Origin: an uncultured Gemmatimonadales bacterium
GTDB lineage: Bacteria; Gemmatimonadota; Gemmatimonadetes; Gemmatimonadales; GWC2-71-9
DNA: 64,000 nucleotides
Assembly: GCA_963704805.1 (NCBI GenBank)
Contig: CAVPHS010000001.1
Location: 850,496-914,495, forward strand
Reading direction: 5' to 3'
This document shows positions 1 through 64,000 of this stretch, one piece after another. How positions within the stretch are numbered: the first letter of the stretch is position 1; each line of letters begins with the position of its first letter. Both the position numbers and the translations under genes were made by a program. The notes under the pieces were generated by a model. The model had not been told where the DNA came from. It worked only from the letters and a program-made list of their open reading frames with translations, and searched no databases.

Positions 1-909
1 CTGTGGCGCTATGGGCTGCACCTCAAGGAGGAGGTCGAGCAGGACCTCGTCCGGCTCGCGACGCGGCTGGACGGACGGCCCTGGCCAGAGCTGGTGGACA
101 AGCTGCGCGGCGACCATCCCAGCCCCGCCGAGCTCGTGGACGCGTACGCCAAGGAGATGGCCCGGGCCAGGGACTTCGTCGCGACGCGCAAGCTCGCCCC
201 GATCCCCAGCGCGCCGCTTGGCGTCATCCCCACGCCCGCCTTCATGCGTCCCGTGATTCCGTACGCTGCCTACGACAGCCCCGGCGCCTACAGCCGCGAC
301 CGCACCGGGTGGTTCTACGTGACGGTGCCGGACCCGCGGCTGCCGCAGGCCCAGCAGGAGCGCATTCTGCGCGACCACTGCCGCTACGAGCTGGCCGCGA
401 CGGCGCTGCATGAGGGGTATCCGGGCCATCACCTGCAGCTCGCGATCGCCAAGGAGCAGGCGTCGCACGTGCGGAAGAACCTTTGGACGCCGCTCACGGT
501 CGAAGGGTGGGCACTGTACTGCGAAGACATGATGGGCGAAGAGGGATTCTACGCCTCGGTTCAAGAGCTGTTCTTCCAGCGCGTCCATCTGCTGTGGCGC
601 GCGATGCGCATCCTGCTGGACGTTGGCCTGCATACCCGCGGTATGACGCGAGAAGAAGCGGTCAATCAGATGGTCAACGAGCTGCATGTCGAGCGGGGCA
701 ACGCCGAAGCCGAGGTACGCCGCTACTGCGCGTGGCCTGCCTATCAGCTGTGCTATGCCGTCGGCCGGCGGGAGCTGCTGCGGTTGCGCGATGACTTCCG
801 CCAGTCACGAGGGAACGAATTCACCCTGCGCGGCTTCCACGATGCTGTGCTGCCGTATGGCGGCCTGCCAGTCACACTGATCCGTTGGGGGCTTGGCCTG
901 GGTGAGTGA
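1..909 (+). CDS. DUF885-family protein, C-terminal part (5' end outside the window)
   Basis: Frame 1 is open from base 1 (LWRYGLHLKEEVEQ...) and runs into the listed ORF 94..909. The HEGYPGHHLQ motif and the C-terminal layout are typical of DUF885 proteins. Confidence 0.7.
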   Translation: MWRYGLHLKEEVEQDLVRLATRLDGRPWPELVDKLRGDHPSPAELVDAYAKEMARARDFVATRKLAPIPSAPLGVIPTPAFMRPVIPYAAYDSPGAYSRDRTGWFYVTVPDPRLPQAQQERILRDHCRYELAATALHEGYPGHHLQLAIAKEQASHVRKNLWTPLTVEGWALYCEDMMGEEGFYASVQELFFQRVHLLWRAMRILLDVGLHTRGMTREEAVNQMVNELHVERGNAEAEVRRYCAWPAYQLCYAVGRRELLRLRDDFRQSRGNEFTLRGFHDAVLPYGGLPVTLIRWGLGLGE

Positions 910-2104
910 CGCTTCCCGGCTTCCCCGGCAGGTCAAGCTCTTCGGTGCTGTTTCCCTTCTAAATGATTTCGCCAGCGAGATGGTGTACCCGCTGCTGCCG
1001 GCGTTCGTTACCGGCGTGCTGGGCGGCGGGGCGGCGGCGCTTGGTGCGTTGGACGGCGCGGCCGATGCCGCCGCGGCGCTCGTAAAGCTCGTGGCCGGGC
1101 GGCTTGCCGATCGTCCGGCGCGCCGCGGACCGTTGATCGTCGGCGGCTACTTCATCGCGGCCGCCGTCCGGCCGATCATCGCCTTCACCGCGGCGTCGTG
1201 GCAGGTGATCGGGCTGCGGGTCGTCGATCGCATCGGCAAGGGGATGCGCACGCCGCCGCGCGATGCGCTGATTGCCGACGTGACCCCCGCTCCACTCGTC
1301 GGTCGCGCGTTTGGATTACAGCGCGGCCTCGATCACGTGGGTGCGGTGGTGGGACCGTTGGTGGCGTGGTGGTTGCTGTCGAGCGGCGCGGATGTGAGGC
1401 GGGTCATCCTGGTGAGCTTTGTGCCGGGGGTGATTGTCGTCTTGCTGGCGATGTGGGCGGTGAGAGTACGGACGGTAGAGGACGGTAGGGGACGGAAGGG
1501 GACGGTAGAGGGAACTGCTCCATCAGAACGCCTACCGTCCTCTACCGTCCCCTACCGTCCTTTACCGTCTTCTCTCATCGCCATCTCCCTCTTCTACCTC
1601 CTCCGCATGCCCGAGACATTGATGATCCTGCGGGCCCAGCAGCTCGGCATCGCCGTCGCACTCGTGCCGCTGCTGTGGGCGGCCTTGCACGTCGTGCGCT
1701 CCTCGACGTCATTCGTCGGCGGCGCGCTGGCGGACCGGATCGGCGCTTCGCGCACGATGTGGATCGGGTGGCTGATCTACGTGGCGCTCGCGGCGGGGAT
1801 GGGATTGACGAGGAGTCCGCTGGGCGGATGGATCCTGTTTCTCGCGATCGGGATAGTAGCGGGCATGACCGAGAGTCCCGAACGGGCCCTCGTCAGCGCG
1901 GCGACCGGCGGACGTCGTGGGAGCGGATTCGGGGTGTATCACGCGCTCACCGGTGTCGCGGCACTCATCGGCGGCATCGCCCTTGGCGTCGTTTTTCAGC
2001 GCGTCGACGGCGCGACCGCGTTTATCGTAAGTGCTGCTGGCACTGTTGGTTTGGTGATTCTCTGGCCAATCTGGAGCCGTTCGCATAGCGTTCCGCCGCG
2101 ATGA
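893..2104 (+). CDS. MFS transporter
   Basis: 403-aa ORF with 6+6 hydrophobic segments and an LLNDFASEMVYPLLPAF N-terminus. The start is TTG 893 or GTG 902. The central loop carries the 1470..1570 repeat. Confidence 0.85.
   Translation: MAWVSDASRLPRQVKLFGAVSLLNDFASEMVYPLLPAFVTGVLGGGAAALGALDGAADAAAALVKLVAGRLADRPARRGPLIVGGYFIAAAVRPIIAFTAASWQVIGLRVVDRIGKGMRTPPRDALIADVTPAPLVGRAFGLQRGLDHVGAVVGPLVAWWLLSSGADVRRVILVSFVPGVIVVLLAMWAVRVRTVEDGRGRKGTVEGTAPSERLPSSTVPYRPLPSSLIAISLFYLLRMPETLMILRAQQLGIAVALVPLLWAALHVVRSSTSFVGGALADRIGASRTMWIGWLIYVALAAGMGLTRSPLGGWILFLAIGIVAGMTESPERALVSAATGGRRGSGFGVYHALTGVAALIGGIALGVVFQRVDGATAFIVSAAGTVGLVILWPIWSRSHSVPPR
1470..1570. repeat. Inverted repeat with ~40-bp arms, each arm made of four 10-bp tandem units (GGACGGTAGR and its complement), ~20-nt spacer
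   Basis: Left arm 1470..1510 is ggacggtaga ggacggtagg ggacggaagg ggacggtaga. Right arm 1531..1570 is its reverse complement at about 35 of 40 positions by hand alignment. It lies in frame within the MFS central loop. Confidence 0.85.
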
Positions 2105-4026
2105 GCGGCCCAGAAGCACCTCAGAATCCCCCTCCGGCGACCGGCGCGCACACGAAACCCCGAGGGCGTTACCTCGCCCGTCTGGCGCTGCTCGCCCTGG
2201 GTGTGGTCTACGGCGACATCGGGACCAGCCCGCTGTACGCAATCCGCGAGGCGTTTCATGGCCAGCACGGCATTCCCGTCACGCCGGGCAACGTGCTCGG
2301 CGTGCTGTCGCTGATCTTCTGGGCACTGATCCTCATCGTCACGGTCAAGTACCACGTCGTCATCATTCGCGCCGACAACAAGGGGGAAGGTGGCGTGCTG
2401 GCGCTGATGGCACTGGTAAACGGCAGTCGCCTCGCCCGCGGCCTGTCGCCGCGGCGCATCATGATCGTGCTCGGCATTTTCGGGGCTGCGCTGCTCTATG
2501 CCGACGGTGCGTTGACGCCCGCGATCTCCGTCTTGTCGGCGGTGGAGGGCCTCGAGATCGCCACGCCGGCGCTCCAGCCGTGGGTCATTTGGATTACGCT
2601 CGCGATTCTCGTCGGCCTGTTCACGTTCCAGAAGCGGGGGACGGCTGGGGTCGGCGCGGTGTTCGGCCCGGTCATGCTGGTCTGGTTTCTCGCGCTTGCG
2701 ATCCTTGGGCTGAACGGCATCCTGCGTCATCCGGCGGTTGTCGGTGCGGTGCTGCCCACTCACGCGGTGCGGTTCTTCGCCGAGGACCCCGGACGTGGAC
2801 TGCTCGTGTTGGGCGCCGTGTTTTTGGCCGTCACGGGCGGAGAGGCGCTCTATGCTGATCTGGGCCACTTCGGCCACGCCGCGATCCAGCTCGCCTGGTT
2901 CACCATTCCGCTCCCCGCGCTGATGCTGAACTACTTCGGACAGGGAGCGCTGCTGCTGACGAACCCCGAAGCGGCGGCGAACCCATTCTATCTTCTCGCT
3001 CCCGCCAAAGCGCTCTACGCTCTGATCCCGCTCGCGACGGCGGCCACGATCATCGCCTCCCAAGCCATCATCTCGGGCGCGTTCTCGCTCACACGCCAAG
3101 CCGTGCAGCTCGGCTACATCCCGCGCATGGAGATCGAGCACACGTCGTCCCGGGAAATCGGCCAGATCTACGTCCCGACCGTCAACAAGATGCTGATGGT
3201 CCTGACGATCGCCCTCGTCTTGGGCTTCCAGACCTCGAGCAACCTGGCCGGCGCGTACGGCGTGGCGCTCTCGACACTCATGGCGCTCACGACGGTCATG
3301 TTCTATGTGATGAGCCGCGAAGTGTGGGGCTGGAGTATCCTCAAGGCTGCAGCGGTGTCGGGCACGTTCCTGATCGTCGATCTCACGTTCCTCGTCGCGA
3401 ACGCGCTCAAGATTTGGCATGGCGGGTGGGTGCCGCTCGCGATCGCCATCGCGCTGTATTTCGTGATGATCACATGGAAGCGCGGGCGTGAAATCCTCGC
3501 CAAGCGCATGATGGAAAAGACCGTCCCGCTCAAGTTGTTGCTCGCCGATCTCGCCGCCGAGCCACCAACGCGCGTTCCGGGGACGGCGGTGTTCATGTAC
3601 GGCAGCGCCGACGGCACGCCGCCCGCACTCGTGCTGAATCTTACGCACAACAAGGTGCTGCACGAGAAGATCGTGTTTTTGACGATCATCACCGAGGACG
3701 TGCCCCACGTGGGTCCCGAGCAGCGCGTGACGGTGAAGCGCAGCGGCAAGGGATTTCACAGCGTGACTGCCCGCTATGGGTTCATGCAGGATCCCGACAT
3801 CAACGAAGTCCTGGCGGCGTGCAAGAAGAGCAATCTCGACATTCCGCTCGAGGGGTCGACGTTCTTCCTGGGTCGGGAGACGCTGATCGCCTCCGATCGT
3901 CCCGGGATGGCGATGTGGCGCGAGCGGCTGTTCGCCTTCATGTCGCGCAATGCCCTCCGCGCGACCGCGTTCTTCAAGATTCCGCCGAATCAGGTGTTCG
4001 AGGTCGGCGCGTACGTCGAGCTGTAG
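2101..4026 (+). CDS. kup: KUP-family potassium uptake protein
   Basis: 641 aa with the YGDIGTSPLY signature, 12 TM segments and a C-terminal cytoplasmic domain. Its ATGA start overlaps the MFS stop. Confidence 0.95.
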   Translation: MSGPEAPQNPPPATGAHTKPRGRYLARLALLALGVVYGDIGTSPLYAIREAFHGQHGIPVTPGNVLGVLSLIFWALILIVTVKYHVVIIRADNKGEGGVLALMALVNGSRLARGLSPRRIMIVLGIFGAALLYADGALTPAISVLSAVEGLEIATPALQPWVIWITLAILVGLFTFQKRGTAGVGAVFGPVMLVWFLALAILGLNGILRHPAVVGAVLPTHAVRFFAEDPGRGLLVLGAVFLAVTGGEALYADLGHFGHAAIQLAWFTIPLPALMLNYFGQGALLLTNPEAAANPFYLLAPAKALYALIPLATAATIIASQAIISGAFSLTRQAVQLGYIPRMEIEHTSSREIGQIYVPTVNKMLMVLTIALVLGFQTSSNLAGAYGVALSTLMALTTVMFYVMSREVWGWSILKAAAVSGTFLIVDLTFLVANALKIWHGGWVPLAIAIALYFVMITWKRGREILAKRMMEKTVPLKLLLADLAAEPPTRVPGTAVFMYGSADGTPPALVLNLTHNKVLHEKIVFLTIITEDVPHVGPEQRVTVKRSGKGFHSVTARYGFMQDPDINEVLAACKKSNLDIPLEGSTFFLGRETLIASDRPGMAMWRERLFAFMSRNALRATAFFKIPPNQVFEVGAYVEL

Positions 4027-4033
4027 CCGCTCA

Positions 4034-4876
4034 CTAGCTGCCCCCGCCGACGATCAGCAGCACCGCGATGAGTGCGGCTGCGACCCCCGCCGTCTGCCAG
4101 GAGTTCAGACGCTCGCCCAGAAGGGCGCGGGCGAGCAGCACGGTGCTGGCTGGATAGAGTGAGCAGAGGGTGACCACCAGGCTCAGCGGGCCGAGCTGGG
4201 ACGCCACCAGGTAGAGGCCATTTGCCAGCATGTCGAGCATCCCGCCCCCGACGGCGAGTGCGGCAAGCCGCACGGGCATCCGTAGCGAGCGGCGTCCCAC
4301 CAGGGCGACGATGGTGAACAAGCTCACGGACGAGGCACGGGCGGTGAGGAGCGGCCAGAGACCGCTCGCCTGGTGCGTCCGTGCGAGGGCGAGCAGGAAT
4401 AATCCGATCGCGACACCGGACACGAGTGCCGGGCCCACGCCGGAGGAACGAGCGGGCTCGTTCGGGCTCGGCGTTTGACGGCTGACCAGCACGATCGCCG
4501 CAATCCCCACCAGGATGCCGACAACGGCGAGTAAGCCCGGTCGCTCTCCGAGCGCGATCGAGGTAACCACGGGAATGGCAACAGCAGCGAGCGCAGTGAT
4601 AGGCGCGACGACCGACATCGTCCCGATCGCCAACGCATGGTAGAGCAGCGCAACACCGACACCGCCCGCCAGGCCCGCGGCCGCGCCCCACCAGAGATCG
4701 GCCGCCTGTGGCGCTGCGGCTGGAAGGAGCGGCAGGACCAGGACGACCAACAGCAGCCCGCTTGCTTGCGAGAGCAGGACCACCGGAATGGCGGCGGCGC
4801 GCCGGGTGGCGATCCCACCCGTGAAGTCGGCAGCGCCGTAAACGACGGCGGACAGGATTGCGAGCAGATAGGGCAC
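4034..4876 (-). CDS. EamA/DMT-family transporter
   Basis: 280 aa, about 10 TM segments in a two-repeat EamA-like layout. It converges on kup with a 7-nt gap. Confidence 0.85.
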   Translation of the reverse strand: MPYLLAILSAVVYGAADFTGGIATRRAAAIPVVLLSQASGLLLVVLVLPLLPAAAPQAADLWWGAAAGLAGGVGVALLYHALAIGTMSVVAPITALAAVAIPVVTSIALGERPGLLAVVGILVGIAAIVLVSRQTPSPNEPARSSGVGPALVSGVAIGLFLLALARTHQASGLWPLLTARASSVSLFTIVALVGRRSLRMPVRLAALAVGGGMLDMLANGLYLVASQLGPLSLVVTLCSLYPASTVLLARALLGERLNSWQTAGVAAALIAVLLIVGGGS

Positions 4877-4935
4877 GGCGGCTCCTCTGCGAATGCTTCC
4901 GGTTGTCTTGATGTTCCCTTAATGCTCGCTGTGAA

Positions 4936-4957
4936 TTTCTTGATTATTTCCTAATAT
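4936..4957 (+). promoter_or_regulatory. Candidate response-regulator (KdpE-type) operator: 11-bp direct repeat TTTCTTGATTA / TTTCCTAATAT
   Basis: The two adjacent 11-bp half-sites lie in a ~35% GC island about 40 nt upstream of the first kdp-operon ORF. No experimental or motif-search support. Confidence 0.2.
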
Positions 4958-4995
4958 GCAGCTCACTATCGTCCGCGGCTGAGAAAGGGACATCC

Positions 4996-5109
4996 ATGCT
5001 CGACATCGTCTACATCGCGGTGACCGTGGCCTTCTTTGGTCTGATGCTCGCGTACGTACGTGGCTGCGAGCGACTCGGCCACGATTCCACCGGTGAGGAC
5101 CGGCCGTGA
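4996..5109 (+). CDS. Small hydrophobic peptide (37 aa) preceding kdpF
   Basis: MLDIVYIAVTVAFFGLMLAYVRGCERLGHDSTGEDRP has one TM helix. A GAGAAAGGGA Shine-Dalgarno-like element lies 6 nt upstream, and its TGA stop overlaps the kdpF GTG (GTGA). Confidence 0.4.
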   Translation: MLDIVYIAVTVAFFGLMLAYVRGCERLGHDSTGEDRP

Positions 5110-5195
5110 GTGCCCTCACGATCATCGGCACTGTGGTCTGCGTGCTAATCCTGGCGTATCTCGTTTACAGCCTGCTCAGGCCCGAGAAGTTCTGA
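5106..5195 (+). CDS. kdpF: K+-transporting ATPase subunit F
   Basis: 29-aa VSALTIIGTVVCVLILAYLVYSLLRPEKF. Length, single TM helix, the LxYLxYxL core and the position 10 nt upstream of kdpA all match KdpF. It is below the ORF-track size cutoff. Confidence 0.75.
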   Translation: MSALTIIGTVVCVLILAYLVYSLLRPEKF

Positions 5196-5205
5196 GGCGA
5201 TCTCG

Positions 5206-6921
5206 ATGACGCTAAACGGCTGGCTCCAGATTCTCTTCTTCGCGGTGGCGGTCTTCGCCATCACGAAGCCCGCGGGATTGTACATCCAACGCGTCTACGA
5301 CGGCTCGATGCGCTGGCTCACCCCCGTCGAGCGGGCGATCTATCGCGTCTGCGGCATCGACCCCGACGAAGACCAGCACTGGACCCGCTACGCCGCGGGC
5401 CTGCTGCTGTTCAGCGCGGTCTCGATGCTCGTCACGTACATCGCGCTGCGTCTTCAGGATCATCTGCCGCTCAATCCGTTCGCGCGCGGCCCGGTGCCCG
5501 ATCGCCAGGCGTTCGAGACGGCGGCGAGCTTCACGACGAACACGAACTGGCAGTCGTACTCGGGCGAGACGATGATGTCGTACTTCTCGCAGATGACGCA
5601 GCTCGCGTTCCACAACTTCGGGTCTGCTGCGGTCGGCGTGGCCGCCGCGATCGCGCTGGGGCGGGGCATCGCGCGCCGCTCCGCGGGCAAGATCGGCAAC
5701 TTCTGGACCGACCTGGTCCGGGGGACGCTATACCTCTTCCTACCGCTGTCGTTCATCCTGGCGCTGCTCTTTGTGCAGCAGGGCGCGATCCAGAACTTCG
5801 CGCACTATGTCACGGCCACCACGGTCGAAGGGGCAAAGCAGGTTCTGGCCATGGGTCCCGTGGCTAGCCAGTCGGCGATCAAGCAGCTCGGCACGAACGG
5901 CGGCGGATTCTTCAACGCCAACGCGGCGCATCCGTTCGAGAGCCCCACGCCGTGGACCAACTTCCTGTCGACGTTCGCGATTTTCATCATCCCCGCCGGC
6001 CTCACCTACACCTTCGGCCGGATGGTGAAGAACCAGAAGCACGGCTGGGCCTTGTGGGCCGCCATGTTCGTGCTGTTTGCGGCGGGGGTCACGACAGCCT
6101 ACTGGGCCGAAGCGCGCGGCAACCCGATTCACGCGGCCCGCGGCGTGGACATCGTGACGTCCGCCACGAATCCCGGCGGCAACATGGAAGGGAAAGAAGT
6201 CCGCTTCGGGATCGCAACCTCCGCTCTCTATGCCACGGTGACGACCGACGCTTCCTGCGGCGCCGTCAACAGCATGCATGATTCCTTCACGCCCCTCGGC
6301 GGGATGGTGCCGTTGCTGAACATCCAGCTGGGCGAGCTGATCTTCGGCGGCGTGGGGTCGGGACTCTACGGGATGATCGTCATGGCCATTCTGACGGTCT
6401 TCATCGCTGGCCTCATGGTCGGACGAACGCCGGAGTATCTGGGCAAAAAGATCCAGAGCCGGGAGGTCCGCATGGCAATGTTGTACGTGCTGATCTTCCC
6501 GGCGTACATCCTGGTCCTCACGGCCGCCTCCTCCGTGCTTCCGGACGGCCTCGTGGGTCGCAATAACGCTGGCCCGCACGGGCTCTCCGAAATCCTGTAC
6601 GCGTTCAGCTCCGTAACGGGCAACAACGGCAGCGCCTTCGCCGGTTTGACAGGCGGGACGTACTGGTACAACACGACCCTTGGCCTCGGCACCCTGTTCG
6701 GCCGGTTCGCGATGATGGTCCCGATGCTTGCGCTCGCCGGCTTTCTCGCCGAGCGGAAGACGGTGCCGGAATCGCTCGGCACGTTCCCCGTCACGACGCC
6801 GTTGTTCGTCGTGTTGCTCGTGGGCGTGATCCTGATCGTCGGCGCGTTGACGTTCTTCCCGGCGCTGTCCCTCGGGCCGATCGTCGAGCACCTGCTAATG
6901 AAAGCGGGGACACTGTTCTAA
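5206..6921 (+). CDS. kdpA: K+-transporting ATPase subunit A
   Basis: 571 aa, [11 protein letters not shown] and other KdpA hallmark segments. Confidence 0.97.
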
Positions 6922-8990
6922 TGGCTCTCACCAAGCGGCCCCTCTTCGATCCGCCGATCGTGCGGCGCGCCGTGCGCGACGCGTTCGGCAAGACCGTGAA
7001 TCTGCGGCACATGCTCCGCAACCCCGTGATGTTCGTGGTGCTCGTGGGCAGCGTGCTCACGACGGTCGTGCTGGTGGGCGACATCATCCGCGGCGGGGCG
7101 AACATAGGATTCACGCTGCAGCTCGCGGTATGGCTGTGGTTTACGGTGGTCTTCGCCAACTTCGCCGAGGCCATGGCCGAAGGGCGGGGCAAGGCCCAGG
7201 CCGAGTCGCTGCGGCGCTCGCGCACGCTGACGAGCGCGAAGCGCCTGAAGGACCCCAAGAACCGCGCGGCGTTCACGGCCGTGCCTGCCGACCAGCTGCG
7301 CAAAGGCGACATCGTCCTCGTGACGCCGGGTGAGTTGATCCCCGGCGACGGCGAAGCGATCGACGGTGTGGCCTCGGTGGACGAGTCGGCAGTGACGGGT
7401 GAATCCGCGCCGGTCATCCGCGAATCGGGCGGGGACCGCTCTGCGGTCACTGGCGGAACGAAGGTTTTGTCCGACTATCTCGTTATTCGCATCACGGCGA
7501 ATCCCGGCGAGACGTTCCTCGACCGCATGATCGGCCTGGTGGAGGGCGCCAAGCGGCAGAAGACGCCCAACGAGATCGCGCTGGTCATCCTGCTCTCGGG
7601 ACTGACGATCGTCTTCCTGTTCGCGGTGGTGACGCTCAAGCCGTTCGCGATCTACTCGGGAGGCGACGCGACCATTCCGATTCTTGTTGCGCTCCTCGTC
7701 TGCCTCATTCCCACCACGATCGGTGGCTTGCTGTCGGCCATCGGCATCGCCGGCATGGACCGGATGATTCAGCACAACGTCATCGCGATGAGCGGCCGCG
7801 CGGTCGAGGCAGCGGGCGACGTCAACACACTGCTCCTCGACAAGACGGGCACGATCACGTTGGGCAACCGCCAGGCGGTCGAGTTCGTGCCGGCGCCGGG
7901 CGTGACCAAGGAGTATCTCGCGGACCGCGCCCAGCTGGCTTCTCTGCCCGACGAAACGCCCGAAGGCCGCAGCATCGTGGTCCTGGCGAAACAATTCGGC
8001 GTGCGCGGCCGGAACCTCTCGGAAGAGGGGGATCGGCCGCACGTGGAGCTCGTCGCCTTTTCGGCCGCCACGCGGATGAGCGGGATCAACACGCAGGGCA
8101 CTCAGCTGCGGAAGGGTGCATCCGATGCAATTACGAAGTGGGTGCACGAGCAGGGCGGCGATATCCCCGCGGCGCTCAATACCGATGTCGAACGGATCGC
8201 ACGGGCGGGCGGAACGCCGCTGGTCGTGGCGGAGCGCGGCAACGGGAAAGCCCGCGCGCTCGGTGTCATCTATCTGAAGGATGTCGTGAAGGGCGGCATG
8301 CGCGAGCGCTTCGTGCAGCTGCGTACCATGGGCATCCGCACCGTGATGATCACCGGCGACAATCCGCTCACGGCCGCGGCAATCGCCGCCGAGGCCGGGG
8401 TGGACGATTTCCTCGCCGAAGCGAAGCCCGAGGACAAGATGGCGCTGATCAAGCGCGAGCAGGCGGGCGGCCGCCTCGTCGCGATGGCGGGCGACGGCAC
8501 CAACGATGCTCCGGCGCTGGCGCAGGCCGACGTCGCGGTGGCGATGCACACGGGCACCCAGGCGGCCAAAGAAGCGGGCAATCTGATCGACCTGGACTCG
8601 AATCCGACCAAGCTCATCGAGGTCGTGGAGATCGGGAAGCAGCTGTTGATCACCCGTGGCGCGTTGACGACGTTCTCGATCGCCAACGACGTCGCGAAGT
8701 ACTTCGCCATCATCCCGGCGATGTTCATCGCGACGTACCCCGCGCTGCAGGCGCTCAACATCATGCGGCTGCATTCGGCGCAGTCCGCGATTCTCGCGAG
8801 CGTCATCTTCAACGCACTCATCATCATCGCTCTGATCCCGCTCGCGCTGCGCGGGGTGACGTGGCGGCCCGCGCCGGCCGCAGTGATTCTGCGCCGCAAC
8901 CTTTGGATCTACGGCGTCGGCGGCATCCTGATTCCGTTTGCGGGGATCAAGGTCATCGACGTGCTGCTCAACCTGCTCCACCTGGTATGA
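6921..8990 (+). CDS. kdpB: K+-transporting P-type ATPase subunit B
   Basis: 689 aa with DKTGTIT, TGDN and [11 protein letters not shown]-type ATPase motifs. Confidence 0.97.
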
Positions 8991-9580
8991 CTATGCTCAA
9001 GAGCCAACTGCGTCCCGCGATCGTCGTCACGTTCGTGTTGATCATGATCACGGGCCTCATCTATCCGGGCCTCGTCACCGGCGTGGCGCAGCTCCTGTTC
9101 CCACGCCAGGCGAATGGCTCCCTGGTCACGGTCAATGGCCAGGTCGTCGGGAGCGAGTTGATCGGCCAGCAATTCGCGCGCGCCGAGTACTTCCACTCCC
9201 GTCCCTCAGCGGCGGGGAACGGCTATGACGACACCTTGTCGGCCGGCACCAATAAGGGCCCGACCGACTTGAAGCTCGCCGATACGCTGGTGGCGCAGGC
9301 GGTCGACAGCGCCGTGCGACTCGACGGCGCCGTGAAGGGATCGGTGCCCGCCGACCTGGCCACGCGCTCGGGCTCGGGGCTCGATCCGCACATCTCGCCG
9401 GCCAGCGCGTTCCTGCAGGTCGCGCGTGTGACACGCGCGCGCCATCTTGATTCCGCGGCCGTACGCGCGCTCGTGGACCGGCACGTCGAGGGCCGCACAT
9501 TCGGCTTGCTCGGCGATCCGCGGGTGAACGTGCTCATGCTCAACTTGGCGCTCGACAGTCTAACGAGGAGTCCTCGGTGA
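8987..9580 (+). CDS. kdpC: K+-transporting ATPase subunit C
   Basis: The ATG at 8987 overlaps the kdpB stop (ATGA). N-terminal TM helix and the [13 protein letters not shown] motif are present. The listed 8138..9580 ORF is an out-of-frame upstream extension. Confidence 0.93.
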
Positions 9581-10686
9581 ACGTACGGATGCTGGTCTTA
9601 GCAGGCGTAACCGCGCTGGTCGCTCCACTCGCACTGGCGGCCCAGGCCGCCGATTCGGGCAGCGGCGTGAAGCTCTCGGGATATGTCACGGCGTCCTACT
9701 TCTACGCGACGAACCCGACCGGTACCGCGATCGTGGGGCGGCTGTATGATCGCTTCCACGACGCGTTCATCGCCAACGCCGCGCGGATCACGTTCGAACG
9801 GCCCGTCGCGACCGACAAACGCGATGCCGGTTTCCGCGTGGACGCCCTCTTCGGCCAGAACGCCACGCTGCTCCAGTCCGCCGGTTTGTCTCTCGGCGCC
9901 CAGGGCGATCTTCCCCAGGCGTACGTCACGCTGAACCTCCCGACGGGCGGCGGCAACTACGTGCAGTTCAAGGCCGGGAAGATGTGGACCCTGCTCGACG
10001 TCGAGGTCGTTGACGAAGTGCTCAACCCCAACTTCTCCCACGGCTACCAGTACATCTATCTGACCAACTTCACGAACACCGGCTTCGGCGTGGACGCCAA
10101 GCTCTCGGCGAAAATCGACGCCCAGCTCCGGCTGATCAACGGTTGGGACGTCGTGGAGGACAACAACACGGGGAAGTCGTTCATGGGCCGGGTCGGGATC
10201 ACGCCGTCGGACAAGACAGCGCTCGCCTTCCTCGGCTACTACGGGCCAGAACAGGCCGACAACACGGCGAACAACCGCTACGGCGGCGAGTTCGTGGGGA
10301 CGTTCAAGCCGGGGTCCAAGACGACGATCTACGCACAGTTCGACGCCGGCGGCGAGCAGGGGGCTGCTGTTGGTGGTGGCGACGCGAAATGGTTAGGTGG
10401 CGGACTGTGGGGCGTGTTCGATCTCAACCCCAAGCTCGGTCTGGCCCTGCGCGGGGACTACATGGACGACCAAGACGGCGCGCGGACGCAGGCACTCGGC
10501 TTCCTCGCGGCTCCGAGCCGGCAGCTCGGGAGCGCTACGGTCACCCTGAACGTCAAGACCTGGCCACACGCTCTCGTGCGTCCGGAGCTGCGTTTCGAGC
10601 ACTCCAGCCAAGACGACTTCGGCAATCCGGGAGACCTGAGCAACACCCAGATGACGATCGGCCTGGCGTTGTCGTACATCTTCTAA
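9577..10686 (+). CDS. Outer-membrane porin-like beta-barrel protein inside the kdp operon
   Basis: 369 aa with a signal peptide (...LALAAQA), alternating beta-strand pattern and C-terminal ...LALSYIF. Its GTGA start overlaps the kdpC stop. Confidence 0.75.
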   Translation: MNVRMLVLAGVTALVAPLALAAQAADSGSGVKLSGYVTASYFYATNPTGTAIVGRLYDRFHDAFIANAARITFERPVATDKRDAGFRVDALFGQNATLLQSAGLSLGAQGDLPQAYVTLNLPTGGGNYVQFKAGKMWTLLDVEVVDEVLNPNFSHGYQYIYLTNFTNTGFGVDAKLSAKIDAQLRLINGWDVVEDNNTGKSFMGRVGITPSDKTALAFLGYYGPEQADNTANNRYGGEFVGTFKPGSKTTIYAQFDAGGEQGAAVGGGDAKWLGGGLWGVFDLNPKLGLALRGDYMDDQDGARTQALGFLAAPSRQLGSATVTLNVKTWPHALVRPELRFEHSSQDDFGNPGDLSNTQMTIGLALSYIF

Positions 10687-10701
10687 GGCCGAGCGGGTGA
10701 C

Positions 10702-11454
10702 ATGAAAGGCTACGCAGGGGCCGCACTCGTTCTGGCGCTGTGTACGGCGCTCGGCACGGTCGTCCTGGAATGGCTGTCCATCACCGACGTCGCCATGCTG
10801 TACCTGCTCGGCGTCGCCGTGCTCGCGATCTGGGCCAACCGGCGCCAGGCGATCTTCGCCGCGGTCCTATCCGTGGCGCTGTTCGACTTCTTCTTTGTGC
10901 CGCCGCGGTTCACCTTCGCCGTCACAGACCTGCATTACATCTTCACATTCGCCGTGATGCTCGTGACCGCGCTGGTGATCAGCCGGTTGGCCGAACGGGT
11001 GCGGAGTGAGGCCCGCGCGGCTGCAACGCGCGAGCGAGGCACCGCGGCACTGTACCCGATGCTCGGCGACCTGGTGGACGCCAACACGCTGGATGACGTC
11101 ACTCGAGTCATCAGCGATCATGTGCGCGCAGCCTTCGGTGCGGAGTCACGTGTGCTGCTGCGCCAGGCGGGTCAGCTCGCCCCCGTCGGTGTCCCCACGC
11201 CCCAGCCGGAACCGAATCGCCGACTGGCGGACCTGGCGTACCAGTCGTGGGAGTCGACCGGGCGGGCCACCCGCAATTTCCCCAACGCCGATGCGCAGTA
11301 TCTGCCTCTGGTTGGCAGCCATGGCAGGCTTGGCGTGCTCGAGGTGCATCCCGATGACCCTGCCCGCTTCGACGATCCCGCCGTCCAGTGGTTGCTGCAG
11401 ACCTTCGCCGCCCAAGCGGCGCTAGCAATCGAGAGGGTTAGGGCCGTAGCTTAG
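10702..11454 (+). CDS. Stand-alone KdpD-core paralog (DUF4118 membrane domain + GAF-like domain, no N-terminal sensor or kinase domains)
   Basis: 250 aa, alignable by eye to KdpD residues ~400-640 ([14 protein letters not shown].../[16 protein letters not shown]... versus [14 protein letters not shown].../[16 protein letters not shown]...). It ends where the HisKA domain would begin. Confidence 0.8.
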
Positions 11455-11461
11455 CGTCCTC

Positions 11462-14143
11462 ATGACAGGACGCCGCCCGGATCCTGAAGCGCTGCTGGCG
11501 CGCGTGCGCGAGGAAGAGCGCCGGGCGGGGCGCGGCAAGCTGAAGATTTTCTTCGGTGCCTCTCCCGGCGTCGGCAAGACGTACGCGATGCTCGAAGAGG
11601 CTCGCGCCAGGAAGCGGGCCGGGGTGGACGTCGTGATCGGCGTCGTCGAAACGCACGGCCGGACGGAAACCGCGGCGCTGGTCGAAGGCCTCGAAGTCCT
11701 GCCGCGGCGCGCGATCGAGTATCGCGGCGTCACGCTGAAAGAGTTTGACCTCGACGCGGCGCTCGCCCGCCATCCCTCGCTCATCCTCGTCGACGAGCTG
11801 GCCCACACCAACGCTCCCGGCTCCCGCCACGCCCGCCGCTTCCAGGACGTCGAAGAGTTGCTCGGCGCCGGCATCGACGTGTATACGACCCTCAACGTGC
11901 AGCACCTCGAGAGCCTCAACGACGTCGTCGCGCAAATCACCGGCATCCAGGTCCGCGAGACCGTGCCCGATTCGATGCTCGAGGAGGCCGACGAGCTCGA
12001 GGTCGCGGACCTGTCGGCCGAGGATCTGCTCAAGCGGCTGGAGGAAGGGAAGGTGTACGTGCCGGAAGAGGCGGCGCGCGCCATCGACCGCTTCTTCCGC
12101 AAGGGCAACCTCATCGCGCTGCGTGAGCTGGCGCTGCGTCGCGCTGCCGAGCGCGTGGACGCCCAGATGCGCGGCTACATGCGCGAGCACGGCATCCACG
12201 AGACTTGGCCCGCGGGCGAGCGCGTGCTCGTGTGCATCGGGCCGAATCCCGCCGGCGCCCGGCTGGTGCGCGCGGGGAAACGCATGGCAACGAGCCTCAA
12301 GTGTGATTGGACGGTGCTGTACGTCGAGGCGCCGGGGCAGCGGATCTCCGCGAGCGATCGTGAGGCGCTGGTGCAGAACCTCCAGCTCGCCGAGGAGCTC
12401 GGTGCGCAGACGGCGACGGTGAGCGGTCTCAACGCGGCCGAGGAGATGCTCGCCTACGCCCGCGGAAACAACATGACGAAAATCGTCGTCGGCAAGCCGA
12501 CGCACAGCCGCTGGCGCGACACGCTGTTTGGCTCGACCCTCGACCGGTTGGTGCGCGGATCGGGAGACATCGACGTCTATATCATCACGGGTGACGTCGA
12601 TGCGGCGCGCAGCGTTCCCGCACCGCGCGCGGGCCGCCCGTCGCCGCTTGGCGAGTACGTCCGTGCCGGCCTCGTCGTGGTCGCGTGCGCGGCGATCAGC
12701 TTTCCGCTGTTCAACGTGCTGTCGGTGACCGACGTCGCGATGATCTTTCTGCTCGGCGTCGTATTCGTCGCCTCGCGCTACGGACGCGGGCCTTCGGTGT
12801 TCGCTTCGCTGCTGTCGATTGCCACATTCGACTTCCTCTTCGTTCCGCCGCGGTTCACGTTCGCCGTCTCCGACGTTCGCTACGCGCTGACATTCGGCGT
12901 GATGCTGGCGGCGGCGCTGGTGGCGAGCCATCTCACGCTGCGCATCCGTGCCCAGGCACAGACTGCGCGCGACCGCGAGCGCCGCACCGGAGCGGTGTAC
13001 GCGATGAGCCGTGAGCTGGCCGCGGCGCGCACGCCGGCCGACGTGATCGCGATCGCAACCCGACATCTTGTGGACACGTTCGGCGCCGAGATGCACATCC
13101 TGATGCCCGATCAGACGGGGCGACTGGAAGGCGGACAAGTCGACGAGAAGGAGCGCAGCGTCGCGCAATGGGTGTTTGACCACGGGCAGCGCGCGGGCGC
13201 CGGGACCGACACGCTCCCCAGCGCCAGTGGACTCTATGTTCCGCTCGCTGCCTCCACGGGAGTCATCGGCGTGCTCGGTGTGCGTGCCGCCGACCCGGCG
13301 CGGTTCGAGGATCCCACGTTACTCGAGCTGCTCGAGACGTTCGCGGGGCAGGCGGCGCTCGCCCTGGAGCGCGCGCAGCTCGCCGAGCACGCCAAGAAGG
13401 AAGAAGTGGAGGTCGAAGCGGAGCGGTTGCGAACATCGCTGCTCAGCTCGCTGTCCCACGACATGCGCACGCCGTTGGGCGCCATCACTGGCGCTGCCAG
13501 CAGCCTTCTGGAGGAGCCGGGCAAAGGGGCCATCGCCGACCCCGGCAAACGGGAGCTGCTCCAATCGATCGTCGACGAGGCAAACCGGATGAATCGCCTC
13601 ATCGCCAATCTGCTCGACATGATTCGGGTCGAGAGCGGCGCGCTCAAGGTCCAGAAGGAGTGGCAGCCGCTGGAGGAGCCCGTGGGGGTGGCGTTGATCC
13701 GGCTCCAGGACCGGCTGCGGGAGCATCCCGTCCAGGTGCGGCTGCCGCCCGACTTGCCGCTCGTTCCGATGGATGGCGTGCTGATCGAGCAGGTGTTCGT
13801 CAATCTGCTGGAGAACGCGGTGAAGTACACGCCACCGAGTACGCCGATCGAGATCTCAGCGTCGCAAATCGACGGGCGGGTGCGCGTCGATGTGGCCGAT
13901 CGCGGGCCGGGCATACCGCCGGGAGAGGAGGCCCGCATCTTCGACAAGTTCTACCGCGTCGTTGGCGAAGGGCCGGTAAGCGGCGTCGGCCTGGGCCTCA
14001 CGATTTGTCGCGGCATTATCACCGCGCACGGCGGGCGCATCTGGGCCGAAAACCGGCCCGGCGGTGGTGCGGTGTTCCGCTTTACCCTGCCGCTGGGGAG
14101 CGAGCCGCCGCCCAGCGTACCCGGAGAGCCCGGCGCCGAGTAA
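11462..14143 (+). CDS. kdpD: Sensor histidine kinase KdpD
   Basis: 893 aa. Contains the N-terminal KdpD domain ([10 protein letters not shown]), a Usp-like region, DUF4118 TM block, GAF, H-box SHDMRTPL and HATPase_c. Confidence 0.95.
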
Positions 14144-14152
14144 CTTGGCCCG

Positions 14153-14842
14153 ATGGCCGAGGCCGGTCCGGTTGCTCTGCTGATCGAAGACGAGGTCCAG
14201 ATGCGGCGCTTCCTGCGCGCCGCACTGCAGAGCCACCAGTACCAGCTGGTGGAAGCCACGACCGCCCGCGAGGGCCTGTCTCAGGCCGCCGGCCGCAACC
14301 CCGACGTGATCCTGCTCGACCTCGGATTGCCCGATGGCGATGGCATCGATCTGACGCGCCGCATCCGCGAATGGTCGAAGGTGCCGATCATCGTGCTGTC
14401 GGCGCGGGGGCGCGAGGAAGACAAAGTCGCCGCGCTCGATGCCGGCGCAGACGATTATCTCACCAAGCCGTTCGGTATCGGCGAGCTGCTGGCGCGCCTG
14501 CGCGTGGCACTGCGCCACAGCTCGCCGGCGGTCAATGCGCCGGCGTTTGCGGTCGGGGGCCTGCGCGTCGACTTCGAGCACCGCCGGGTATTCGTCGATG
14601 AGGTCGAAGTGCACCTCACGCCGACGGAGTACAAGCTGCTGGGCGCGCTCATTCGGCATGCCGGCAAGGTTCTCACGCATCGCCAGCTGCTGAAGGAGGT
14701 GTGGGGGCCGAACGCCGTCGAGCACACACACTATCTGCGGGTATACATGACGCAGCTGCGGCACAAGCTCGAGAAGGATGCCGCCCGGCCGCGTTATTTG
14801 CTGACAGAGCCAGGCGTGGGGTACCGACTGCAGGCGGAATGA
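14153..14842 (+). CDS. kdpE: Response regulator KdpE (OmpR family)
   Basis: 229 aa with a receiver domain (ILLDLGLPDGDG) and a winged-helix domain (LTPTEYKLL). Confidence 0.93.
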   Translation: MAEAGPVALLIEDEVQMRRFLRAALQSHQYQLVEATTAREGLSQAAGRNPDVILLDLGLPDGDGIDLTRRIREWSKVPIIVLSARGREEDKVAALDAGADDYLTKPFGIGELLARLRVALRHSSPAVNAPAFAVGGLRVDFEHRRVFVDEVEVHLTPTEYKLLGALIRHAGKVLTHRQLLKEVWGPNAVEHTHYLRVYMTQLRHKLEKDAARPRYLLTEPGVGYRLQAE

Positions 14843-14862
14843 AACGGCAGGATCTTGATCGA

Positions 14863-15810
14863 TCAGTTACGCGGAGTCGCAACCTTGAGAGAGTCAGGGG
14901 TGGGATTGCGTCGCGTGTAGGTGAATGCGAAGGCTTTCGTTGACCCCCTGCCTTCAGGCCTGACGCCGTATCGATAGTGGGCGCCCACCGATCCGAGCGC
15001 GATGCCCATTCCGAACGCGGCGCGGCGGGCCCAAGGACCCTGTGCGAGTCGGCCAGAACCGGCGGTCGCGTTGATGAACACGATGTCGTGAAACGACAAC
15101 GTCGTCCCAAAAGCAAATTCGATTTGGTTGGGCTCGGCTTCGCGCAACCGCCCCATTCGCGCTCCGGCATTGAGCTGGAAGCGAGCCGCCGTCGTGACCA
15201 CGTCGTGGCTGACGGCGATTTGCGCTCTCACATCGGCCGGCGTGCCGAGGTCCGACGACCACGCGCGGTCGACGACGCTGGCGACGGCGGTGTGCCGCCC
15301 CATGCGAATGTGGACCGCGCCTCGAGCTGTGACCCCGCTGTCGCTCACGCCAAGCAGCTCGTCGTACTCGTGGCGCAAGCCTGCAGACACCGTTGGCGCG
15401 TCCCAGCGGTGTGCACGCCGTCTATGGACACATACCGCGCCATCACGCGCAACCCGGCCAGTTCGGGATACTGAGCGATGAGGTCTGCGTCGATGACGTC
15501 AGAGACGTGCGATTCAGCAAATTGCAGCTGCCAGAGCAGCGCCCACCTTCAATCGCGCCGCCGCCAATACGGTTGTGACGCTGCCGAATTCGTTCTGCTC
15601 GAGGCCAACCAGCACTCCGCGCAGGGAGGGGGCGGCGGCCGGAACGGTCCACAGCGCGCGCCACGCGCCGGCGGCTCCGTCGCCACCGCGTCCCCGGTGG
15701 TGGCTGGAGCCGCTCGCTCGAGATCGCTCAGGTGCGAGGACTGGGCCCGGACCGCCTGGAGCGGGCCGAACGGAGAGGAGACTAGCGCACAACCAGGCGG
15801 CGCGTCTCAC
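14863..15810 (-). pseudogene. Disrupted beta-barrel (OMP-like) gene, at least two frameshifts
   Basis: Protein-like text runs across three minus-strand frames: ...GVLVGLEQNEFGSVTTVLAAARLKVGA / LLWQLQFAESHVSDVIDADLIAQYPELAGLRVMARYVSIDGVHTAGT / VSAGLRHEYDELLGVSD...AFAFTY. Frame changes fall near 15530 and 15400. Confidence 0.4.
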
Positions 15811-16669
15811 GGAAGTTCCCGGCGGTCATGACCGCCACGTAGACGCCCGGCTGCACACGCCGTCCGCTGTCATCATTGCCGTCCCAACCCACGAGGTAGT
15901 GCCCGGCCTCGAGTGCCTCGCTCACCAGTTGTCGTACGGGCGTGCCGGTCAGGGCGTAGAGCATCGACGCGCACGCTTGCGACGGCGGTTTGCTGCGGTA
16001 TCTCCAGACGGAGCGTCGTCAGGCCGTGGGACTTGACGAGGTCGAGGCACTCATGGAGGAGTTCGACCGCGGACAGCGCCGCGGACATCTGGCGCGGTCG
16101 ACACGCATCACCGGCCCCGTGTACTCACTCAGCACCTGACCCATCCCATACGTTGACGCGGCGCCACGTCAGCCGCGACGCGCTCGTTCTTGGTGAAGCG
16201 AGTTGCTTAACGCGATCTGATCGACGAAGAACGAATCGCCGGGAACTCCCTCGGGCCGACCGGCGCTGTCGTCGGGTGTGGCATAGTCGACGAGACCGCT
16301 CGCCTGTAGCGCGCTCGCGATCGCGTTCGGGTCGTCCTCGAGGCGCACGACCCGGAGGACGTACCTGCGGCACCGAGACCGGTCGTCGGCGGCAAAGACT
16401 TCAACCCCCGTCGCCGCGATTAGCGAATCGATCTGGCGTTCGCTCGTGGAGGCTTTGAACCGCAGTGCCACGTGACCACTGATGGTCAGTGGCGAACCTG
16501 CTGTCGTGCGGTACTGCCGGAAGAGGGTTTGCGCGCGCCCGCCATTCTTGGTCTGCCGTTGGCACATGCGCGCGAGAATCGCACGAATGCAAACGGTGCG
16601 AAGTGGAGGACAATGATTCCGGAGGCGAGGGGTTGCTGGGCAGAGGCTGACGCCGGGCGTCCGCTCCAC
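15782..16669 (-). pseudogene. Remnant of a secreted protein gene: S8-propeptide-like N-terminus plus FlgD-Ig/T9SS-CTD-like C-terminus, catalytic part missing
   Basis: 16169..16669 encodes VALRFKASTSERQIDSLIAATGVEVF...DPNAIASALQASGLVDYATPD...PGDSFF, which is prodomain-like. 15782..16088 encodes TLRLEIPQQTAVASVRVDA / LYALTGTPVRQLVSEALEAGHYLVGWDGNDDSGRRVQPGVYV... split over two frames. Only ~200 nt separate the two parts. Confidence 0.4.
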
Positions 16670-16937
16670 TGCAATGCGTCAGAGCGCCCAGCACGGCGTC
16701 AGGATGTGCGACGATGACAATGCCACGTTCTCTCTCCTCGGCAACGCAACACGGCGTCTTCGATCAGCAATGAACCGCGGACGCGTGCCTGCGCAAGCGT
16801 CGGCCACTGTAGCATCTGTGTTACACCTGCGTTGTTGCGCGACGGAAGATCACGTGCAGATTCAGCCGCGCCCTTGTCCCTCGATACTCCGTTCGTTCTC
16901 ACGGACTCGGCATGCCGTCTGCGTGCACGATGATGAG

Positions 16938-23185
<6,248 letters not shown>

Positions 23186-23292
23186 GTTCGAACATAGGTT
23201 CGAACCGCTTGAGCCCTTCCGCCTCGTATCCTTGGTCGTTGAGCGGGCGCGGCACTGCTGCGTCTGCCGTTCAAGAGCGACCCCAACCCCAG

Positions 23293-24063
23293 ATGAGTGG
23301 TGAAACCTTCCGCGGCCGCGTCGCCATCGTCACCGGCGGCGCCACGGGACTCGGCCGCGCCGTCGCGCTCGAGTTCGCGCAGAACGGCTGCGGCGTCGCG
23401 TTCAACTACGTCGAGATGCCGGGGCGCGAGGTCGGTCCGCAGGCCCTGCTCACCGAGACGGCGATCAAGGCGTGCGGCGTGCCCTGTTATTCGGCGCTGT
23501 GCGACGTGCGAGAGATGGATTTGGTCGAACACTTCGTCAGCGAGGTGCGCAGCAAGCTGGGCGGCGTTCACTATCTCGTAAACAACGCCGGCGTCACGCA
23601 CGACGGCGCGCTGTGGCGACTCACGCCCGAAGCGTGGGCGGAAGTGATGGACACGAACGTGAGCGGCGCCTTCAATTGTATTCACGAGGTCGCGCCCCAC
23701 ATGCGGGCGCAGCGCTTCGGCAAGATCGTCAACGTCGCCAGCCACCAGGCGTTCCGGCCGGGATTCGGAATAGCGAATTACGCCGCCAGCAAAGCGGCGC
23801 TCATCGGTCTCACCAAGGCTGCCGCGGTAGACCTCGGCTCGGCGGGCATCAACGTGAACGCGGTGGCGCCTGGATTTGTGAAAACGGAGCTGCTCACCCA
23901 GCTGCCGCGAGAGGTCCTGGAGCGCGCCGAGCACGAGTCGGTGCTGGGGCGCGTTGCGGAACCGGAAGATGTCTCCCGGGTGATTCTGTTCCTCTGCAGT
24001 GAGGCGGCACGTCACATCACTGGACAGGTGATTGTAGTTGATGGAGGACTGACGCTCGCTTAG
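23293..24063 (+). CDS. Short-chain dehydrogenase/reductase (FabG-like)
   Basis: Starts MSGETFRGRVAIVTGGATGLGRA (TGxxxGxG) and carries NYAASKAA (YxxxK). The upstream part of listed ORF 23131.. is a non-coding extension. Confidence 0.85.
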   Translation: MSGETFRGRVAIVTGGATGLGRAVALEFAQNGCGVAFNYVEMPGREVGPQALLTETAIKACGVPCYSALCDVREMDLVEHFVSEVRSKLGGVHYLVNNAGVTHDGALWRLTPEAWAEVMDTNVSGAFNCIHEVAPHMRAQRFGKIVNVASHQAFRPGFGIANYAASKAALIGLTKAAAVDLGSAGINVNAVAPGFVKTELLTQLPREVLERAEHESVLGRVAEPEDVSRVILFLCSEAARHITGQVIVVDGGLTLA

Positions 24064-24073
24064 TTTGTAGGCC

Positions 24074-24754
24074 GTGAGTAACCCGTTAAAAGACAAATAC
24101 TTCGTACGACGTACGTCGTACGTCGTACGCGCTGCATGGTTAGTGCTCGCCCTGTCATGCGGCCCCAAGAAGACCGACAAGCCTCCCACACCCGAGCCAA
24201 CCGCTCCGCTGCCCACCGCCGGCCTCGCCGGCCAGCGCGTCGCCCTCACGCCGCTCGAGCTCGTTGGGGTCGAAGAGGCGCTCAAATGGGACTCGCTCAT
24301 CACCGATCGGCGCGTGACGCTCAACAAATGCGATAGCATCATCGCGACGCTGCTCGGCGCGCGGGCACCGGAAGTCACCTGGGTTCTTCCCGCCGAGCTG
24401 CGGCGCACGGCGCGGCGGGCGCCGGGAATCGCGGCGGATCCCGATCAGATGGGCACGGCGTTTCTCCGTGGTTCGAGTATTGTCGATGTGCCCGATCCGC
24501 TTCGTTATCAGCTCCGGACGCTGGTGGGCCTCGTTGGCGGGCGCTTCGCACTGATACCGGCCGGTCTCGTGTTTCGCAGCTCGACAACGCACCCGGGCGC
24601 CAGCTCGCCAGTCGCCAAGGCCGAGTTGTCCCTGGTCATGGTCGACACCCGCGTCGGAAAAGTCGGGTGGCGAACGACCGCGCACGGTGAGGGGGACGAT
24701 CCCTGGACCGCCCTCACGCGCGCCGTAAAGAGCTTGACCCCGGGTCTTCCTTGA
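24074..24754 (+). CDS. Hypothetical lipoprotein
   Basis: 226 aa with a lipobox-like LVLALSC followed by a Pro/Thr-rich linker. No recognisable family. Confidence 0.6.
   Translation: MSNPLKDKYFVRRTSYVVRAAWLVLALSCGPKKTDKPPTPEPTAPLPTAGLAGQRVALTPLELVGVEEALKWDSLITDRRVTLNKCDSIIATLLGARAPEVTWVLPAELRRTARRAPGIAADPDQMGTAFLRGSSIVDVPDPLRYQLRTLVGLVGGRFALIPAGLVFRSSTTHPGASSPVAKAELSLVMVDTRVGKVGWRTTAHGEGDDPWTALTRAVKSLTPGLP
24103..24131. repeat. Four tandem heptamers GTACG(A/T/C)(C/G), including a perfect 20-bp palindrome (24103..24122)
   Basis: cgtacgacgtacgtcgtacg equals its own reverse complement. It lies in codons 10-19 of the lipoprotein gene (FVRRTSYVVRA). Confidence 0.9.
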
Positions 24755-25779
24755 GCATCCGCGAGGCGACGCTGATCTCGGGCGATGGCATCGGACCCGA
24801 GATCACGCAGGCGACGTTGCAGGCGCTGGAAGCGGTGGGGGGGGGGATGCAGTTCGACTGGGACGAGCAGTTCGGCGGCATGGCGGCGGTCGAGAAGGCC
24901 GGCACGCCGCTGCCCAACGCGACGCTCGACTCGATTCGCCGCACCAAGCTCTGCCTCAAAGGCCCGCTCACGACGCCGGTCGGAGGAGGCTATCGCTCGG
25001 TCAACGTCGCCCTGCGCCAGGAGTTCGATCTCTACGCCAACGTCCGGCCGACCAAGACGATCGTCCCCGGCGGCCGCTACGAGCACGTCGATCTCGTCAT
25101 CATCCGCGAGAACACCGAAGGGCTTTACGTCGGCCTCGACCACACGTTCAAGATCGGCGGCGATCGCCGCGCCCTGGCGCAGGCGATGTCAATCGTGACG
25201 CGCGAAGGCAGCGAGCGCATCGCGCGCTACGCTTTCGAGTACGCCAAAACGCACGGCCGCAAGAAAGTCACCATCGTTCACAAGGCCAACATTCTGAAGG
25301 CGACGTCGGGACTGTTTCTCGAGGTCGCGCGGCGGATCGCCGAGCAGTATGCTGGGACAATCGCGTGCGACGACAAGATCGTCGATAACACGGCGATGCA
25401 GCTCGTGATCAAGCCGGAGCAGTTCGACGTCATCGTGACGACGAACCTGTTCGGCGACATCCTCTCCGACGAGGCCGCGGGGCTGATCGGCGGCTTGGGT
25501 CTCGCGCCTGGCGCCAACATCGGGACACACGCGGCCATCTTCGAGCCGGTGCATGGCTCGGCGCCCGACATCGCGGGGAAGGGAATTGCCAATCCGTCCG
25601 CACAGATGCTCGCGGCCGCGATGATGCTGGATCACATCGGAGAGCTGGACGCCGCCAGGCGGCTGCGCTGCGCCATCGAGGCAGCTATCGTCACGGACAA
25701 CGTCCGGACACCGGACTTGGGAGGTCGCGCTGCTACGGCCGAGTTCGCCCACGCCGTGGTTAAGCGGGTCAGGGCCTAG
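24751..25779 (+). CDS. Isocitrate/homoisocitrate/isopropylmalate dehydrogenase family enzyme (NAD-IDH-like, 342 aa)
   Basis: Contains GDGIGPEI, SVNVALRQEFDLYANVRP and NLFGDILSDEAAGLIGGLGLAPGAN. Its TTG start overlaps the lipoprotein stop (TTGA). Confidence 0.85.
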   Translation: MSIREATLISGDGIGPEITQATLQALEAVGGGMQFDWDEQFGGMAAVEKAGTPLPNATLDSIRRTKLCLKGPLTTPVGGGYRSVNVALRQEFDLYANVRPTKTIVPGGRYEHVDLVIIRENTEGLYVGLDHTFKIGGDRRALAQAMSIVTREGSERIARYAFEYAKTHGRKKVTIVHKANILKATSGLFLEVARRIAEQYAGTIACDDKIVDNTAMQLVIKPEQFDVIVTTNLFGDILSDEAAGLIGGLGLAPGANIGTHAAIFEPVHGSAPDIAGKGIANPSAQMLAAAMMLDHIGELDAARRLRCAIEAAIVTDNVRTPDLGGRAATAEFAHAVVKRVRA

Positions 25780-25783
25780 TCAT

Positions 25784-26044
25784 CCGTGCGCGAAGTGCGG
25801 CGAGTACAACGCCGGCATTGCGATCGGGGGGCTGTGCGCCAACTGCACCCGCCTGCTGCAGCGGCGGGCGGGCCGGATCGCGCGCCTGGTGGCTATCGGC
25901 ACGACAGTGCCCCTCGCGGTGTATGTCGCACTGGCACTGCCCGTGGAGCGGACGGCCCGGCTGGTCGGGGCAACATGTGTGCTCCTGTGGTACGTGTTGA
26001 CGTTTCTCATTGCTAAACGCGTGACCTTGGAGTGGATGAAATGA
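25784..26044 (+). CDS. Possible Zn-ribbon + 2-TM miniprotein (start codon unresolved)
   Basis: This frame has strong GC3 bias and encodes CAKCGEYNAGIAIGGLCANC (CxxC-x12-CxxC) followed by two hydrophobic helices. Its stop overlaps ATG 26041 (ATGA). There is no in-frame ATG/GTG/TTG between the upstream stop at 25622 and the Cys motif. Confidence 0.35.
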   Translation, partial: PCAKCGEYNAGIAIGGLCANCTRLLQRRAGRIARLVAIGTTVPLAVYVALALPVERTARLVGATCVLLWYVLTFLIAKRVTLEWMK

Positions 26045-27429
26045 ACGCCCTACGCCATATCTGGTACGTCGTATGTCTGCTGCTCGTGAGCGCCGCATCG
26101 CTGGGGAGCGCACAGACTTCTCTTTCCATCTATAGAGACGGGCGCGTCGTGGTGCGGCGCACGCTGCCGCAGGCCCTGCAGCAGGGCCGCAACGCGCTGA
26201 CACTGCGACTCGAGGCGCTCGATCCGGCGACGCTCTTCTCGCCCGATACTGCTGTCTCCGTCGGCTCGGCAACCGTTCGCTACCCGAGCACTGCGACCGA
26301 CGCGCTGGCGCGCGCGGTTGGGCAGACGCTCTCGTTCGTTCGCACCAAGGGCGACACGATTCGGGCGACTGTCGTTCGCGCGGATCCACCACAGTACAAG
26401 CTGCCCGATGGGCGCCTGCTGCTCAGCCTGCCTGGCGAGCCGTTGTTCCCCGCGGAGCTCGTGAGAACGACGCCCGAAGCCCAGCTCGTGCTCGACGCGT
26501 CGCGCGCGCGACAGCGCACGGAGATCGCGTACGTGGCGCAGGGCGTCACGTGGGAGGCGTTGTATCAGGTGATCTTGACGGGTTCGCGCGCGCAGGTTTC
26601 GGGAACCGCAACGGTTACGTCGCAGGGATTGCGCGCCGACAGCGCCGAAGTGCAGCTCGTGGCAGGCACGATCCGCCGCACGCGCCAACCAAAGTCAGAA
26701 CAGGCGGGGTACGCCGTGGACGGCGTCATGGCGGCACGCGCTGCACTCGCGGAAGGGACGGCGACAACCGAGGAGGCAGTCGGTGAGACGCACGTCTACC
26801 AGCTTCCCGGCCGCCTGACGATCGAACCGAACGTCCCCGTCGCGACGGCGCTCTTCGCCCGCAGCTCCGCGCCGGCCACCCAGGAGCTGATCGTCCCCGG
26901 CGTGCTGCCCTGGCGCGGTTGGATGGGGCAGAACCCAGAGCCCAATCGGGTGCCGGTCCAGGTCTGGTACACGATCAAGCGAGCCGCGAAGACACCGTTC
27001 GGTGACAGGCCGCTCCCGGCGGGCACCGTGCAACTGTACCAGGCGGACTCGAGCGGTCGGGTCCAGCTAATCGGTGAAGCGGCGAACGATCACACAGCAC
27101 CTGGACGCGATCTGCGCCTCCAGTCGGGGGATGCCTTCGATATCACGGCCGAACGCGTTCAGACGGACTACAATCAGGAGCAACTTCCTGCTGAGCGCCG
27201 CGGCCTGCCGCCACGCCAGCGCGTGACGGCGGCATATCGTGTGACGGTCTCGAATGCGAAGGCCGAGCCCGTGACCGTGGATGTGCGCGAAGCGCACTTT
27301 GGGAGCTGGAAAATCATCGAGAGCAGCGTCCCGGCCGAAAAGCTCTCGTCCACGGAATCACGCTTCCGCTTGTCGGTCCCGGCTGGCGGGTCGGCGACGC
27401 TGACCTACACGGTGCAAATCGAGTCATGA
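26041..27429 (+). CDS. Secreted DUF4139-like protein
   Basis: Signal peptide MNALRHIWYVVCLLLVSAASLGSAQ. The ~460-aa beta-rich protein resembles DUF4139 family members from memory (no search run). Confidence 0.55.
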   Translation: MNALRHIWYVVCLLLVSAASLGSAQTSLSIYRDGRVVVRRTLPQALQQGRNALTLRLEALDPATLFSPDTAVSVGSATVRYPSTATDALARAVGQTLSFVRTKGDTIRATVVRADPPQYKLPDGRLLLSLPGEPLFPAELVRTTPEAQLVLDASRARQRTEIAYVAQGVTWEALYQVILTGSRAQVSGTATVTSQGLRADSAEVQLVAGTIRRTRQPKSEQAGYAVDGVMAARAALAEGTATTEEAVGETHVYQLPGRLTIEPNVPVATALFARSSAPATQELIVPGVLPWRGWMGQNPEPNRVPVQVWYTIKRAAKTPFGDRPLPAGTVQLYQADSSGRVQLIGEAANDHTAPGRDLRLQSGDAFDITAERVQTDYNQEQLPAERRGLPPRQRVTAAYRVTVSNAKAEPVTVDVREAHFGSWKIIESSVPAEKLSSTESRFRLSVPAGGSATLTYTVQIES

Positions 27430-28280
27430 CGATTCAGATCGCGCATATCGGGGATATCCACTTCGGCGGCGTCGCGAACATTCCGGTCGTCGAAGCGCTG
27501 GAGCGCGTGCTGCCCGATCTGCGCCCTGACGCCATCGTCATCGCGGGCGACATGTCACAGCGCGCGCGCCACGGCGAATTCCAGCGCGGTCGTGCGTTTG
27601 CGAATCTGGTGCGCGAGATCGCCCCCGTCGTCGTGATTCCAGGAAATCACGACGTGCAGTGGTGGCGCCGGCCGCTTATCCCGTTCCGCAAAGACGCCGT
27701 CTACCAGAAGTACCGCCGCTATTTCGGCGACGATCTGACTCCCACACTCACCATCCCCGGTGGCGTGGTCATCGCCTCCGCGCTCACGGCGCACGGCGTC
27801 GCCTGGGGATCGCTCACGCTGCGGCTGCGCGACATCGCCGTCAAAGGTCATCTGCCCAAGCGCGAGGCGGAGCGCGTCCAATCCGTGTTCGCCGGGTCCG
27901 AGCCCGGGCTCCCGCGCGTCCTCGTGATGCACCACAACCTGCTGCGGGGCCAGCTGTCGCAGCGCATGGGTCTCGCGCGCTGGAAAACCGCGCAACGGCG
28001 TGTCGTGGCCGCCGGCACCGACGTGGTGTTGTGCTGTCACGACCACCAGGAAAGCGCCGAGCAGCTCGACGGCAAGGTCGTCGTCTCGACCGCGGGGACG
28101 CTCTCGACGCGCGCGCGGGGCCAACGACCGGTGTCGTTCAACGTCGTCACGATCGATCCGACCGCCGTCCAGGTGACGTTTTTCCGGTGGGATGCCGGCA
28201 GGCAGCGGTTCCAGCCTTCCGATACAGCCGCGTTTGCCCGCAGGAAAGCTCCAAGCCTGGAGCCGCAAGTCGCGCAGTAA
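27426..28280 (+). CDS. Metallophosphoesterase (calcineurin-like)
   Basis: Contains GDIHFG, AGDMSQ and IPGNHD motifs. Its ATGA start overlaps the upstream stop. Confidence 0.85.
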   Translation: MTIQIAHIGDIHFGGVANIPVVEALERVLPDLRPDAIVIAGDMSQRARHGEFQRGRAFANLVREIAPVVVIPGNHDVQWWRRPLIPFRKDAVYQKYRRYFGDDLTPTLTIPGGVVIASALTAHGVAWGSLTLRLRDIAVKGHLPKREAERVQSVFAGSEPGLPRVLVMHHNLLRGQLSQRMGLARWKTAQRRVVAAGTDVVLCCHDHQESAEQLDGKVVVSTAGTLSTRARGQRPVSFNVVTIDPTAVQVTFFRWDAGRQRFQPSDTAAFARRKAPSLEPQVAQ

Positions 28281-28334
28281 AGTTGCAAGACGCCAAGTTG
28301 CGAAGTGGCTTCACTTCTGGGACATTTCGGGCCC

Positions 28335-29522
28335 ATGACTTCCAAGTTCCACGGCGTCGATTTCTATCAGACGGACAGTCTGCTCAGCGAAGAAGAGCGT
28401 GCCATCCGTGATACGGTCCGCGAATGGGTCGACGAAAACCTCATGCCCGTCATCGGCGAAGCCTACGTCGCCGGCAGGTTCCCCAAACAGCTGATCCCCG
28501 GCATGGCGGAGTTGGGACTTTTCGGTGCCAATCTCCCCGAGGAATACGGCTGCGCAGGGCTAAACAACGTCGCCTATGGATTGATCATGCAGGAGCTCGA
28601 GCGCGGCGACTCGGGCGTGCGCTCCTTTGCGTCCGTGCAAGGCGCGCTCGTGATGTATCCGATTTACACCTTTGGCTCCGAAGAACAGAAGAAGCAATGG
28701 CTGCCGCAGATGGCGAGCGGCAAAGTTATCGGCTGCTTCGGACTGACGGAGCCGGATTATGGCTCCAATCCGGCCGGCATGATCACCGTTGCCAAAGAGA
28801 CGAAGGACGGTTGGGCGCTCAATGGCGCGAAGATGTGGATCACGAACGGGTCGACCGCGCAGGCCGCCATTATCTGGGCCAAGACGGGTAAGCTCGATGA
28901 CGCCAATTCGATTCGCGGCTTTATCGTCCCGACCGACACCAAGGGCTTTTCCGCCAAGGATCAGAAGGGCAAGCTGTCGCTCCGCGCGAGCGATACCAGC
29001 GAGCTCGTCCTGCAAGACGTCCACGTCCCCAAGGACGCGCTCCTCCCCAAATCAGGCGGGCTCAAGTCGCCGCTCATGTGTCTCACCGCGGCGCGCTACG
29101 GCATCGCCTGGGGGGCGGTCGGAGCCGCGATGGCCTGCTACGATGAGGCGGTGAGCTACGCCAAGCAGCGCGTCATGTTCGGGAAGCCCATCGGCGGGTT
29201 TCAGCTGCAGCAGGCGCGCCTCGCGGACATGCTCACCGAGATCACCAAAGCGCAGCTACTCTGCGTACAGCTCGGCCGGCTGAAGGACGACGGGAAGTCC
29301 ACGCCGCAGCAGGTCAGTCTCGCCAAGCGCAACAACGTCAGCATGGCCACCGACATCGCCCGGGAGACGCGTCGCCTGCTCGGCGCGAACGGCATTCTGG
29401 CGGAGTACCAGGCGATGCGACACCTCGCAAACCTCGAATCGGTGTATACCTACGAGGGCACGCACGACGTGCACACCCTGATTCTGGGGCAGGAAATCAC
29501 GGGACTCTCGGCCTTCAACTAG
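28335..29522 (+). CDS. gcdH: Glutaryl-CoA dehydrogenase
   Basis: The N-terminus FHGVDFYQTDSLLSEEERAIRDTVREWV, CFGLTEPDYGSNPAGM and the acyl-CoA dehydrogenase C-terminus are present. ATG 28335 is preferred over GTG 28305. Confidence 0.9.
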   Translation: MTSKFHGVDFYQTDSLLSEEERAIRDTVREWVDENLMPVIGEAYVAGRFPKQLIPGMAELGLFGANLPEEYGCAGLNNVAYGLIMQELERGDSGVRSFASVQGALVMYPIYTFGSEEQKKQWLPQMASGKVIGCFGLTEPDYGSNPAGMITVAKETKDGWALNGAKMWITNGSTAQAAIIWAKTGKLDDANSIRGFIVPTDTKGFSAKDQKGKLSLRASDTSELVLQDVHVPKDALLPKSGGLKSPLMCLTAARYGIAWGAVGAAMACYDEAVSYAKQRVMFGKPIGGFQLQQARLADMLTEITKAQLLCVQLGRLKDDGKSTPQQVSLAKRNNVSMATDIARETRRLLGANGILAEYQAMRHLANLESVYTYEGTHDVHTLILGQEITGLSAFN

Positions 29523-29556
29523 AAACCGCCTTGCGCCGCATCACGTTAGGACAGCC

Positions 29557-31302
29557 ATGACTTTGGCCCTGCTGCTCGTCCTCGTCCAAAATCCACCGCT
29601 CGTCGACATCCGCGACCTCACACCACACGAGCACCGCGTTGCCGGATTCGTGCTCACGGCGCCGCAGGAATTGAAAATCACCGCCGTCGGCGCCGAGCCC
29701 TGGCCCGACAAGCTCCGCAGCCGCGACGACGATCAATGGGAGGACGATGAGCAGACCACGTGGCCCGCGGCGGCCTGGATTCTCGATGCCAGGACGCGGG
29801 CGGTGGTGTGGGATCTGCGCGCTGTCGAGACGCGCCGCGAATCGAACGGACTGCGGCGCTTCTCCGGCAGTGTGCGGCTGCCGGCCGGCGTGTACGAGGC
29901 GCATTACGCATCCTACGCCGCGGCGTCAGTCTCCTTCCAAGGCGCCGAGAGCTACAATCTCGGCGACCTCGTTCGCCTCGCACGCCGGGCGAAGTACGGC
30001 GGGCCCTACGTGGAGAACGGGGCGTACAAGGAGTTTGCGTTGACGGTCGCGGGAGCTGGGCAAAAGGCTTCCGACGAGCAGCTGGACGAGGCGCGCGCCG
30101 CGTTCAACGCGTCCGCCATCGCGATCGTGCGACCGGAGCATAACGGCACGGAGCGACGGGGCTTTGAGCTGGTCCGACCGACGGCGGTCGAGGTCTATGC
30201 TGTGGGCGAGTTACGGCGCGGTGACGCCTTCGATTACGGCTGGATCATGAACGCCGATACGCGCAAGCGTGTCTGGACGATGACGGACGACAACACCGAT
30301 CCCGCGGGCGGCGCTTCCAAGAATCGCGTGGCGCATGAGACGCTGCGTCTCCAACCGGGGCGTTATGTCGCCTACTTCGCGGCCGATGACTCCCACGAGC
30401 CGGATGACTGGAACAACGTGCCGCCGACCGATCCCGCATCATGGGGTCTGACACTCAAGGTCGCCGATCCGGCCGCGCGCGCGGCGGTCAAGCCGTTCGA
30501 GTACCAACCCGTTCCTGAAGGTCAGACGATCGTCTCGCTCATCGAGGTCAGAGACCACGAGCGGCGTGCCGAGGGATTCACCCTCAAACGGCCGATGGAC
30601 GTCCGCATCTACGCCGTCGGCGAGATCAGCGGCGACGAGATGGTGGACTACGCCTGGATCGTGGACGCGGTCGATCATCAACGCGTCTGGGCGATGACGT
30701 CCGATAATACCGAACCCGCCGGCGGCGGCGCGAAGAACCGTGTGTTCGATGGCGTCCTGCGCCTCTCGCCCGGCAGCTATATGGTGTATTACCGGAGCGA
30801 CGACTCACACTCCTTCGAGGACTGGAATGCCGCTCCTCCCCCCGAGGCGCGCTACTGGGGCGTGAGCGTCTTCCCCGCGAGCGGGCGGTTGAATCCCAAT
30901 GACGTTGCCAAGTTCGAGGGTGCCCGCCCGAGCGGCAGCGCGATCGCCCTCCTCGCGCCCATGGGTGACGACGAGAACGCCCGCGTGACGTTCGAGCTTT
31001 CGGCCACGACTCGCGTGCACGTCTACGCGCTCGGCGAAGGCCACGACGGCGAAATGTTCGACTACGGCTGGATCGAGAACAGCAGCGGCGCCACCGTCTG
31101 GCAGATGAAGTATGACGATACAGAACCCGCCGGCGGCGCCGACAAGAATCGCATGTTCGACGGAACGATTACGCTGCCCGCCGGATCCTACGTGCTGCGC
31201 TACGCCTCGGACGGTTCGCATTCCCACGCGAACTGGAATGACGACCCACCTGACGACCCCGACAGCTGGGGCATCTCTGTGTTCCGAATGGAGAAGCGGT
31301 AG
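29557..31302 (+). CDS. Uncharacterised protein with four internal repeats (172 + 3x138 aa)
   Basis: Repeat starts fall at 29647, 30163, 30577 and 30991 (F[VET]L...). The shared pattern is YAVGE...DYGWI...VW.M...T.PAGG..KNR....L.L..G.Y...Y..D.SH....WN..PP....WG. I recognise no family. Confidence 0.7.
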   Translation: MTLALLLVLVQNPPLVDIRDLTPHEHRVAGFVLTAPQELKITAVGAEPWPDKLRSRDDDQWEDDEQTTWPAAAWILDARTRAVVWDLRAVETRRESNGLRRFSGSVRLPAGVYEAHYASYAAASVSFQGAESYNLGDLVRLARRAKYGGPYVENGAYKEFALTVAGAGQKASDEQLDEARAAFNASAIAIVRPEHNGTERRGFELVRPTAVEVYAVGELRRGDAFDYGWIMNADTRKRVWTMTDDNTDPAGGASKNRVAHETLRLQPGRYVAYFAADDSHEPDDWNNVPPTDPASWGLTLKVADPAARAAVKPFEYQPVPEGQTIVSLIEVRDHERRAEGFTLKRPMDVRIYAVGEISGDEMVDYAWIVDAVDHQRVWAMTSDNTEPAGGGAKNRVFDGVLRLSPGSYMVYYRSDDSHSFEDWNAAPPPEARYWGVSVFPASGRLNPNDVAKFEGARPSGSAIALLAPMGDDENARVTFELSATTRVHVYALGEGHDGEMFDYGWIENSSGATVWQMKYDDTEPAGGADKNRMFDGTITLPAGSYVLRYASDGSHSHANWNDDPPDDPDSWGISVFRMEKR

Positions 31303-31319
31303 CGTAGCTTTCCGGCCTC

Positions 31320-32072
31320 ATGAAAATCGCCGTTTGTATCAAGCGCGTCCCCGACTCGGAAACGCGGGTCAAGATCGCCGCCGACGGCACGAGCCTCGAC
31401 GAAGCCGGCGTAAAATTCGTCATGAACCCCTACGACGAGTTCGCCGTTGAGGAAGCCTTAAGGCGGAAAGAGAAAGCCGGAGCCGGTGAAGTTGTCGTGA
31501 TCTCCCTGGGCCAGGCGGCTGCGCAGGAGACGATTCGTACCGCGTTGGCCATGGGTGCCGATCGCGGCATCCTGCTGCAAAGCGACAAGATCCCCGCCGA
31601 CTCGTTCGAGACTGCACGCCTCATCGCTGCCGAGCTGAAGACCGGCACGTGGGATCTGATCCTCCTTGGCCGCATGGCGATCGACGACTACAACCATCAG
31701 GTCGGTGTCATCGTCGCGGAGCTGCTCGGCCTGCCGTGCGTGAGCGCGGTGTCGCACCTGGATATCGAAGGGACCAAGGGGATTGCCGAGCGCGAGATCG
31801 AAGGGGGCATCGAAGTCGTGGAGTTTCCGCTGCCTGCGTTGCTCACCGTCGATAAAGGTCTGAACGAGCCGCGTTATCCCGCCCTCAAGGGCATCATGGC
31901 CGCCAAGAAGAAGCCGCTCGACGTGAAGCCGGTACAAGCGGGAGCGGGGGCGATCGACGTCACCGCGCTCACGCCACCGCCCGAGCGCAAGGAAGGGAAA
32001 ATCGTGGGCGAGGGTGCGGGGGCCGTCGGCGAGCTGGTCCGGCTGCTGCGCGAGGAAGCGAAGGTGCTATGA
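31320..32072 (+). CDS. etfB: Electron transfer flavoprotein beta subunit
   Basis: 250 aa beginning MKIAVCIKRVPD, typical of EtfB. Confidence 0.95.
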   Translation: MKIAVCIKRVPDSETRVKIAADGTSLDEAGVKFVMNPYDEFAVEEALRRKEKAGAGEVVVISLGQAAAQETIRTALAMGADRGILLQSDKIPADSFETARLIAAELKTGTWDLILLGRMAIDDYNHQVGVIVAELLGLPCVSAVSHLDIEGTKGIAEREIEGGIEVVEFPLPALLTVDKGLNEPRYPALKGIMAAKKKPLDVKPVQAGAGAIDVTALTPPPERKEGKIVGEGAGAVGELVRLLREEAKVL

Positions 32073-33031
32073 GCGCGATCCTCGCGGTGCTGGAGCAGCG
32101 CGACGGCGCGCTGCGCAAGGTCTCGTACGAGATCGTGACCGCCGCCCTACGTCTCGGTGGTACGGTCGAGGCGGTCGTGTGCGCTATGGGTGCGGTGCAG
32201 GGGAGCGACCAGATCGGCAAGTACGGCGCCGAGAAGGTGGTCACACTCACCAATCCCTCGTTCGCGAAATACGATCCTGAGGCTTGCGCGCACGTCTTGG
32301 CCGAGCGAGCCCGGCAGGGTGGATATCAGGTTGTTGTGTTCGCGGCGAGCGCCACGGGCAAGGACCTCGCGCCACGCGTCGCGGCCAAACTTGGCGTCCC
32401 GGTGGCCGCGGATATCACGGAGCTCGCAGTCGACGGTAGCGCGATTGTCGCGACCCGCCCCGTGTACGCGGGGAAGGCGCTCCTGAAACTGAAGGTTGCT
32501 GCGAAACCGGCCGTCGTATCGGTGCGGCCGAATGTCTTCACGCCCATTGAGCGACCCAAAGCAGGGACCCCCGAAACGGTCGCCGTCGCGGTTTCACCGA
32601 GCCGCGTGGTGGTGCGCGAGGTCAAGCCGGCTCCCGCAGGCACGGTCGATGTTGCAGAGGCGCAGATAATCATCTCGGGGGGGCGCGGTCTCAAAGAGCC
32701 CGCGAATTTCAAGGTGCTCGAGGAGCTGGCCCGCGCATTTGGCGGCCGCGCCGCCGTCGGGGCATCCCGCGCGGTGGTCGACGCCGGGTGGCGCGCCCAC
32801 GCCGACCAGGTCGGCCAGACGGGCAAGACGGTCAGCCCGTCGCTATACATCGCTGTCGGAATTTCGGGCGCCATTCAGCATCTCGCCGGTATGCGCACCT
32901 CCAAAGTCATCGTCGCGATCAACAAGGACAAAGACGCCCCCATCTTCAAAGTGGCAGACTACGGCGTGGTGGGTGACTTGTTCGAAATCGTGCCGAAGCT
33001 CACCGAGGAGATCCGGAAGCTGCATGGATAG
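32069..33031 (+). CDS. etfA: Electron transfer flavoprotein alpha subunit
   Basis: 320 aa with the FAD-binding segment YIAVGISGAIQHLAGM. ATGA start overlap with etfB. Confidence 0.95.
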   Translation: MSAILAVLEQRDGALRKVSYEIVTAALRLGGTVEAVVCAMGAVQGSDQIGKYGAEKVVTLTNPSFAKYDPEACAHVLAERARQGGYQVVVFAASATGKDLAPRVAAKLGVPVAADITELAVDGSAIVATRPVYAGKALLKLKVAAKPAVVSVRPNVFTPIERPKAGTPETVAVAVSPSRVVVREVKPAPAGTVDVAEAQIIISGGRGLKEPANFKVLEELARAFGGRAAVGASRAVVDAGWRAHADQVGQTGKTVSPSLYIAVGISGAIQHLAGMRTSKVIVAINKDKDAPIFKVADYGVVGDLFEIVPKLTEEIRKLHG

Positions 33032-34655
33032 CTTCGTCCCCGCGCGATACCAGCCGGCGCTGCCGTTGGACAAACTCGTCATCGAGGAAGGGTCCGAAGG
33101 CGCCGGCGACAGGATGGAGCTGGATGTGGTAATCGTGGGCGCGGGACCCGCGGGTTTGTCGTGCGCGATCGAGCTGGCAAAGCTGGCGAAGGCGGACGGA
33201 TCGGAGCTGAACGTCGGCGTGTTGGAGAAGGCGGAGGCGCTAGGCGAGCACTCACTCTCCGGCGCCGTCGTCAATCCACGGGCGATGCGCGAGCTATTTC
33301 CCGAACTCCAGGACGCCGATTTTCCCTTTCGCCAGGCCGTCACCAAAGAAGCGGTTTACCTCCTGACCAAAAGCGGCAAGCTGCGCCTTCCCACGCCGCC
33401 GACGATGCACAATCGCAGTTACTACATCGGGTCGCTCTGTGAGATCGTCCGCTGGCTCGGCGCCAGGGCCGAGGCGCTCGGCGTCAACATCTTCACCGGC
33501 TTCCCAGCCGCGCAGCTGCTCGTGCGCGACCAAACAGTCGCGGGCGTCCGGACCGCGCGGGCGGGACTCGATCGTGACGGGAAACCGGCCTCAGGGGGAG
33601 GCAGCTCAGCAGCGAACGATCTGACCGCGAGGGTTACGGCGCTCGCCGGTGGGACGCGAGGGCTCCTGGCGCAGGCCTGGTGCGAGTGGCAGCACGTACC
33701 GTCCCAGAATCCTCAGATTTTCGCACTCGGCGTCAAAGAGCTGTGGGAGACGAAGCAGACCCTGGATCGTGTCATCCACACGCTGGGCTGGCCGCTCCCG
33801 ACCGACGCCTTCGGCGGCAGCTTCGTGTATCCGCTGGAGCCACATCTCGTCGCGTTGGGGCTGGTAGTAGGTCTGGACTATCGCGATGCGAATCTCGACG
33901 TCCATCTCCTGTTGCAGCGGTTCAAGCAGCACCCATTGCTGCGGTCGCTGCTCTCGGGCGGCGAGATGGTGGAGTGGGGTGCCAAAACGATCCCCGAAGG
34001 CGGCTATGCCGCGCTACCCCAGCGGCGCTGGGGTGATGGCGTGGTGTTGCTCGGCGACGCCGCGGGGTTCGTGGACGTCCCGTCGCTCAAGGGGATCCAT
34101 TACGCCATGCAGTCCGGCATCTATGCCGCGCGCGCGATTTTCCAGCATCTCAAGACCGGTGCCTCGCTCGCGGAGTACGACCGGCTGATCAACACGTCGT
34201 ACGTATCGAGCGACCTCTATCGCACGCGCAACATGCGCCTCGCGTTCCGTGACGGCTTCTATCTGGGTGGTTTCCAGGCTGCGCTGATGACGTTGACGGG
34301 TGGCCGGTTTCCGGGTGGCCAGTATCGCATGCATGCCGATGCAGACGTGCCGCGCCGAGTATCTACGGACGCGGCGGAAGCGGGGGTCGTCGGCGTTAGC
34401 AAGGTCGACGCGGTGTTCAAATCAGGAAACGCCACCCGAGACACGATTCCCAGTCATCTCATCGCGCCTGCGGATATACCGCCTGACGTGGCGCGATTCT
34501 ACGCGCACATGTGTCCGGCCGGCGTGTATGAGGTCAGCGACGGCCGCCTCCGCATCAACGCGCCCAATTGTGTGGATTGCAAGGCGACGGACGTACTCGG
34601 CCCCCGCTGGACACCCCGCGAGGGTGGCAGCGGACCCAAGTACAAACGGATGTAA
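33024..34655 (+). CDS. Electron-transfer flavoprotein:quinone oxidoreductase (ETF-QO/FixC-like)
   Basis: Starts at ATG 33024 (MDSFVPARYQ...). Contains VVIVGAGPAGLSCA and the C-terminal Fe-S motif CPAGVYE...NCVDCKATD. The listed ORF start at 32739 is an out-of-frame overlap with etfA. Confidence 0.9.
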   Translation: MDSFVPARYQPALPLDKLVIEEGSEGAGDRMELDVVIVGAGPAGLSCAIELAKLAKADGSELNVGVLEKAEALGEHSLSGAVVNPRAMRELFPELQDADFPFRQAVTKEAVYLLTKSGKLRLPTPPTMHNRSYYIGSLCEIVRWLGARAEALGVNIFTGFPAAQLLVRDQTVAGVRTARAGLDRDGKPASGGGSSAANDLTARVTALAGGTRGLLAQAWCEWQHVPSQNPQIFALGVKELWETKQTLDRVIHTLGWPLPTDAFGGSFVYPLEPHLVALGLVVGLDYRDANLDVHLLLQRFKQHPLLRSLLSGGEMVEWGAKTIPEGGYAALPQRRWGDGVVLLGDAAGFVDVPSLKGIHYAMQSGIYAARAIFQHLKTGASLAEYDRLINTSYVSSDLYRTRNMRLAFRDGFYLGGFQAALMTLTGGRFPGGQYRMHADADVPRRVSTDAAEAGVVGVSKVDAVFKSGNATRDTIPSHLIAPADIPPDVARFYAHMCPAGVYEVSDGRLRINAPNCVDCKATDVLGPRWTPREGGSGPKYKRM

Positions 34656-34660
34656 GCGGG

Positions 34661-35449
34661 TTACGTCAGCGATTCCTCGTAGTAGCGGCGCGCGCGTTCC
34701 AGCACGGCAGCCGCGGCAGAGGGAAGGTTCCGCTTTACCCAGAGCATCGTGCGCTGCCCGCTCGGAAACCGTTGCTCGCCGCTATCCCGGCGCCGGCCGT
34801 ATCCAATCATCTGCGACAGCGGGACACCGAACACGTCCCGGCTCGCGGTATCGAGCGCCACGCGGAAGCGATCGTCGTCGGCCGTTCCGATGATGTCCGA
34901 ATGTGTGCGCCCGATTTCCTCGAGCGGGCCGTCGTACGCGTGCTCGTTGTGCACATCGAGCATGTAGCTGCAGAACAGTGAGAAGGGGTACAGGCGCGCG
35001 AGCTCGTTCCAGTACTCTTCGAGCGCAATGGCGGCTCCCTGCTTTCCTTCCTGCCACAGCAGATTCACTATCTCGCCATACGCCCGGGTCGTCCCGCGCC
35101 CGGATGCCTGTACCCGATCGAGTACGGCGCCGACGGTTCGCCGGAAGTCTTCCCACAGTGGCACGTCATTGCAGATGAACTTGCGCATCGTCTGCTCGGC
35201 GTCGTGCAGCTCGAGCTGGCCTGTACTGAGGAACTGACCGGCATCGAGATCGTGCTCGCGCAGGCGGGCGAGGACGAGATCGATGTGGCTCGGCGTCGCG
35301 ATCACGATGACTCCATTGCCGCGCCGCAGGCCCGTCTCCAGGTAAAGCGTGACGGCATCCGTGAGGGCCTGCGGATCGCGGTGCAGCTGAGCGAAGTGCC
35401 GGTTGACGGGAGCTTCGATCAGCAGCGCACTGACAAGCGACGAACTCAT
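34661..35449 (-). CDS. MEDS-domain-like protein (stand-alone)
   Basis: 262 aa. The segments HFAQLHRDPQALTDAVTLYLETGLRRGNGVIVIA... and AYGEIVNLLW... resemble the MEDS sensory domain. Assigned from memory only. Confidence 0.5.
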   Translation of the reverse strand: MSSSLVSALLIEAPVNRHFAQLHRDPQALTDAVTLYLETGLRRGNGVIVIATPSHIDLVLARLREHDLDAGQFLSTGQLELHDAEQTMRKFICNDVPLWEDFRRTVGAVLDRVQASGRGTTRAYGEIVNLLWQEGKQGAAIALEEYWNELARLYPFSLFCSYMLDVHNEHAYDGPLEEIGRTHSDIIGTADDDRFRVALDTASRDVFGVPLSQMIGYGRRRDSGEQRFPSGQRTMLWVKRNLPSAAAAVLERARRYYEESLT

Positions 35450-35572
35450 CTCATTCCTGTCATCAAAGAGTCTTGGGCGGGCAACTTGAGTGGTAGACTA
35501 GGAGTCGACAACGTGGCGCACAATAGCCTCTATGGGACATTCAGTGCGCGTGCCTAAATCCGATGGATTAGC

Positions 35573-36211
35573 TCATCGGAGGGGGACTTGGAAGCTGAGC
35601 TTGATGCCGTCCAGGATGAACTGTACGGCTATTGCCGACAGGACCAGCCCCATGAGCCGGGTCAGGATGCGCATCCCGGTCTGGCCGAGGCGGCGCTCGA
35701 CGATGGACGCGGCTGACAGGACCCAGTAGGTAATCAGCGCGGTAAGGAAAATCGACACGTAGACCGCGACGGTCGCCTCCGCTGATTTTGCGCCGAGCGC
35801 GAGTACCATGACGGTCGAAATCGCGCCCGGTCCCGCGAGCATCGGGACTCCCAGCGGCATGATGCCGATGTCGTCCTTCTGAATGCCCTCTGCTGTCTCG
35901 ACCGGCGTCTCACGCTGCTGGCTGCGCCGCGCCTGGACCATGTCGAGCGCGTTGAGCCCGATGAGCACCCCGCCCGCGATCTTGAAGGCCCCGATCGTGA
36001 TCCCGAAGATTCTGAAGATCATGCTGCCGCCCAGGGCGAACGCCGTGAGCGTGATCGCGCAGGTCCACGCCCCCCGCCGCGCGAGCACGCGCCGCTGCTC
36101 CGGCGAGTCGCGCACCGTCATCGCGAGGAACGTGGGAATGACGGCGAAGGGGTCCACGATGAAGAAGATCGACGTGAAAATCAGCACCAACTGCATGATC
36201 CGGCCGCTCAT
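35573..36211 (-). CDS. MarC/UPF0056 family membrane protein
   Basis: 212 aa, 6 TM segments, IVDPFAVIPTFLAMT motif. Confidence 0.85.
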   Translation of the reverse strand: MSGRIMQLVLIFTSIFFIVDPFAVIPTFLAMTVRDSPEQRRVLARRGAWTCAITLTAFALGGSMIFRIFGITIGAFKIAGGVLIGLNALDMVQARRSQQRETPVETAEGIQKDDIGIMPLGVPMLAGPGAISTVMVLALGAKSAEATVAVYVSIFLTALITYWVLSAASIVERRLGQTGMRILTRLMGLVLSAIAVQFILDGIKLSFQVPLR

Positions 36212-38088
36212 GGAGCGCCTGTATCACCGCGCAACAGCGCCGCGCGGATACCCCGCATCTTTTCGGTCGGCGCCGGCACATCGCGCAACTGGGCGCGTAC
36301 GCGCTGGTACGTCCCAGCGTGAAATCGAATCGTGAGCGGCTGGCCGTCCCGCACGACCTGCACGACGACGGGCGCCTTGGGGCCGATGGCGCGAACCGCC
36401 GCGGTGGCATCGGTTCCGTCGATGATCGCGCGGCCATTAATGCGTACCAGCTCATCGCCCGTGCGTAGACCGGCCGCCTCGGCGCTGCTGCCCGGCGTCG
36501 CCACGGCGCGCCAGCGCCCGCCCTGCACGGCCGGCGGAATCGCGCCGATGCGCCCATCCACCGCGGGCTCTTCGCGGAACACGACGGACCACCCTGCTGC
36601 CCGCAGGTAGTCGTTCCAGGGGATCTCATCGACGCCGCTCACGTACAGCCGCCAGAACTCGGCGAAGTCGTGTCCCGTGGTTCGTCTCACGGTCGCGATG
36701 AGATCGTCCCGCGTAAATCCATGCGCGCCAGCATGGTCCGCGAGATTTCGCATCACATCATCGAGCGACTTTGCGTTGTCGGTGGAATCACGGATCGCAA
36801 GATCGAGCAGAAATCCGAGCAGCTCGCCCTGCAGGTAATACGAGATCACGTAGCTGTCGTTGACGGAGGGGGAATCCCACACCGTCCACGACGAGCGCTC
36901 GGGCGAGACGCGCAGGCGCGCCGGATTGCCGCGGTGATTCCCGATCGAGGTGGCGATGCCCTGCGCGAAATCAGCCGGGCTGTCGAGTCCCGCACGCGCC
37001 AGGAGGAGATCGGCGTAGTAGTCCGTTACGCCTTCGCTCCACCACAGATTGACGGTTCGCACTTCGTGCTCATAGTCGAAGGGGCCCAGCTCGATCGGCC
37101 GGATGCGCTTCACGTTCCAGGCGTGGAAGAACTCGTGCGCGCTCACGGTTTCGGCCGCGCGCGGGTTGCGCGCCAGCGTCTGGGCCGTCACACCGATGGT
37201 CGTGGAGTTGAGGTGCTCCAGCCCGCCGCCTCGTCCGGCCACGAAAATGAAGGTGTAGTCCTTGTAGGGCGCGCCGCGGAAGATCGCGACACCGGCTTCC
37301 GCGATGCGCCGCAGCATGTCGACGAACACCGCGGGCGCGTATGCACGGGCCCCCCCCCCGCCCAGATCCACGACGGCGCGATGCGGTGTCCCAGCCGCGG
37401 TGAAGCTGTACGACAGGAAATGGCCGAGCAGCGCGGGAGAATCGATCAGCACGTCATAGCTCGCTGCCCAGAAAAGCACGCTGTCGGTGGTGGGCAGGCT
37501 GGTGGCGACGCGCCAGCGCGGGGGCAACCGGAACGTCAGCATCGCCGACAATAGTTTTGCGCCGTCCAGGTACATGAAAGTGCGCGGCCCGTCGACGACT
37601 CCCGAGGAGGAGCGGAGGAACCAGCGATTGTTCGGGCGACGCCACTGCACCGTGTCGCGCAAACCGGCGCGGTAGGTGACCGTAATTTCCCTCGCGCCTC
37701 GCGTATCCACGACCCACGAGATCGGGGAATCGTGGTGCACCGCCAGCTCCTCACCGCCGCCGCCCGTCGCCTCGACGTCGCTGATGTTCTGGTCCGAGTC
37801 CATCAGCCGGTAAGCGCCCGGGGCCCAATTGGGGATGACGAGGCGGCTGGGATTGGGAGGATGCGTGATTTTCAGCTCGACCGCGTACGCCAGCAGGTCG
37901 GGCGGGACCGTGAGCGTGTACGCGAGCTGGGGTGTGGAATCTGACGCGCTCCCCTGAAGGAGCGTGAGCAGCAGCAGGATCAAAGCGCGACCTGCACCAC
38001 GCGATCTTTGCCCATCCTTTTGGCGTCGTACATCGCCTGGTCGGCCCGGCGGAGCAGATCGTCCGTGCTGGAGTCGGTCGCCGTGCAC
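36208..38088 (-). CDS. M61 glycyl-aminopeptidase-like metallopeptidase with C-terminal PDZ
   Basis: Contains HEFFHAWNVKR (HExxH) and a PDZ-like GLRTGDELVRINGRAI. The start is uncertain. ATG 38088 overlaps the upstream GGDEF gene by 109 nt. TTG 37983 would give a TTGA overlap and the N-terminus MILLLLTLLQG. Confidence 0.8.
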   Translation of the reverse strand: MHGDRLQHGRSAPPGRPGDVRRQKDGQRSRGAGRALILLLLTLLQGSASDSTPQLAYTLTVPPDLLAYAVELKITHPPNPSRLVIPNWAPGAYRLMDSDQNISDVEATGGGGEELAVHHDSPISWVVDTRGAREITVTYRAGLRDTVQWRRPNNRWFLRSSSGVVDGPRTFMYLDGAKLLSAMLTFRLPPRWRVATSLPTTDSVLFWAASYDVLIDSPALLGHFLSYSFTAAGTPHRAVVDLGGGGARAYAPAVFVDMLRRIAEAGVAIFRGAPYKDYTFIFVAGRGGGLEHLNSTTIGVTAQTLARNPRAAETVSAHEFFHAWNVKRIRPIELGPFDYEHEVRTVNLWWSEGVTDYYADLLLARAGLDSPADFAQGIATSIGNHRGNPARLRVSPERSSWTVWDSPSVNDSYVISYYLQGELLGFLLDLAIRDSTDNAKSLDDVMRNLADHAGAHGFTRDDLIATVRRTTGHDFAEFWRLYVSGVDEIPWNDYLRAAGWSVVFREEPAVDGRIGAIPPAVQGGRWRAVATPGSSAEAAGLRTGDELVRINGRAIIDGTDATAAVRAIGPKAPVVVQVVRDGQPLTIRFHAGTYQRVRAQLRDVPAPTEKMRGIRAALLRGDTGAP

Positions 38089-38810
38089 GACACCACGCCA
38101 ATACTCGCTGTGACGTTCGGCGTTCCCTGAAACACGTTGCGGAGCCCGGCAACGAGCCGCTTGGCGGCGGCGTCCGCGAGCTGGGCATCGGTCTCCGGCA
38201 TCAGCACGGCGAACTCGTCGCCGCCGAGCCGCCCCACGATATCGGAGTGTCGGACGGACGATCGCATGGCATCCGCGACGAGCCGCAGCACCGCATCGCC
38301 CGTTTGGTGGCCATGCGTGTCGTTGATGTTCTTGAAGTCATCGAGATCCATATAGAGGAGCGCGAGGGGTCCCGGATAGCGCCGGTTGCGGTCCAGCTCC
38401 TCACTCAGCCGGTCGGCGAAGGCGCGCGCATTCAGCACGTTGGTCAGCGGATCCTGGATCACGAGCTGAGCGAGCTGCGCCTGACTGCGCCGCAGCGACT
38501 GCAGACCTGCCATCGCGACCGCCAGGACCGCGACGTACGCGGCGCCATTGGCGATGCGCCATGCTACTGCCGTATCTGCGGGCATCTGATCCCACGCCAC
38601 GGTCTCGCGGAGGGCGATCGAGGCGATCCCGAACACGATCCCCCAGACGACGCCATCCGTCCAGGTGACCAGCAAGACTGGAATGATGTAGAGGACGCCC
38701 AGGCGGGCGCTCGTGGGGGTTACGGCGTTTGCCCAATACACGAGCGCCGTGAGCAGCACGTAGCCCACGAGGCGAAGCAGCTGGCGCACGGTTGGCGACG
38801 GCGCTATCAA
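37980..38810 (-). CDS. Membrane-anchored diguanylate cyclase (GGDEF)
   Basis: 276 aa with 4 N-terminal TM segments, GGDEF (RLGGDEFAV) and an RxxD I-site (RHSD) 5 residues upstream. Confidence 0.9.
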   Translation of the reverse strand: MIAPSPTVRQLLRLVGYVLLTALVYWANAVTPTSARLGVLYIIPVLLVTWTDGVVWGIVFGIASIALRETVAWDQMPADTAVAWRIANGAAYVAVLAVAMAGLQSLRRSQAQLAQLVIQDPLTNVLNARAFADRLSEELDRNRRYPGPLALLYMDLDDFKNINDTHGHQTGDAVLRLVADAMRSSVRHSDIVGRLGGDEFAVLMPETDAQLADAAAKRLVAGLRNVFQGTPNVTASIGVVSCTATDSSTDDLLRRADQAMYDAKRMGKDRVVQVAL

Positions 38811-40039
38811 AAGGGTGCTTCCGCCACGTGCTGGGGATCGTCCAGGATCAAGGCCTGCAGCTCCGTGCCGGCCGCGACGGCCGGCATTTCAGCCGGGACG
38901 ATGAGCAGGGCGTTCGCGCGTGCCATGCTCGTGAGAATGCCAGACCCCTGCGGTCCTGTCAAACGTGCCTCTCCATTCTCTACTATAACGCGAAGGAAGT
39001 GTCGCAGCCTGGGGCCCAGCGTCACCGGTTCGCGTACCACGACTGGGACCGCTCTGCGAAACGGCAGGAGATGGCCCTGCATGCGGCGGATCGCGGGACG
39101 CACGAACAGCTCGAACGTCACCATGGTGCTCACGGGATTGCCCGGCAGCCCGATCCACGGGATGCCGCCGATAACCCCGAATCCCACCGGCGCCCCCGGC
39201 CGCATGGCGATGCGCCAGAGCTTCAGCTCACCGCCCATCTCCTGCAGTACGTCGCGCACGAAGTCGTGCTCTCCCACGCTGACGCCCGCCGTCGTTACCA
39301 CGAGGTCGGCGCTCTCCGTCCGGGCGCGTTGCAGGTGCTCGCGCAAACTCTCCTTCGTATCGCGCGCGATGCCAAGACTCACCGGCTCGGCCCCCCCCCC
39401 GGTGCGGCGAATCAACGCGTCGAGGGTGTAGGAGTTGGAGCTCGCGATCTTCTTGCCCGCGAGGATCTCCTCTTTCCGGTCGAGGTCGACGATCTCGTCG
39501 CCCGATCCCAGATACGCGACGCGTGGGGCGCGGTGAACCGTCGCCTGATCGTGCGCGATCGACGCGAGCACACCGAGCTGGGCGGGGCCCAGCGCCGTGC
39601 CGGCTGCCAGGACCACCGTGCCCCGGGTGATGTCTTCGCCGCGCCGACGAACGTTCTTCTTGGCGTCGCGGGCGTTCTTGATCGTGACTTTGCCGTTGGA
39701 AGACGAGGCGGTGTCTTCCTGGCGGATTACGGTATCGGCGCCTGCGGGGAGCGGCGCGCCGGTGAAGATGCGTATCGCCTGCCGCGGCCCGACTGTTTTG
39801 CTGGGAAATTGGCCGGCGGGCACGGTTTCGATGACGTCGAGATCCGTGTCGCTGCCCGTCAGGTCCGCGCTGCGAACGGCGTAGCCATCCATCGCGGAGT
39901 TGTCCCAGGGCGGCAGATCGATCGGGCTCGTCACGTCTTCGGCCAGCACAGCATCGAGCGCCGCGCGCAGCGGGCGCCGCACCGGCGGCAGCGGGTGGAA
40001 ATGGCTGATGATGAGGCGCGCCGCCTCCGCGGGCGTCAT
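38807..40039 (-). CDS. moeA: Molybdopterin molybdotransferase MoeA
   Basis: The start ATG 40039 overlaps the mobB stop (ATGA). Contains GLPGNPVS and the MoeA domain order. Confidence 0.92.
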   Translation of the reverse strand: MTPAEAARLIISHFHPLPPVRRPLRAALDAVLAEDVTSPIDLPPWDNSAMDGYAVRSADLTGSDTDLDVIETVPAGQFPSKTVGPRQAIRIFTGAPLPAGADTVIRQEDTASSSNGKVTIKNARDAKKNVRRRGEDITRGTVVLAAGTALGPAQLGVLASIAHDQATVHRAPRVAYLGSGDEIVDLDRKEEILAGKKIASSNSYTLDALIRRTGGGAEPVSLGIARDTKESLREHLQRARTESADLVVTTAGVSVGEHDFVRDVLQEMGGELKLWRIAMRPGAPVGFGVIGGIPWIGLPGNPVSTMVTFELFVRPAIRRMQGHLLPFRRAVPVVVREPVTLGPRLRHFLRVIVENGEARLTGPQGSGILTSMARANALLIVPAEMPAVAAGTELQALILDDPQHVAEAPF

Positions 40040-40569
40040 GGCGCCAGAATCTTCGCGCGGTCCCAGGCGAGATTGGCCACGGTCACGAGCCACGCGGTAT
40101 CGCTGAAACGAAATACGGGGAAGGGCGCACGGTAGCGGGTGTCGTCGGTGACCATCGCGACCCAGTCGCCGGGATCGTGCACCGCGGGATCAAAGATGGG
40201 TTTGGGGCCGACCACCGCGCGATACACTTCGATCTTGGGGAGTGGTGCTCGCTTGAAACCCTCCACCAGCACGATATCGGCATCACTCAGATAGCGCCGC
40301 ACCAGGGTAATCGGATCGGATTCCGCGCTGGTCCGCTCGAACAGCACCCGTTGGCCCGGCGCTTCCATGAGCACACGCTCCGCATTGCCTTCGTGCCAGT
40401 GGCGCCAGGTGTCTTTCCCTTTTTGATCCATGTCGGCGGGATGGGAGCCGTGCTTGATCGTCATCACCCGGAACTTGCGGCGTGCGAGCTCCGCCGCGAG
40501 CGCGACGAGAAACGTCGTCTTGCCCGCATTCTTGAGCCCGATGATCGAGATCATGCGCGTTGCCGCCAC
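40036..40569 (-). CDS. mobB: Molybdopterin-guanine dinucleotide biosynthesis adapter MobB
   Basis: 177 aa, Walker A motif GLKNAGKTT. Confidence 0.9.
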   Translation of the reverse strand: MAATRMISIIGLKNAGKTTFLVALAAELARRKFRVMTIKHGSHPADMDQKGKDTWRHWHEGNAERVLMEAPGQRVLFERTSAESDPITLVRRYLSDADIVLVEGFKRAPLPKIEVYRAVVGPKPIFDPAVHDPGDWVAMVTDDTRYRAPFPVFRFSDTAWLVTVANLAWDRAKILAP

Positions 40570-41171
40570 AGCGCCTCCGCCCGCTCCAGATCCGCCGGCG
40601 TGTTCACGTTGAAGAAGATCCGCTCCGGGTCGCCAAAGTCCCTCACACGAGCGAGTGAGAGGATACCGACGCGCACGTCGGGGTGGAAGGAGACTGCACG
40701 CAAGTCACCGCTGTCGAGGCGTTTCTCGATCGCGGTGCGGCAGCGGGGCCCGTACACGGCGCACAATGGCTCGAGGCCGCGCCGTCCGGAGCTCTCGGGC
40801 AGATATGCGTCGTACCCGCCGGATTCGGCGCCGTCCTTCAGGGCTCGCAGCAGGGCCTCCGGGACGAACGGCATATCCCAGGCGACACACATCACCGGGT
40901 CCGCCCCCCCCGCCCCCCCCGTGGCCGACACCGCGGTGTAGATCCCGCCGAGGCTGCCGCAGCCAGGTCGTGAATCGGGGACGGTCTTCAGGTCGGGCCG
41001 CCACGTCGCGGCGTCGGGCGCGTTCGCCACGAGCAGCGGCGGCACGCCCGTCACCGCGTTCACGGTTTCAACGACGCGATCGAGAATCCGGCGGCCGCCA
41101 ACCTCGAGCAGACCTTTAGGAACCCCACCGTACCGGCTCGCCGCACCACCCGCCAGCACTGCTCCGCGCAA
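40551..41171 (-). CDS. mobA: Molybdenum cofactor guanylyltransferase MobA
   Basis: 206 aa with LAGGAASRYGGVPKGL. The TTG start directly follows the upstream stop. Contains a (C8G)x2 run at 40904..40921. Confidence 0.88.
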   Translation of the reverse strand: MRGAVLAGGAASRYGGVPKGLLEVGGRRILDRVVETVNAVTGVPPLLVANAPDAATWRPDLKTVPDSRPGCGSLGGIYTAVSATGGAGGADPVMCVAWDMPFVPEALLRALKDGAESGGYDAYLPESSGRRGLEPLCAVYGPRCRTAIEKRLDSGDLRAVSFHPDVRVGILSLARVRDFGDPERIFFNVNTPADLERAEALWRQRA

Positions 41172-41975
41172 TCAGTAGCGCCTTCCGCGCGCCTGTTCGA
41201 GCACCACGTCCAGCCCCAGGGTCAGAGAAAAGTGGTGGTAGTAGCGGCTTTCAGTCGGGGCGAGGAGCGTCGCGGGATCGGCGCGTCCCGTCACGCGCTC
41301 GAAGGAGGTGATGGCATCGCGCACCTCGAGGCGGAACTGGTAGCCGCCGTCCTTACCGAGGGGCTGGGTAACTCCGGCCGCGAAGCCGAACAACGGTGCG
41401 CTGCTGCGCGGCGAAGGATCGTCGATGATAGGCACCGGCTGGGGGCCCAGAATGGTGAGATAGTTGCCGACCACCTGCACGGCGCTGTGGGGCATCGTGA
41501 CGATGCCGAAGTTGCCACGCACGTACGGACTGAGCGACCGGCTGGCGGACGCGCGCAGCGTCGCGCCGACGAAGAGGCTGATGGAACCGCCGGCACCCGC
41601 GCGCGAGGCGATGTCGTTGCAAGCGCCCTGAATTCTGCCGCTGTCCGCGGGGGAGAGGTGGACGTCGGTGCAGCCATCGTCATACGGCAGGCCGATGTAC
41701 GAAATCTCGGCGTGCATGCCAAGATGCGGCGAGAAGAAGTAGGTCGCCGACGCACCGACCACGATGCTGGACGAAACCTCCCGCGTGAGGTGCAGTGTGT
41801 CGTACTCACCGGGAACGCCGGCAACCGCGACGGGTTGCCTGTCGACTTCCCAAAGCGAGTGGCCACTGACCGCACCGCCCAGAATCGTCAGCACGAGCTG
41901 CGCGCGCGACGGCGTCTGCGCGCTGGCGGTGGACACGGAGACGAGTACCACGAATACGCACGGGACAAGTCTCAT
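41172..41975 (-). CDS. Hypothetical outer-membrane beta-barrel protein
   Basis: Signal peptide MRLVPCVFVVLVSVSTASAQ, alternating beta pattern, aromatic C-terminus (..GRRY). Confidence 0.6.
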   Translation of the reverse strand: MRLVPCVFVVLVSVSTASAQTPSRAQLVLTILGGAVSGHSLWEVDRQPVAVAGVPGEYDTLHLTREVSSSIVVGASATYFFSPHLGMHAEISYIGLPYDDGCTDVHLSPADSGRIQGACNDIASRAGAGGSISLFVGATLRASASRSLSPYVRGNFGIVTMPHSAVQVVGNYLTILGPQPVPIIDDPSPRSSAPLFGFAAGVTQPLGKDGGYQFRLEVRDAITSFERVTGRADPATLLAPTESRYYHHFSLTLGLDVVLEQARGRRY

Positions 41976-42388
41976 CGACCCTCGAGGTGACTGTGTTCGA
42001 CGGCCAGGCAGTGATCCATCACGAACGGAACGCCGGCAGCGGCAGCACGGGCCTGTGCCGCCGGATCAACGACGCCCTGCTGCAGCCAGATCAACTGCGG
42101 CCGTATCGCGATCGCTTCATCGACGACCGCGCCCGCATGCTCGCTGCGGCGGAACACGTCCACGATGTCGATCGTGTGATCGCGCGCCGCCGCGGTGAGG
42201 GTGGGATAGCTCTTTTCGCCAAGAATGGTGTTGTGTCCCGGATTGATCGGCACGATGTGGTAGCCCGAGCGCTGCAGATAGCTGGCGACGGAGTGGCTCG
42301 GCCGAATCGGTTTGGGCGACAAGCCCACAACCCCGATGGTGCGCGCCCGCCGCAGCAACGCGCGCAGCTCGTCCTCTGAAGGCATCAT
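41972..42388 (-). CDS. CoA-binding protein (YccU/YneT-like)
   Basis: 138 aa with the Rossmann-like segment IGVVGLSPKPIRPSHSVASYLQRSGYHIVPINP. Confidence 0.85.
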   Translation of the reverse strand: MMPSEDELRALLRRARTIGVVGLSPKPIRPSHSVASYLQRSGYHIVPINPGHNTILGEKSYPTLTAAARDHTIDIVDVFRRSEHAGAVVDEAIAIRPQLIWLQQGVVDPAAQARAAAAGVPFVMDHCLAVEHSHLEGR

Positions 42389-43137
42389 CCCTCGGGCCGG
42401 TGGACGTGGGGCGTGCCACTGACCGCGCGGCCGACCAGCACCATTCCCGAGCGCTGCGCGATCGTGACCGCCAGGCTCGACGGGACGCTCGGCGTCGCGA
42501 CCCAGGCAAGCCCGGCGCGCGCGGCCTTGAAGGCGAGCTCGGCGGAAATGCGCCCCGTGACGAGCAAGCCGTTGCCCACGATCCCGGTACGCGCGAGTAC
42601 CGCCGCACCGATCACCTTGTCCACCGCGTTATGCCGCCCAATGTCTTCGGCGTGGAACAACAGCGCAGTGCCCCCCCCGCCCCCCCCGCCCCCCCCGCCC
42701 CCCCCGTCCGTGAGCGCCGCGGCATGAATGCCGCCGGTTTCATTGTAGCGCTGGCCGCTCGCGAACAGCTGTTTGAACAGTGTGCGAAGCGTCTCCGCTG
42801 ACGGTGGCTCCCCGCGGGCCGGCGTATGCGACATCGCGTTCGGATCGGCGAGCATCGTAGCGACGGCCCCGCACCCCGACGCGAGCACCCGCTTGCGATT
42901 CTCCCCTTTCACCTGCGCCACACGCTCCGGCTTGACGTCCGCCCAGAAGCCGAGGTCCGGCGCGCAGGGGCGCAGCTGCAGCAGATCGTCGAGCGACGCG
43001 ATGTATCCCTCGCCGTGGAGCCAGCCGACGGCGAGCTCCTCCAGCTGGTCGGGCGTGCACATCCACGTCACCGCCGGTTCGCCGTTTACCTCGAGCCAGA
43101 CCGGCCATTCTTCGACCACGGCCGATTCGGCCTGCAT
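42385..43137 (-). CDS. fdhD: Formate dehydrogenase accessory sulfurtransferase FdhD
   Basis: ATG 43137 (MQAESAVVEEWPVWLEVNG) lies 5 nt after the queD stop. Contains EDIGRHNAVDK and a 12-Gly insert encoded by 42671..42706. Confidence 0.88.
   Translation of the reverse strand: MQAESAVVEEWPVWLEVNGEPAVTWMCTPDQLEELAVGWLHGEGYIASLDDLLQLRPCAPDLGFWADVKPERVAQVKGENRKRVLASGCGAVATMLADPNAMSHTPARGEPPSAETLRTLFKQLFASGQRYNETGGIHAAALTDGGGGGGGGGGGGTALLFHAEDIGRHNAVDKVIGAAVLARTGIVGNGLLVTGRISAELAFKAARAGLAWVATPSVPSSLAVTIAQRSGMVLVGRAVSGTPHVHRPEG
42671..42706. repeat. (C8G)x4 nonamer array, i.e. four G8 runs on the coding strand
   Basis: Read directly as cccccccc g cccccccc g cccccccc g cccccccc g. It encodes G12 in FdhD. 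Confidence 0.95.
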
Positions 43138-43144
43138 GCGGCCT

Positions 43145-43543
43145 CTACGGTTCGCCGTAGTATTCGGAATAGAGGTTCGCTCCCTCCTGCACGCGCACGC
43201 GATGAAGTGCGACTCCCGGCGGCAATCCCCCTTCGATGATGCGCTCCCACAGATACACTGCGACGCTTTCCCCGGTCGCGAGCCATGTGCCTGGGGCAAA
43301 GGTGGCGATGTCTTCGTTGATGTGCCGTCCGTCAAATGGCGCGACGACCTCGCGCTTGAGCAGCGCGTCGAGCGCCTTCAGGCTCATCACACCGCCGCGC
43401 TTCGGATCGAACCGGCCCTTCACCGTCACCTCGCACTTATAAAGATGACTGTGATCGGCGGTTGCGCCTGCGAAGTCAGGAAGGTCGGGAAAGCGGTGAG
43501 TTGCCGTAAACTCCACCACCCTTGTGAGATAGGCAGTCGGCAT
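43145..43543 (-). CDS. queD: 6-carboxytetrahydropterin synthase / PTPS-family protein
   Basis: 132 aa with THRF...DHSHLYKCEVTVKG, typical of the PTPS/QueD fold. Confidence 0.85.
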   Translation of the reverse strand: MPTAYLTRVVEFTATHRFPDLPDFAGATADHSHLYKCEVTVKGRFDPKRGGVMSLKALDALLKREVVAPFDGRHINEDIATFAPGTWLATGESVAVYLWERIIEGGLPPGVALHRVRVQEGANLYSEYYGEP

Positions 43544-43546
43544 CCT

Positions 43547-44548
43547 CTAGAATACCCGGACTGCCGTGGCCTTGAAAGAGAAGACGACGGGGCTACCGGG
43601 GCCAAGCGCGAGATCACGCGCTGCTTCAGCAGTGATCGTCGCGACGAGCTCGACGCCCCCGACGTCGGCTCGCACCTGCACGCCGGCCCCACGGAGCTCG
43701 ATCGACATGCCGCTCACTCGTCCTCTGAAAACATTGCGCGCTGACGACGCCAATGGCTCGCGGCTGACGAAGATGTCGGTCGGGGGAACCGCCAGGACCA
43801 CCGGGCCGGAGCGATCCGTCATCAGGGCAAGATCAACGGTGCCGATGCGTACCTGCTTCACACCCTCGCCCGCTGGCAGCTCGACGCGGAACAGGTTCTC
43901 GGGTGTCACGGGGGACAGCCTGCCTTCCGCGAGCACACGGATGTCGTCGGCCCAGCGATAGGCGTCTTCGAGCTGATGGGATGCGATGCACGCCGAGAAC
44001 GGGCGCTCGGCTCGCTCAGCCGCGAGCGCGCGATACAGCGCACCGGCGGCGGCACGGTCCGCGGAGCTGGCGGGCTCGTCCAGCAACAGCACGTCGGTGC
44101 GTAGTACCAGCGCGCGCCCGACCGCGACGCGCTGTACCTCACCATCGGACAGCTCGTGGCGGCGCCGGCTCAGGAGCGGCCCGAGTCCCAGGCGTTCCAC
44201 GACGTCCCCGATGATCCCATCCGCGGCCGAGTGCCTGATGTCCCGGACCCGCAATCCAAATTCCAGATTGTCGCGCACTGTTCCGCGAAACAGGACCGGC
44301 CGTTGCTCGACGAGTGTGACGCGACGGCGGAGCGTGCCACGCTGGCGCGGAACTACGGTGGCGCCATCCCAGAGGACGGAGCCCTCCGTCGGCGTCTCCA
44401 GCAGGGCGAGCAGCCGGAGCAGCGTGCTCTTGCCGGCTCCGTTGTGGCCAACCAGCGCCACCACGCCTGTCTTGGGCAGGGCAAACTGCTCGAAATCGAG
44501 CACCACGCGTCCTTCGTAGCGGTGCCGCACAGCGCGCAGCTCAACCAT
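43547..44548 (-). CDS. ABC transporter ATP-binding protein with C-terminal TOBE/Mop domain (ModC/TupC-like)
   Basis: Walker A GHNGAGKST, signature LSDGEVQRV, Walker B LLLDEP. The C-terminal ~110 aa are TOBE-like (..VELVATITAEAARDLALGPGSPVVFSFKATAVRV). Confidence 0.85.
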   Translation of the reverse strand: MVELRAVRHRYEGRVVLDFEQFALPKTGVVALVGHNGAGKSTLLRLLALLETPTEGSVLWDGATVVPRQRGTLRRRVTLVEQRPVLFRGTVRDNLEFGLRVRDIRHSAADGIIGDVVERLGLGPLLSRRRHELSDGEVQRVAVGRALVLRTDVLLLDEPASSADRAAAGALYRALAAERAERPFSACIASHQLEDAYRWADDIRVLAEGRLSPVTPENLFRVELPAGEGVKQVRIGTVDLALMTDRSGPVVLAVPPTDIFVSREPLASSARNVFRGRVSGMSIELRGAGVQVRADVGGVELVATITAEAARDLALGPGSPVVFSFKATAVRVF

Positions 44549-45236
44549 TGCCACGCCCCTGGAGGACCTGCAGCGCAATGTTCACGAGGAGCGCCATGAC
44601 CAAAAGAATGAGTCCCAGCGCGAGCGCCATGCCGAAGTCGCCTTGCGACGTGTACAGCGCGACGGCGGTGGTCAGCGTGCGCGTCGAGCCACGGATGTTG
44701 CCGCCGACGATCATCGCGGTCCCGATCTCGGCGACGACCTGACCGAACGCCGCCGTGATTACCGCGGCCAGCGCGAAGCGCGCTTCGCGCGTCACCGTCC
44801 ACGCCGTCAGCCACCGTCCCGCCCCGAGCGTTTCCGCGGTGCGGCGGATCCGTGGATCGACACCCTGGATCGCCGCTGCCGACAACGCGGCGGCGATGGG
44901 CAGCGCGAGGAGCACGTCACCGACGACGATCGCCTGCCAGGTGTACAGCCAGCCGATGCCGCCCAGTGGCCCGCGCCGCGACAACATGCCGTACAGCAGC
45001 AGCCCGACGACGACTGTAGGGAACGCGAGGGCGGTGTTGACGACGGTGAGAGCGGCGCGCCGTCCCCAAAAGCGGCGTGTGGCGAGAAAGTAGCCGAGCG
45101 GCAGACCCAGCACGCAGGAGACGATGGTCGCGACGACAGCGACCTTCAGCGTGAGGAGGGCGATTCCATAGACTTCGCCATCGCCCCCGGCGAGCAAGGC
45201 CCACGCCCGCCGGAATCCTTCGGCTAGAAACTCCAT
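44541..45236 (-). CDS. ABC transporter permease, tungstate/molybdate type (TupB/ModB-like)
   Basis: 231 aa, about 5-6 TM segments. Carries an EAA-loop region (RRTAETLGAGRW) and GGNIRGSTRTLTTAVAL, which I associate with TupB-type permeases (from memory). Confidence 0.75.
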   Translation of the reverse strand: MEFLAEGFRRAWALLAGGDGEVYGIALLTLKVAVVATIVSCVLGLPLGYFLATRRFWGRRAALTVVNTALAFPTVVVGLLLYGMLSRRGPLGGIGWLYTWQAIVVGDVLLALPIAAALSAAAIQGVDPRIRRTAETLGAGRWLTAWTVTREARFALAAVITAAFGQVVAEIGTAMIVGGNIRGSTRTLTTAVALYTSQGDFGMALALGLILLVMALLVNIALQVLQGRGNG

Positions 45237-45955
45237 CCCAAGCCGACGCTAAACCACGGATGGATGATCCACTCGCTGAGGTCATGAATGAGGGGAAGGA
45301 CGCGAGAACCGTCCGGGGCCTGCGAGTGAAACGAAGCGGGATAGCTCTCTTTCCAGAACACGAAGCGCGCATCGCCGTTGAGCCAGAGGTGCCGGCGCGG
45401 ATACCAGCGTACTCCGGTGCCCAAGCTCACCGTGAACTTGGTGCCGAACTGGTACTTGCCGCTGGTGATGGTGTCAATCGGCTCTGTCGTTTCGAAGCCG
45501 ACGCCGAGGCCGACGCCCGCATACGGCGCGATCCCGTGCCACGACTTGGCACCGGCGAGCCGCAGCTGCAGCATCATATCGGTGAGCACGACCGCCGATT
45601 TGAAAGGACCGGTCTTGCGATTCGGCGAGGAGGAATCGGCGCCCGGGTTGATGACGAAGCGGTCGCCGTCGAGATAGGCCCCGTTGAACTGCAGTACCAA
45701 CGTTTTCCCAGCCGGGATCTCGTAGCGCAGGGCGGCGCTGCGGGCGTTGCTGAATGCGGCGTCCGCGCTGCCGCGGCTGCCGTTGAACTCACCGACGAGG
45801 AAGGAGGGAGCGGCGCGCAACGGCACGTCACGGTACGGCGAGCTCCCGGGGTCGTGGCCGACTTGAGCGACGGCAACGTCATATGACGCTACGACGCTAA
45901 GTCCTACGAGTGCGCTTACAACGTACCGTCGTACAACGTACCGTCGTTCCGTCAT
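45224..45955 (-). CDS. Hypothetical outer-membrane beta-barrel protein
   Basis: The start ATG 45955 overlaps the gpmI stop (ATGA). N-terminus MTERRYVVRRYVVSALVGLSVVASYDVAVAQ, C-terminus ...FSVGLGWSF. Confidence 0.65.
   Translation of the reverse strand: MTERRYVVRRYVVSALVGLSVVASYDVAVAQVGHDPGSSPYRDVPLRAAPSFLVGEFNGSRGSADAAFSNARSAALRYEIPAGKTLVLQFNGAYLDGDRFVINPGADSSSPNRKTGPFKSAVVLTDMMLQLRLAGAKSWHGIAPYAGVGLGVGFETTEPIDTITSGKYQFGTKFTVSLGTGVRWYPRRHLWLNGDARFVFWKESYPASFHSQAPDGSRVLPLIHDLSEWIIHPWFSVGLGWSF
45918..45947. repeat. Perfect 15-bp tandem duplication (ACAACGTACCGTCGT x2)
   Basis: Read directly. It encodes RRYVV-RRYVV at the N-terminus of the minus-strand OMP gene. Confidence 0.95.
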
Positions 45956-47493
45956 ACAACCCCTCTCAAATCTCGTCCGGTCATCTCTTTCGGCGGCTCG
46001 ATTCCCATGAGCTGCAAGATCGTCGGCCCCACGTCGCGAAGCGAGCCGCCGGTGCGCAAGTGCCGCGTGCCGGCTCCCTCGCCCACGATCACTAGCGGCA
46101 CCGGGTTCGTCGTATGCGCCGTGTGCGGGCCGCCCGTCGTGGGGTCGATCATCAGCTCGCAGTTGCCGTGATCCGCCGTGATGATGACGGTTGCCCCCGC
46201 CTGATCGGCGGTCTTGAGCACGCGGATGAGACATTGATCGACCGTCTCCACCGCTTTGACTGCGGCTGCCAATACCCCGGAATGCCCCACCATGTCCCCG
46301 TTCGCGTAATTGCACAGAATGAAATCGTGCTGCCTGGCGGCGATGGCGCCGCACAGCACATCGGTGACTCCCGCGGCGCTCATCTCCGGCATGAGGTCGT
46401 AGGTGGCGACCTTCTGGGACGGTACGAGGAGCCGCTCTTCGCCTTTATAGGGCGGCTCGTATCCGCCATTGAAGAAGTAGGTGACGTGCGCGTACTTCTC
46501 CGTCTCGGCGGTGCGAAACATCGTCCTGCCGCGTTCGGCGAGCACCTCCGCGACGATGCGCGACAGCACCATCGGCTCGAAAGCGGCAGCGAAGGGCAGT
46601 GTCTCGTCGTAGCGCGTCATGGTGACGAGCTGCACGTCGGGGCGGCCGCGCACGTCGAATCCATCGAACCCTGGTGCAGCGAGGGCGCGCACGATTTGCC
46701 GCATGCGATCGGCGCGATAGTTGAAGCAGAATATGCCGTCGCCGTCTTTGATGAGCGGCGCACCGGCGATCACGCGCGGCTTCACGAATTCGTCGGTCTC
46801 GCCCGCGGCGTAGGCCTGCTTGATCGCGGTGATAGGATCGGGAACCGAAACGCCGACACCGTTCACCATCGCGTCGTACGCGAGCTTCGTCCGTTCCCAG
46901 CGCTTGTCGCGGTCCATGGCGTAATAGCGCCCGATCACGGTAGAGACGGCCGGACGGTCGGACGGCCCGACGGACTCTAACAATTGTTGCATGAACTCGA
47001 GACCAGACTTCGGCGGCGTGTCGCGGCCGTCGAGCCACGCGTGGATCGCGACTGCGACGCCCGCTTTGCGGCCCATCGCCACGGCCGCCAAGAGGTGTTT
47101 GTCGAGTGCGTGAACACCGCCGGTCCCAATCAGTCCCATCACGTGCAACGTGCCGTCGTGCCGACGTGTATCCTCGACCAGCTTCACGAGCGCCGGAATT
47201 CGGGAGAACTCGCCAGAGTCAATCGACTGCGTGATGCGCACGATGTCCTGGGGGACGACGCGCCCAGCGCCCAGGTTCAAGTGCCCGACTTCACTGTTGC
47301 CGATTTGTCCCTCGGGGAGCCCGACGGCGAGTCCGGAGGCTTCGAGCAGTGTGCGCGGCGCGCGCTCCCACAGCCGATGCCACGTCGGTGTGTTGCCGAG
47401 CTCGATCGCGTTGCCCTCGCGACCGGGGCGGAAGCCCCAGCCGTCGAGCACGATGAGCACTACTGGGGTGCGCCCGCTGCCGCTCGTTGTCAT
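45952..47493 (-). CDS. gpmI: 2,3-bisphosphoglycerate-independent phosphoglycerate mutase
   Basis: Contains VVLIVLDGWG and ITADHGNCE. ATG 47493 (MTTSGSG...) is preferred over ATG 47523. Confidence 0.93.
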   Translation of the reverse strand: MTTSGSGRTPVVLIVLDGWGFRPGREGNAIELGNTPTWHRLWERAPRTLLEASGLAVGLPEGQIGNSEVGHLNLGAGRVVPQDIVRITQSIDSGEFSRIPALVKLVEDTRRHDGTLHVMGLIGTGGVHALDKHLLAAVAMGRKAGVAVAIHAWLDGRDTPPKSGLEFMQQLLESVGPSDRPAVSTVIGRYYAMDRDKRWERTKLAYDAMVNGVGVSVPDPITAIKQAYAAGETDEFVKPRVIAGAPLIKDGDGIFCFNYRADRMRQIVRALAAPGFDGFDVRGRPDVQLVTMTRYDETLPFAAAFEPMVLSRIVAEVLAERGRTMFRTAETEKYAHVTYFFNGGYEPPYKGEERLLVPSQKVATYDLMPEMSAAGVTDVLCGAIAARQHDFILCNYANGDMVGHSGVLAAAVKAVETVDQCLIRVLKTADQAGATVIITADHGNCELMIDPTTGGPHTAHTTNPVPLVIVGEGAGTRHLRTGGSLRDVGPTILQLMGIEPPKEMTGRDLRGVV

Positions 47494-47503
47494 ATTGAAG
47501 GGG

Positions 47504-48595
47504 ATGCAAGTTAGCCAGTTCATTCCTGCGCTTCTAGCGGCGCTGAGCCTCGCGACGCCCCCGGGCGCGGCCGCACAGGGGGCTATGCGTTATCGGGTCA
47601 ATGCCGATAACGCCTGGTTCTACCAGGACGTCGCCGGGCGGCGGATCGCGCGGCTGGCGGCCGGCTCCATCGTCACCGCCGGCACGACGCGCAACGACTG
47701 GATGCAAGTCACCCTCGACGGCTGGATCTTTGCGACGTCCGTCGGTCCCAGCGACCGCCCCGACTTCGACCTCCTCGTCACCCACGCGCCCACTGAAAAT
47801 CTCCGCGCCGCGCCGGCCGGTCCGCTCATCGCCGAGCTGGCCCAGGGGTTCGGTTTGAAGCGCATGGGGGCTGGGGCGGGGGCGGACAGCGCTGGAAAAG
47901 CCGGTCGCTGGATTCACGTGACGCGCGACGGCTGGGTGCAACGGAGCGCGCTGGTGCCCATTCCCGACGTGGTCGCGACGCGGACGTCGGACACGTCGTC
48001 GGCGACGGACCCTGACACGCCCGAGGGCGGGCCACCCTCGGCGCCACGCCCTCCCGGCGCGGGAGACACGACGCGGGTGGATTCGAGCCGCGCCCAACCG
48101 ATGCGGGTGACGACGTTGTACCGCGCGCCCGACGGTCCCGAGGCCGGCACGATTTCTGTCGACACGCCGGTGCGTGTGCTCAGCCGCAATGGCGAGTGGA
48201 CGCGCGTGCAGTACGAAGGGTGGGTCAAGGGTGAAGACCTCCAGGTGGCCCCCGCCGGTGTCATGCTGGGCGTCACCGCCGCCGAGCTGCGCGCCGAGCC
48301 GCAACGCTACGTGGGGCAGGTGCTGCGCTGGCGGCTCGAATTCATCGCGCTGCAAAAAGCCGACGAGTTGCGGCCGGATATCCCGGCCGGCGCGAGCTAC
48401 GCGCTCGCGCGGGGACCGCTGCCCGAGCGCGGCTTCGTATACGTCGTCGTGCCGGACAACCGGCTGCCCGCCTTTCGCGCACTCACGCCCCTCGTCGAGA
48501 TGCAGATCACGGTGCGGGTGCGAAACGGACGCAGTCGCTACCTCGGTAATCCCGTGGTCGACCTGGTTTCGCTGGAGGGAGGATCAACGCCATGA
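47504..48595 (+). CDS. Secreted protein with three SH3b-like segments
   Basis: ATG 47504 gives the signal peptide MQVSQFIPALLAALSLATPPGAAAQG. W..V..DGW[IV] occurs three times (NDWMQVTLDGWIF, GRWIHVTRDGWVQ, GEWTRVQYEGWVK). The family call is tentative. Confidence 0.55.
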   Translation: MQVSQFIPALLAALSLATPPGAAAQGAMRYRVNADNAWFYQDVAGRRIARLAAGSIVTAGTTRNDWMQVTLDGWIFATSVGPSDRPDFDLLVTHAPTENLRAAPAGPLIAELAQGFGLKRMGAGAGADSAGKAGRWIHVTRDGWVQRSALVPIPDVVATRTSDTSSATDPDTPEGGPPSAPRPPGAGDTTRVDSSRAQPMRVTTLYRAPDGPEAGTISVDTPVRVLSRNGEWTRVQYEGWVKGEDLQVAPAGVMLGVTAAELRAEPQRYVGQVLRWRLEFIALQKADELRPDIPAGASYALARGPLPERGFVYVVVPDNRLPAFRALTPLVEMQITVRVRNGRSRYLGNPVVDLVSLEGGSTP

Positions 48596-48942
48596 ATGAC
48601 GTCTTGGCAGAGCGGATCCGCCGCAAGCTCGATGTGATGCCGGACGAGCAGGCCTATCAGGTGCTCGACTATATCGAGTTCCTCGAGTCGAAGTATGCGC
48701 AGCGCGCCGCCGGCGCCCCGGCCTTCCAGAAAGTCGCGGAAACGCTGGAAGACACGATGCGCGCGGGCCGCGTGCCAGTGAACATCATCCGGGGAACGAT
48801 GGACACGGTTGGAAAGGCCGGCCGGTTCCTGGAGAGTCTGGCGGCCGCTGGAAAGGCGGCGGTCGACGAAGCGAAGCGCAAGCCGGTGGAAGAGAAGCCC
48901 GCCGAAGCAAAGCCGGTTGAGGAAACCAAAACACCCCAGTAA
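48592..48942 (+). CDS. Hypothetical small protein (DUF2281-like N-terminus, Lys/Glu/Pro-rich tail)
   Basis: 116 aa, ATGA overlap with the upstream gene. [20 protein letters not shown] resembles the DUF2281 motif. Confidence 0.5.
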
Positions 48943-48950
48943 CTTTCGAG

Positions 48951-50408
48951 ATGGGAACCTTCCGGCCCGACGTCGCGCTGACCTTCGACGACGTCCTGCT
49001 CGTTCCGCGTCACTCGACGGTCCATCCTCGCAACGTCATTGTCACCAGTCGCTTCACTCGCGCCATTCCGCTCAACATCCCGATCGTTTCCGCCGCCATG
49101 GACACCGTAACGGAGGCGGAAATGGCCATGGCGATGGCGCGCCAGGGCGGGATCGGCGTGATCCACAAGAACATGACGATCGATCGCCAGGCGGCCGAAG
49201 TCGATCGCGTCAAGCGCAGCGAGTCGGGCATGATCATGAATCCGATCACGCTCGGACCGGACCGGCCGTTACGCGAAGCGCAGCAGCTCATGGTGCGCTT
49301 CAAGATCTCCGGCGTACCGATCGTCGATGGGGCGGGGAAGCTGGTCGGCATCATCACGAACCGCGATTTGCAGTTCGAGCGCGAGCTGGATCGCCCGATT
49401 CGCGACGTGATGACCAAAGACAGACTGGTCACCGCGCCTGTCGGCACGACCCTCGATGACGCTGAACGACTCCTCGCCAAACACCGCATCGAAAAGCTGC
49501 CGGTCGTCGATAAGCAGGGATTGTTGAAGGGCCTCATTACCATCAAGGACATCTTCAAGCGGCGCCAGTTTCCCGACGCAAACAAGGATCAGCACGGCCG
49601 GCTCCGGGTGGCCGCGGCCGTCGGCGGGACCACCGACGCGCGCGCGCGCGCGCAAGCGCTGCTCGATGCCGGCTGTGATGTCGTCGTGGTGGATTCGGCG
49701 CACGGCCACAGCCAGGGGGTGCTCGACACCGTCGCCTGCCTGCGGGATGCCTTCCCCGAAGCCCAGATCGCGGCGGGCAATGTGGCCACGGAGGCGGGGG
49801 CGCGCGCGTTGGTCGAGCGCGGCGTGGACGCGGTGAAAGTCGGCGTCGGCCCGGGATCGATTTGCACGACACGCGTCGTCACCGGAATCGGCGTCCCGCA
49901 GATCACCGCGATCGTCGATGCCGTGCGCGGCGCGGGCGACGTTCCCGTCATCGCGGATGGAGGCATCAAGTACTCGGGGGACGCCGTGAAGGCGCTCGCG
50001 GCCGGCGCGGAAAGCGTGATGATGGGGTCGATGCTCGCGGGTACCGAAGAGAGCCCCGGGGAGTCCTTCCTGCTCGAGGGCCGGCGCTTCAAAGTGATCC
50101 GCGGCATGGGGAGCCTGTCCGCCATGGAAGAAGGGTCGGCAGACCGCTACTTCCAGGAGGGCGAGGTCTCGCTACAAAAACTCGTGCCGGAAGGCATCGA
50201 GGGACGCGTACCGTACCGCGGACCCGTGGCGGACGTGGTTTTTCAGATGGTCGGCGGGCTGAGAAGCGGAATGGGGTACTGCGGCGTTTGCGAGATCGCC
50301 GCGCTGCGCACTGAGACCGAATTCATCCGGATCACGTCGGCGGGTCTGCGGGAATCGCATCCGCACGACGTTGTCATTACGCGGGAAGCACCCAACTACA
50401 GTCTCTAG
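48951..50408 (+). CDS. guaB: IMP dehydrogenase
   Basis: 485 aa with [10 protein letters not shown], a CBS pair and the catalytic loop [11 protein letters not shown]. Confidence 0.97.
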
Positions 50409-50489
50409 CGGGTTGACAGAACGTCGCTCTGGGCGAACCTTGGGGCCGTCTGCACCGTCGATTCGTTACCAACCTGAACGGAGTCCCGC

Positions 50490-52032
50490 ATGAATTTGTG
50501 GGCTACGAAGTCCATCACGACCCTGCGCGCCGAGGCCGACGAGGTGGGCGAGCATCAGCTGAAACGGGCGCTTGGCCCGCTTAACCTGATCACGCTGGGC
50601 ATCGGCGCTATCATCGGCGCGGGCATCTTCGTGCTCACAGGCCAGGCGGCGGCGTTGCACGCGGGGCCGGCCGTTCCGATCTCGATGGCGATCGTGGGCA
50701 TCGCCTGCGCGTTCGCCGGTCTCTGCTACGCCGAGATGGCCAGCGCCGTCCCCGTCGCGGGCAGCGCGTACACCTATTCGTACGCCACGATGGGTGAGCT
50801 CGTCGCTTGGATCATCGGTTGGGACCTGGTGCTCGAGTACGCGGCGGGCGCGGCGACCGTCGGTGTGGGCTGGTCCGGCCATCTCGTGTCGCTGCTCAGC
50901 CAGCTGGGCATCGTCATTCCCCCGCATCTCGCAGCGTCCCCGACGCAATGGTGCACCGCCATCCAGGTGCAACAAGCGGTGGCGGGTTGCGCGCACGCCG
51001 GCCTCAACTTCACCGGCGCGTGCGTGAACTTGCCCGCGGTGTTCATTGTCGTGCTGATGTCCACGATCCTCGTCATCGGCATCAAGGAATCGGCGAGCGT
51101 CAACAACCTGATCGTGATGCTCAAGGTCACGATCATCCTGCTGATCGTCGTCGGTGGGCCTGGGACACATCACCCCCGAGAACTAGAAGCCGTTCATTCC
51201 GCCAAACGCGGGGGAATGGGGCACGTACGGCTGGTCGGGCGTGCTGCGCGGCGCGGGACTCGTGTTCTTCGCCTACATCGGGTTCGACGCGGTATCGACG
51301 GCGGCGCAGGAAGCGCGCAATCCGCAAAAGGACATGCCCATCGGCATCCTGGGATCGCTGGCGATCTGCACGATTCTCTACGTCGTGGTGTCGGCGGTGC
51401 TGGTCGGGATGGTGCCCTACAAGGAGCTGAATCTTCCCGCGCCCGATGGCCTACGCGATGGAGAAGATCGGCGCGCCGCACGTGGGTCCGGCTCTCGGTC
51501 GACGTCGGCGCGGTGCTCGGTCTCGGGTCGGTGATCCTGGTGATGCTGCTCGGCCAGTCCCGCGTGTTCTACTCGATGTCGCGCGACGGCCTGCTCGGGA
51601 AGTGGGCGGGCGCCGTCCATCCGAAGTTCCGCACGCCGTATCTGTCGACGATCTTCACCGGCATCGCGGTGGGCTTCGCGACCGGCATGCTGCCGCTGCA
51701 GCTGCTCGGCCAGCTGGTGAACATCGGTACGCTGCTCGCGTTCGTGCTGGTGTGCGCGGGCGTGCTGGATTCTGCGCACGAAGCGGCCCGATCTCGACCG
51801 TCCGTTCCGGACCCCGTGGGTGCCGTTCGTGCCGATTCTCGGTATCCTCTGCTGCCTCGGCCTGATGGCCACGCTGCCGGGCGACACCTGGATCCGGCTG
51901 ATCGTGTGGTTGCTGATCGGCTTCGTGATCTACTTCGGCTACAGCCGGCACCACAGTCGCTTGCAGCGCGAGCTGGCCGGTGGCGCCGCGGGCAGCCCAG
52001 GCACGCGGGGGCAGGCGCCACCGGGGCGATAA
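50490..52032 (+). pseudogene. APC-superfamily (CAT/YfnA-like) amino-acid permease, four frameshifts plus one in-frame amber codon
   Basis: Permease-like text switches frame at ~51156, ~51445, ~51485 and ~51768. A TAG at 51184-51186 sits where ITPEN-W-KPFIPP would be expected. Confidence 0.85.
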
Positions 52033-52142
52033 GCCAGGCTTCAGCCTGTGAATCGGCGAGATCGCGGACCCTACCCGACCAAAAGAACTAGATCAAAGGT
52101 CTGGTTGCGGCCGAGCACGCGGTCGGCGCGATTATCTTCTCC

Positions 52143-53168
52143 GTGATGCAACCCAATGGTGTACCCGTTCCGCCCGAGCGCGCTCAGGCGGCTCGCGATG
52201 TTGCGGCCGTCCTGACGGGCGCCCGCCACGTCGTCTTGACGACGCACGTCAACGCCGACGGCGACGGGGTCGGCAGCGAAGTCGCGTTGTGGCATCTGCT
52301 GCGCGCGCGCGGCGTTTCCGTGACGATCGCCAACCCCACCGACATTCCCGATCGATTCCACTTCATGATTCCCGATGGCGCCGATGCGAGCGACCGCGCG
52401 GTGCGGGAAATCGAGCGCGCCGATGTCGTCGCCTCGCTCGACATCGGGGACCTGAGCCGGCTCGGGAACCTGGCGACGGTGATCAGCAAGCGCCAGCCGC
52501 CATTCGTTTGTATCGATCACCACGTCGGTCCGGTCAAACTGCCGGCGGGGCCGTATCTCGTCGCTCCGGACGCAACGGCGACGGCGGAGCTCATCTTCGA
52601 TCTCGCGTCAGTCGCCGGCTGGCCGCTCACGCCCGAGAGCGCGCAGGCGCTCTACGTCGGACTCCTCACGGACACCGGTGGGTTTCGGTTCTCCAACACG
52701 ACGGCCCGCGCCCTGCGCGTCGCCGCCGCCTTGCTCGAGAAAGGCGTCGACCCCGAAGAGGTGTACGGGTCGGTGTACGCCAGCGCACCCGAAGGCCGCG
52801 TGCGGCTGCTCGCCGAGGTACTTCAGACGCTGGTCGTCGAGCCGGAGGTCGGGCTCGCCTGGGTGAGTGTGCCGGCCGACGCGCTGCGCCGCCACGAAGT
52901 GACCCCTGACGATCTCGACGGCATCGTCGAATTCCCACGCTCCATCGCCGGTGTGCGCCTCGCGCTACTGTTTCGGCACATCGGCAGCGGTCGCATCAAG
53001 GTGTCGTTCCGCTCGATGGGTGAGGTCGACGTCGCCGAGCTGGCGCATCAGTTCGGGGGCGGCGGCCATCATCGCGCGGCGGGCGCCTCGCTCGCCGGCA
53101 CGATGGGGGATGTCGAGGAGAAAGTCCTCACCGCCGCGAGGCTGTTTCTGAGCAACGGCCAATCATGA
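52143..53168 (+). CDS. DHH-family phosphoesterase (NrnA-like)
   Basis: Contains HVNADGDGVGS and the CIDHH motif, plus a DHHA1-like C-terminus (GGGHHRAAGA). Confidence 0.85.
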   Translation: MMQPNGVPVPPERAQAARDVAAVLTGARHVVLTTHVNADGDGVGSEVALWHLLRARGVSVTIANPTDIPDRFHFMIPDGADASDRAVREIERADVVASLDIGDLSRLGNLATVISKRQPPFVCIDHHVGPVKLPAGPYLVAPDATATAELIFDLASVAGWPLTPESAQALYVGLLTDTGGFRFSNTTARALRVAAALLEKGVDPEEVYGSVYASAPEGRVRLLAEVLQTLVVEPEVGLAWVSVPADALRRHEVTPDDLDGIVEFPRSIAGVRLALLFRHIGSGRIKVSFRSMGEVDVAELAHQFGGGGHHRAAGASLAGTMGDVEEKVLTAARLFLSNGQS

Positions 53169-54280
53169 GCGGGCCGAATCTCCACTCACGCATTGAGCAG
53201 GCGCTGGGCGAAATCACGAATCCTCGACTGGGCAAAAACCTCGTGGCGTCCGGTATGGTGCGGGATCTGACCGTCGATGAGCAGGGTTCCGTGAGCTTCA
53301 CGTTCGTGCTCACGCGCGACGATCCCGGCGCATTGGCGCGCCAGGCGCGCAAAGCCGTCGAAGGCGTGCAGGGTGTCACGGGTGTGAAAATGAGCGTCGT
53401 GGACTCGGCCGATGGTGGAGGTGGACCGCCCGGCCGGCCGGCGCCCCGTCCGACCGCTGCTGCGCCTCCGGCACCGCCCACCCCGGACGAGTTGCCCAAC
53501 CTGGGCAAGGTGCTCGCCATCTCGAGCGGCAAGGGGGGAGTCGGCAAGTCGACGGTGTCGGCGAATCTCGCGGCGGCATTGGCACTCGAGGGGCATCGTG
53601 TCGGCCTGATGGATGCCGACATCTACGGTCCGAACATCCCACGGATGTTCGGCGTGGACACGAAGCCGGAGGTGCAGGGAGGAAAGATCCAGCCGCTCGA
53701 GGCGCATGGTGTGAAGCTCATGTCGCTCGGCTTCATCGTGGAGCGCGACGCCCCCGCGATCTGGCGCGGTCCCATCATCATGAAGATCATCACGCAATTC
53801 CTGCGTGACGTCGCCTGGGGCGAGCTGGACTATTTCCTCGTCGACCTTCCCCCCGGCACCGGTGACGCCCAGTTGTCACTCACCCAGATCGTGCGACTGC
53901 ATGGCGCGCTGATCGTGACGACGCCGCAGGAAATGGCGGTGGGTGATTCGCTGCGCGGTGCCAAGATGTTCGAGCGTGTGGGCGTCAAGATCATCGGAAT
54001 CGTCGAGAACATGAGCTACTTCGTATGCCCGCATTGCCACACGCGCTCCGAGCTGTTCCTGGCGGGCGGGGGTGCGCGTCTGGCCGAGGAGCTGCGGGTT
54101 CCGCTGCTCGGTCAGGTGCCGCTGCAGGCCGGCCTGGCCGATCTGGCCGATCGCGGCAAGCCGATCGTGATCGGCGAGCCCGATTCCCCGGCCGGCGTCG
54201 CGCTACGCAATCTCGCTCGGACGGTCACCACGCGGGCCGCCGGCTTATCGCCCGCGCTGCCCATCACCGCGCCGCGCTGA
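53165..54280 (+). CDS. apbC: Fe-S cluster carrier ATPase Mrp/ApbC with N-terminal DUF59
   Basis: Contains SGKGGVGKST and the CPHC motif. A Pro/Ala-rich linker follows the DUF59 domain. Confidence 0.9.
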   Translation: MSGPNLHSRIEQALGEITNPRLGKNLVASGMVRDLTVDEQGSVSFTFVLTRDDPGALARQARKAVEGVQGVTGVKMSVVDSADGGGGPPGRPAPRPTAAAPPAPPTPDELPNLGKVLAISSGKGGVGKSTVSANLAAALALEGHRVGLMDADIYGPNIPRMFGVDTKPEVQGGKIQPLEAHGVKLMSLGFIVERDAPAIWRGPIIMKIITQFLRDVAWGELDYFLVDLPPGTGDAQLSLTQIVRLHGALIVTTPQEMAVGDSLRGAKMFERVGVKIIGIVENMSYFVCPHCHTRSELFLAGGGARLAEELRVPLLGQVPLQAGLADLADRGKPIVIGEPDSPAGVALRNLARTVTTRAAGLSPALPITAPR

Positions 54281-54294
54281 TCCGAGGGCCGGGA

Positions 54295-55218
54295 ATGGGT
54301 GGCATCGGGGTGGTGGCCGGCATCGCACTGATGCTCCAAAGCGTTCAACCCTCCGCTCCGGACGCCCAGTCGCGGGACGCCCTGCGCGCCGGTCTCGACA
54401 CGCTGTACGGTGGCGACTTCGCGCGTGCGGCCGCGTATTTCGAGGCACTGGCGCACCGCGATACGACCGATCCCGCGCCACTGGTGTTTCAGGCGGGCGC
54501 CTACATTTGGTGGGGGGCGGCACTCGATTCCGTCGCGTACGAGCTGCCGCGGGTGGACTCGCTGCTCACGCTGGCGATGGCGCGCGCTCGCGCGAGGGCC
54601 GACGGAACGGGCGAATTCTGGCTCGCCACCGCCCTTGGTTATCGCGCGCGCCAGCGGGAGGAGAACGGTCACGGGTTCAGCGCGGCTAAAGACGCGAAGG
54701 CGATGCGCGACATCTACGGCCGGCTGCTGGCTGCGGACTCTGCCTGCTACGACTGTTATCTGGGGCTTGGCGTCTACGACTACGGCCTTGCCCGCGCGAG
54801 CGCGTTGGCGCGGGTGGTCGGGCGAATCATAGGCTTGGGGAGCGGGAACGCGGAGCGGGGCATCCGCTACATGCGCCGCGCCGCGCACGACGGTGATCTC
54901 GCGCGCGTCGAGGCCACGTGGGTACTGGCGGCGGCGCTCATGCGCGAGGCCGCACGCGATCCCCCGGGACGCGCCGTCCTCGAGCGCGAAGCGCGCGGCT
55001 ACGTCGAAACGTTGGCCGCGCGCTATCCCGGGAATCCGGTGTTTCAGCGCTTCTTGAGAGAGACGACTGGCTCGCCCTCAGCGGGAGAAGCGGTACGACC
55101 TGCGGCTGCGCGATGGAGACACGCGGCGCTCGACGCGGCGAATGGTCCAAGGCACGCTCCACCCCCTTCTTGCGCGCAATCTGAGGTTGAGTTGATCCGC
55201 CGTGAATCCATCTTTTAG
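54295..55218 (+). CDS. Hypothetical helical-repeat protein
   Basis: ATG 54295 follows the apbC stop. Hydrophobic N-terminus MGGIGVVAGIALMLQ and TPR-like helical composition. No family recognised. Confidence 0.5.
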   Translation: MGGIGVVAGIALMLQSVQPSAPDAQSRDALRAGLDTLYGGDFARAAAYFEALAHRDTTDPAPLVFQAGAYIWWGAALDSVAYELPRVDSLLTLAMARARARADGTGEFWLATALGYRARQREENGHGFSAAKDAKAMRDIYGRLLAADSACYDCYLGLGVYDYGLARASALARVVGRIIGLGSGNAERGIRYMRRAAHDGDLARVEATWVLAAALMREAARDPPGRAVLEREARGYVETLAARYPGNPVFQRFLRETTGSPSAGEAVRPAAARWRHAALDAANGPRHAPPPSCAQSEVELIRRESIF

Positions 55219-55228
55219 CTTAGGCCAG

Positions 55229-56605
55229 ATGAGTCAATCGCTGCGGCGCGTGGGGTTGCTCGTCGGCTTGGCGATGGTCTACTACTTTGCCGCCAAGCTG
55301 GGACTCCGATTCGCATTCATCAACAGTTCGGTCACCGCGGTCTGGCCGCCGGCTGGTATCGCGCTCGCGGCATTCGTGCTTTTCGGATATCGAGTCTGGC
55401 CGGCGATTTTCGGCGCCGCCTTCCTCGCGAACGTCACGACGACGGGCGCCGTGCTGCCGTCCATCGGGATCGCGGTCGGTAATACAGTGGAAGGGCTGCT
55501 CGGCTCCTACCTGGTCAACCGGTTCGCCCGCGGCGGGCGGGTGTTCGACCGGGTGCGCGACATTTTCCGATTCACGGCGCTCGCGGCGCTGCTCAGCACG
55601 ATGGTGAGCGCCACGATCGGCGTCGTATCACTCGGTGCCGGTGGGTTGCTCGCGTGGTCTTCCGCGCCGCGAGTGTGGCTCACCTGGTGGCTGGGCGACG
55701 CAGTCGGCGACATCGTCCTTGCCCCGGCCCTGATCCTGTGGATCGGCGTCAAGCCGACGAGGGGCCTGGGTCGCACTCAGGTGCTCGAGGCGATTGGCGC
55801 GGCGCTCGTCACGGTGCTGGTGACGTTCGCGATCTTCGGCGGACTGTTTCCCTCGCGTGGCTACTCGCTGACGGTCTTGCTCTGGCCGATGTTGATCTGG
55901 GCGGCTTTCCGCTTCGGACCGCGCGAGGCGTCCACCGCGATTCTGCTCATCTCGCTCATCGCCATCTTCCGCACGGTCCACGGCCACGGTCCGTTCGGTC
56001 ACTTTCCCACCGGCGAATCGCTGATCCTGCTGCAGGTGTGGACCGGCGTCACCGCCGTCACGAGTCTCGTCCTCGCGGCGGTCGTCGCGGCGCAGCGCGA
56101 CGTCGAAGGCACGTGGCGCGAGCTGGCCGTCACCGATCCGTTGACGGGTCTCGCCAATCATCGTCAGCTGGTGAACGCGCTCGAGGCCGAGATCAAGCGC
56201 TCCCGCCGTACCGCGCAGCCACTGGCCGTGGTGCTGCTCGACCTCGATGGACTGAAGCAGATCAACGACCGGCACGGCCACCTCGCCGGCAGCCTCGCGA
56301 TCCGACGCGTCGCGGAGGCGCTGCTCGGCTCGTGCCGCGCGACGGATACGGCGGCGCGCTTCGGGGGCGATGAATTCGCGCTGGTGTTGCCCGAGACCGG
56401 CGAAGCCGCCGCCTGGCACGTGGCCCGGGGCGTCGTGGATCGGCTGGCCACGGACGCCGAGAAGCCGAACTTGTCCATCAGCGTCGGGGTAGCAGTCTAC
56501 CCCGGGCACGGTGAGACGGTTGAGGCATTGCTGAACGCAGCCGATGTCGCGTTGTACGAGACCAAGGAGCGGCGCAAGACACGAGCCGCCGGTCTTGCTC
56601 CCTAA
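55229..56605 (+). CDS. MASE1-GGDEF diguanylate cyclase
   Basis: About 8 N-terminal TM segments with a MASE1-like start (YYFAAKLGLRFAF). GGDEF (RFGGDEFALV) with the RxxD I-site RATD. ATG 55229 is preferred over GTG 55202. Confidence 0.85.
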   Translation: MSQSLRRVGLLVGLAMVYYFAAKLGLRFAFINSSVTAVWPPAGIALAAFVLFGYRVWPAIFGAAFLANVTTTGAVLPSIGIAVGNTVEGLLGSYLVNRFARGGRVFDRVRDIFRFTALAALLSTMVSATIGVVSLGAGGLLAWSSAPRVWLTWWLGDAVGDIVLAPALILWIGVKPTRGLGRTQVLEAIGAALVTVLVTFAIFGGLFPSRGYSLTVLLWPMLIWAAFRFGPREASTAILLISLIAIFRTVHGHGPFGHFPTGESLILLQVWTGVTAVTSLVLAAVVAAQRDVEGTWRELAVTDPLTGLANHRQLVNALEAEIKRSRRTAQPLAVVLLDLDGLKQINDRHGHLAGSLAIRRVAEALLGSCRATDTAARFGGDEFALVLPETGEAAAWHVARGVVDRLATDAEKPNLSISVGVAVYPGHGETVEALLNAADVALYETKERRKTRAAGLAP

Positions 56606-56628
56606 ACCCACCCCACTAGGTTTGGACC

Positions 56629-57561
56629 ATGGCCGACACCAAGAGAAGCATGAGCGTATCGGCGCGCGCCCCTGAGCCCCCGCCGCTGTCCGAGTCGTCC
56701 GCGGGCCTGCTGCGCGAGCTGGTCGCGCACCTGCGCCAGAACCGCACGCAGCTGCGCGAGGAATGGGCGCGACGCATCACGCGAGCCGAGCTGCTGACGG
56801 CGATGACCGAAGAGGAAATCTTCGCCGAAGCCACCGCCGTGTACGACAACTACGTGGAAGCGCTCGAGACGGGAACCTTCGAGGCCCTGCAAGCCTACTC
56901 GCGCCGGCTGTCGGAGCGCATCATCCCGCGAGGCGTTGAAACCGACGAAGTCGTCGGTATCGTGCTCTTACTCCGTGACGTGCTCGCCCGCTCGCTGTTC
57001 ACCAAGTACCAGGACAACGTCGAAAAACTGAACCGGATTCTCGACTCTTACGAGCCCGCGGCGAACCGGATCGCGAACACGGTGGCCGTCGGATTCGTGG
57101 AAGAGCGCGAGCGCATCATCCGCCAGCAACAGGAAGCGATCCGGGAGCTGTCCACGCCAGTGCTACAGGTGCGCGAGCGGCTTCTCATTCTGCCCATCAT
57201 CGGCGTGATCGACCCGCAGCGCGCGCGGCAGCTGACCGAGCAGCTCCTGCGCGCGATTCGCGCCAACCGCGCCAAGGTCGTCGTGATCGACGTGACCGGT
57301 GTGGCGGCCATGGACTCCGGCGTCGCAAACCACCTGGTCCAGACGGTCGAAGCGTCCCGCCTCCTGGGCGCCACCGTCATCGTGACCGGCCTGTCGCCGG
57401 AAATCGCGCAGACCCTCGTGACGATCGGAGTCGACCTCAGCGAAATGGCCACGGTGGGTGACCTGCAGGGAGGCATTGAAGAGGCCGAGCGGTTGCTCGC
57501 CGACCGGGCTGCGCCGACGTTGGCCCCGGCACGCGAGATCGCGCCTGAGTCGACGCGTTAG
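56629..57561 (+). CDS. rsbR: RsbR-like stressosome sensor (globin-like N-domain + STAS)
   Basis: The STAS segment LSTPVLQVRERLLILPIIGVID...VVVIDVTGVAAMDSGVANHL matches the RsbR pattern, including the Thr/Ser phospho-sites. Confidence 0.85.
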   Translation: MADTKRSMSVSARAPEPPPLSESSAGLLRELVAHLRQNRTQLREEWARRITRAELLTAMTEEEIFAEATAVYDNYVEALETGTFEALQAYSRRLSERIIPRGVETDEVVGIVLLLRDVLARSLFTKYQDNVEKLNRILDSYEPAANRIANTVAVGFVEERERIIRQQQEAIRELSTPVLQVRERLLILPIIGVIDPQRARQLTEQLLRAIRANRAKVVVIDVTGVAAMDSGVANHLVQTVEASRLLGATVIVTGLSPEIAQTLVTIGVDLSEMATVGDLQGGIEEAERLLADRAAPTLAPAREIAPESTR

Positions 57562-57587
57562 CCCCCCTCGAGCTTTCGGAGGACGCA

Positions 57588-57986
57588 GTGGAAGTACCTA
57601 TTCTGCGACAGGGGCAATATCTCATCGCGTCGATTCAGTCTGCCCTCACTGACGCCGATCTTTCTCATCTTCGCGAAGCGCTGATCGCCCAGGTGGGTCG
57701 GTCGCGCTGCCGTGGCGTCATCGTCGACGTCACGGCGCTCGATGTCATGGACTCCTTTGCCGTCCGCACGCTGCGCGACATCGCGCATATGGCGCGCCTG
57801 CGCGGCGCGGAGACGGTGATCGTGGGCATCCAGCCCGACGTCGCGTTCGCAATGGTGCAGCTCGGCCTGACGCTCAAAGGTGTGGCTACCGTGCTCGACC
57901 TCGAGGAGGGGCTCGCCTTCCTGGACGGCCGCACCAAAGAGCGGACTCTCGAAGTGAAACCGAAGCGTCCGAGCGGCCGTGGGTGA
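57588..57986 (+). CDS. rsbS: RsbS-like STAS scaffold protein
   Basis: VPILRQGQYLIASIQ...VIVDVTALDVMDSFAVRTL, with the conserved Ser in the DS motif. GGAGGA lies 8 nt upstream of the GTG start. Confidence 0.85.
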   Translation: MEVPILRQGQYLIASIQSALTDADLSHLREALIAQVGRSRCRGVIVDVTALDVMDSFAVRTLRDIAHMARLRGAETVIVGIQPDVAFAMVQLGLTLKGVATVLDLEEGLAFLDGRTKERTLEVKPKRPSGRG

Positions 57987-58386
57987 AGAGCTTCGCCTCA
58001 CGATTGCTGCCGACGTCGATGTCGTTGAAGCACGACAGCAAGGACGCGCGTTAGCGGCAGTCGCTGGATTCTCGAGCGGCGAGCAGACCGTCATTGCCGC
58101 CGCGATCTCGGAAATCGCCCGCAACATCCTCATGTATGCAAAGAAGGGCGAGATCACCCTGAGTCTCGTCCAGAACGGGGATCGTCAGGGCGTGTCGATC
58201 GTCGCCATGGATCAGGGCCCCGGCATCGCCGATCTCGACCGTGCCATGCAGTACGGCTATTCGACGTCACACGGTGTCGGTGCCGGGCTCCCCGGCGCCA
58301 AGCGATTGATGGACGAGTTCGACCTCAAGTCGGTGGTGGGGCAGGGCACGACGGTCACGATGAAGAAATGGCGCCGCGCGAACTGA
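57979..58386 (+). CDS. rsbT: RsbT-like serine kinase (HATPase_c anti-sigma regulatory factor)
   Basis: 135 aa containing ISEIARNILMYAKKGEI...DQGPGI...GLPGAKRLMDEF. Confidence 0.85.
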   Translation: MGEELRLTIAADVDVVEARQQGRALAAVAGFSSGEQTVIAAAISEIARNILMYAKKGEITLSLVQNGDRQGVSIVAMDQGPGIADLDRAMQYGYSTSHGVGAGLPGAKRLMDEFDLKSVVGQGTTVTMKKWRRAN

Positions 58387-58973
58387 CGATCGAAGCGGCG
58401 TTCGCCGAACTGCCGCTTCTCGGCCAGGTCGAGTCAGGCGATCTCTGCCTTGTCAAACCTGTCGGCAAAGGGACGCTGCTCGCCGTGGTGGACGGGCTGG
58501 GCCACGGCCAGAACGCCGCGTCCGCGGCGCACGCCGCGGTCGGGGCGATCGAGCGCTATGCGCGCGAGCCGCTCGTCGAGATCGTGAAACGGTGTCACCA
58601 TGCACTCGTCGGGCTGCGCGGCGTCGTGCTGGGGCTCGCGTATCTCGATCCCCAAGCGGCGTCGATGACATGGCTCGGCGTCGGCAACATCGGTGGCGTC
58701 TTGCTCCGCGCCGACACCAAAGCGCGGCCATCACGGGTGTCGCTGGTGCCCAACGCCGGATTCATCGGCGCCGAGCAGCCGCATGCGACCGCGCGTGCCG
58801 TGCCGCTCACCGAACGCGACACCGTCGTGCTCTATTCGGACGGCGTGAAGGACGGATTCGCGGACTCGCTGGTGCTCGCCAACTCGGCGCAAGAGATCGC
58901 TGATTTCATCATCGCCCGGCACACCAAGGGCAACGACGACGCGCTCGCGCTGGTAGCTCGCTACGGCGCCTGA
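58368..58973 (+). CDS. PP2C/SpoIIE-type phosphatase (RsbX-like)
   Basis: 201 aa containing GDLCLVKPV..LLAVVDGLGHG...VVLYSDGV. Confidence 0.75.
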   Translation: MAPRELTIEAAFAELPLLGQVESGDLCLVKPVGKGTLLAVVDGLGHGQNAASAAHAAVGAIERYAREPLVEIVKRCHHALVGLRGVVLGLAYLDPQAASMTWLGVGNIGGVLLRADTKARPSRVSLVPNAGFIGAEQPHATARAVPLTERDTVVLYSDGVKDGFADSLVLANSAQEIADFIIARHTKGNDDALALVARYGA

Positions 58974-59040
58974 TCTTCCCGAAATAGCGGCAACCAGCCG
59001 TGCCGCCGGCGCGCTCACGACCGGGCCGCTGCGGCCCATC

Positions 59041-60324
59041 GTGTTACGCCTGGCGGCTCCGGCCGTCGCGATGATGGCCTGCCACTTCTCGTTCAACCTC
59101 ATCGACAGCATTTGGGTGGGGCGTCTGCTGGGCCCGGCCGCGCTGGCCGCGGTTTCGACCGCCGGCTTCTACGTCTGGGTCGCGCTCAGCCTGGGCGAGA
59201 TGGTGGAAATCGGCCTGATCGCCGTTGCGGCCCGCCGCCATGGTGAGGGGGATCCCGAGCGCGCCGCCCGCGCGGCGGCTGCGGCGGTCGTGTATGCGCT
59301 GGCCGCCGGCCTCATCGTCAGCGTCGTGGGATTGCTGCTCGCGGACACGCTGTTTCGAGTGATGAAGGTCCCGCCGGATGTCGCATCGCTTGGACACGCG
59401 TATCTGTCGACCTGGTTGCTGGGCGGGCCGTTGGTCTTCGGTTTTTTTGCCATCGAAGCGACGTTCCGCGCGGCGGGAGACACGCGCACGCCGTTCCTGA
59501 TGCTCGCGGGGTCGGTGTGCGTGTCGATCGTGCTCGATCCGTTACTCATCGCCGGCGTGGGCCCCTTTCCGCGGCTTGGCATCGAGGGCGCGGCGCTCGC
59601 CTCTGTCATGGTGCGTGGTGGAGGGTTCCTGATCGGGTGCATCATCGCGCTGCGGCGCGGGTTGCTGCGCGTGACCGCGCCGGACTGGCGCGCCTTGCCC
59701 ACGATCGTGCGAATCGGAATGCCGCTCTCGCTCGCGGGGGTGTTGCTCTCGGTCATCTATATGTGGCTCACGCGGTTCACGGCACGGTTCGGGACCGCGG
59801 CGCTCGCCGCGCTCGGGGTGGGGCACAAGATGGAAGGGCTTGGCTTCATCGCGATCAGCGGGTTCTCGCTCGCGGCGAGCGCGCTGGTCGGCCAAAACCT
59901 CGGCGCCCGCCAGGAGGCACGGGCCCAGGAAGCGGTGCGACTGACTGTGAGCTACTGCCTCGTCGTCACGGTCACGACCGCCCTCGCTTTTCTCCTCATT
60001 CCCGGAAGACTGGTCGCGCTGTTCACTCGCGATCCCCAGGTGATCGCCGACGGCGTCCTGTATCTGCGGGTCATCTCGTTCGCGCAAATCGGTCAGAGCT
60101 TCGAGCTGATCCTGGAAGGCGCGCTCGCCGGCGCGGGGTACACGTTCTGGCCCCAGATTGTCAGCACCACGCTGACGACGCTGCGGATCCCGCTGGCCGC
60201 GTGGTGGTCGCGCGCGTTCGGGCTGCTTGGCATCTGGCTGGCGCTGAGTGTAACCGCGATCTCCAGGGGCGTCGCCATGATCCTGTTTTGGAAGAGTGGG
60301 AGGTGGCGTGCGACAACCGTCTGA
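59041..60324 (+). CDS. MATE-family efflux transporter
   Basis: 427 aa, 12 TM segments. The conserved N-terminal motif appears to extend upstream of GTG 59041 (see findings). Confidence 0.88.
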   Translation: MLRLAAPAVAMMACHFSFNLIDSIWVGRLLGPAALAAVSTAGFYVWVALSLGEMVEIGLIAVAARRHGEGDPERAARAAAAAVVYALAAGLIVSVVGLLLADTLFRVMKVPPDVASLGHAYLSTWLLGGPLVFGFFAIEATFRAAGDTRTPFLMLAGSVCVSIVLDPLLIAGVGPFPRLGIEGAALASVMVRGGGFLIGCIIALRRGLLRVTAPDWRALPTIVRIGMPLSLAGVLLSVIYMWLTRFTARFGTAALAALGVGHKMEGLGFIAISGFSLAASALVGQNLGARQEARAQEAVRLTVSYCLVVTVTTALAFLLIPGRLVALFTRDPQVIADGVLYLRVISFAQIGQSFELILEGALAGAGYTFWPQIVSTTLTTLRIPLAAWWSRAFGLLGIWLALSVTAISRGVAMILFWKSGRWRATTV

Positions 60325-60330
60325 TGGCCG

Positions 60331-61071
60331 ATGCCGATAATCACGCTCCTCACGGACTTCGGTACGGCCGACAGCTACGTCGCCGAGATGAAGGCCGTGC
60401 TATTGTCGCGAAAGGCGGACCTCACGCTCGTCGACATCTCGCACGAGGTCCCGCCCGGAGATGTGCGCGCTGGCCAATACCTGTTGAGTCGCGCCTGGAA
60501 ACACTTCCCCAGCACCACGATTCATGTCGCGGTCATCGACCCGGGCGTCGGAACGGAACGCCGCGCGATTGCCGCTGAGAGCGGGGGCCATCGTTTTCTG
60601 GCGCCGGACAACGGCTTGCTGTCGTTCTTGCCGGATGACGCCCGCTTCGTGTCGATCCTCGTGCCCGGGGACGCGTCCGCGACGTTTCATGGCCGCGACG
60701 TCTTCGCACCCGCCGCCGCGAGCCTCGCGAGCGGCGATCCGATCGACGCATTGGGCAGCAGCGTCGCGCGTCCCGTCCGCGCACCCTTGCCGGCGCCGCA
60801 TCACGATGGGACTGCAGTCGTGGGAGAGGTCATCTATGTGGATCGCTTCGGCACGCTGATCTCGAATATCATGCCATCAGCCGTCGAGCCGGGTGTCCGG
60901 ATTCGCGTCGGTGACGTCGATGTCGGCTCGCTGCGGCGTACGTTCGCGGACGCGGCTCGCGGCGCGCTGGTGGCATTTGGCGGTTCTGGTGGAACGGTCG
61001 AGATCGCGGTGCGCGACGGTAGTGCAGCGCGACTGTTGGGAGTCGGCGTCGGCACGGAGGTGCGGGCGTGA
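60331..61071 (+). CDS. SAM hydrolase / SAM-dependent halogenase family protein (DUF62)
   Basis: Starts MPIITLLTDFGTADSYVAEMKAV and contains HVAVIDPGVGT. Confidence 0.85.
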   Translation: MPIITLLTDFGTADSYVAEMKAVLLSRKADLTLVDISHEVPPGDVRAGQYLLSRAWKHFPSTTIHVAVIDPGVGTERRAIAAESGGHRFLAPDNGLLSFLPDDARFVSILVPGDASATFHGRDVFAPAAASLASGDPIDALGSSVARPVRAPLPAPHHDGTAVVGEVIYVDRFGTLISNIMPSAVEPGVRIRVGDVDVGSLRRTFADAARGALVAFGGSGGTVEIAVRDGSAARLLGVGVGTEVRA

Positions 61072-61931
61072 CGTCCCCGGTGAGGAAGGTGAGCGACGGC
61101 GAGCGACGCCTGGCTGGTTACCTGCGACTGTGTGATTACGTGATCTATGTCGGTCTCAGTGGGAGCGCGGCTACCTTCGTCTTTGGAGCACTGCGGGTCG
61201 CTGGGCTGAGCCTGGCTGTCGTATCGTTCGGCGCCGCGCTGAAACTTGCCGGTGTGATCGTCGCCTATCTCCTGATGTCGTCCCGCACCCCCAACGCCGA
61301 CATCGCACCGTGGATCAGACGCTGGACGCGCACGGCCAGCGTGTTGATGGGTCTCGCCGCAGTGTACGCGCTGATCGCCGGGCACGATGCCGCGACTCGG
61401 TTGCTCGCCGGCGCCATCATGTTTTTTGCCCTGCTGCTTTACCGCCGTGTCGGCTCAGTCGCGATTGGGGAGTTGAGCGAGGGTTGGGGGCCCCAGGGGG
61501 CCCAAGACATGTTCCTCGTCCGCGGCGTCTTGGGACCTGAGCTCGACGCCTGGTTGACGGGCATTTGGCTGGCGGGAGCGATCGTGGTTCGAGCGGCTAT
61601 GCCGAGTGCGTTCCAGCCGGCGCCGGTGAGTGCCGATGGGCTCAGGATGCGCGTGCTGGCGGCGGGCACCGCTGAGCTCCGGTACCACACCGCGCACCGC
61701 ACCTACTCGAGCGACATCGCCGAGCTGCGCCCGTTCGCGACAGGGGTCATCGATTCGCTCGTCGTGGTGACCGTCGATGGGCAGGGCTTTCGGGCGATTG
61801 CACGGGATCCGCGGGGGACGGTGACCTGCGGAATATGGGGCGGCGAGACGACGGGACTTCGAATCGCGGGAGCTGCTCTACTGCAGACGGTGTGTTGGAG
61901 GGATACGACGGCCGTAGGCGGAAATAAATAG
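61068..61931 (+). CDS. Hypothetical membrane protein
   Basis: 287 aa with 4-5 N-terminal TM segments and a soluble C-terminal domain. GTGA overlap with the upstream stop. No family recognised. Confidence 0.5.
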   Translation: MTSPVRKVSDGERRLAGYLRLCDYVIYVGLSGSAATFVFGALRVAGLSLAVVSFGAALKLAGVIVAYLLMSSRTPNADIAPWIRRWTRTASVLMGLAAVYALIAGHDAATRLLAGAIMFFALLLYRRVGSVAIGELSEGWGPQGAQDMFLVRGVLGPELDAWLTGIWLAGAIVVRAAMPSAFQPAPVSADGLRMRVLAAGTAELRYHTAHRTYSSDIAELRPFATGVIDSLVVVTVDGQGFRAIARDPRGTVTCGIWGGETTGLRIAGAALLQTVCWRDTTAVGGNK

Positions 61932-61952
61932 GGGCGCAGCTTGCTGCGCCCC
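61931..61952. terminator. Intrinsic-terminator-like hairpin between convergent genes
   Basis: The perfect 10-bp stem GGGGCGCAGC-TT-GCTGCGCCCC is flanked by GAAATAAATA on the left, which gives a U-rich tail for the minus-strand sigma/anti-sigma transcript. The right flank is GGTGTTCG. Confidence 0.6.
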
Positions 61953-61971
61953 GGTGTTCGCTCCTGCAATC

Positions 61972-62214
61972 CTACGCCGTCCAGTCGCCCGAGGGCATCG
62001 GCACTTTCACCTGCGCCATCACGCGATCGGCAAATCCGGCGGTTGGTGCAAAGGTGGGAAGCTGGACCAGCTCGAGTATGACTTTGCGCTCGCGGTCCGC
62101 TTCGACGCGGCACAGCGAGCAATCAGCGAGGTGCAGGGCCCGGGCAGCGGGAAGCAGTCCCTGTGCCCAGAGCTCGATTTCATCGGTAGTGAGATGCATG
62201 GCGGTGTCAGTCAT
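61972..62214 (-). CDS. Small ZAS-type anti-sigma factor (no TM segment)
   Basis: 80 aa with the H-x3-C-x2-C motif HLADCSLC. It lies 33 nt downstream of the ECF sigma gene. Confidence 0.65.
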   Translation of the reverse strand: MTDTAMHLTTDEIELWAQGLLPAARALHLADCSLCRVEADRERKVILELVQLPTFAPTAGFADRVMAQVKVPMPSGDWTA

Positions 62215-62247
62215 TGGGTGTCCTACGGTCTCGTAATTGGCTTGGTT

Positions 62248-62832
62248 TCAGTCCCGGCGATCTTCCAAGTACCCTCGTAATTCATTACGGGCGCGATGGA
62301 TATAAGTTTTGACCGTCCCGAGCGGTAGCTCCAGCGTGTCCGCGATTTCTTCGTAGGAGTACCCCTCGACGTGGCGTAGCACGATGCACGACCGGTACTC
62401 GGGGCGGAGCCGGGCAATGGCTCGTTCGATCGCCGTGCCCAGTTCCCGACTCTCGACCTCGTCGAGCGGGCTCTCCGCCCGGTCGCCGACCTGCAGGGAC
62501 GTCGCACGCATCTGCTCGGGGGTTTCGGCAGCCGGGGAGCCGTCGAGCGAGAGGGTGTCGAGACTTTTGCGGCGCAGGTGATCGATCGCCGCGTTGTTCG
62601 CGATCTTGAAGATCCACGACGAGAACTTGAATTCCGGGCGATACGATTTGATCCCGTTGAGGACCTTGATAAAGGTTTCCTGTGCGAGGTCCTCGGCGAG
62701 CGCGCGATCGCGCACCATCCGATACAGCAGCGAAAACACCGGCCGCTCGTAGCGACGGACGAGCTCGCGGAATGCCGCGTCATGTCCCTGCTTTGCCCAC
62801 GCGACGACCTGCTGATCGCTGGCGTCGCTCAG
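62248..62832 (-). CDS. ECF (sigma-24) RNA polymerase sigma factor
   Basis: Region 2 (DLAQETFIKV, FSSWIFKIANNAAIDHLRR) and region 4 (SYEEIADTLELPLGTVKTYIHRAR) are present. The first canonical start (GTG 62739) truncates conserved region 2.1, so the 5' end is set here at in-frame CTG 62832. That boundary is uncertain. Confidence 0.8.
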   Translation of the reverse strand: MSDASDQQVVAWAKQGHDAAFRELVRRYERPVFSLLYRMVRDRALAEDLAQETFIKVLNGIKSYRPEFKFSSWIFKIANNAAIDHLRRKSLDTLSLDGSPAAETPEQMRATSLQVGDRAESPLDEVESRELGTAIERAIARLRPEYRSCIVLRHVEGYSYEEIADTLELPLGTVKTYIHRARNELRGYLEDRRD

Positions 62833-62857
62833 GTGGTCCGGCCTATCTTTCGCGCCT

Positions 62858-63547
62858 ATGGCTCGCTCTCCAGCCTACGTCCGTGGCATGTTCACGGCGA
62901 TCGCGCCGCGCTACGACTTCCTGAACCACTTGCTGAGCCTCAACGTGGACCGGTCCTGGCGCCGCGCCGCTGTCGCGCGGCTCGGCTGGGAGGCGAAACC
63001 GGACGGTACCTATCTTGACCTCTGCGCCGGCACGCTCGACCTCGCGGCGGAGCTGTCTCGGAGCGACGGCTTTCGTGGCCGTGTCGTCGGCGCCGACTTC
63101 GTCGTGCCGATGCTCAAGCGCGGGCGCCACAAGGCCCCGCGCACGTCGCCCGTCGCCGCGGATGCGCTCGCACTGCCGTTTCCCGCAGCCCGCTTCGACG
63201 GGGCGCTCGTCGGATTCGGCGCCCGCAATCTCGCCAACCTCGACGTCGGCCTGCATGAAGCAGCGCGCGTCCTGAAGCCGGGCGCGCGCTTCGTGATTCT
63301 CGAGCTTGCCACGCCCCGCTTTACGCCGCTGCGGGCCGTGTATCTCTTCTACTTCCGTCGCATTCTGCCGGCCATCGGCCGGCTCGTGTCGAAACATAGA
63401 GATGCATATACCTACCTGCCAGAGTCGGTGCTTGGGTTTCCCGAGCCGGAGGGGCTCTCGCAACGTCTGGTCGCGGCGGGGTTTTCGCGCGTCGGGTTCG
63501 AGCGGCTAACGGGCGGCATCTGCGCCGTCCACTATGGCACTCGATAA
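62858..63547 (+). CDS. ubiE: Demethylmenaquinone/ubiquinone C-methyltransferase
   Basis: Contains MFTAIAPRYDFLNHLLSL, the SAM motif YLDLCAGTLDL and YTYLPESV. Confidence 0.88.
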   Translation: MARSPAYVRGMFTAIAPRYDFLNHLLSLNVDRSWRRAAVARLGWEAKPDGTYLDLCAGTLDLAAELSRSDGFRGRVVGADFVVPMLKRGRHKAPRTSPVAADALALPFPAARFDGALVGFGARNLANLDVGLHEAARVLKPGARFVILELATPRFTPLRAVYLFYFRRILPAIGRLVSKHRDAYTYLPESVLGFPEPEGLSQRLVAAGFSRVGFERLTGGICAVHYGTR

Positions 63548-64000
63548 CCTCCGCGCCTTTATCGCTGCGATCGACAAAGCGGGCGACCTGACGCGCGTCG
63601 ACCGACCCGTTTCCGTCGACAAAGAGATCACCGAAATCGCCGATCGCTGCATGAAATCCGCAGGCGGTGGGCCCGCGCTGCTGTTCACGCAGCCCACGCT
63701 CCGCGGCGGGGGCAGGTCGCGCTACCCAGTGGCGGTGAATCTGTTCGGCTCCGAGCAACGCATGGCGCTCGCACTGGGCGTGGAATGTCTGGATCACGTC
63801 GGCGCGCGCATTTCAGAGCTCGTCGCGCTCAAAGTGCCGGAGGGACTGATCGGCAAGCTCGCGATGCTCCCCCGACTCGCCGAGGTCGCGAAGTTTCCTC
63901 CGAAGACCGTCGGGGGAGGACGCGCGGCGTGCCAGGAGACCGTCATCCGGGAAGCGGACGTCGATCTGTCGCAATTTCCCGTGCCAATCTGCTGGCCCGA
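63534..64000 (+). CDS. UbiD-family decarboxylase, N-terminal part (3' end outside the window)
   Basis: Hand translation from ATG 63534 gives MALDNLRAFIAAIDKAGDLTRVDRPVSVDKEITEIADRCMKSAGGGPALLF...FPVPICWP, which is open to the window end. It overlaps the ubiE stop by 14 nt. Confidence 0.8.
   Translation, partial: MALDNLRAFIAAIDKAGDLTRVDRPVSVDKEITEIADRCMKSAGGGPALLFTQPTLRGGGRSRYPVAVNLFGSEQRMALALGVECLDHVGARISELVALKVPEGLIGKLAMLPRLAEVAKFPPKTVGGGRAACQETVIREADVDLSQFPVPICWP

Follow-up and report, generated by a model that had tools for sequence, protein, structure and literature searches.

The kdp operon of an uncultured Gemmatimonadales bacterium raises the question of why a locus that already encodes a complete KdpD should also encode, directly beside it, a second protein made only of the middle part of KdpD. 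The KdpDE/KdpFABC system is a textbook example of two-component-controlled transport, and the site and mode of K+ binding by KdpD are still debated. We analyzed a stretch of 64,000 nucleotides that carries this operon (hereafter, the window), in which the following genes were placed:

5206..6921, + strand: kdpA (Pfam)
6921..8990, + strand: kdpB (Pfam)
9008..9580, + strand: kdpC, given as the stretch that matches the Pfam domain, the start codon not being fixed (Pfam)
9577..10686, + strand: BBP2/OmpL-like porin gene, inside the kdp operon and directly upstream of mini-KdpD (PF07642, 2e-59; same place in relatives)
10702..11454, + strand: mini-KdpD (P0001), a kinase-less KdpD core paralog of 250 aa (open reading frame; identity to KdpD; family; dN/dS)
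11462..14143, + strand: full-length kdpD, 893 aa, with KdpD-N, Usp, DUF4118, GAF, HisKA and HATPase_c (Pfam, NCBIfam)
14153..14842, + strand: kdpE, OmpR-type response regulator (Pfam)

The mini-KdpD frame runs from an ATG to a TAG and is separated by 15 nt from the porin gene and by 7 nt from kdpD. BLASTP aligned residues 4-245 of its product with residues 399-637 of the adjacent 893-aa KdpD, with 110 of 243 positions identical (45%), 5 gaps, and an E value of 1e-58. Together with the Pfam assignments, this bears out the initial annotation, which had described a stand-alone KdpD core paralog that contains the transmembrane (TM) and GAF domains only and immediately precedes a full-length kdpD. 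The two pairs of 16-residue motifs quoted there are present as written in both proteins. The N-terminal KdpD/Usp and HisKA/HATPase modules had been described as missing, and Pfam indeed gives DUF4118 and GAF_3 alone for mini-KdpD, with no KdpD-N (PF02702), Usp, HisKA, or HATPase_c, while all of these are found in the neighboring KdpD. The protein can be divided as follows:

10711..11031, + strand: DUF4118 four-helix membrane domain, aa 4-110 (Pfam PF13493, 1.9e-30; PDB 2KSF, 2e-17; AF2)
10882..10917, + strand: 12-residue TM3-loop-TM4 motif, aa 61-72, covering the last part of TM3 and the loop to TM4 (conservation)
11017..11085, + strand: juxtamembrane Arg-rich helix linking TM4 to the GAF domain, aa 106-128 (identity comparison; continuous helix 75-126 in the AF2 model)
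11107..11436, + strand: GAF domain, aa 136-245 (Pfam GAF_3; Foldseek 4Y2F/4QPR, target-normalized TM-score 0.81; alignment)

Both domain assignments lie well above their gathering thresholds, DUF4118 scoring 105.2 bits against 28.4 and covering model positions 1-107 of 107, and GAF_3 (PF13492) scoring 37.7 bits against 27 (3.3e-9). From 89 family members, AF2 produced a model of mini-KdpD (pLDDT 84.5) with four TM helices (2-21, 27-44, 47-65, and 75 onward), the last of which extends as a long helix and is followed by a GAF fold. Its top Foldseek match is the E. coli KdpD GAF domain (4Y2F/4QPR; E of 4e-8 for 4Y2F), and sequence matches in the PDB are to the same domain and to the E. coli KdpD TM domain, 2KSF. 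The chain begins 3 residues ahead of TM1 and ends ∼5 residues past the GAF alignment and the last GAF helix, and in the alignment its C terminus coincides exactly with the point from which KdpD extends into its DHp H-box helix. Minis and KdpD cores agree on the residue, at ≥90% conservation, in 10 of the 12 positions of the TM3-TM4 motif, and the columns of the motif are invariant or nearly so across 89 minis; Phe61, Asp62, Phe63, Phe65, Val66, Pro67, Pro68, and Phe72 are common to minis and Gemmatimonadota KdpD. Mini-KdpD is thus predicted to be a membrane protein with the TM and GAF domains of KdpD and no catalytic or phosphotransfer domain.

Full-length KdpD (E. coli b0695; NF007793) has homologous DUF4118 and GAF domains, the same loop motif, and the same operon setting as mini-KdpD, and the E. 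coli core is about as similar to the cognate KdpD core (42% identity) as mini-KdpD is (45%). Unlike KdpD, mini-KdpD has neither KdpD-N, the serine kinase/ATP-binding domain, nor Usp, nor the DHp/CA module with its phosphohistidine, and it therefore cannot phosphorylate KdpE or KdpB. The NCBIfam KdpD equivalog reaches only 154.6 bits on mini-KdpD, against a cutoff of 1123, and matches over model positions 400-646 alone; because all of the defining features fail save the TM and GAF core, the protein is not a KdpD kinase (NF007793/PRK10490). NF038185, which describes a KdpD-like non-kinase potassium sensor, gives no match to mini-KdpD and matches only residues 5-376 of the neighboring KdpD.

Split KdpD systems also place KdpD domains on separate polypeptides within kdp loci, but they partition the full domain set or keep the N-terminal half, whereas here a complete KdpD is accompanied by an extra chain with the TM and GAF domains only (PMC11018627). 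The initial annotation had stated that the known split arrangements retain only the N-terminal domain, which is incorrect, the commonest split being one in which a TM/GAF/DHpCA kinase chain is encoded apart from KdpD/Usp (Silberberg 2024, PMC11018627). A survey of 5495 species distinguished full-length KdpD, KdpD/Usp alone, KdpD/Usp plus TM/GAF/DHpCA, and truncated DHpCA; additional variants were disregarded wherever a full-length KdpD was found, and the single supplementary entry given as "TM domain, GAF domain", from Serratia, begins within Usp and may represent a fragment (PMC11018627). Many representatives of ∼470-520 aa in our data begin with DUF4118 and continue with GAF, HisKA, and HATPase, which is the TM/GAF/DHpCA chain of split KdpD, and several frames of 517-600 aa in the sampled Gemmatimonadota may be of the same type or may be cut by contig ends. 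In the literature on DUF4118, on the KdpD GAF and TM domains, and on truncated-paralog heterodimers, we found no description of a KdpD paralog with TM and GAF domains only.

Two further explanations of mini-KdpD could be discarded. It does not serve as the partner of an orphan KdpD-N/Usp protein, as the only PF02702 match in the genome is the neighboring kdpD, and a readthrough or frameshift fusion with kdpD was rejected since the two reading frames differ and the fused domain order would be senseless. A promoter and terminator scan of positions 4700-15200 gave nothing above shuffled sequences, a result as compatible with an internal promoter as with none. The BBP2/OmpL-like outer membrane porin gene lies between kdpC and the regulators in many Gemmatimonadales kdp operons (the window, L032, L035, L038, L055, and L056). 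It begins at the stop codon of kdpC, or overlaps it, in L055, L056, and the window, and it is kept in the operon with or without mini-KdpD. In L055, which comes from a Gemmatimonadales metagenome-assembled genome (MAG), the kdp genes are followed 3 kb further downstream by a gene for a bacterial gasdermin (Bact_GSDM; 10714-11538).

A short copy of kdpD next to an intact one could simply be what is left of a tandem duplication, nonfunctional and still decaying. The distribution of the gene would fit such a remnant: in the survey of kdp loci that the initial annotation had proposed, a kdp-linked short copy was found in 9 of 301 sampled Gemmatimonadota genomes (G000, G046, G054, G007, G185, G226, G068, G210, and G056, from four genera of one family), all beside a full-length kdpD. 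As ∼50-60 of the 301 genomes bear a KdpD-type core, this patchy occurrence corresponds to ∼15-18% of the sampled KdpD-bearing genomes, and the gene is missing from G062, a member of the genus represented in the window, in which kdpDE is present. All copies that we read are nevertheless intact with a conserved ATG, none of the 12 genome copies has a frameshift or a stop, and those lying downstream of kdpD carry a GGAGG-type Shine-Dalgarno sequence. Eight ortholog pairs gave dN/dS values of 0.14-0.22 at dS of 0.5-1.5 (Nei-Gojobori), similar to the 0.10-0.30 obtained for the homologous core of the cognate KdpDs.

The family is also large for a decaying gene. Restricted by length, a search of 5.8 billion proteins gave 370 matches, the best 120 of which share 59-87% identity with mini-KdpD and are nearly all 230-270 aa long, and more than 120 relatives (clusters) of 230-270 aa occur in Gemmatimonadales. 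Named members appear as [quoted passage not shown] or, in JGI, as "sensor histidine kinase KdpD"; the latter is a misannotation, as minis cannot be kinases. Across 89 family members 42 columns are invariant, and 49 positions are ≥90% conserved with the identical residue in minis and Gemmatimonadota KdpD cores. The initial annotation had allowed for a recent decaying duplicate, with relaxed dN/dS and absence from relatives. The purifying selection, the intact copies, the invariant columns, and the many length-conserved relatives refute this, and the gene instead is old and present in several genera. With precise domain boundaries arguing in the same direction, a nonfunctional remnant is most improbable, and dN/dS and the tree described below effectively refute it.

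The initial annotation had also suggested an alignment and phylogeny against KdpD, and we inferred a maximum-likelihood tree of 69 cores (LG+C20; support given as UFBoot/SH-aLRT). The kdp-linked minis of Gemmatimonadota form one clade (100/100) nested within the Gemmatimonadota KdpD cores (97/84), with a stem branch of 0.34 substitutions per site, and this clade is sister, although weakly (93/57), to a KdpD subclade whose members carry minis. The placement therefore points to one duplication of the kdpD core inside Gemmatimonadota, followed by vertical inheritance with losses. The clade can be defined by a length of 230-270 aa, TM and GAF domains only, monophyly, and adjacency to kdpD, and the mini-KdpD of the window shows each of these.

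Gene order differs among the members. Genera g9, g16, and g21, like four metagenomic contigs, have the order kdpC-porin-kdpD-mini-kdpE, whereas the genus of the window, g1, has porin-mini-kdpD-kdpE. Because the g1 minis form a nested subclade (100/98), the mini-kdpD order of the window is a derived relocation in which adjacency to kdpD was retained. The ancestral position lay between kdpD and kdpE, usually with an ATGA stop/start overlap, so that the description of the gene as directly upstream of kdpD holds for the genus of the window but not as the ancestral state. In four genome loci that we read directly, the kdpD stop and the mini ATG overlap as ATGA; a fifth has a 1-nt overlap, and gene calls indicate an overlap in two further metagenome loci. 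Altogether, the Gemmatimonadota minis adjoin a full-length kdpD in 9 of 9 genome loci and in 4 of 4 metagenome loci.

Several loci have histories of their own. In L044 (G062:C31), kdpD and kdpE are ∼87% identical to those of the window while kdpA, kdpB, and kdpC are 57%, 70%, and 51% identical; the locus has a mosaic appearance, as though the pump genes had been replaced independently of the regulators. Three genomes of one genus, G210 (L038), G185 (L035), and G226 (L036), have closely related KdpD cores; the mini of G210 belongs to a deep, G056-type subclade and those of G185 and G226 to the main type, which suggests replacement or the differential loss of two old mini lineages. The mini of L034 (G007:C258) groups with its own genus, g1, and its KdpD core with that of G139, from another genus (96/76), a conflict that hints at recombination within kdp loci. 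In L050 (942-8004), from a 351-kb metagenome contig, gene calling breaks kdpA into three pieces and kdpD into two, with the mini and kdpE intact; the split calls are probably assembly frameshift errors, not pseudogenes.

We then compared constraint along the protein, using the mean pairwise identities among nine minis and among their nine KdpD cores:

TM domain: 0.70 in minis, 0.72 in KdpD cores
Juxtamembrane helix: 0.64 in minis, 0.84 in KdpD cores
GAF domain: 0.56 in minis, 0.64 in KdpD cores

The TM domain is the best-conserved part of mini-KdpD and, at 0.70 versus 0.72, is as fully constrained as in KdpD, while the GAF domain is the least conserved. The helix that in KdpD transmits the signal is relaxed in minis, as would be expected if no signal must reach a DHp domain. 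Within the GAF domain, Asp561, Glu564, Trp570, and Thr584 are conserved only in KdpD and are variable in minis. Minis in turn have conserved residues of their own, Arg69, Arg142, Arg209, and Trp230. Given the lower constraint on the juxtamembrane helix and the GAF domain and the variability of the KdpD-only GAF positions, cytoplasmic sensing by minis may have changed.

This pattern bears on the idea that mini-KdpD, as a decoy or sink, titrates away from KdpD some cytoplasmic partner that binds the GAF domain, such as EIIA-Ntr/PtsN or a small ligand. In Sinorhizobium fredii, the smallest fragment that binds PtsN1 is the GAF domain of KdpD (PMC9239096), the genome of the window has four genes with PTS_EIIA_2 domains, and an EIIA gene lies 4.5 kb from one betaproteobacterial mini. 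However, the decoy would have to act through the least conserved part of the protein, the rhizobial PtsN-binding residues lie in insertions, and no EIIA gene is present in the kdp locus (5206-14842). A soluble GAF domain would moreover suffice for titration, yet it is the TM domain that is best conserved. We consider a decoy very unlikely.

Free-standing TM and GAF cores arose at least three times in the data examined, a count based on the 256-column alignment underlying the tree. A betaproteobacterial clade (100/99), which includes the Burkholderiales MAG protein P0211 together with P0282, is separate in the tree, and its family has dozens of members of 260-290 aa named Burkholderiales or Betaproteobacteria. 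In four of the five contexts these minis lie in or beside a kdp locus, in differing positions and orientations; kinase-less KdpD cores were located beside kdp genes at L048 5764-6591, L051 3574-4353, L058 7001-7807, and L059 7001-7825. In a Burkholderiales MAG (L048), kup follows the mini after 18 nt in the same orientation, and the mini is divergent from kdpFABC. Elsewhere it is found upstream of kdpF, directly after kdpC with kdpD 4 kb away, or convergent with kdpE, and in the fifth context it is not kdp linked and adjoins a gene for a DUF4118-PAS-GAF sensor. One further candidate, P0289 (316 aa), was rejected as a mini since it retains a HisKA remnant in an unrelated context and is a truncated kinase.

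The betaproteobacterial arrangements raise the prospect that mini-KdpD is a regulatory subunit of K+ transporters, its TM and GAF domains docking on KdpFABC or Kup and gating or stabilizing them according to K+. The gene adjoining kup and divergent from kdpFABC, the copy that follows kdpC with kdpD 4 kb off, and the fact that the TM domain is the most constrained part would all suit such a role. PelD offers a precedent, as it is likewise a non-kinase inner membrane protein with DUF4118 and GAF domains and belongs to a membrane complex as the regulatory subunit of the Pel synthase (PMC7890745). The comparison covers the shared Pfam domains, and PelD, unlike mini-KdpD, is not derived from KdpD, is encoded in pel operons, and has a degenerate GGDEF domain through whose I-site c-di-GMP is sensed; streptococcal PelD is without a GGDEF domain (PMC7890745). 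Mini-KdpD is not a PelD, having no GGDEF domain, a kdp rather than a pel context, and a descent from KdpD. In the Gemmatimonadota, moreover, it is kdpD that the genes always adjoin, whether through an ATGA overlap or across 7 nt, and not kdpABC, and no contact with KdpFABC is known for the KdpD TM domain. A transporter subunit is thus a rather unlikely explanation.

The third clade is formed by Gemmatimonadales proteins with DUF4118 and GAF domains (100/100, on a long stem), with ∼60 members of 276-294 aa. It never occurs in a kdp locus and is next to a Hanks-type Ser/Thr kinase gene in each context read (L040 7516-8346 in G053, L041 3697-4581 in G146, L042 7210-8046 in G236, and L060 6001-6855), the kinases being of the Pkinase+PD40/Tricorn or Pkinase+TPR type. 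These proteins could be sensor partners of the Ser/Thr kinases, but chance adjacency is possible in kinase-rich genomes. Since this clade exists, the TM and GAF module can be kept outside the kdp locus. It might be argued from this, and from the betaproteobacterial mini beside the DUF4118-PAS-GAF sensor, that mini-KdpD is an autonomous membrane sensor for a non-Kdp pathway and that it adjoins kdpD merely because it arose by tandem duplication. Against such independence, the linkage to kdpD outlived the move from downstream to upstream of that gene, the stop/start overlap is maintained across genera, and an independently derived clade is also kdp linked with varying positions and orientations, which together make an autonomous sensor distinctly unlikely.

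The reading that we prefer is that mini-KdpD is a transmitter-less K+-sensing module that associates with KdpD through TM and GAF surfaces and tunes its output, a proposal to which we would give about an even chance. Mini-KdpD would be a translated and selectively maintained inner membrane protein, equivalent to the K+-sensing core of KdpD without the KdpD/Usp module and without DHp/CA. The kdp operon would yield it together with KdpD, and after insertion in the membrane it would associate with KdpD through the homologous TM and GAF surfaces, either in mixed dimers, the form put forward in the initial annotation, or as a homodimer that docks laterally. In this way it may tune the K+ threshold of KdpD or its kinase/phosphatase balance, and possibly its serine kinase output; KdpDE would then have a third component, one without a transmitter. 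The close spacing or stop/start overlap with kdpD suggests coproduction, perhaps in similar amounts. A pure poison-subunit model is unattractive for this reason, because similar amounts combined with preferential heterodimer formation would silence most of the KdpD. The preferred reading is favored by the constant adjacency to kdpD, the constraint on the TM domain, and the kdp linkage of the betaproteobacterial clade; the reduced constraint on the juxtamembrane helix and GAF domain, the clade found outside kdp loci, and the patchy occurrence among KdpD-bearing genomes count against it.

RetS reportedly modulates GacS without phosphorylation, at the dimer interface of the histidine kinase, and is said to act through DHp contacts, a domain that mini-KdpD lacks. 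MgrB and SafA are small membrane proteins that act on PhoQ; unlike mini-KdpD they are short peptides unrelated to their kinase, and the likeness is conceptual.

In E. coli KdpD, the proposed K+ sites are in the TM domain, for external K+, and in the GAF/C-terminal cytoplasmic part, for internal K+; external K+ inhibits the kinase and internal K+ stimulates the phosphatase, and control of the N-terminal serine kinase by K+ is seen only in a membrane-like environment (PMC11018627; PMC5936718). For work on structure and binding, a natural, conserved 250-aa protein that comprises just the two domains supposed to contain the K+ sites offers a ready-made minimal subject.

More broadly, and tentatively, we suggest that the TM and GAF core of KdpD may be an autonomous, portable module that has repeatedly been freed from the kinase and that in kdp loci forms a third component, entering mixed assemblies with KdpD that set the K+ threshold; we hold this wider proposal to be possible, though somewhat short of probable. 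If true, it would amount to a general "receptor without transmitter" means of tuning two-component systems. Mini-KdpD is apparently an undescribed extra part of KdpDE potassium control, and the repeated, independent retention of such cores beside kdp genes predicts an undescribed regulatory layer, a third component of the system.
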